Of a stretch of 17,519 nt of DNA, positions 1 through 17,519 are shown piece after piece (within the stretch, counting starts at the first letter, position 1; every line of letters begins with the position of its first letter). This DNA is from a virus (lineage: Duplodnaviria; Heunggongvirae; Uroviricota; Caudoviricetes). Under the pieces are notes generated by a model. It was not told where the DNA came from, did no database searches, and saw nothing but the letters and a program-made list of their open reading frames with translations. Made by a program: the position numbers and the translations under genes. The stretch is taken from the IMG/VR virus record IMGVR_UViG_3300033121_001080, positions 1 through 17,519 of that record, one strand, 5' to 3'.

Positions 1-80
1 TCTCGAACAGCGCCAACTTGTTCATCCATACGGCGTTTCTGTTCTATTTTAGCTTCTTTGGAAATATATCCACTCTCCAT
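1..80 (-). CDS. Hypothetical protein, 5' part only (runs off the left edge): MESGYISKEAKIEQKRRMDEQVGAVR...
   Basis: ATG at 80-78 preceded by a strong SD (TAAGGAGGTTGT-ATG) that overlaps the TAA of the upstream 760-aa gene; frame open to the window edge. Not in the supplied ORF track because it is truncated. Confidence 0.8.
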   Translation of the reverse strand, partial: MESGYISKEAKIEQKRRMDEQVGAVR

Positions 81-89
81 ACAACCTCC

Positions 90-2372
90 TTAATCTTGTT
101 TAATAATTTGTCTAGCTAACTTATGGGCCGGATGATCTTCCGGATATGATAATGCTGTTCTAATTTGAATATTGTTCTTTGTGACCGGGTTAATAATTTG
201 TCGTGACAAATCAAACGAGGTCTTGTTATGAGATGGTACTTCTTCAGGCGGAACGTCCTTTCGTGGAACTGGAGCGATCTGTGGCTCTTTTGGAGCTATT
301 GCAGGAGGCTGTTCTGGTTGTGCTCCATAACGCATCATACCCACAATTTGATTAACTGGCGCAAATGCTCCAGTTAATTTATAAACACCACTGCCATAAT
401 TAAATACAAGCCCCTCGCTAGATGTAATCTTATCCATTCCAATGGCATTTAATATATCAAGATTATCTTCCATCTTACGAATTTTATTTTGATCATTCGT
501 AGAACGGACAGATTCTATAGCTTTTTGAACAGCCTGTAACATTTCTTCTGCAGCCTGCGGGCTATTTGATGCCAACACATTTGTAATTCTTCCGATAGTT
601 TCAGCACCCAATTTTAATACAGGAATTTTGATAACATTAATGAATTTATTATTTAACGTTGCTGCTTCTCCATCTAACTTTCTAAACCATTCTTTTTTAT
701 CTGGAGGTAAATGTTTGACACCAAATGATTTGTCCCCGTATACCCAACGCTTAATAAGCGCCGCCTTTTCTGAATCGGCTAAGTCAACTTTTTCTTCGTG
801 AAGTTTCTTTAACCACTGAACAGTCATATAATCACCGATAGTATTATTCAAATCTAAGTGATTATTACGTGCAATTGTTGCGAATGTATTGGAGAATTCC
901 TTTGCAGCTTTATCATAATAATCGTTGTCGGATTCAGAAAATACTATAAAATGCTGACCTTGCATACCGTATGTTTGTTGCTGATGTGCATTATATGCTT
1001 GTAGTGCTGTAGAAAGTTCTTCACCCTCGTCTCTATTTTCAGCAACAGGATTTCCTTCGATATCGTACTCAATAGTTCCGTGAAAAAGTATCATGGACTT
1101 GTTATAAGGAATGACGTTAGTTGTAGATGGATTTATGATTTCCAAACTCATGAATTTTTTTCCATCTGCAAATAAACGATTTACTTCTTCTGGAGAAAGT
1201 GCGTCTATAGCACTTTGTAAATCAGAACCAGCAGTGCAAAATGATGCTTCAATAGCACCCTTACCAGCAAATTTTTGACATAACTGTTGTACATCCATTG
1301 CCTCCGCACCGAAATTTTTAAGTTGGCCCTTATTTCTAGAAAATACAATTCTACCATTCTTATAAGAAAATAGTAAATTTTGACCATCTGCCTTTTCTGC
1401 AACCGGCCCGTCTTTATCCAAGCCACCTTTTAATGATCTGTTTGTTAATTCTATTAAATCAGAGAATTTGAAATCCATATCTTCGTACGGATGTTGAATA
1501 TGTCCGTGAGCACCACCTTCTAACAATACACTCTCGTTCATCTTTGATCTAACAAACTTGTCTGCGGCTATATAAGCAGGATGATTCTTCTCATACTTTA
1601 ATGCAGAACCAACCAGAATATCATTACCAGTTTCAGGATTCTTGATTTTGTAATGTAAGAGCTTTTCTAATGTCTGATGTGTTTGTGTAATATCTGGTGT
1701 TGGGACTGATCCTTTTTCAGATGGAGGAGCAGTCATTGTAGAACCACTAAATCTTTGATTTAATAGTTGGTATGCTTCTTCATCAAACTTACCATAAATC
1801 TTTTTGAACAGATTTCTCTTTTCTTCTTCATCACCTTTTGCGAACGTATCTCGAATAGCAGTACCGGATATATTTTGACCGCCAACGTCCATTTCAAAGT
1901 CGGGAACATGTAAAACATATCCCTTAGTTTTAAATGGTTCCATTTCACTTTTATCTGAATGCGGGGAAAAATATTTACCAGTCGTTAATCTATCCGCATC
2001 TTTTTCACCCAATGCAAATATAGCTGGACGATTGGGGTCCATTTTAGAAAGTAATTCTACCGGTGCGTATGGAACTCGCGTTTTAATAATATGGCCGGGG
2101 TCAATTCCAAACATTTTTGAAATTAATTTTTGCTTATCATCAAAATTTAACGGGGATTTCCCCGGTTCAGTTTTATCACTGGTTGCAATATAAACATTAT
2201 CTGGACCGTATTTGTCCACTAATGTTTTATATACATGATAATGACCAGCATGAAATGGTTGAAATCTTCCCGGCAAAATAACAATCGGATTCGATTTTTC
2301 GTTTCCTTCAAACAAGAAACTTACTATCGAATTGGCTATTTCTGTTCCCAAACGTAGAGGACTTAAATCCAT
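90..2372 (-). CDS. 760-aa multidomain protein: N-terminal HxGH (cytidylyltransferase/NMNAT-like) nucleotidyltransferase plus ATP-dependent RNA-ligase-like covalent nucleotidyltransferase, with two copies of a ~40-aa repeat module
   Basis: GRFQPFHAGH (HxGH, aa 41-44) and ISGTAIRD closing motif; second domain has EKADG (K327), FSRN, SLEII, ILF, EGLVF (E653) and YKL (K665) in the order of ligase motifs I, Ia, III, IIIa, IV, V. SD AAGGGAG 6 nt before ATG. Confidence 0.8.
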   Translation of the reverse strand: MDLSPLRLGTEIANSIVSFLFEGNEKSNPIVILPGRFQPFHAGHYHVYKTLVDKYGPDNVYIATSDKTEPGKSPLNFDDKQKLISKMFGIDPGHIIKTRVPYAPVELLSKMDPNRPAIFALGEKDADRLTTGKYFSPHSDKSEMEPFKTKGYVLHVPDFEMDVGGQNISGTAIRDTFAKGDEEEKRNLFKKIYGKFDEEAYQLLNQRFSGSTMTAPPSEKGSVPTPDITQTHQTLEKLLHYKIKNPETGNDILVGSALKYEKNHPAYIAADKFVRSKMNESVLLEGGAHGHIQHPYEDMDFKFSDLIELTNRSLKGGLDKDGPVAEKADGQNLLFSYKNGRIVFSRNKGQLKNFGAEAMDVQQLCQKFAGKGAIEASFCTAGSDLQSAIDALSPEEVNRLFADGKKFMSLEIINPSTTNVIPYNKSMILFHGTIEYDIEGNPVAENRDEGEELSTALQAYNAHQQQTYGMQGQHFIVFSESDNDYYDKAAKEFSNTFATIARNNHLDLNNTIGDYMTVQWLKKLHEEKVDLADSEKAALIKRWVYGDKSFGVKHLPPDKKEWFRKLDGEAATLNNKFINVIKIPVLKLGAETIGRITNVLASNSPQAAEEMLQAVQKAIESVRSTNDQNKIRKMEDNLDILNAIGMDKITSSEGLVFNYGSGVYKLTGAFAPVNQIVGMMRYGAQPEQPPAIAPKEPQIAPVPRKDVPPEEVPSHNKTSFDLSRQIINPVTKNNIQIRTALSYPEDHPAHKLARQIIKQD
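93..212 (-). repeat. Copy 2 of the ~40-aa protein module (C-terminus of the 760-aa protein): DLSRQIINPVTKNNIQIRTALSYPEDHPAHKLARQIIKQD
   Basis: Ungapped alignment by hand: 14/40 identical to copy 1 and 19/40 to copy 3; follows a Pro-rich linker (QPEQPPAIAPKEPQIAPVPRKDVPPEEVP). Confidence 0.9.
1542..1661 (-). repeat. Copy 1 of the ~40-aa protein module (internal, aa 238-277, between the two catalytic domains): LLHYKIKNPETGNDILVGSALKYEKNHPAYIAADKFVRSK
   Basis: 18/40 identical to copy 3 and 14/40 to copy 2, no gaps; preceded by a Pro/Thr/Ser linker (STMTAPPSEKGSVPTPD) and followed by SVLLE-GGA. Confidence 0.9.
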
Positions 2373-2397
2373 GAAAAACTCCCTTAAGTAGCTATAT

Positions 2398-2405
2398 AAT
2401 AAATA
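2398..2405 (-). promoter_or_regulatory. Putative late-promoter box, variant TATTTATT
   Basis: One mismatch to the TATTTATA box found in three other intergenic gaps; lies in the gap 25 nt upstream of the ATG at 2372. Confidence 0.45.
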
Positions 2406-2418
2406 GTTACGAAATATT

Positions 2419-4134
2419 TCAAGCGCCAGTAAATCGAACTATTGGTGACTCTATTGTTATAGGAACCGTTTCTCCCTGAACATCTATCAATTCTGCTTTA
2501 AATTGCATTGTTCCAGATGGAATTCCGGACGTAGCCAATATTGGAAATATTGCTACGCAATCATTAGGAACAAATCCTCTGTCCGTTGCGACATTAATTT
2601 TAACGTTGGCAAATAGCCACTGGCCTCCGTAGATTAAAAATCTCAAGGCTCCCGTACCAGTAGCCGAGGTGATGAAATTAATATCCTGATCTACGAAATC
2701 TTGCTTCGTAGTTACGGTGTCAGTCGTGTAACTAGCTATTTTTACTCCGAATGGATCGGAGCTAGGAAATGCCGTGCCATAGAAATAAATGTCCATTTTA
2801 CCGTTAATTGAACTGTCTTTAAGACATGACATGTCTAAAGTAAGCTTATATTCCGTATCTTGGGTAAAATTGACAGTAGAATTGGCACCAATAAAATATA
2901 CCGGGGTAACGGATGCTGTGTAGAAAGTGCCCACCGAAGCTGAATATAGATTGGATGCGCTGCCCAATAAATACATTGAATTTAATGGAATATAATCAGA
3001 CGTATATCCGACATTTGGCAGCGTGGTTGTACCAGTAACATAAGAAGCACTTACTACATAATCTCCTATCCAATAAAAATTGGCTGTGGCTGGATCTTTA
3101 ATGTAACCCGTGTCAACCACATTCTCACCAGATAGAAGTAATTGTTGAGAAGCATAATTGATGAAGGTATTCAACTGCGGGCCTTCTATAATTTTCTCTC
3201 CAATATATTGATAATCACCAACATTTCCATACTTTCTAACATAGAATTTTGATTTGAATACGTATCCAGAAAACGTATTTAAATCTGTCAACGACAATTG
3301 AGCAAATGATCTTGTGGGGTTGCTGGCGGTGTAACTACTTGTGTAATATTGAAAATTACATTGTGTTGTAGTTGGGAATGTTAGATATGAAGTTCCATTA
3401 TTGAACGGAGATGAAAGTTTAATAATTCTGTTTGACCACACATCGGCAATACTAGAACTATATGTTACACCGTTAATAGATGCACTAAATCCACCATTAA
3501 CCATAGCTCCGTTAAATAGAGACGCAGATGCAATAACCAAGTAATCAATTTTATTTGGATTGTCATTGACGCTATATGCTGTTTTATTAACCGTTGAATA
3601 TAAGCCAGTTGAAGCACTAGCAATATTTGTTAAGTTGGCAATTCTATAAAGTGAGAGAAATTCTTGAACAGACAGTTCTGGTTGATTATAAAATCGAAGA
3701 GGAGAACGTGTAATTCTGGAAGGATCAACTAATATACTCTTAGTGTATTTTACATTATACTTGCCGCGCCATTCTGGCGGGATTGAGTTACCGTTTGCGT
3801 CGCGATCCAATTCTCCCATAATAGTCAACGTAGCAAACCCAGCAGGAGTATCTTCATAAACTTCAATTGAAATTACTCTCGAAAATCCTTCTTGATATTT
3901 TGAAATTGGTACCGAAAATATAGCATTACCTTCCGAGTCCAATACTTCAATAAGAATTTCGGTAGACCCTTTTAGATAGCCAGTTCCAAGTATCAAAAAT
4001 GAGTTTTTTCCCAACCCCAATACATCTGGAAATTGAGAAACTTTAAAGTATTTGGATAGTGGGTCTGTGTCAGTTATGTAGGTTTGAGCAACCGCCAGAC
4101 CAAGTGGAGAACTGTATTTTTTAAGTTTTGTCAT
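2419..4134 (-). CDS. 571-aa probable virion structural (tail/baseplate-associated) protein
   Basis: Long ORF rich in S/T/Y/G/N with beta-strand character, no catalytic motif recognised; SD GAGGG 5 nt upstream; preceded by a TATTTATA box like the tail genes. Function inferred only. Confidence 0.6.
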   Translation of the reverse strand: MTKLKKYSSPLGLAVAQTYITDTDPLSKYFKVSQFPDVLGLGKNSFLILGTGYLKGSTEILIEVLDSEGNAIFSVPISKYQEGFSRVISIEVYEDTPAGFATLTIMGELDRDANGNSIPPEWRGKYNVKYTKSILVDPSRITRSPLRFYNQPELSVQEFLSLYRIANLTNIASASTGLYSTVNKTAYSVNDNPNKIDYLVIASASLFNGAMVNGGFSASINGVTYSSSIADVWSNRIIKLSSPFNNGTSYLTFPTTTQCNFQYYTSSYTASNPTRSFAQLSLTDLNTFSGYVFKSKFYVRKYGNVGDYQYIGEKIIEGPQLNTFINYASQQLLLSGENVVDTGYIKDPATANFYWIGDYVVSASYVTGTTTLPNVGYTSDYIPLNSMYLLGSASNLYSASVGTFYTASVTPVYFIGANSTVNFTQDTEYKLTLDMSCLKDSSINGKMDIYFYGTAFPSSDPFGVKIASYTTDTVTTKQDFVDQDINFITSATGTGALRFLIYGGQWLFANVKINVATDRGFVPNDCVAIFPILATSGIPSGTMQFKAELIDVQGETVPITIESPIVRFTGA

Positions 4135-4153
4135 CGATGCCCTCAGAGTATAC

Positions 4154-4161
4154 TATAAATA
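4154..4161 (-). promoter_or_regulatory. Putative late-promoter box TATTTATA
   Basis: Exact TATTTATA on the coding strand, 19 nt upstream of the ATG at 4134 and immediately after a terminator. Confidence 0.6.
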
Positions 4162-4163
4162 TC

Positions 4164-4203
4164 ACAAAAAATCAAAAGGACCAGAATTCTGGCCCTTTTG
4201 ATT
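4164..4203 (-). terminator. Rho-independent terminator downstream of the Mre11-Rad50 fusion gene
   Basis: Minus-strand RNA AAUCAAAAGGGCCAG-AAUU-CUGGUCCUUUUGAUUUUUUG: GC-rich stem with one G-U pair (a mismatch on the plus strand, which fixes the orientation), 4-nt loop, U-rich tail; 20 nt after the stop at 4224. Confidence 0.85.
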
Positions 4204-4223
4204 GCGTAAGTTATTGTTACTTA

Positions 4224-7200
4224 TTATTTTACAGTGATATACGAGTATTCGTTCTCTCGTTTGATTTCGATGATAGTATCTGCTATATCTCGTACGGTAT
4301 CCAAATGACTGATTAAAATTATGAACTCAAATTTAGTCTTTAACATGTTGAATAACATGAACATAGATGCCAAATTTTCACTGTCCAAAACGCCCAATCC
4401 TTCGTCAATGACCAAGAAATTGGATCTAGGCAAGTTGCTGACGGACATTAAAGCTACTCGAATTGCCAATCCACTTATGAATTTTTCCATTCCAGAAGCT
4501 AATTCCAATGGCCATACTCGATCATCGTCATAAACAATTTTTCCATTAACATTCTTTCCGTCTACATCCAATATTATTGAAAAATTAACCAATTGATTTA
4601 ATACATTATTAACTTCGTCTTGAATAGTCGGCATGATATCAGATATTATGGAATATGGAATCCCATCTCTGGATACTGCTTCCATGTACAATTCATATGC
4701 TTCGTATGTCTTTTCAAGTTCTTTTGCCTCGGTCATAGACTGCATTATTTGATTTTTTTCAGACAAAGTTACAGAAATTTTACTGTGGAGATTCCGAAGT
4801 ATTACTTCGTCTTTGGATAATCTATTGACCAATTCCGTTTTGTTTTTTTCTATATCTTTGATTGCGGAATCAATCTGATCGTTTAATTCAATTGTCGTCT
4901 TGTCATTTTCAAATTCTGCTTTTGCTTTTTCTATTTTTTCTAATCTAGATTTGATAGATTCCATTGAATTGATAGTTTTCTCAATTTTCAATTCCGTGTT
5001 TTGTTTATTTGTAATTAGATTAGGTAAACTTGACTGTAGTCTTGTATATTGTTCGTACGTATCTTCTACATTTTGTAAGGTTCCTATCTTATCTTCTAAT
5101 GCGCGAATCTTAAATTCAGTTTGTTCAATTTCGCGCAAAAGAGAATCACGATCTTTTGCAGTTTGGATGGCATCTTTAACAAAGATATTATTTATACAAA
5201 ATTTGCAATTCGGATCATATTCATGCTTACTGAGATTATCAATTTTTTGATTTTTGTTTTTCAAATCTAAATTCATTATTTTCAATTTATGTTGTAGTTG
5301 GCTGTGTTCTGTTTTATAAGAAACGAGTTGTTTATTCTGTTCTATTAAATCAGAAACAGATGAATATGAATTTAATTTATCTTGAACTTCATCTATATTT
5401 TTATCAGTTAGTTCAACAATTTTGTGCAATCTATCTATTAAATCCACTGATTCAGATATTTGTTTATTGAATTCTTCTATCGCAGCATCATAATCTAAAT
5501 TCCACATCGATTTGATATGTGGGACTTTTGTTTCATACAACTGTTGAATGGTGTCACTTAACTGCTGAATTTCTTGTTTGTCAGATTCCACCTCACCAGT
5601 AAGAGTATCATACTGTTGTTCTAACGATTCAAGTTCTGTTTGTAAATCATTCAATTTTTGAGTGAAATCTATATTGGCAAATTTCTTTAGAGAATGTGCC
5701 ATTTCTTTACTTTCTTCTATTGCAAAATTAAGCAACTTATCGAATATAGTAAGCCCCATGAACTGACTCAACAAATCTTTTCTGTCTGACTGGCCCTTAT
5801 CTATAAACAACGAATTTTGTCCTTGCACGGATAGTGTAGTTAGAATAAAATCTTCGTAATCTCCAACGTAAGAACGTATGATCGCATTAGTATCTCTACG
5901 ATCCTCGCCAGTTAAGTTATCCCAGTTCTCTCCGTTCTTTTTGTAAAAATCCACATCTACTTTAACTTCACCATTCTTTTTACGAGAACCGGTTCTGTTA
6001 ATTTTATATGTTTCCCCATCAACTTCGAATTCAAATTCACAAGAGCAGGCATCTTCTCTGGTGTTCATGATATGATTGCCTTTGAATGCTCTTGGAGTTT
6101 TATCATACAGTGCAAAACACAATGCATCAAACGCACTGGTCTTTCCAGTCGCATTAGGAGAAAATACTCCATAAATGCCAGTCATATCTTCAAATTTAAT
6201 TTCATTTCCCTTTCCATAAGAAAACAGATTATCAAACTTGAGATTTAGCGGTTTCCATGTAATATTTTTTGGAAGTTGATCATCTATTATATTTGAATTT
6301 AATCGCGTATTTATTTCTACTATTTTCTTTACAGTATCTTCCGTGGCTGCTGGGAATGTATTTTTGACGTACGTCTCAATCAATTTGTTTTGATTAGAAA
6401 CCTCCTTAACATCCACTGCCGCAGACACTTTAGTATTTGTAGATGTAGTCTTAGGAATTAATTTGGAAACAGTGTATTCTAATACGACATGTTTCTTTCT
6501 GATCAACGATATGATTTTTTTAATCTCGGTGGCGTCTAAGTTCTCCGTCAGTAATCTGAGTCTGATGTTCTCTGGAATTCCTTGAGTACTAAACTTTTTC
6601 GAAGAGTCAATCTCCAAAGTTACATAACCATAGTTGTTTTTAACTGGATGATGTGTATGTGCCATTGTTGATAAATCCCATTCAATCCAACCATGGTTTT
6701 CTAACGTTTCACCGTGATTTTGTTGAATTAGAGAACCGGGATATAGAATAACTGGTGTAGATGATTGCAATACTTGATATTTGTGAATATCTCCCAACAT
6801 TACAATATCAAATCCAGCAAATCTCTTTATATCAAGAGCATGATTTGTAATAGTGTAACCAACATCCGTTTTTGCATTAATTAACGGACCATGATATAAT
6901 GCTACTTTGACATTGGATGATTTTGGAACATCAGGCCAACTAGCCGCGTCTCCTATAATTGAGAACACAGCGAAATCAACATTGTCAAATGTTGTGACAC
7001 CAGAATCTCGCAAGTAATATAGTGTTTTGGAATTGATGCTATCGACTATAGGAGTTAATGCATCTAATCTATGCGGGTTGGATAAATTTAAATCGTGGTT
7101 TCCAGCAATCAATATTGTTGGAGCTATGTCAGAAATTTTCTTCAAATATTCTGTGGTGAGAGCTACCATCTCAGGACTCATATCTGTTTTGGAGTGAACA

Positions 7201-7355
7201 ATATCACCTGCCAAAACAATCATTCCTTGTTTATTTACACGAGTATACCACGCCTGTAAATCGGTGCATAGTGTATCTAAAACTTGCCTGTATTCTTCGT
7301 GTCTCTTATATAATCGTATATGTAAATCTGCTATATGTGCTATACTTTTTATCAT
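4224..7355 (-). CDS. sbcD/sbcC: 1043-aa single-chain Mre11/SbcD nuclease - Rad50/SbcC ATPase fusion (T4 gp47/gp46-like recombination nuclease)
   Basis: Metallophosphoesterase motifs ADLH, AGDIVH, GNHD, LYHG, GDIH, YPGS; then Walker A SPNATGKT, Q-loop SVQGQ, long coiled coil with CKFC zinc hook (5196-5207), signature ASGME, Walker B FLVIDEG, D-loop LD, H-loop ISH. No stop between the two halves. Confidence 0.93.
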   Translation of the reverse strand: MIKSIAHIADLHIRLYKRHEEYRQVLDTLCTDLQAWYTRVNKQGMIVLAGDIVHSKTDMSPEMVALTTEYLKKISDIAPTILIAGNHDLNLSNPHRLDALTPIVDSINSKTLYYLRDSGVTTFDNVDFAVFSIIGDAASWPDVPKSSNVKVALYHGPLINAKTDVGYTITNHALDIKRFAGFDIVMLGDIHKYQVLQSSTPVILYPGSLIQQNHGETLENHGWIEWDLSTMAHTHHPVKNNYGYVTLEIDSSKKFSTQGIPENIRLRLLTENLDATEIKKIISLIRKKHVVLEYTVSKLIPKTTSTNTKVSAAVDVKEVSNQNKLIETYVKNTFPAATEDTVKKIVEINTRLNSNIIDDQLPKNITWKPLNLKFDNLFSYGKGNEIKFEDMTGIYGVFSPNATGKTSAFDALCFALYDKTPRAFKGNHIMNTREDACSCEFEFEVDGETYKINRTGSRKKNGEVKVDVDFYKKNGENWDNLTGEDRRDTNAIIRSYVGDYEDFILTTLSVQGQNSLFIDKGQSDRKDLLSQFMGLTIFDKLLNFAIEESKEMAHSLKKFANIDFTQKLNDLQTELESLEQQYDTLTGEVESDKQEIQQLSDTIQQLYETKVPHIKSMWNLDYDAAIEEFNKQISESVDLIDRLHKIVELTDKNIDEVQDKLNSYSSVSDLIEQNKQLVSYKTEHSQLQHKLKIMNLDLKNKNQKIDNLSKHEYDPNCKFCINNIFVKDAIQTAKDRDSLLREIEQTEFKIRALEDKIGTLQNVEDTYEQYTRLQSSLPNLITNKQNTELKIEKTINSMESIKSRLEKIEKAKAEFENDKTTIELNDQIDSAIKDIEKNKTELVNRLSKDEVILRNLHSKISVTLSEKNQIMQSMTEAKELEKTYEAYELYMEAVSRDGIPYSIISDIMPTIQDEVNNVLNQLVNFSIILDVDGKNVNGKIVYDDDRVWPLELASGMEKFISGLAIRVALMSVSNLPRSNFLVIDEGLGVLDSENLASMFMLFNMLKTKFEFIILISHLDTVRDIADTIIEIKRENEYSYITVK

Positions 7356-8278
7356 GCATTCACCTTTGATAATTTCATTGAAAGCCTATCTTTGAACGTT
7401 ACTTCTTTAGATTCTTCTATTAGTTTTCGCATACCAGCAAATCCAATTTCACTAGGATCTTTGCCTGTAAGATTAACCATATACACAGTTTGGCCATCTT
7501 TTAGCAATGTTTCGCACAGACGCATTGCTGCATTTGCCGCATCCGAATCTAACGCAATGTATATTTCACTGACTTGCTTTTCAACAATTTTTTGTTGTAA
7601 TTTGTTTTGTAATGTTTTTCCTAATAGTGGAATCGCGTTCCACTTAATTGCTATTGCATCCATCACTCCTTCACACAATACAATTGGGTAGTTCCAATTG
7701 ATGTGATAATCAAATCCAATTATGTTTTTGCTAATGGGTGGATTTTTGTATTTGAGTGTGCTATTGCCGAAGAAATCTCTACCAACAAAGTAGTTCAGTT
7801 TACCCGCATCATCATAACTAGGGATGATGATTCTGTTCGCGTACGGACCTGTGTTACAGTAGCCTATGCGGTATCTCATTATATCATATTTAGTGATGTT
7901 TCTTGATCGAAGATATTTTACTGCATGTTTGTATTCAAGTTCTTTGGTTGGAATCCACATTGGTTGGTAATCATCGGGAAGGCGTATTTCAACAGACGGA
8001 GTATCGTGTTGAACATACGATATTTCGTCGTGTAAAATAGTTTGTAACTCTCGTATCTGTTCTTTACTTACATTTAACTTTCTGAATAACGACAATAGTG
8101 TATAACCACCAGAATCACAAGTCCAACAATGCCATTTACCTTTTGAAAGATTTAATGCCAATTTTGGATTGTGATGATTGCAGAAGGGACAGTAAAAGTA
8201 GTATTCCGTGTGAGAATATTCCCTATACTGTCCCAATACAGATGCAGAAATTGAGAGTAGTTTGCTTACATCGTACAT
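7352..8278 (-). CDS. dnaG: 308-aa DnaG-type phage DNA primase (Zn finger plus TOPRIM)
   Basis: CPFC...HCWTC zinc ribbon, RIIIP, YFVGR, KYKNP, TOPRIM LCEGVMDA and ALDSD; SD GGAGG; its TGA overlaps the sbcD/C ATG (ATGA, 7355-7352), indicating translational coupling. Confidence 0.9.
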   Translation of the reverse strand: MYDVSKLLSISASVLGQYREYSHTEYYFYCPFCNHHNPKLALNLSKGKWHCWTCDSGGYTLLSLFRKLNVSKEQIRELQTILHDEISYVQHDTPSVEIRLPDDYQPMWIPTKELEYKHAVKYLRSRNITKYDIMRYRIGYCNTGPYANRIIIPSYDDAGKLNYFVGRDFFGNSTLKYKNPPISKNIIGFDYHINWNYPIVLCEGVMDAIAIKWNAIPLLGKTLQNKLQQKIVEKQVSEIYIALDSDAANAAMRLCETLLKDGQTVYMVNLTGKDPSEIGFAGMRKLIEESKEVTFKDRLSMKLSKVNA

Positions 8279-8295
8279 AAAACCTCCAATCTACA

Positions 8296-8324
8296 AAGAT
8301 AGCTAGATTAGATTTATTTGTCAA
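8296..8324 (-). promoter_or_regulatory. Sigma70-type (early) promoter for the primase - Mre11/Rad50 unit
   Basis: TTGACA (8324-8319), exactly 17 nt spacer (aataaatctaatctagc), TATCTT (8301-8296; keeps T-A-T-x-x-T), followed by the GGAGG SD and ATG at 8278. Confidence 0.7.
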
Positions 8325-8691
8325 GTACTTGAACTGGTGGTTTGAATACAGACATTAATTTAATAAAATGATCTAATGAAATGACTGCGTATGCTTTGCT
8401 ATTATTACGTTTGAACGCCAACACAGGTTCAATTCCGCTTTTACAATTAGACTCTGCTTGTTCTAACGCGCTCCATATATTAAGCTTTTCTTGGTTCTTT
8501 GCTTCTATAGAATATGGAATGAGTTTTCTAGCGGCAGGTGATAAAATTATATCTTCTCCCGATTGTCCCATAATTGTACAACGAACGTCATCTGGTTCTA
8601 AATGATCTTTAAATTCTTCTAATAGCTTATCTCGTACTTCCTGCTGAAATCTTCTGCCTTTTGCTTTACGTGACCGTGGTGTTTTTGCCAT
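8314..8691 (-). CDS. 125-aa PD-(D/E)XK Holliday junction resolvase-like protein (Hjc / T5 D14-like)
   Basis: N-terminal basic KAKGRRFQQEVRD helix, GEDII, IEAKN catalytic pattern and PVLAFKRN strand typical of phage Hjc-like resolvases; adjacent to primase. Confidence 0.75.
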   Translation of the reverse strand: MAKTPRSRKAKGRRFQQEVRDKLLEEFKDHLEPDDVRCTIMGQSGEDIILSPAARKLIPYSIEAKNQEKLNIWSALEQAESNCKSGIEPVLAFKRNNSKAYAVISLDHFIKLMSVFKPPVQVLDK

Positions 8692-8709
8692 GATAATTCT
8701 CTATTAAAG

Positions 8710-10290
8710 TTATTGATTTCGTTTTATGAAATCTTCTGCCGCTTTTCTGACCGGGTGATCGTGGTCATACTGTAGGGCTGTTTTAATAAGTATGTCGTGA
8801 TTAGTGACAGGATTGCGAATTTTCTGATTCAATAGATCATTAGCATGTCCACTAGTCATCGTTGGTTCATTAACAGCAGACGCAGCAATTTGCATTGCCT
8901 GATCTCTAGTCATTTCAGGATTTTCATACCACGCATCTTCAACCGCAGCCAAGATTTTCTTAATTTCTGGTCCCGGCTTCATGTTAAATGCAGTCATGAT
9001 ATCATTTCCATTGACAGGAAGTTTTGGTTTTGCTGGAATGACCATCGTAATATTCTTGATTCTATCAGCCATTGCAGGAATTTGATTAGGCATTGATGCG
9101 CCTTCTGCATGTGAAATATTATCAGCGTGCATTAATTTAAACGCCGGGTCAAGATCATTCCCCATGTGAGCAGCAAATTTACGTAATGCCTTATCAGAAA
9201 CTTGATCACCATTTGGACCGGCACTTTTCAAACGCATATGATTGGCAACGATGTTAACTACAGATTGAATTTGTTCTGTAGAATACTTCATGCGTTTCAT
9301 AATATTAGCTGCCATTTCCGCACCAACATCTTCGTGCTTATAGAAATGAATTCCAGTTTCATCTTCTGTCTTGACGGCTGGTTTTGCAATATCGTGGAAA
9401 ATGGCAGACAGTCTCACAACCAAATCTGGCGGTGTGTTGGATAATACTTCCATCGTGTGAGAAAACACATCATCTTTGTGATATTGATTCTGACCGACAC
9501 CAATCGTAGCAATTATTTCTGGTAGGAAATATGTTGCCAATCCAGTATACGTGAGCAATTTTACTGCTTCTGCCGGTCTGTCAGATAGAAGCATTTTGTT
9601 GAATTCATCTTGAATTCGCTCCATGGAAATATTCTTCAACATACCGGCATTCTTTTTCAAGGAATCAACGATATATGTCGGAATTTTCCAGTTATAACGT
9701 ACAGCAAAACGGATGACGCGCAACATGCGAAGCGGATCATCTTCAAATGTAATATCAGGATCTAATGGAGTGCGAATAACATGATCTTTGATATCTTGCA
9801 TTCCCAATCCTGTTGGGTCTAGAATTTTGCCTGTGGTTAGATCTTTGTACATTGCATTAATTGTCAAATCTCTGCGTTCTGCATCTGTCTTAAGATCTGC
9901 ATATACAACATCTGGTTTTCTTGATCCAGCGGTATACTTTTCTCCACGAGTCATAACAGCCTCAATATCAATATCAGACAAATCAAGACCGTCAACTTTC
10001 ACACCGCGAAGATTAAATTTCGCCGTTCCAAATCTAGGAAATATTAGAGGATTAACATCCTTTTTGTATGCACCAGTTTTTTTACAAATCCATTCAGCAA
10101 ATGTAATTCCACCATCTTGCATTGTTACAACAATATCAATATCTTTTACCGGCTTGCCCATAACTTGATCTCTGATTGCACCACCTGCTAATAGTACATG
10201 ATTTTCGAATGGGCTTCCCTTTAAAAGTCGGCTCAAGTAGTTTAATACAAATGTTTCTTTATTTTCTAATAAAAGCCGCAATTTAATCAC
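8710..10290 (-). CDS. cca: 526-aa class II tRNA nucleotidyltransferase (CCA-adding enzyme) with HD domain and C-terminal ~40-aa repeat module; GTG start
   Basis: AGGAIRD..KDIDIVV (D50, D52), RGEKY..SRKP flexible loop, ERRDLTINAM, FEDDPLRMLR, ERIQDEFNKML, HD domain (SHT..FHDIAKP, H299/D300), C-terminal PVNGNDIM..PGPEI; GTG at 10290-10288 with SD GGAG 7 nt upstream. Confidence 0.92.
   Translation of the reverse strand: MIKLRLLLENKETFVLNYLSRLLKGSPFENHVLLAGGAIRDQVMGKPVKDIDIVVTMQDGGITFAEWICKKTGAYKKDVNPLIFPRFGTAKFNLRGVKVDGLDLSDIDIEAVMTRGEKYTAGSRKPDVVYADLKTDAERRDLTINAMYKDLTTGKILDPTGLGMQDIKDHVIRTPLDPDITFEDDPLRMLRVIRFAVRYNWKIPTYIVDSLKKNAGMLKNISMERIQDEFNKMLLSDRPAEAVKLLTYTGLATYFLPEIIATIGVGQNQYHKDDVFSHTMEVLSNTPPDLVVRLSAIFHDIAKPAVKTEDETGIHFYKHEDVGAEMAANIMKRMKYSTEQIQSVVNIVANHMRLKSAGPNGDQVSDKALRKFAAHMGNDLDPAFKLMHADNISHAEGASMPNQIPAMADRIKNITMVIPAKPKLPVNGNDIMTAFNMKPGPEIKKILAAVEDAWYENPEMTRDQAMQIAASAVNEPTMTSGHANDLLNQKIRNPVTNHDILIKTALQYDHDHPVRKAAEDFIKRNQ
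8713..8835 (-). repeat. Copy 3 of the ~40-aa protein module (C-terminus of the CCA enzyme): LLNQKIRNPVTNHDILIKTALQYDHDHPVRKAAEDFIKRNQ
   Basis: Appended after the normal end of the CCA fold; 18/40 and 19/40 identical to the two copies in the 760-aa protein. Confidence 0.9.
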
Positions 10291-11071
10291 TTGACAACTC
10301 CGATATTAATTTTGTTCCTAAATAAAATCTATATATTAAATTATGTTGTTTACAATATTCTTTTGCTACTGTTGCTTTTATCTTATCAATCGGTTTTATC
10401 CATCCTTTAACTTCATCTAAAAATTTATTATCTACTAAAAAATCTGGTATGTAATACGTGTGCAATTCATTATTAATATATGGAATTCGTATACCATGTT
10501 TTTTAGTCCACACCACATTTATTGATTCATAAAAATTCATTCTATTTTCTTCTAGCGAAGAATCAAACCATTCTTTATTGCCATCATTTTTTGAAAACCA
10601 GCCGGTTTTCCAATTATTTTTTATAGAATATTTTCCTTCTGCTAGTCTTTTCGTATATGTATCTATTCGTTTTTCTAATAATTTTTTATTTTTTGCTGGG
10701 TTGTTACGTGCCCAACGATCAATTGAAATCAAATTATTTTGTTTCCACCCATCAGAATCAATAATTTTTTGTATATTTATAGAATCTTTCATTGAATTAT
10801 TATCAGATATTTTTTTTCGTACATCCAATCGTTTGGCTGGATTGTTTTCTCCTAAAAATTTAGCTACAACATCTTCATTTTTCATAGGGTTGTTATTTAA
10901 CCATCTCTGTCTTTTTTCTTCGCGCCGTTTTGGCGTCCACGAATCTTTATATTTTTTTCTTTGCTCATCGGTGCGCTTTTTATTTTTTGTACTATGACCG
11001 ACAATATATCTATTATGTTGTTGTTTTTTATTTAACTTAGTAATATTACCACATCCACATTCACATAACAT
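10283..11071 (-). CDS. 262-aa free-standing homing-endonuclease-like protein: CxCGCG..GH N-terminus, NUMOD3-like repeats, C-terminal PD-(D/E)XK (TnsA-like) nuclease
   Basis: MLCECGCG..VGH; basic repeats NNPMK, NNPAK, NNSMK, NNPAK; SSLEE helix and YIPDFL..EVKG catalytic motif; visibly more A/T-rich than flanking genes; overlaps the cca start by 8 nt. Confidence 0.78.
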   Translation of the reverse strand: MLCECGCGNITKLNKKQQHNRYIVGHSTKNKKRTDEQRKKYKDSWTPKRREEKRQRWLNNNPMKNEDVVAKFLGENNPAKRLDVRKKISDNNSMKDSINIQKIIDSDGWKQNNLISIDRWARNNPAKNKKLLEKRIDTYTKRLAEGKYSIKNNWKTGWFSKNDGNKEWFDSSLEENRMNFYESINVVWTKKHGIRIPYINNELHTYYIPDFLVDNKFLDEVKGWIKPIDKIKATVAKEYCKQHNLIYRFYLGTKLISELSSD

Positions 11072-11112
11072 ATAATCTCCTATATCTAGTATCTATAAAT
11101 ATAGGAGATTAT
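11072..11112 (-). promoter_or_regulatory. RBS-sequestering hairpin directly upstream of the endonuclease start codon
   Basis: Perfect 14-bp inverted repeat (11072-11085 / 11099-11112), 13-nt loop; minus-strand RNA AUAAUCUCCUAUAU-UUAUAGAUACUAG-AUAUAGGAGAUUAU-AUG puts the SD AGGAGA in the 3' arm. Confidence 0.85.
11094..11101 (-). promoter_or_regulatory. Putative late-promoter box TATTTATA inside the hairpin
   Basis: Exact TATTTATA spanning the 5'-arm/loop junction, 22 nt upstream of the ATG at 11071. Confidence 0.65.
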
Positions 11113-11141
11113 TACCAAACCGACTGCTAAGAACACTTTAC

Positions 11142-11438
11142 TTACCCAATATGTTGTCCTGCTTCGTAATACTTCTTTTCAGGCGCCCAGCGATTTAAGT
11201 TGATCCCCGCCTCAATTGGTTTATAAGAGGCTGGAATGACCATATTCTTTCTAGCACTATCGTAATATGCTAATGCTGTATCAGTATAAGATGTCGTGCG
11301 AAGCTTTTGAAATGCTTCAAATTGTGTCTGAAATTGACTATTAACATCAAAGAAATTAACCTGTTGTTCAGGAATTTGTCTTGCTTGAACTAGTCTAAGT
11401 TTACCGCTTGTTTCATACAGATTTAAAATATCTGACAT
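11142..11438 (-). CDS. 98-aa hypothetical protein, last gene of the tail/baseplate run
   Basis: SD GAGGA overlapping the TGA of the upstream gene, same strand and tight packing; no recognisable motif. Confidence 0.75.
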   Translation of the reverse strand: MSDILNLYETSGKLRLVQARQIPEQQVNFFDVNSQFQTQFEAFQKLRTTSYTDTALAYYDSARKNMVIPASYKPIEAGINLNRWAPEKKYYEAGQHIG

Positions 11439-11447
11439 GGTTTATCC

Positions 11448-12290
11448 TCAAATATCAAATTTAATTATGAATGTTTGGTCCATTTCTACAATTCTTCGAA
11501 TTGGTCGTGGAACCTTTGCCACCGCAATTAAATCCCAATTGTCGTTATACATACCAATCGTGGTAATGTATGGAGTTAAAGAACCACTTAACAATTCATT
11601 CATCAACAATGAACTTCCACTTACTGACGAGGAAGAGAACAAAATTAACGACGGGTTCGTCGAATAATTAAATTCACCCTTTTCCATCGTACATTGTATA
11701 GAATGCTCATACAATGTTAATTGAGAACGATACTTTAATGTAACGGCTGAAAGATCGCTCAATCCCATTCCATTTGCTGTAATTCCTGTACCCGCTCCGA
11801 GTTTTGAAATTACTGCTATTCCGAATGAATAGAATATATTTCCAACGTAAGTTCCGGCAGGAGATACGGAAGTATACAACCTTCCAAGTCCGTCGTCAAG
11901 TATGGAAACCGATCCACTTGTTAATACAAAAGAACCGGGCCTAATCTGTTCCCCAAAAGAAGCTTGAGAAACTCCTACAACGTATACCCCGATTGATTGT
12001 GAATCAAATGTCCACCCCCTATCGAAAATTGGCGGGATATTACTCTGCGTTGGTGCAATTGTAGGATAGAAAAAGTTTTCTACAAATCCATATAACGTGT
12101 GCTTTTCTAATCCACTACCGGAATTAAACGTCTGCGAATATACTGTAGACTTCCAATTGGCCGGAGGTACAGCCGCTTCATCTATAGACAAAAACCACTT
12201 ATTAGTGCCGCCATATGTGTATACATAGGTGTGGTCTTTGTATGCCTTAAACGGTCGTATAATGTAACTTCCTTGTGGAAGAGGCTTCAT
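11448..12290 (-). CDS. 280-aa tail/baseplate structural protein, paralogue of the neighbouring 352-aa protein
   Basis: C-terminal EFNYSTNP..YITTIGMYNDNWDLIAVAK..FIIKFDI, resembling the VGLFD..G.LIAVA strand of tail-collar/fibre attachment domains; SD AGGAGGT. Confidence 0.7.
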   Translation of the reverse strand: MKPLPQGSYIIRPFKAYKDHTYVYTYGGTNKWFLSIDEAAVPPANWKSTVYSQTFNSGSGLEKHTLYGFVENFFYPTIAPTQSNIPPIFDRGWTFDSQSIGVYVVGVSQASFGEQIRPGSFVLTSGSVSILDDGLGRLYTSVSPAGTYVGNIFYSFGIAVISKLGAGTGITANGMGLSDLSAVTLKYRSQLTLYEHSIQCTMEKGEFNYSTNPSLILFSSSSVSGSSLLMNELLSGSLTPYITTIGMYNDNWDLIAVAKVPRPIRRIVEMDQTFIIKFDI

Positions 12291-12302
12291 ACTACCTCCT
12301 CA

Positions 12303-13361
12303 TTAAAAATCCAAACGGACCTTAATATTAAGTTCGGTGTCGCTTGCTTTTTGTGTTGGCTGACTTAACTTAGCAACAGCGCACAATTCGTTATTATCAT
12401 TATACAAACCAACTGTTGTTACAAATGTTCTTGGATCATCCTTAAATGCTGCCCATGTTAAATTACCAGTTGCTTCATCATAATATGTAGGATTGTTGGA
12501 ATAGTTAAATTCCTTAGCGCGTAATCTTACGAAGTAATGAGTTGACGTAATATTTTCTGAGCTACGTGCTTGGAAGTTTGCACCCAACTTAATGGAATTA
12601 TACAAACCAACATGGTTATATTGTGGTAACGTTTGTGATCCAGAGACAACTTTAAACGGTTGTGAACCGGATACATAAAATCCACCACTTACAAACCCAA
12701 CTGTTTGATCAATAGCATCAGAATTCAATACGATAATTCCCAAACTTGGATAAACCAATCCATATCCACCACGAGAAAGTGATGCAGATGATGCAATCGT
12801 ATATCCCAAAGTTCCGGAAAGCGATCCGGATGCAACATTAAATACTTCTCCAGACTTACCAAATGCAGTACCCAAAGATTGGCCACTATCGTCAATAAAT
12901 GTAGAACGACCATTGGTACCACTTAATGTTAATACCCAATTACCCGGATCTAAACGTTCCTTCATTCTGCTACGCTGTAATGCAATAACATAAATGTTAT
13001 CTGAAGAATAGTTGTTAGCAAAGGTAAATTGTGTGTCGGTAGGATCTAATAGAAGATTTCTCATTTGACTATAGACTGCTTGAGTTGCTACAGTCGAAGT
13101 ATTGTTTTGTAATAGCGTTGGGTGACCTTGACCAGTTCTGTTACCATACGCCACAGCAAAACATTGTACAGCGGCACTGTCTGTTAATGGGTTTGTAGAA
13201 TATACATCCCAATAGAATTGGCCGCTCGTTCCAGATGCTTGAGTACTGGAACTGAAAAAGGTTGTAAGACTTCCAGTATCATTAGGCCAAAGACCAGTCG
13301 TTACTTCGGCTGGATTGGCTTGAACTATATCATCTGATGCGAAACTTTTATAAACAGACAT
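12303..13361 (-). CDS. 352-aa tail/baseplate structural protein
   Basis: C-terminal EFNYSNNP..FVTTVGLYNDNNELCAVAK..IKVRLDF shared with the downstream paralogue; S/G/T-rich; SD AAGGAGA. Confidence 0.7.
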   Translation of the reverse strand: MSVYKSFASDDIVQANPAEVTTGLWPNDTGSLTTFFSSSTQASGTSGQFYWDVYSTNPLTDSAAVQCFAVAYGNRTGQGHPTLLQNNTSTVATQAVYSQMRNLLLDPTDTQFTFANNYSSDNIYVIALQRSRMKERLDPGNWVLTLSGTNGRSTFIDDSGQSLGTAFGKSGEVFNVASGSLSGTLGYTIASSASLSRGGYGLVYPSLGIIVLNSDAIDQTVGFVSGGFYVSGSQPFKVVSGSQTLPQYNHVGLYNSIKLGANFQARSSENITSTHYFVRLRAKEFNYSNNPTYYDEATGNLTWAAFKDDPRTFVTTVGLYNDNNELCAVAKLSQPTQKASDTELNIKVRLDF

Positions 13362-13379
13362 GTGCTATCTCCTTTTCTA

Positions 13380-14009
13380 TTACGGATTGACAGTTACAGG
13401 AATTGTGATTGTTCCACCAGTTTCATTACCAATAATTGTGATCTTCGTGTTGGTAATTGTTGTAACCGCCTTTGGAATTATGGTGAACGTCTTTCCAACT
13501 GCAACCGCTGCATTGGCTGATATTGCATCTCCAAAGAATCGTGGAGAAACACCAGATGCTACTCCGTTACCGACTAACGTTGCCGCATTCGAATCAAACA
13601 ATATAGCAGAATATCCCAATGTGCTGTTTAATGTTACTGCCAAACCGGCCTGAGATGTGGACGGTGTGATTGTGACACCAGAAGAATTCTGACCGTATTG
13701 GATTGTAATAGAAGGCATTCCAATAGAAATAATAGGAATTTGGCTGGTTCCGCGTGGAAGCGTAACTAGTTTGTATCTCATAACTTGGGTTTCATCTGGA
13801 ACTGCCTCAAGTAATGGCATACCTTCGATAATTGAACCGTAATATGCGGTTCCTAGTGGATGCGTAGGAGCATAAAGAGAATAATCAACTTCATCGTCAG
13901 CGACGGCAAATTGAGTAATATTTAAGCCACCGCCAGCAGCAAGCAATTCTCTACCTTTTTTGGTAAGAATAGCTTCGACGGTTAAAGTATTATTATTTAG
14001 AAATCCCAT
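13380..14009 (-). CDS. 209-aa tail/baseplate structural protein
   Basis: N-terminal AILTKKGRELLA..LNITQFAVADD resembles the start of P2 gpH-like tail-collar domains; Ig-like beta-rich C-terminal half; SD GGAG. Confidence 0.65.
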   Translation of the reverse strand: MGFLNNNTLTVEAILTKKGRELLAAGGGLNITQFAVADDEVDYSLYAPTHPLGTAYYGSIIEGMPLLEAVPDETQVMRYKLVTLPRGTSQIPIISIGMPSITIQYGQNSSGVTITPSTSQAGLAVTLNSTLGYSAILFDSNAATLVGNGVASGVSPRFFGDAISANAAVAVGKTFTIIPKAVTTITNTKITIIGNETGGTITIPVTVNP

Positions 14010-14060
14010 TTTGACACTCCATGATTTTTTACAATATTTTTGTAGAATATTGGAACTTTA

Positions 14061-14068
14061 TATAAATA
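14061..14068 (-). promoter_or_regulatory. Putative late-promoter box TATTTATA
   Basis: Exact TATTTATA in the 92-nt gap between the giant structural gene and the 209-aa gene. Confidence 0.55.
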
Positions 14069-14101
14069 GTGAGGTTACGGCGTATTTGATCAAGCTAAAT
14101 T

Positions 14102-17100
14102 TTAGCTAGTTCCCAAAATTGGCCCTGTTGCATTATTTGTTGGAATTACTGGTACTGACGGCTGAACAGTCAACGAAGTATCCAAACTCTGCAATATTTC
14201 TACTGGAGCGCCACCGTCAATTGTCGTAGCCGAAGTTTGCAAACATCCAGAATATCTAGAACGTATGAATGCAGCATAATTTGGTCTAAAGAAGCGCCAA
14301 TGTTGAGGCAAATATCCCCGCACGACTGCGGCGCCGGTTGGAACGTTATTTGGATCAACAAGACTCAAATTTCCAGAAACAATCACTGCTTTCTTTAAAA
14401 CATTTTTTGTTGTGGATACATACGGTACTTTACCCCAATGTGCAGTATCAATATCTGGAGGTTGATTACTAATAAAATTATTAATCTTGGAATAATACCA
14501 ATTTGTTGGTGCAGGATCAACCATTGATAATATATTATCTTCTGATATAAGTTGATTTGTTATAAACGCACCACCTAAATATGATGAAGATACAGAATTT
14601 ACTTGTATTTGCATACTACAAGTTTCAAATGCAGATGTTAAATTTGATGATGATACCCAAAATATTCCATATAACAAGAATAAATTATTACTTAAATTAA
14701 TAACGTTTGCGTTTCTATTAAATATAGCAACACTTGATGTATAAGCAGTTTCATAACCTATACATGTTTGTTGATTTAAATTAATGGTATCAACTCTTGC
14801 CAGCATAGTATCTGGTATTGGTTTACCATTATATATGGTAGTAACAATAGTAAATTGTTTTGACGCTGGCATTCCATCAGCAAGAGGATCTGCTTTAAAC
14901 AAATATCCATAATTTACAAATCTATTTGGAGAAGCAACAATATATGCACTTGAGCTTGCAGGTGCCATAAATATAAAAAGTGGACTTGTTGTACTATTTG
15001 TTCTAATATAATTTAATAAAGTATTATTGTTATATTCCAATACTGTATTAGAACTGATATCAGTAAAATTATTAACCGTACTATATACAACTGATTGTGT
15101 TAACCATCCATTCGGATTAGAAATAACGAAATTTTTATATGTAGTTGACAATATATTCAAATCACCATTATATGTACGTGGGTATGATACCATATCAGCT
15201 TTGAAATATGTTGTGCCAGAATTCCAATGCAATAGGTTGTTGTAAATAGCATTTCTAATATAGGTTATTTCTGTAGTACCGATCAATCCACTTACGTCAG
15301 TAAAGTAAGTGCCCGCTCCAATATCCAATTCTGGATCAGAGTACGGCCCATAAATTGGTTCAACGTACAACGCACCAGAATAATATGAGTTAACGTAGAA
15401 TCTAGCAGTGTCCATAACACTAGAAATGTTAACATGAGAAATATTATCCAAATCTTGTGCATTGATAGATACTTGTTGAACAGCACCGATTGTGACCGAC
15501 AAATCAGTATCTTGTGCGGTAGCCATGATATTTTCAGTTGTATCCAATGTAGCAACTTCGTCAACAATGTCAGATACGACACCACCCACTTCAATACGAT
15601 CAATTTCAGTAGAATAATCTAGTGTTTCACCCAACACATTCGTTGGTTGATATGTGGCTGGTGTTGCTACCATATTCAAAATTTCGTCGTCTTCTCTCTT
15701 AACCGGAGTTAATGGTACACGCTTACGTTCTAGTGCGTGTGGCTCTATAACCACACCAGCTAGCAACTTAGCCTTCGCAGGAATCATCTGTTCTGCTTGC
15801 TCAAATACAGCATTAAACAAATTCTTTACATATGTCAAATAGTAGTTGATATTATAAGAATAAGCGTAATGACTCCAATAGAAATTATTGAGTGCATCAA
15901 GAGACGAATATGAAGATGAATACAAGTCTACCGGATCAATTTGTTGATGATAGTCAATTGGTCCCATACTTCTGTAGATGGAATCATTAATCGAATCAGT
16001 TATTGAAACATATAATCCAATATTGTTGTTTGCTTTTGTATCCGTTTCCAATAAAGTCTTAGGAGATACTATGCTTGTATTTTTTGATAATACCGGAACT
16101 GTTGATCCGCTAATATAAACCAATGTCGGTGGATCATTGACTATAATCTTATTAGAATCATATACGGACCCTCCAGCATTCGGAGATGGAAGCACGATAT
16201 GACGAGTAAATATTCTTGTATTATATGGATATGTTGCAATGTACGGAAAATTAAAAAGACTAGATGTTACTGGAAAAAATGTCGATCCAGTTACAGCAGA
16301 TGGAGCCTCGTTCTTTATAGGAACAGTTGTTCCGGAAACTGGAACTGGAATGTTAAATGAATGTCTTAGTCGTAACGATGCCGATGCCATTGTGTAATCA
16401 CTACCAAAATATGACCCCGGTGTTTTTGACCACGCATCAAATAATGTTTGAGTTAAATATTCACCAACAAATCTAACTTCATCAATATATCCATCAAACG
16501 ACGCAGTTGTTGCGGCGAATGTTGTTCCACCAATACTAAGACTGCCAGCATTCCAATAACTTTCTGATGGGGAGGTACACGTATTCGAAATATCAAATGT
16601 GGCATCATCCGCAACTTTTGAAAAATACATGGCTGAACCACGACCACTTTGCGCCGTTATACCTACATTATAAAATTCTTCTGCGACCCATTTGTTATAT
16701 GAACTTGAAAGTATCAAAATTGATCCGCTGACTAATTCCAATCTATAAAGAGAACCAGATTTATGAATGTTTACTAATAATTGATTATTAGGATATTCAT
16801 TAGCTTGTGTCTGTCCAAACAATCTAGTTTGTTGTGCAGAAGATGACATGAATGCTATTGACGGCGCAAATCTAAATTGAACTGTATTAGCAGATCCTAC
16901 AAATGGTGCTATATTTAATGTAAAATCCAAACGAGTTGAAGAAGAAACATATAATGCATATGTATTTTCTTCCTTGACTTCGTAGGAAGCTGATGGGTAA
17001 AAGAATGACGGTGTAGAAGATTCACGAACACGAAGGGACGTGCCCAAAATTCCATATGTGTTTAGTAATGACAATAATCCAGTCTTAGTTCCTTTGGATT

Positions 17101-17519
17101 TCATTAAGAAGATATGGTTATGTAAAAATCTCTTCCAAGTTTCCGCTGCTGCCTCTCTGTATACAGTTGTGGTTGACCCGGATACGTTTCCAATTGCGTA
17201 ATTGTATAGTGTTTGAAGCGTATATTGATTTGGTACATCAATACCCAAACCATTTGCAACATCCCATACCAAATCCATCGAAAGCCCATCAGTTGCAGAA
17301 TTTCCACGATCATAAATTGTTGTCATATTGTCAATATACAACTTGACAGTGTCAAACATATGACCAACTAAATCAAAGAATGTAAGATAGTCTACAGAAT
17401 CATCATCCAGTGTTATATATTCAGGAATATTATTTGTGAAACGATTCTTGTTTTGAGCATCATATTTTTCAGCGATAGCTACGATACTATTGTACCACGA
17501 CGATGCAGACGCAACAGTT
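14102..17519 (-). CDS. Very large baseplate wedge/tail protein, 3' part only (over 1139 aa; true start lies beyond the right edge)
   Basis: The frame stays open from 17359 to the window end (..TVASASSWYNSIVAIAEKYDAQNKNRFTNNIPEYITLDDDSVDYLTFFDLVGH-MFD..), so the track's Met is internal. Contains MKSKGTKTGLLSLLNTYGI (P2 gpI/wedge-like KGT helix) and a LamG/concanavalin-like signature SIGG..FDGYIDEVRF. Confidence 0.8.
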   Translation of the reverse strand, partial: TVASASSWYNSIVAIAEKYDAQNKNRFTNNIPEYITLDDDSVDYLTFFDLVGHMFDTVKLYIDNMTTIYDRGNSATDGLSMDLVWDVANGLGIDVPNQYTLQTLYNYAIGNVSGSTTTVYREAAAETWKRFLHNHIFLMKSKGTKTGLLSLLNTYGILGTSLRVRESSTPSFFYPSASYEVKEENTYALYVSSSTRLDFTLNIAPFVGSANTVQFRFAPSIAFMSSSAQQTRLFGQTQANEYPNNQLLVNIHKSGSLYRLELVSGSILILSSSYNKWVAEEFYNVGITAQSGRGSAMYFSKVADDATFDISNTCTSPSESYWNAGSLSIGGTTFAATTASFDGYIDEVRFVGEYLTQTLFDAWSKTPGSYFGSDYTMASASLRLRHSFNIPVPVSGTTVPIKNEAPSAVTGSTFFPVTSSLFNFPYIATYPYNTRIFTRHIVLPSPNAGGSVYDSNKIIVNDPPTLVYISGSTVPVLSKNTSIVSPKTLLETDTKANNNIGLYVSITDSINDSIYRSMGPIDYHQQIDPVDLYSSSYSSLDALNNFYWSHYAYSYNINYYLTYVKNLFNAVFEQAEQMIPAKAKLLAGVVIEPHALERKRVPLTPVKREDDEILNMVATPATYQPTNVLGETLDYSTEIDRIEVGGVVSDIVDEVATLDTTENIMATAQDTDLSVTIGAVQQVSINAQDLDNISHVNISSVMDTARFYVNSYYSGALYVEPIYGPYSDPELDIGAGTYFTDVSGLIGTTEITYIRNAIYNNLLHWNSGTTYFKADMVSYPRTYNGDLNILSTTYKNFVISNPNGWLTQSVVYSTVNNFTDISSNTVLEYNNNTLLNYIRTNSTTSPLFIFMAPASSSAYIVASPNRFVNYGYLFKADPLADGMPASKQFTIVTTIYNGKPIPDTMLARVDTINLNQQTCIGYETAYTSSVAIFNRNANVINLSNNLFLLYGIFWVSSSNLTSAFETCSMQIQVNSVSSSYLGGAFITNQLISEDNILSMVDPAPTNWYYSKINNFISNQPPDIDTAHWGKVPYVSTTKNVLKKAVIVSGNLSLVDPNNVPTGAAVVRGYLPQHWRFFRPNYAAFIRSRYSGCLQTSATTIDGGAPVEILQSLDTSLTVQPSVPVIPTNNATGPILGTS

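What the first reader, a model, noticed from the sequence alone, without database searches (positions are those of the whole stretch)
93..8835. An unexplained ~40-aa module is appended three times to unrelated enzymes in two distant genes
Seen in sequence: copies at 1661-1542 and 212-93 (760-aa protein, one after each catalytic domain) and at 8835-8713 (C-terminus of the CCA enzyme) align without gaps. Twelve of 40 positions are invariant (L-x3-I-x-N-P-x-T-x3-I-x4-A-L-x-Y-x3-H-P-x4-A); pairwise identity is 14-19/40. Synonymous positions have diverged (AAT CCT vs AAC CCG; CAT CCT vs CAC CCG), so selection acts on the protein and this is not a recent DNA duplication. Two copies follow Pro-rich linkers, and the module is absent from primase, resolvase, Mre11-Rad50 and the tail proteins. 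There is exactly one module per catalytic domain. Inference: a portable address tag, such as a capsid-packaging/ejection signal, a docking handle for a shared scaffold, or a small tRNA/nucleic-acid-binding domain. The NPxTGxxI core loosely recalls the 2-cysteine adaptor domain of large eukaryotic DNA viruses, but there are no cysteines here. I do not recognise it as a named family.
Basis: partly seen in the sequence, partly recalled or inferred. Interest (0 to 1): 0.92.

Follow-up and report, generated by a model that had tools for sequence, protein, structure and literature searches.

The report
New tag domain on phage cargo enzymes
A small, previously undescribed 38-residue protein domain is attached one to four times to RNA-repair and anti-defence enzymes of large uncultured T4-type phages. 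The same proteins carry cleavage leaders like those of T4 head proteins, which suggests (untested) that the enzymes travel inside the capsid and are injected with the DNA.

Summary
All three copies are in frame at the stated coordinates, 12 of 40 residues are invariant, and the DNA has diverged at synonymous sites.

The module is not chance. A profile of it finds 558 protein clusters (at 50% identity) in metagenomes. Every carrier looked up came from metagenomic or viral contigs.

No Pfam, PHROG or PDB family matches. AlphaFold2 gives a confident fold (pLDDT 93): a beta-hairpin tipped by NPxTG, then two helices. Mean net charge is about +4.

Carriers include HIGH-nucleotidyltransferase/RNA-ligase-like fusions, PNK-like kinases, HAD phosphatases, CCA-adding enzymes, Toprim, Mom, type IB topoisomerase, ADP-ribosyltransferases and non-enzymatic proteins with variable tails.

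New here: a hydrophobic-hydrophobic-x-Glu motif, the cleavage motif of the T4 gp21 prohead protease.
- It lies at carriers' N-termini (31% against 3%).
- It follows internal modules (29% against 5%).
- In a complete 218-kb relative it also starts the head proteins.

Carrier genes lie in or beside the T4-type head gene block.

Best reading (confidence 0.4): the carriers are head-loaded cargo, cut into pieces of one enzyme plus one module. The leader is the packaging address. The module is a retained handle, probably binding nucleic acid. Nothing has been tested experimentally.

The scan had already read this stretch as a virion-delivered tRNA repair kit (e1-5433410).

The parts
1542..1661 (-). 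Module copy 1 (aa 238-277 of the 760-aa protein), between the HIGH nucleotidyltransferase domain and the ligase-like domain
   Evidence: E 1.7e-26 against the module profile. AlphaFold2 fold of this copy with a 39-row alignment gives pLDDT 93.
93..212 (-). Module copy 2 (aa 721-760), C-terminus of the 760-aa protein
   Evidence: E 2.2e-26.
8713..8835 (-). Module copy 3 (aa 486-526), C-terminus of the CCA-adding enzyme
   Evidence: E 1.9e-27.
90..2372 (-). Gene for the 760-aa protein: HIGH-type nucleotidyltransferase, linker, module, RNA-ligase-like domain, Pro-rich linker, module
1728..2300 (-). HIGH (GRFQPFHAGH) nucleotidyltransferase domain, NMNAT-like
   Evidence: Pfam CTP_transf_like aa 32-126. 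PHROG cytidyltransferase, E 1.5e-10. Weak PDB sequence matches to archaeal NMN adenylyltransferases.
1662..1748 (-). Ser/Thr/Pro-rich linker before module copy 1
1518..1541 (-). Junction MNESVLLE|GG after module 1. VLLE fits the T4 gp21-type cleavage motif (hydrophobic-hydrophobic-x-Glu).
   Evidence: The motif is enriched just after internal modules: 25 of 86 against 5.4% background. Cleavage itself is inferred, not shown.
303..1520 (-). RNA-ligase-like covalent nucleotidyltransferase domain (EKADGQN motif I) with a long helical insert
   Evidence: Invariant E-K-x-D-G in 33 homologues. AlphaFold2 pLDDT 90. All of the 20 best PDB matches are RNA ligases: NgrRnl Z 9.1, T4 Rnl1 8.3, Trl1 8.3.
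213..311 (-). Pro-rich linker before module copy 2
8710..10290 (-). Gene for the CCA-adding enzyme (PolyA_pol head, RNA-binding and HD domains) with a C-terminal module. GTG start.
   Evidence: 58% identical to the G001 orthologue, which starts with ATG at the aligned position.
10264..10290 (-). N-terminal leader (M)IKLRLLLE of the CCA enzyme, resembling T4-type head propeptides
   Evidence: Orthologues start MIRLYNLLFES and MIKLKGLLTEN. In G001 the strict leader pattern found only the CCA enzyme, a 102-aa ORF just before the portal gene, and one internal start.

Best explanation
The module is a new mini-domain of about 38 residues, found so far only in viral and metagenomic sequence. It has a beta-hairpin tipped by N-P-x-T-G, a short helix, an H-P turn and a C-terminal helix. 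Its mean net charge is about +4. Lys/Pro-rich linkers hang it on accessory enzymes of large T4-type phages.

In these phages each cargo unit is built as leader (hydrophobic-hydrophobic-x-Glu), then enzyme, linker and module. Units are often fused into polyproteins.

Proposed mechanism (all inferred):
1. The leader works like the T4 capsid-targeting propeptide. It brings the protein into the prohead and is cut by the gp21-like S77 protease. The protease also cuts the polyproteins after each module, into pieces of one enzyme plus one module.
2. The pieces are injected with the DNA. They include an RNA end-healing and sealing set, a CCA-adding enzyme, ADP-ribosyltransferases, Mom and a topoisomerase.
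3. The module is the part kept on every mature piece. It most likely acts as a non-specific nucleic-acid (polyanion) handle that keeps the enzyme on the packaged or injected DNA, or on RNA substrates.

Shown: the family, its fold prediction, its cargo range, the motif enrichments and the gene positions. Inferred: cleavage, packaging, injection and nucleic-acid binding.
For: Family and fold:
- 558 clusters match the profile.
- AlphaFold2 gives pLDDT 93. Five BFVD models of uncultured phage proteins show the same fold, three at TM about 0.9 and two at 0.58-0.68.
- The module is more conserved than the neighbouring ligase-like domain: 47.5% against 39.0% identity, in 84% of pairs.

Cargo: CTP_transf_like with the RNA-ligase-like domain in 35 proteins, PNK-like kinase including a kinase-ligase fusion (L025), HAD, CCA-adding enzyme, Toprim, Mom, type IB topoisomerase, ADP-ribosyltransferase, SAM-lyase-like and GNAT.

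Leader motif:
- In residues 3-14 of 36 of 115 carriers, against 9 of 275 non-head ORFs of G001 (p 9e-14). At the level of N-terminal clusters it is 12 of 52.
- In G001 the motif marks 6 of 16 head-block ORFs, including the MCP, a scaffold-like protein and the protease, against 11 of 280 elsewhere (p 8e-5).
- It lies within 18 residues after 25 of 86 internal modules, against 5.4% background (p 2e-12), ahead of at least four unrelated downstream domains.

T4-type head genes in G001: TerL, Portal_T4, Peptidase_S77 and Gp23.

Gene positions:
- The nucleotidyltransferase-ligase gene is one or two genes upstream of TerL in more than ten contigs.
- Module genes occupy the slot after the MCP gene in G001, L015/16/21, L019 and L064. 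An HAD-module gene lies before the scaffold-like and MCP genes in L010.

A class of proteins with leader, module and variable tail has no Pfam domain. It resembles T4 internal proteins, which have a conserved targeting sequence and a diverse payload (PMC3012670). T4 gp21 cleaves after Glu, for example at ITE-6 and LTE-619 in Alt (PMC5694885).

Nucleic-acid reading:
- Mean charge is +3.9, with conserved Lys/Arg at positions 5, 7, 18 and 31 and Lys-rich upstream linkers.
- The HU profile aligns to positions 57-87 (arm tip plus C-terminal helix) of one copy. HU chains from the PDB match the hairpin.
- Most identified cargo acts on RNA or DNA.

A second small KLDG ligase and a phosphoesterase in the tRNA region of the same genome lack the module. 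So the module is not simply a requirement of RNA-repair enzymes.
Against: - No virion proteomics, cleavage data or binding data exist. No cultured phage carries the module.
- The window's own record lacks the head block, so the synteny rests on relatives. The CCA enzymes of the window and G001 are 58% identical.
- The motif is only four residues long, and the carriers are not independent samples.
- Only about a third of carriers have the leader. HAD carriers and some CCA carriers (L005) lack it.
- In the window and in G001 the CCA gene sits among replication and recombination genes, not head genes.
- The E-G-G at the ligase junction is also conserved in Mel-JY01, which has no module, so it may be structural.
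- The hairpin tip carries conserved acidic residues (E10, D14), which is unusual for a groove-binding element.
- All similarity to HU and to the 2-cysteine adaptor is below family thresholds.
Confidence: 0.4

Rival explanations
1. The module itself is the cargo-loading tag. It would be a protein-protein docking domain that binds the inner face of the gp23-type (HK97-fold) shell, the scaffolding core or the portal. This would resemble the C-terminal cargo-loading peptides of encapsulins. The leaders would only be cleavage sites.
For: - Flexible Pro/Lys-rich linkers precede the module.
- Only a handful of proteins per genome carry it: 4 in the complete G001 genome.
- No copy was found in bacterial or archaeal genomes, although only one narrow peptide pattern was scanned.
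- Specific surface residues are strongly conserved, including acidic ones.
- Carrier genes lie beside the MCP gene.
- Non-enzymatic module proteins are encoded directly after the MCP gene.
- 2-cysteine adaptor proteins, a possibly analogous motif, are virion components in ascoviruses and megalocytiviruses (PMC6163548, PMC11911517).
Against: - In L064 at least ten head-block genes share the leader but only one has the module. The leader is therefore the commoner shared element.
- The Mel-JY01 homologue keeps the leader-like motifs without the module.
- No partner has been identified.
Confidence: 0.25
2. The module is an ordinary accessory domain that binds nucleic-acid substrates (tRNA, RNA or DNA) and works in the infected cytoplasm. 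It has nothing to do with the virion. The leader motifs and gene positions would then reflect N-terminal helices and insertion hot spots for accessory genes.
For: - Most identified cargo acts on RNA or DNA.
- The module is basic and its hairpin resembles the HU arm.
- In the window and in G001 the CCA and Toprim-like genes sit among replication genes.
- Slots between conserved head genes also hold homing endonucleases, for example a GIY-YIG gene in L064.
Against: - The leader is enriched at N-termini and exactly at the junctions after modules, and the phage's own head proteins share it.
- Primase, nucleases and a second RNA ligase in the same genome lack the module.
- Some carriers have no nucleic-acid role that I can name: ADP-ribosyltransferase, SAM-lyase-like proteins and the proteins with variable tails.
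- No copy was found in cellular genomes, with a limited pattern.
Confidence: 0.2
3. The module is a docking handle for a shared cytoplasmic hub. The hub could be a conserved host factor such as the ribosome, or a phage scaffold that gathers kinase, phosphatase, ligase and CCA enzyme into one repair complex.
For: - The module is present on each member of a putative RNA end-healing and sealing set.
- It is highly conserved across phages whose fetched loci range from 26% to 43% GC.
Against: - The cargo range goes well beyond RNA repair.
- No candidate hub has been found.
Confidence: 0.1

Closest known systems
T4 capsid-targeting sequence system (internal proteins IPI-III and Alt, cleaved by gp21)
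   Same: The relative G001 has T4-type head genes: Gp23 MCP, Portal_T4, the S77 protease and TerL. Carriers have short N-terminal leaders ending in hydrophobic-x-Glu. A conserved front end is joined to very diverse payloads, which include an ADP-ribosyltransferase. Carrier genes lie in or beside the head block.
   Different: The module is a folded 38-residue domain that would stay on the mature protein. It can be C-terminal, internal or repeated, and T4 has nothing like it. Payloads here include large RNA-repair enzymes and polyproteins. Packaging and cleavage are inferred, not shown.
Virus-specific 2-cysteine adaptor domain of large eukaryotic DNA viruses (Pfam PF08793)
   Same: It is a short, virus-only module. 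It shares a K-x-x-N-P-x-T-G-x-x-I hairpin, is fused in one or several copies to unrelated enzymes, and occurs in virion proteins (PMC6163548, PMC11911517). Its function is unknown.
   Different: The module has no cysteines. Only 2 of 39 copies give a sub-threshold match (best E 0.0021; 15.8 bits against a cut-off of 22), and that match covers the hairpin only. The hosts are tailed phages. The Pfam model also matches at E<=10 in 10 of 14 control bacterial genomes.
DNABII proteins (HU/IHF, Pfam PF00216), arm tip and C-terminal helix
   Same: The signature R/K-N-P-x-T-G-x-x-I is shared. One copy aligns to HU profile positions 57-87. Both are basic.
   Different: The match scores 14.2 bits against a cut-off of 22.4. 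The module lacks the dimerising helical body and the long beta-ribbon arms. The predicted hairpin has strands of only three residues.
Encapsulin cargo-loading peptides
   Same: A terminal tag after a flexible linker sits on unrelated enzymes that are destined for an HK97-fold shell.
   Different: Those peptides are about 10 residues long and unfolded. No sequence similarity was found. Binding of the module to a shell was not tested.
Polyvalent proteins of phages and conjugative elements (PMC5512222)
   Same: Both are strings of unrelated effector domains that are thought to be delivered with the DNA. The domain repertoires overlap: ADP-ribosyltransferase, ParB, Toprim, and MPTase and ArdC-N in a neighbouring locus.
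   Different: Here a constant spacer module and protease-type junctions separate the domains, and the core payload is RNA repair. No MuF domain was found among the Pfam hits.

Membership tests
2-cysteine adaptor domain (PF08793) | Match to the Pfam model above its gathering score | tested here: not met
   Only 2 of 39 copies match at E<=10, best E 0.0021. In five phage records a single site matches, at 15.8 bits against a cut-off of 22, covering profile positions 11-23 only.
2-cysteine adaptor domain (PF08793) | Two conserved cysteines flanking the hairpin | tested here: not met
   Cys is not among the five commonest residues at any of the 40 positions in 176 copies.
DNABII (HU/IHF, PF00216) | Match to the Pfam model above its gathering score, and the full fold (helical dimer body plus beta arms) | tested here: not met
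   One site matches at 14.2 bits against a cut-off of 22.4, and 2 of 39 copies match at E<=10. The module is 40 residues long, with a short hairpin and two helices.
DNABII (HU/IHF, PF00216) | Arm-tip signature R-N-P-x-T-G | tested here: met
   N8 98%, P9 98%, T11 97%, G12 72%, K/R7 63%. HU chains from the PDB align to profile positions 7-19.
T4-type capsid-targeted, gp21-processed head proteins | The phage has a T4-type head module, including an S77 prohead protease | tested here: met
   In the collinear relative G001: Gp23 (204 bits), Portal_T4 (243 bits), Peptidase_S77 (96 bits) and TerL. The window's own 81.5-kb record stops before this block.
T4-type capsid-targeted, gp21-processed head proteins | N-terminal propeptide ending in (L/I)-x-Glu | tested here: met
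   The window's CCA enzyme starts (M)IKLRLLLE. The motif occurs in 36 of 115 carriers against 9 of 275 controls. G001's MCP, scaffold-like protein and protease share it. It is not universal: about two thirds of carriers lack it.
T4-type capsid-targeted, gp21-processed head proteins | Presence in virions and cleavage at the motif | not testable with these tools
   No cultured phage carries the module, and no proteomic data exist.
ATP-dependent RNA ligases (covalent nucleotidyltransferase superfamily); applies to the cargo domain, not the module | Motif I (KxDG) lysine and the nucleotidyltransferase fold | tested here: met
   E42, K43, D45 and G46 are invariant in 33 homologues. All of the 20 best PDB matches are RNA ligases, with Z 7.5-9.1. 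Foldseek E-values are weak, 7e-3 at best. Activity was not tested.
Sortase sorting signal (NPxTG/LPxTG) | The motif is followed by a hydrophobic segment and a basic tail at the C-terminus of a secreted protein | tested here: not met
   The motif is the turn of a folded hairpin. Copies are internal or N-terminal as well as C-terminal, and no hydrophobic segment follows.

The most novel reading that the evidence does not exclude
Large T4-type freshwater phages pre-load their capsids with a ready-made tRNA-repair and anti-defence enzyme kit. The kit is made as polyproteins that the prohead protease cuts into pieces of one enzyme plus one module. The 38-residue module is a universal handle that lets bulky enzymes ride on, and leave with, the packaged DNA. 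Such a handle could be reused to deliver proteins by phage.
Probability: 0.3. Interest if true: 0.85.

Novelty: new variant of a known kind. Interest (0 to 1): 0.72.

Why it matters
If the reading holds, this is a second, modular layer of the T4 internal-protein strategy. Whole enzyme pathways would be shipped in the virion to act before any phage gene is expressed. These would include RNA end-healing and sealing, CCA repair, DNA modification and ADP-ribosylation.

That would change how counter-defence against tRNA-cleaving host systems is thought to be timed.

It would also give two short portable elements, the leader and the module, for loading foreign proteins into phage heads.

Independently of the mechanism, the work defines an unannotated domain family of at least 558 clusters. 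It also defines a conserved, order-permuting partnership between a HIGH nucleotidyltransferase and a divergent RNA-ligase-like enzyme.

Tried and rejected
- **Self-association.** A predicted homodimer of the module (complex prediction, two copies) gave no support (score 0.01). This is not evidence either way.
- **Fold searches with the module.** Foldseek against the PDB gave nothing at E<=1e-3. VIA-align against 48,161 chains gave a best Z of 3.4, to unrelated penicillin-binding proteins. The ESM Atlas feature search returned HEAT-repeat clusters with recognition below the mark, which I treat as meaningless.
- **Sequence families.** Pfam and PHROGs gave no hit for the three window copies.
- **PheRS motif 1 (..AL..P..HPAR).** It matches 7 of 39 copies at E>=0.043 and one full protein at 5.9e-5. 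I judge this a chance resemblance of the ALxYxxxHPA stretch.
- **Sortase-signal reading of NPxTG.** Rejected; see the membership test.
- **Word-based homologue search.** A search restricted to the module region found nothing, which is a limit of the method.
- **Cultured phages.** megablast of the whole window and tblastn of a module against 50,697 GenBank phage records gave no module hit. The only cultured relative of the 760-aa protein, Microcystis phage Mel-JY01, lacks the module. No paper on Mel-JY01 is held.
- **Cellular genomes.** A scan of 185,579 bacterial and archaeal genomes with the pattern NPET[GD]N[DN]I found no relative. The pattern is narrow, so this is weak evidence of absence.
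- **Phage-nucleus import signal.** Considered and set aside without a test, because tRNA-repair enzymes should act in the cytoplasm.
- **Domain X.** A phmmer search of the PDB with the unknown domain EGGNAV..NSKIPN found nothing.

Full report
**1. The observation**

The window carries a run of minus-strand genes. They translate as stated.

They align without gaps, with 12 invariant positions. At DNA level only 46 of 120 columns are invariant, and conserved residues use different codons. So selection acts on the protein.

The whole 81.5-kb virus record holding the window has exactly these three copies. IMG/VR classes the record as linear, and CheckV estimates it 37% complete. Both copies in the 760-aa protein follow Pro-rich linkers.

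**2. It is a real and large family**

- The three-copy profile found 28 further loci in IMG/VR contigs.
- Scanning those loci showed one to three copies per protein, and a clean domain boundary after low-complexity linkers.
- A 39-copy alignment (A2) was searched against 1.84 billion representative proteins. It gave 558 clusters at E<=1e-3 and 171 at E<=1e-10, with up to four copies in one protein.
- All ten clusters looked up come from metagenomes and carry no informative name.
- No cultured phage in GenBank has the module.
- A pattern-limited scan of 185,579 prokaryote genomes found none.
- A complete 217.7-kb relative with terminal repeats (G001) has six copies in four proteins.

**3. Fold and known families**

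AlphaFold2 with the 39-row alignment gives pLDDT 93. The fold has strands at residues 5-7 and 14-16, a helix at 17-20 and a helix at 28-39. ESMFold2 also folds the module with confidence (pLDDT about 80). Five BFVD models of uncultured phage proteins show the same fold, three at TM about 0.9 and two at 0.58-0.68.

No solved structure matches. No Pfam or PHROG family reaches threshold. Scanning all 39 copies at E<=10 gives only scattered sub-threshold hits:
- 2C_adapt: 2 of 39, best E 0.0021.
- HU (Bac_DNA_binding): 2 of 39, best E 0.0067.
- The PheRS core: 7 of 39, best E 0.043.

Searched over five phage records, the 2C_adapt and HU models hit the same single copy. 2C_adapt scores 15.8 bits over the hairpin only. 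HU scores 14.2 bits over profile positions 57-87, which are the arm tip plus the C-terminal helix. HU chains from the PDB align to the hairpin.

The shared element is the N-P-x-T-G hairpin. The module is not a member of either family.

Over 176 copies, the invariant positions are mostly core or turn residues: N8, P9, T11, I15, A20, L21, Y23, P28 and A33. Conserved basic residues sit at positions 5, 7, 18 and 31. Mean net charge is +3.9, and the 25 residues upstream are Lys-rich.

**4. Cargo**

Pfam tallies over 113 carriers, plus individual scans, give the following.

| Cargo domain | Carriers in the two tallies |
|---|---|
| CTP_transf_like (HIGH nucleotidyltransferase) | 35 |
| Mom | 7 |
| Toprim-like | 5 or more |
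| HAD | 4 |
| AAA_33/Zeta-type kinase | 3 |
| SAM-lyase/DUF3293 | 3 |
| GNAT | 3 |
| Type IB topoisomerase | 3 |
| DUF5661 | 3 |
| ADP-ribosyltransferase | 2 |
| ParB_N | 1 |
| A metallopeptidase | 1 |
| CCA-adding enzyme (tRNA_NucTran2_2) | 1 |

Further CCA-adding carriers are the window's own enzyme and those of L005 and L014.

The second half of the 760-aa protein has an invariant E-K-x-D-G and folds with pLDDT 90. All of its 20 best PDB matches are RNA ligases: NgrRnl Z 9.1, T4 Rnl1 8.3, Trl1 8.3, REL1 8.1 and Rnl2 8.0. Foldseek E-values are weak.

This ligase-like domain partners the HIGH nucleotidyltransferase in either order. In L025 it is fused to the PNK-like kinase. That supports an RNA end-healing and sealing role.

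The homologous nucleotidyltransferase-ligase of Microcystis phage Mel-JY01 has no module. The module is therefore an accessory.

The module is more conserved than the neighbouring ligase-like domain: 47.5% against 39.0% mean identity, and higher in 84% of 231 pairs.

A second small KLDG ligase and a calcineurin-type phosphoesterase in the tRNA region of the same genome lack the module. An earlier scan note, e1-1689364, had described that pair.

G001 is collinear with the window, and the two CCA enzymes are 58% identical. G001 has a T4-type head block:

| Gene | Position in G001 (kb) |
|---|---|
| TerL | 126.9-128.5 |
| Portal_T4 | 129.3-131.2 |
| Peptidase_S77 (gp21-like protease) | 132.9-133.4 |
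| Gp23-type MCP | 137.1-138.7 |

Positions of module genes relative to this block:
- The nucleotidyltransferase-ligase polyprotein ends two genes before TerL. The same order holds in more than ten other contigs, with one or two genes between, and in Mel-JY01.
- A 132-aa non-enzymatic module protein follows the MCP gene directly.
- The same slot holds 205-268-aa module proteins in L015, L016 and L021, and a Toprim-like module gene in L019.
- An HAD-module gene precedes the scaffold-like and MCP genes in L010.
- In an unrelated 57-kb contig (L064) the module protein P0124 lies 1.2 kb after the Gp23 gene.

**6. A second shared element: the leader**

Many carriers with unrelated cargo begin with a leader of the type M..(I/L)(K/R)L..LL.E.

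| Carrier | N-terminus |
|---|---|
| Window CCA enzyme | (M)IKLRLLLE |
| Other CCA enzymes | MIRLYNLLFES, MIKLKGLLTEN |
| Toprim-like | MILLTTLLED |
| SAM-lyase-like | MNQFKLTSLITES |
| Proteins without a Pfam domain | MANIKLTSLLKEE, MKLTKTQLREIIREEI |

The motif hydrophobic-hydrophobic-x-Glu in residues 3-14 occurs as follows:
- 36 of 115 carriers, against 9 of 275 non-head ORFs of G001 (p 9e-14).
- 12 of 52 N-terminal clusters (p 8e-6).
- In G001, 6 of 16 head-block ORFs: the MCP (MSSFDLNSLLTES), a scaffold-like 395-aa protein, the protease, two core-region proteins and a 102-aa ORF before the portal (MIKLSTLLTEAM). Elsewhere it marks 11 of 280 (p 8e-5).

A strict leader pattern scanned over every possible start in G001 found only three sites: the CCA enzyme, that 102-aa ORF, and one internal site.

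The same motif lies within 18 residues after 25 of 86 internal modules, against 5.4% of background windows (p 2e-12). It precedes at least four different downstream domains:
- ...LLE|GGAxGH, the ligase-like domain.
- ...ILE|GGNAV..NSKIPN, an unknown domain.
- ...LTE|N..LKVYVY, a second type of nucleotidyltransferase.
- Others.

In the window this junction reads MNESVLLE|GG.

T4 gp21 cleaves after Glu. Alt is processed at ITE-6 and LTE-619, and all T4 internal head proteins are targeted to the core by an N-terminal capsid-targeting sequence (PMC5694885). Their payloads are a diverse set of anti-defence proteins behind a conserved targeting sequence (PMC3012670). My recollection that T4 gp23 and gp24 are cut at FLTE|A and LLRE|S comes from memory and was not checked here.

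**7. What this implies**

The repeating unit is leader, cargo, linker and module. Fusing such units would explain why there is one module per catalytic domain. Cleavage at the junctions would release pieces of one enzyme plus one module.

The leader, not the module, looks like the general head address:
- In L064 at least ten small genes around the MCP gene share the MKLTKTQLKEIIREE-type leader, and only one has the module.
- Mel-JY01 keeps leader-like motifs (MGKLINILLSE, IIAE|GG) without modules.

A class of carriers has leader, module and a variable 100-170-residue tail, with no Pfam domain. This matches the pattern of T4 internal proteins.

The module would therefore be an extra handle kept on mature cargo. 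I favour nucleic-acid binding, for these reasons:
- The module is basic.
- Its hairpin and C-terminal helix resemble the HU arm tip and C-terminal helix.
- Its linkers are Lys-rich.
- Most cargo acts on nucleic acid.
- The non-enzymatic carriers end in Arg-rich tails.
- Ascovirus P64 joins 2-cysteine adaptor copies to a basic DNA-condensing tail (PMC6163548).

A protein-docking role, on the shell, scaffold, portal or a host hub, is not excluded.

**8. Caveats**

- Everything about cleavage, packaging, injection and binding is inference.
- The motif is short, and the carriers are phylogenetically related. The cluster-level counts reduce that problem but do not remove it.
- Only about a third of carriers show the leader.
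- The window's own record lacks the head block.
- The CCA gene lies among replication genes in both the window and G001.
- The E-G-G at the ligase junction may be structural.

**9. Verdict**

The module is a new mini-domain family, found so far only in viral and metagenomic sequence and not in either family it resembles.

The carriers probably are head cargo, but a different element, the leader, better fits the address role.

Novelty: a new variant of the T4 internal-protein and ejection-protein theme. It has an unannotated domain and an RNA-repair payload.

Noticed in passing
window 90-2372 (-); also P0015, P0141 and L025:29-2458: The HIGH (NMNAT-like) nucleotidyltransferase and the divergent RNA-ligase-like domain always travel together, but in either order. 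In L025 the ligase-like domain is fused to a PNK-like P-loop kinase instead. The role of the nucleotidyltransferase is open; it could supply NAD+ or adenylylate RNA.
   Followed up: partly
L064:2510-13366 (57-kb JGI contig): At least ten small genes around the Gp23 major capsid gene begin with nearly the same leader (MKLTKTQLKEIIREE, MKLTKTQLKEMIREE, MNRLKLKTILKEM and similar), followed by unrelated sequence. This looks like a large family of T4-style internal proteins with a shared capsid-targeting leader.
   Followed up: partly
L064:4822-5034: A ribosomal protein S21 gene (Pfam Ribosomal_S21) sits inside the phage head gene block.
   Followed up: no
P0008:1070-1372; L007 about aa 1041-1341: An unknown domain of about 300 residues, starting EGGNAV..NSKIPNxFAxST, follows a module in the giant polyproteins. 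It has no Pfam match, and phmmer found no PDB sequence match.
   Followed up: partly
L049 (ENA contig, 22 kb): A 1029-aa ADP-ribosyltransferase with three divergent modules lies next to a second ADP-ribosyltransferase with an N-terminal module. Separate small genes nearby encode NADAR, ArdC-N and MPTase-PolyVal domains. It looks like an island of unbundled polyvalent-protein domains.
   Followed up: partly
window 4224-7355 (-): A single 1043-aa ORF fuses an Mre11-type calcineurin phosphoesterase (aa 4-217) to a Rad50/SbcC-type ATPase (aa 372-1035).
   Followed up: no
window 10283-10290: The CCA gene starts at a GTG that overlaps the end of the upstream endonuclease gene by 8 bases. The G001 orthologue has ATG at the aligned position, which supports this start.
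   Followed up: partly
G000:C1:51076-51689 (beyond the window): Two short ORFs (96 and 77 aa) give weak Gp23 Pfam matches (31 and 11 bits) far from where the head block should lie. They could be a capsid-gene fragment or a chance match.
   Followed up: no
window 14102 to G000:19069 (-): The large ORF at the right end of the window continues beyond it to 1655 aa.
   Followed up: partly

Follow-up and report, generated by a model that had tools for sequence, protein, structure and literature searches.

Occurrence and spread of a shared module

Three catalytic domains encoded in a 17,519-nt window of phage DNA, a CCA-adding/HD enzyme, a ligase-like domain and an HxGH transferase, seem to carry one short module, hereafter the tag. 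What is this tag, and what does it do for the enzymes that bear it? The window, in which all genes lie on the minus strand, belongs to an 81.5-kb, 37%-complete contig of a huge uncultured phage. The tag measures ~45 aa and occurs exactly three times in this contig: after the HxGH domain, after the KxDG ligase-like domain and at the C-terminus of the CCA/HD enzyme, that is, once after each catalytic unit. Pairwise BLASTP among the copies gave 32–49% identity over 39–50 aa (E 3e-9 to 1e-13). As a non-circular test, an HMM built on 34 tag sequences taken from other proteins was compared with the six-frame translation of the whole contig. It matched only three places: copy 1 (1530..1697, minus strand; aa 226–281 of a 760-aa protein; i-E 2.6e-21), copy 2 (93..248, minus strand; aa 709–760 of the same protein; i-E 2.8e-18) and copy 3 (8713..8871, minus strand; aa 474–526 of a 526-aa protein; i-E 2e-20, AF2 pLDDT 86). 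The next best match had an E value above 2. An earlier, sequence-only reading of this DNA had proposed that the three domains share one tag, and these matches bear it out.

The tag is an undescribed, widespread viral mini-domain. It was detected in 611 protein clusters at E≤1e-3 (206 at E≤1e-10) and matched no Pfam family. AF2 confidently models it as a helix followed by a beta-hairpin, whose N-P-x-T turn is invariant, and two further helices. No solved look-alike of this fold was found (best VIA Z 3.2; Foldseek E>1), so there is nothing to borrow by analogy; the same fold recurs, with TM 0.78–0.79, in viral clusters of DUF2608 and SAM-lyase proteins, which have 189 and 1300 members, respectively. 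Tag copies are C-terminal (82), internal (46) or N-terminal (15). Net charge is positive in 97% of 322 distinct tags (mean +4.7 per 40 aa), while the contig's own three tags are only weakly basic: their 37-residue cores carry +2 to +3, and the whole copies of 52–56 aa carry 0 to +1. The residues that never vary (N, P, T, A and I/L/Y) seem to serve the structure, and hence no binding surface was identified. No cultured phage bearing the tag was found, so no proteome exists.

A short module on many unrelated enzymes of one virus group recalls 2C_adapt, the giant-virus 2-cysteine adaptor domain, as well as targeting modules such as dockerins and encapsulin cargo peptides. The N-P-x-T-G hairpin of the tag is also reminiscent of 2C_adapt. 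However, the tag has no cysteines, and a single one of 37 tags touches 2C_adapt (E 0.025). Its partners, moreover, are mostly nucleic-acid enzymes, and it has no known receptor.

Partners and inheritance of the tag

The commonest identified partner is a Pnk-type HAD phosphatase (phrog_415), present in 10 of the 91 tagged clusters and in five individually scanned IMG/VR proteins. Other PHROG matches among these clusters were primase/Toprim (eight), Mom (seven), cytidyltransferase-ligase (seven), ParB-like (three) and DNA methyltransferase (one). Pfam partners included Topo IB, AAA_33/Zeta kinase and HAD (three each), besides CCA, and one protein fuses Toprim, Pnk-phosphatase and tag. It had been claimed that all three tagged domains are nucleotidyl-transfer enzymes; this holds in the genome studied but not as a property of the tag, which elsewhere accompanies phosphatases, Mom, Topo IB and SAM lyase, among others. 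The tag is rather an accessory domain, old and mobile, that uncultured and mostly large phages carry mainly on nucleic-acid or end-acting enzymes.

Co-occurrence of tagged enzymes in relatives, a check suggested by the sequence-only reading, was examined in a complete 217.7-kb syntenic relative, where the tagged CCA enzyme and the tagged transferase-ligase are found together; the two probably also occur together on seven more contigs, paired by their identical lengths. Both complete enzymes are known tagged and untagged, the Mel-JY01 transferase-ligase being an example without the tag. Tags at the same position are 57–60% identical across genomes, against 42% for different positions of a single protein. 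In the tree, the position label needs five changes, compared with 23 when labels are shuffled, and copy 2 tags from different genomes group in a clade of their own (support 96/87). Copies inside one genome are 34–46% identical, mostly at structural positions. Tag copies follow the descent of their enzyme and are not homogenised within a genome.

CCA-adding/HD enzyme and tRNA set

The 526-aa protein (8710..10290, minus strand) is a class II tRNA nucleotidyltransferase, predicted to be of the CCA-adding type, that also has an HD domain and the C-terminal tag. It was recognised by Pfam (PolyA_pol 7.6e-21, PolyA_pol_RNAbd 1e-16, HD 3.3e-9, tRNA_NucTran2_2 7.8e-10), by PDB tRNA nucleotidyltransferases (E 2.5e-29) and by the motifs GGAIRD, DIDIVV, ERRDLTINA, EDDPLR and FHD. 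With E. coli-type Cca it shares the Pol-beta head with its GGxxRD and DxD motifs, the RRD and EDxxR motifs, the neck/body domains and the HD domain, but it differs in the added 53-aa tag. The enzyme body (aa 1–473; 8872..10290, minus strand) was delimited by the endpoint of untagged homologues: in a comparison of the nearest 120, the tag is present in all 70 nearest and absent from 50, which are ~475 aa long and end at the start of the tag linker.

In a second difference from E. coli-type Cca, the phage enzyme serves a set of 46 tRNA genes, encoded on the contig along with one tmRNA, none of which (0/46) has an encoded CCA. In the complete relative, two of 59 tRNAs have it. Since none of the 46 genes encodes CCA, the enzyme would have to add it to the phage's own tRNAs, and would be needed for their maturation with or without host defence. 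This ordinary tRNA-maturation role was missed by the sequence-only reading. By analogy with E. coli Cca, the enzyme could also clean up damaged 3' ends and restore them. On two contigs, SAM-lyase-tag genes lie ~500 nt upstream of a tmRNA and an array of 23–24 tRNAs.

Transferase-ligase fusion

Domain and homologue searches resolved the 760-aa protein (90..2372, minus strand) into an HxGH transferase, a tag, a ligase-like domain and a second tag. It has 707 homologues at E≤1e-3, and both catalytic domains are fused in all 119 that were examined.

The N-terminal domain (aa 1–225; 1698..2372, minus strand) is an NMNAT-like nucleotidyltransferase of the HIGH superfamily, identified by motifs and by its profile A5. 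It resembles NadM and the archaeal NMN adenylyltransferase in the GRFQPFHxGH signature (GRFQPFHAGH, aa 35–44, nt 2241–2270) and the ISGTxIR signature (ISGTAIR, aa 168–174, nt 1851–1871), and its top profile matches were NadM (2qjt, E 2.1e-7) and MJ0541 (2.5e-6); the PHROG 'cytidyltransferase' matched with E 1.5e-10. However, the profile matches extend over the N-terminal 60–70 residues only, and the Pfam CTP_transf_like score, 20.5 bits, is just under the cut-off of 21. The domain is also never free-standing, unlike NadM, and the complete relative keeps a separate NadM (CTP_transf and NUDIX) beside NadV. The obligate fusion and this separate NadM-NadV pair weaken the earlier proposal of a cofactor-making enzyme; the transferase may instead work with the ligase, and would not be the phage's NAD salvage enzyme.

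The ligase-like domain (aa 282–708; 249..1529, minus strand) was assigned to the covalent nucleotidyltransferases (RNA-ligase-like, KxDG) by motifs, AF2 and VIA-align. Motif I (EKADGQN, nt 1377–1397, with K327), motif III (MSLEII, nt 1134–1151), motif IV (SEGLVF, nt 402–419) and motif V (VYKLTG, nt 369–386) were located, and motifs I, Ia, III, IV and V show no variation among 69 sequences. At the sequence level, this domain matched neither Pfam RNA_ligase nor any PDB chain. The AF2 model (pLDDT 90) aligned best with ATP-dependent RNA ligases over 182–211 residues: Naegleria NgrRnl (Rnl5; Z 8.9), the fungal Trl1 ligase domain (8.8), Trypanosoma REL1 (8.1) and T4 Rnl1 (8.0) and Rnl2 (7.9). The phage domain shares their fold and motifs, but it is only 11–16% identical to them, has a helical insert of ~160 aa between motifs IIIa and IV in the model and is always fused to the HxGH domain. 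Two more ligases, both canonical PF09414 members, are encoded on the same contig. The three enzyme identities thus agree with those first proposed, and the second protein would be a divergent lysine-nucleotidyl ligase of RNA-ligase fold, with RNA a likelier substrate than DNA.

Both tagged genes adjoin a primase, an Mre11-Rad50 fusion and nucleases, and the CCA gene shares 8 nt with the gene upstream of it. A strong terminator-like hairpin (4170..4203, minus strand; 15-bp stem with six GC pairs, then a T run) directly follows the Mre11-Rad50 fusion gene, so that the two tagged genes fall into separate transcription units.

Possible roles of the tag

We favour, at a probability of roughly 0.4, the reading that the tag is a nucleic-acid tether, a substrate handle for the attached enzyme. 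It would hold each enzyme close to the RNA or DNA on which that enzyme acts, so that the local concentration rises, and would act independently on each enzyme rather than as a packaging signal. On the same reading, the two enzymes of the window would keep the very large tRNA set of the phage in working order. Two near-complete phage genomes (G002 and G003) encode a single tagged protein each, so the tag cannot depend on other tagged partners. A partner spectrum dominated by nucleic-acid enzymes and the positive charge of most tags speak for a tether. Some partners without an obvious polymer substrate (SAM lyase, GNAT and ADP-ribosyltransferase) count against it, as do the weak charge of this phage's own three tags and the structural look of the invariant residues.

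It is possible, if rather doubtful, that the tag is instead a protein–protein docking module for a common hub, such as the ribosome, an RNA-repair complex, an SSB-like acidic tail or a scaffold of phage or host origin. Docking would bring the healing, sealing and CCA-restoring enzymes together, which is the co-localisation half of the earlier proposal. Pnk-type phosphatase, ligase and CCA/HD enzyme are indeed all tagged in related phages, the complete relative has four tagged proteins, and multi-tag proteins with no recognised catalytic domain (P0171 and P0174) could be scaffolds. There is also a precedent in bacterial RNA repair, where Pnkp1-Rnl-Hen1 acts as a complex according to PMC4411300. 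As in that system and in T4 Pnk plus Rnl1, 3'-phosphatase, ligase and 3'-end restoration are represented across related phages, all of them tagged, but they are linked by an appended domain, with no operon or known complex. Unlike T4, neither the window nor the 37%-complete contig encodes a 5' kinase or phosphatase, and the sole AAA_33 frame of the relative is a separate 141-aa ORF. The genomes with one tagged protein argue against docking, as does the divergence of copies within a genome, since a surface that binds a common receptor should vary less. No candidate receptor was identified. Of the proposed repair and anti-defence kit, then, the tagging of end-healing, sealing and CCA enzymes in related phages stands, whereas its virion delivery and late boxes are not supported and its cofactor-making component is weakened.

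The ligase-like domain could also belong to the replication module as a DNA ligase, or be an NAD-dependent ligase that the NMNAT-like domain supplies, and have no part in RNA repair. Its gene lies beside replication and recombination genes, DNA ligases are among its structural matches (Z 5.3–7.3) and the obligate fusion would fit a local NAD supply. We regard this as unlikely: RNA ligases rank first, no OB domain was seen in the secondary-structure string of the domain, no LigA-type adenylation domain was found and the complete relative has its own separate PF01068 DNA ligase. In one relative, moreover, a cREC domain, which is cyclic-phosphate-processing, lies between ligase and transferase.

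A role as a stabilising cap or spacer that binds nothing and keeps enzyme domains soluble or separated in long fusions is very unlikely. Its placement both between domains and at termini, and the conservation of mainly structural residues, would suit such a role. However, the identity across genomes is not expected of a pure spacer, nor is the presence of the tag on single-domain enzymes that also work untagged, or at the beginning of short ORFs in which no enzyme domain was recognised.

The main proposal of the sequence-only reading, a capsid-targeting or co-injection signal that would have the enzymes carried in the virion and active from the first minute of infection, is highly improbable: cargo resembling first responders (SAM lyase, Mom, ADP-ribosyltransferase, RNA-repair enzymes), and one tagged cluster matching a head maturation protease PHROG would fit it, and a tag-only 132-aa ORF directly after the gp23 major capsid gene of the relative is compatible with a head-related role, but MuF, portal and capsid domains are absent from all 91 tagged clusters, one signal would suffice for a polypeptide that has a tag per catalytic unit, and both genes lie in a primase, Mre11-Rad50 and nuclease block. 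The lineage, moreover, has a T4-type Gp23 capsid, and T4 head targeting uses short cleaved N-terminal peptides and not C-terminal domains. The supposed late-type promoter boxes were not enriched either, the word TATATAG occurring 22 times in the contig, mostly inside genes, against ~34 expected from base composition.

Identity and spread of the tag

The 760-aa and 526-aa proteins encoded in the window share a module of about 45 residues, referred to here as the tag. Copies lie at aa 226–281 and 709–760 of the former and at aa 474–526 of the latter. They have 12 invariant positions in common and align pairwise with 32–49% identity (BLASTP, E 3e-9 to 1e-13). As a non-circular test, an HMM built from 34 tags of other proteins was run against the entire contig (G000) translated in six frames, where it matched in three places only (i-E 2.6e-21, 2.8e-18 and 2e-20; next match, E>2). 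This confirms the tag as real and limits it, over these 81.5 kb, to two genes. Together with the pairwise alignments, this result bears out the sequence-only reading that both proteins carry a common tag, which proved to be more general than first thought.

When a 37-sequence profile was searched against 1.84 billion cluster representatives, the tag was retrieved in 611 proteins at E≤1e-3 and in 206 at E≤1e-10 (46 to 1591 aa). Among the best 139 of the 611 proteins, 82 copies were C-terminal, 46 internal and 15 N-terminal, and 30 copies lay in proteins shorter than 110 aa, many of them visibly fragments. Only 37 of the top 139 belonged to the transferase–ligase family of the 760-aa protein. 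Neither two tag sequences (tblastn) nor the window itself (megablast) matched any of 50,697 GenBank phages, and no cultured tag-bearing phage was found among them.

No Pfam family covers the tag. A search of 37 tags at E≤10 gave scattered weak matches, such as tRNA-synt_2d (3/37) and 2C_adapt (1/37, E 0.025), none of which was accepted; 2C_adapt has two conserved cysteines, whereas the tags have none. The AF2 model (pLDDT 86) consists of a helix, a hairpin, a short helix and a helix, in this order. Foldseek comparison of the model with PDB and AFDB clusters returned nothing with E<1, and the best score of a wide VIA-align search (Z 3.2) was noise. An ESM Atlas fold search located the tag in viral DUF2608 and SAM-lyase clusters (TM 0.78–0.79, rmsd 1.2–1.3 Å), and a literature search on DUF5661, DUF2608 and DUF3293 found no paper. 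The tag is a mobile and as yet undescribed mini-domain of large, uncultured phages.

The partners of the tag were surveyed with Pfam and PHROG in 91 tagged clusters. They comprised Pnk-type polynucleotide kinase/phosphatase (10 clusters), primase/Toprim (8), Mom-like (7), cytidyltransferase (7), Topo IB, AAA_33/Zeta kinase, GNAT, HAD and ParB-like (3 each) and SAM lyase (2), besides single clusters with an ADP-ribosyltransferase, a DNA methyltransferase and a head protease. Tagged loci in IMG/VR (L-numbers) were retrieved with a closer 10-tag alignment. Here, the tag was found on CCA-adding enzymes with an HD domain (L005, L006 and L011), on Pnk-type HAD phosphatases (phrog_415 was matched by five of the loci scanned, and more ORFs resemble these in length and layout) and on Mom (L016), SAM lyase (L026 and L043) and GNAT (L015) proteins. 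One 415-aa protein (L002:8941–10188) combines a primase-type Toprim domain, a Pnk-type HAD phosphatase and a tag, a composition that suggests an end-processing nuclease/phosphatase, not a primase.

The tag is an add-on, CCA homologues existing both with and without it. It is present on the 70 nearest homologues of the 526-aa protein, and the next 50 stop at about 475 aa, exactly where the tag linker would begin. Tag copies are inherited together with their enzyme. Copies in equivalent positions of different genomes are 57–60% identical, those in different positions of one protein 42%; the post-ligase tags group in a supported clade, and labelling by position requires 5 changes on the tree compared with 23 when the labels are shuffled.

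CCA-adding enzyme and tRNA maturation

The 526-aa protein (8710–10290, minus strand) contains the full set of four Pfam domains that is typical of HD-containing CCA-adding enzymes from bacteria. A Pol-beta head is present (PolyA_pol, E 7.6e-21), with the head motifs GGxxRD and DxD as GGAIRD (aa 36–41) and DIDIVV (aa 50–55), motif B (RRD) in ERRDLTINA (aa 138–146) and motif D (EDxxR) in EDDPLRMLRVIRF (aa 183–195). In class II tRNA nucleotidyltransferases, motifs B and D make up the nucleotide-selecting pocket. As in E. coli Cca, there is a C-terminal HD phosphohydrolase domain (Pfam HD, E 3.3e-9, aa 290–365), with H278, the H299–D300 pair, HADNISH at aa 388–394 and a predicted phosphatase activity. 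The protein aligned with solved tRNA nucleotidyltransferases (PDB, E 2.5e-29), and its PDB matches included CCA-adding, A-adding and poly(A) enzymes with similar E-values. Genomic context favours CCA addition as the predicted activity, given the lack of encoded CCA in the phage tRNAs.

Contig G000 carries 46 tRNA genes and a tmRNA gene at 34722–67641, 17–50 kb past the end of the window and on the minus strand throughout. None of the 46 encodes a 3' CCA. In G001, a complete syntenic relative (217,729 bp, with terminal repeats), 59 tRNAs and a tmRNA were found, and CCA was encoded in 2/59, about the chance level. Because 0/46 genes of G000 encode CCA, every phage tRNA needs CCA addition, host nuclease or not. 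The CCA enzyme has this everyday job regardless of nuclease attack by the host, and repair is a possible additional function.

Host defences often kill through tRNA cutting, a threat that large phages counter with tRNAs and repair enzymes of their own. In the sequence-only reading, the idea of tRNA maintenance is reasonable and partly supported; the virion and NAD parts are not supported.

The tRNA island of G000 also contains two canonical RNA_ligase genes. The same island has, in a 96-aa open frame (51543–51689, minus strand), a lone match to positions 1–48 of the Gp23 capsid family, which may be a fragment of a capsid gene or belong to a split one. Elsewhere, two contigs (63.6 and 176 kb) each encode a SAM-lyase/DUF3293 protein with a C-terminal tag (L026:9416–10129 and L043:9395–10132), whose gene lies about 500 nt upstream of a tmRNA gene and 23–24 arrayed tRNA genes. 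These two loci are probably one lineage, since both tRNA arrays have a common gene order.

Transferase–ligase fusion

The 760-aa protein (90–2372, minus strand) has an HxGH transferase domain in its N-terminal 225 aa. The NMNAT ATP-binding motifs are present as GRFQPFHAGH (aa 35–44) and ISGTAIR (aa 168–174), the (H/T)xGH and ISxTxxR motifs being common to this domain, NadM and archaeal NMNAT. The Pfam score was 20.5 (cut-off 21). A profile of 80 sequences of the domain family aligned best with NadM (2qjt, E 2.1e-7) and archaeal NMNAT (1f9a, E 2.5e-6), with matches to NMNATs covering only the first 60–70 residues or so.

The middle 427 aa were matched by no Pfam family (RNA_ligase was absent at E≤0.01), and a 69-sequence profile found nothing among PDB sequences. 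Nevertheless, the ligase motifs are intact: motif I has K327 in EKADGQN, and motifs III, IV and V have E411 in MSLEII, E653 in SEGLVF and K665 in VYKLTG. Across 69 homologues, motifs I, Ia, III, IV and V do not vary. In VIA-align comparisons of the AF2 model (pLDDT 90.3), the nine best matches were ligases, eight of them RNA ligases, with moderate Z values of 7.5–8.9 (NgrRnl 8.9, Trl1 8.8, REL1 8.1, Rnl1 8.0 and Rnl2 7.9). RNA ligases also came out on top in Foldseek (probability ≤0.98, E about 1e-2). Since the top nine structural matches are all ligases and the motifs are intact, the domain is predicted to belong to the covalent lysyl-nucleotide ligase superfamily and to be RNA-ligase-like. 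A helical insert of about 160 aa separates motifs IIIa and IV. It stands in for a known flanking domain, which, like a sequence profile, would serve to place the protein in a named RNA ligase family (Rnl1–Rnl5 or Trl1).

Transferase and ligase form one unit. Both domains were found in 119/119 homologues examined, in either order. In the cultured Microcystis phage Mel-JY01, they are fused directly, without tags, and in one relative a cyclic-phosphate-processing cREC domain, which has been tied to RNA repair (PMC7824862), lies between them.

A DNA ligase reading of the middle domain was down-weighted, as DNA ligases ranked below RNA ligases in VIA-align and G001 encodes a separate ATP-dependent DNA ligase; because of the latter, the fused ligase is not the replicative DNA ligase of G001. 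Phage NAD salvage pairs an NMN adenylyltransferase with NadV (PMC9503650), and the HxGH domain had been proposed as a cofactor-making enzyme. In G001, however, NadV adjoins a separate 311-aa CTP_transf + NUDIX gene (NadM), and the ligase-fused HxGH copies are 57 kb away. The separate NadM next to NadV means that the fused HxGH domain is not the NAD salvage enzyme of G001, and this pair and the universal ligase fusion speak against the NAD reading.

At G001 180796–185050 (L044), genes for the ATP-dependent DNA ligase, NadM (transferase + Nudix) and NadV (NAMPT) lie side by side. Two longer transferase–ligase relatives, P0136 and P0025, contain an extra domain between two tags (residues 1061–1250 of P0025). 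A PDB sequence search with the additional regions of P0025, N-terminal and inter-tag, found nothing, and an ESM Atlas feature search gave sub-threshold ParB_N-like and metallopeptidase-like leads only.

The tag (at least 611 clusters) and the NMNAT-like/RNA-ligase-like fusion (more than 700 homologues) are two large phage protein families without description. Both are abundant in uncultured large phages, on tRNA-maintaining enzymes. The fused transferase–ligase may represent a new chemical route of RNA end-joining.

Possible role of the tag

There is usually one tag per catalytic unit, with up to four repeats per polypeptide. The number of tagged proteins differs between genomes. In G001, six copies are spread over four proteins, namely the transferase–ligase, the CCA enzyme, one Toprim protein and an ORF of 132 aa, and a single clear copy is present in each of two further near-complete genomes. 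A net positive charge is found in 97% of 322 distinct tags (mean +4.7 per 40 aa), the three copies of the window being only weakly positive. The tag would thus be a self-sufficient handle, acting on each enzyme separately. Because of its partners, the most economical target is a nucleic-acid substrate, and we give binding of this kind a probability of roughly two in five. Being common to phosphatase, ligase and CCA enzymes, such a handle could show how they are recruited to the substrate or to each other.

Alternatively, the tag would be a dedicated address label that brings nucleic-acid end-processing enzymes together in one place, either within the infected cell or in the particle. The enzymes concerned would be the Pnk-type phosphatase, the Toprim nuclease, the RNA ligase, the CCA/HD enzyme and DNA-modifying enzymes. 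We consider this unlikely; if true, it would imply a modular phage 'repairosome' with a new docking domain and a putative receptor. A predicted complex of two tag copies scored 0.00, which counts neither way. A once-per-polypeptide signal, or a surface matching one common receptor, fits less well with the behaviour of the tag.

Gene context and virion delivery

The window forms the initial 17.5 kb of the viral contig G000 (81.5 kb; 37% complete according to CheckV). All of its long ORFs are on the minus strand. First in transcription order is a large unknown protein (17518 down to 14102, continuing past the window), followed by four unknown proteins, an endonuclease-I-like protein (10283–11071), the CCA enzyme, a PDDEXK nuclease (8314–8691), a DnaG-type primase (7352–8278) and a single-chain Mre11–Rad50 fusion (4224–7355). 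A strong terminator-like hairpin (4170–4203) separates the latter from the gene of an unknown 571-aa protein (2419–4134), and the transferase–ligase is last.

The Mre11–Rad50 polypeptide (1043 aa) joins an Mre11-type phosphoesterase to a Rad50/SbcC-type ATPase with a coiled coil and is kept in G001 (48% identity). The Ser/Thr/Tyr/Asn-rich 571-aa protein follows it in G001 too (33% identity); it had no family match, and an ESM Atlas search gave weak sugar-binding or Ig-like leads only.

The expected co-occurrence of the tagged enzymes was confirmed in G001, which has both in a block syntenic with the window. Seven more pairs of transferase–ligase and CCA homologues probably share contigs, judging from the identical lengths of their longest contigs.

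Delivery of these enzymes in the virion is a different matter. A contextual sign of packaging is an enzyme fused to, or encoded within, proteins of the head, for example MuF, portal or capsid (PMC9503650). None of these Pfam families was found among the 91 tagged clusters, and the gene context in the window is one of replication and recombination. Moreover, the terminator divides the two tagged genes, and the CCA gene has an 8-nt overlap with its upstream gene. Late-type promoter boxes had been proposed upstream of both genes. TATATAG, the only word that both upstream regions contain, is present 22 times in the contig (both strands), mostly within genes, compared with about 34 expected from base composition, and is thus not enriched over chance. 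The T4-type late promoter word TATAAATA is absent upstream of both tagged genes and of the G001 capsid gene, and no late-promoter class is definable for this lineage. Virion delivery is therefore a tempting over-reading without support, and the CCA enzyme has its everyday job anyway.

Packaging of tagged proteins is possible. The head-related exceptions are one PHROG head-protease match and a short tag-bearing ORF behind gp23 of G001. This 132-aa ORF (L045:809–1207; G001 138808–139206) has an N-terminal tag and a low-complexity tail and lies directly 3' of the gene for the major capsid protein, which is T4-type (Pfam Gp23, E 3e-52).
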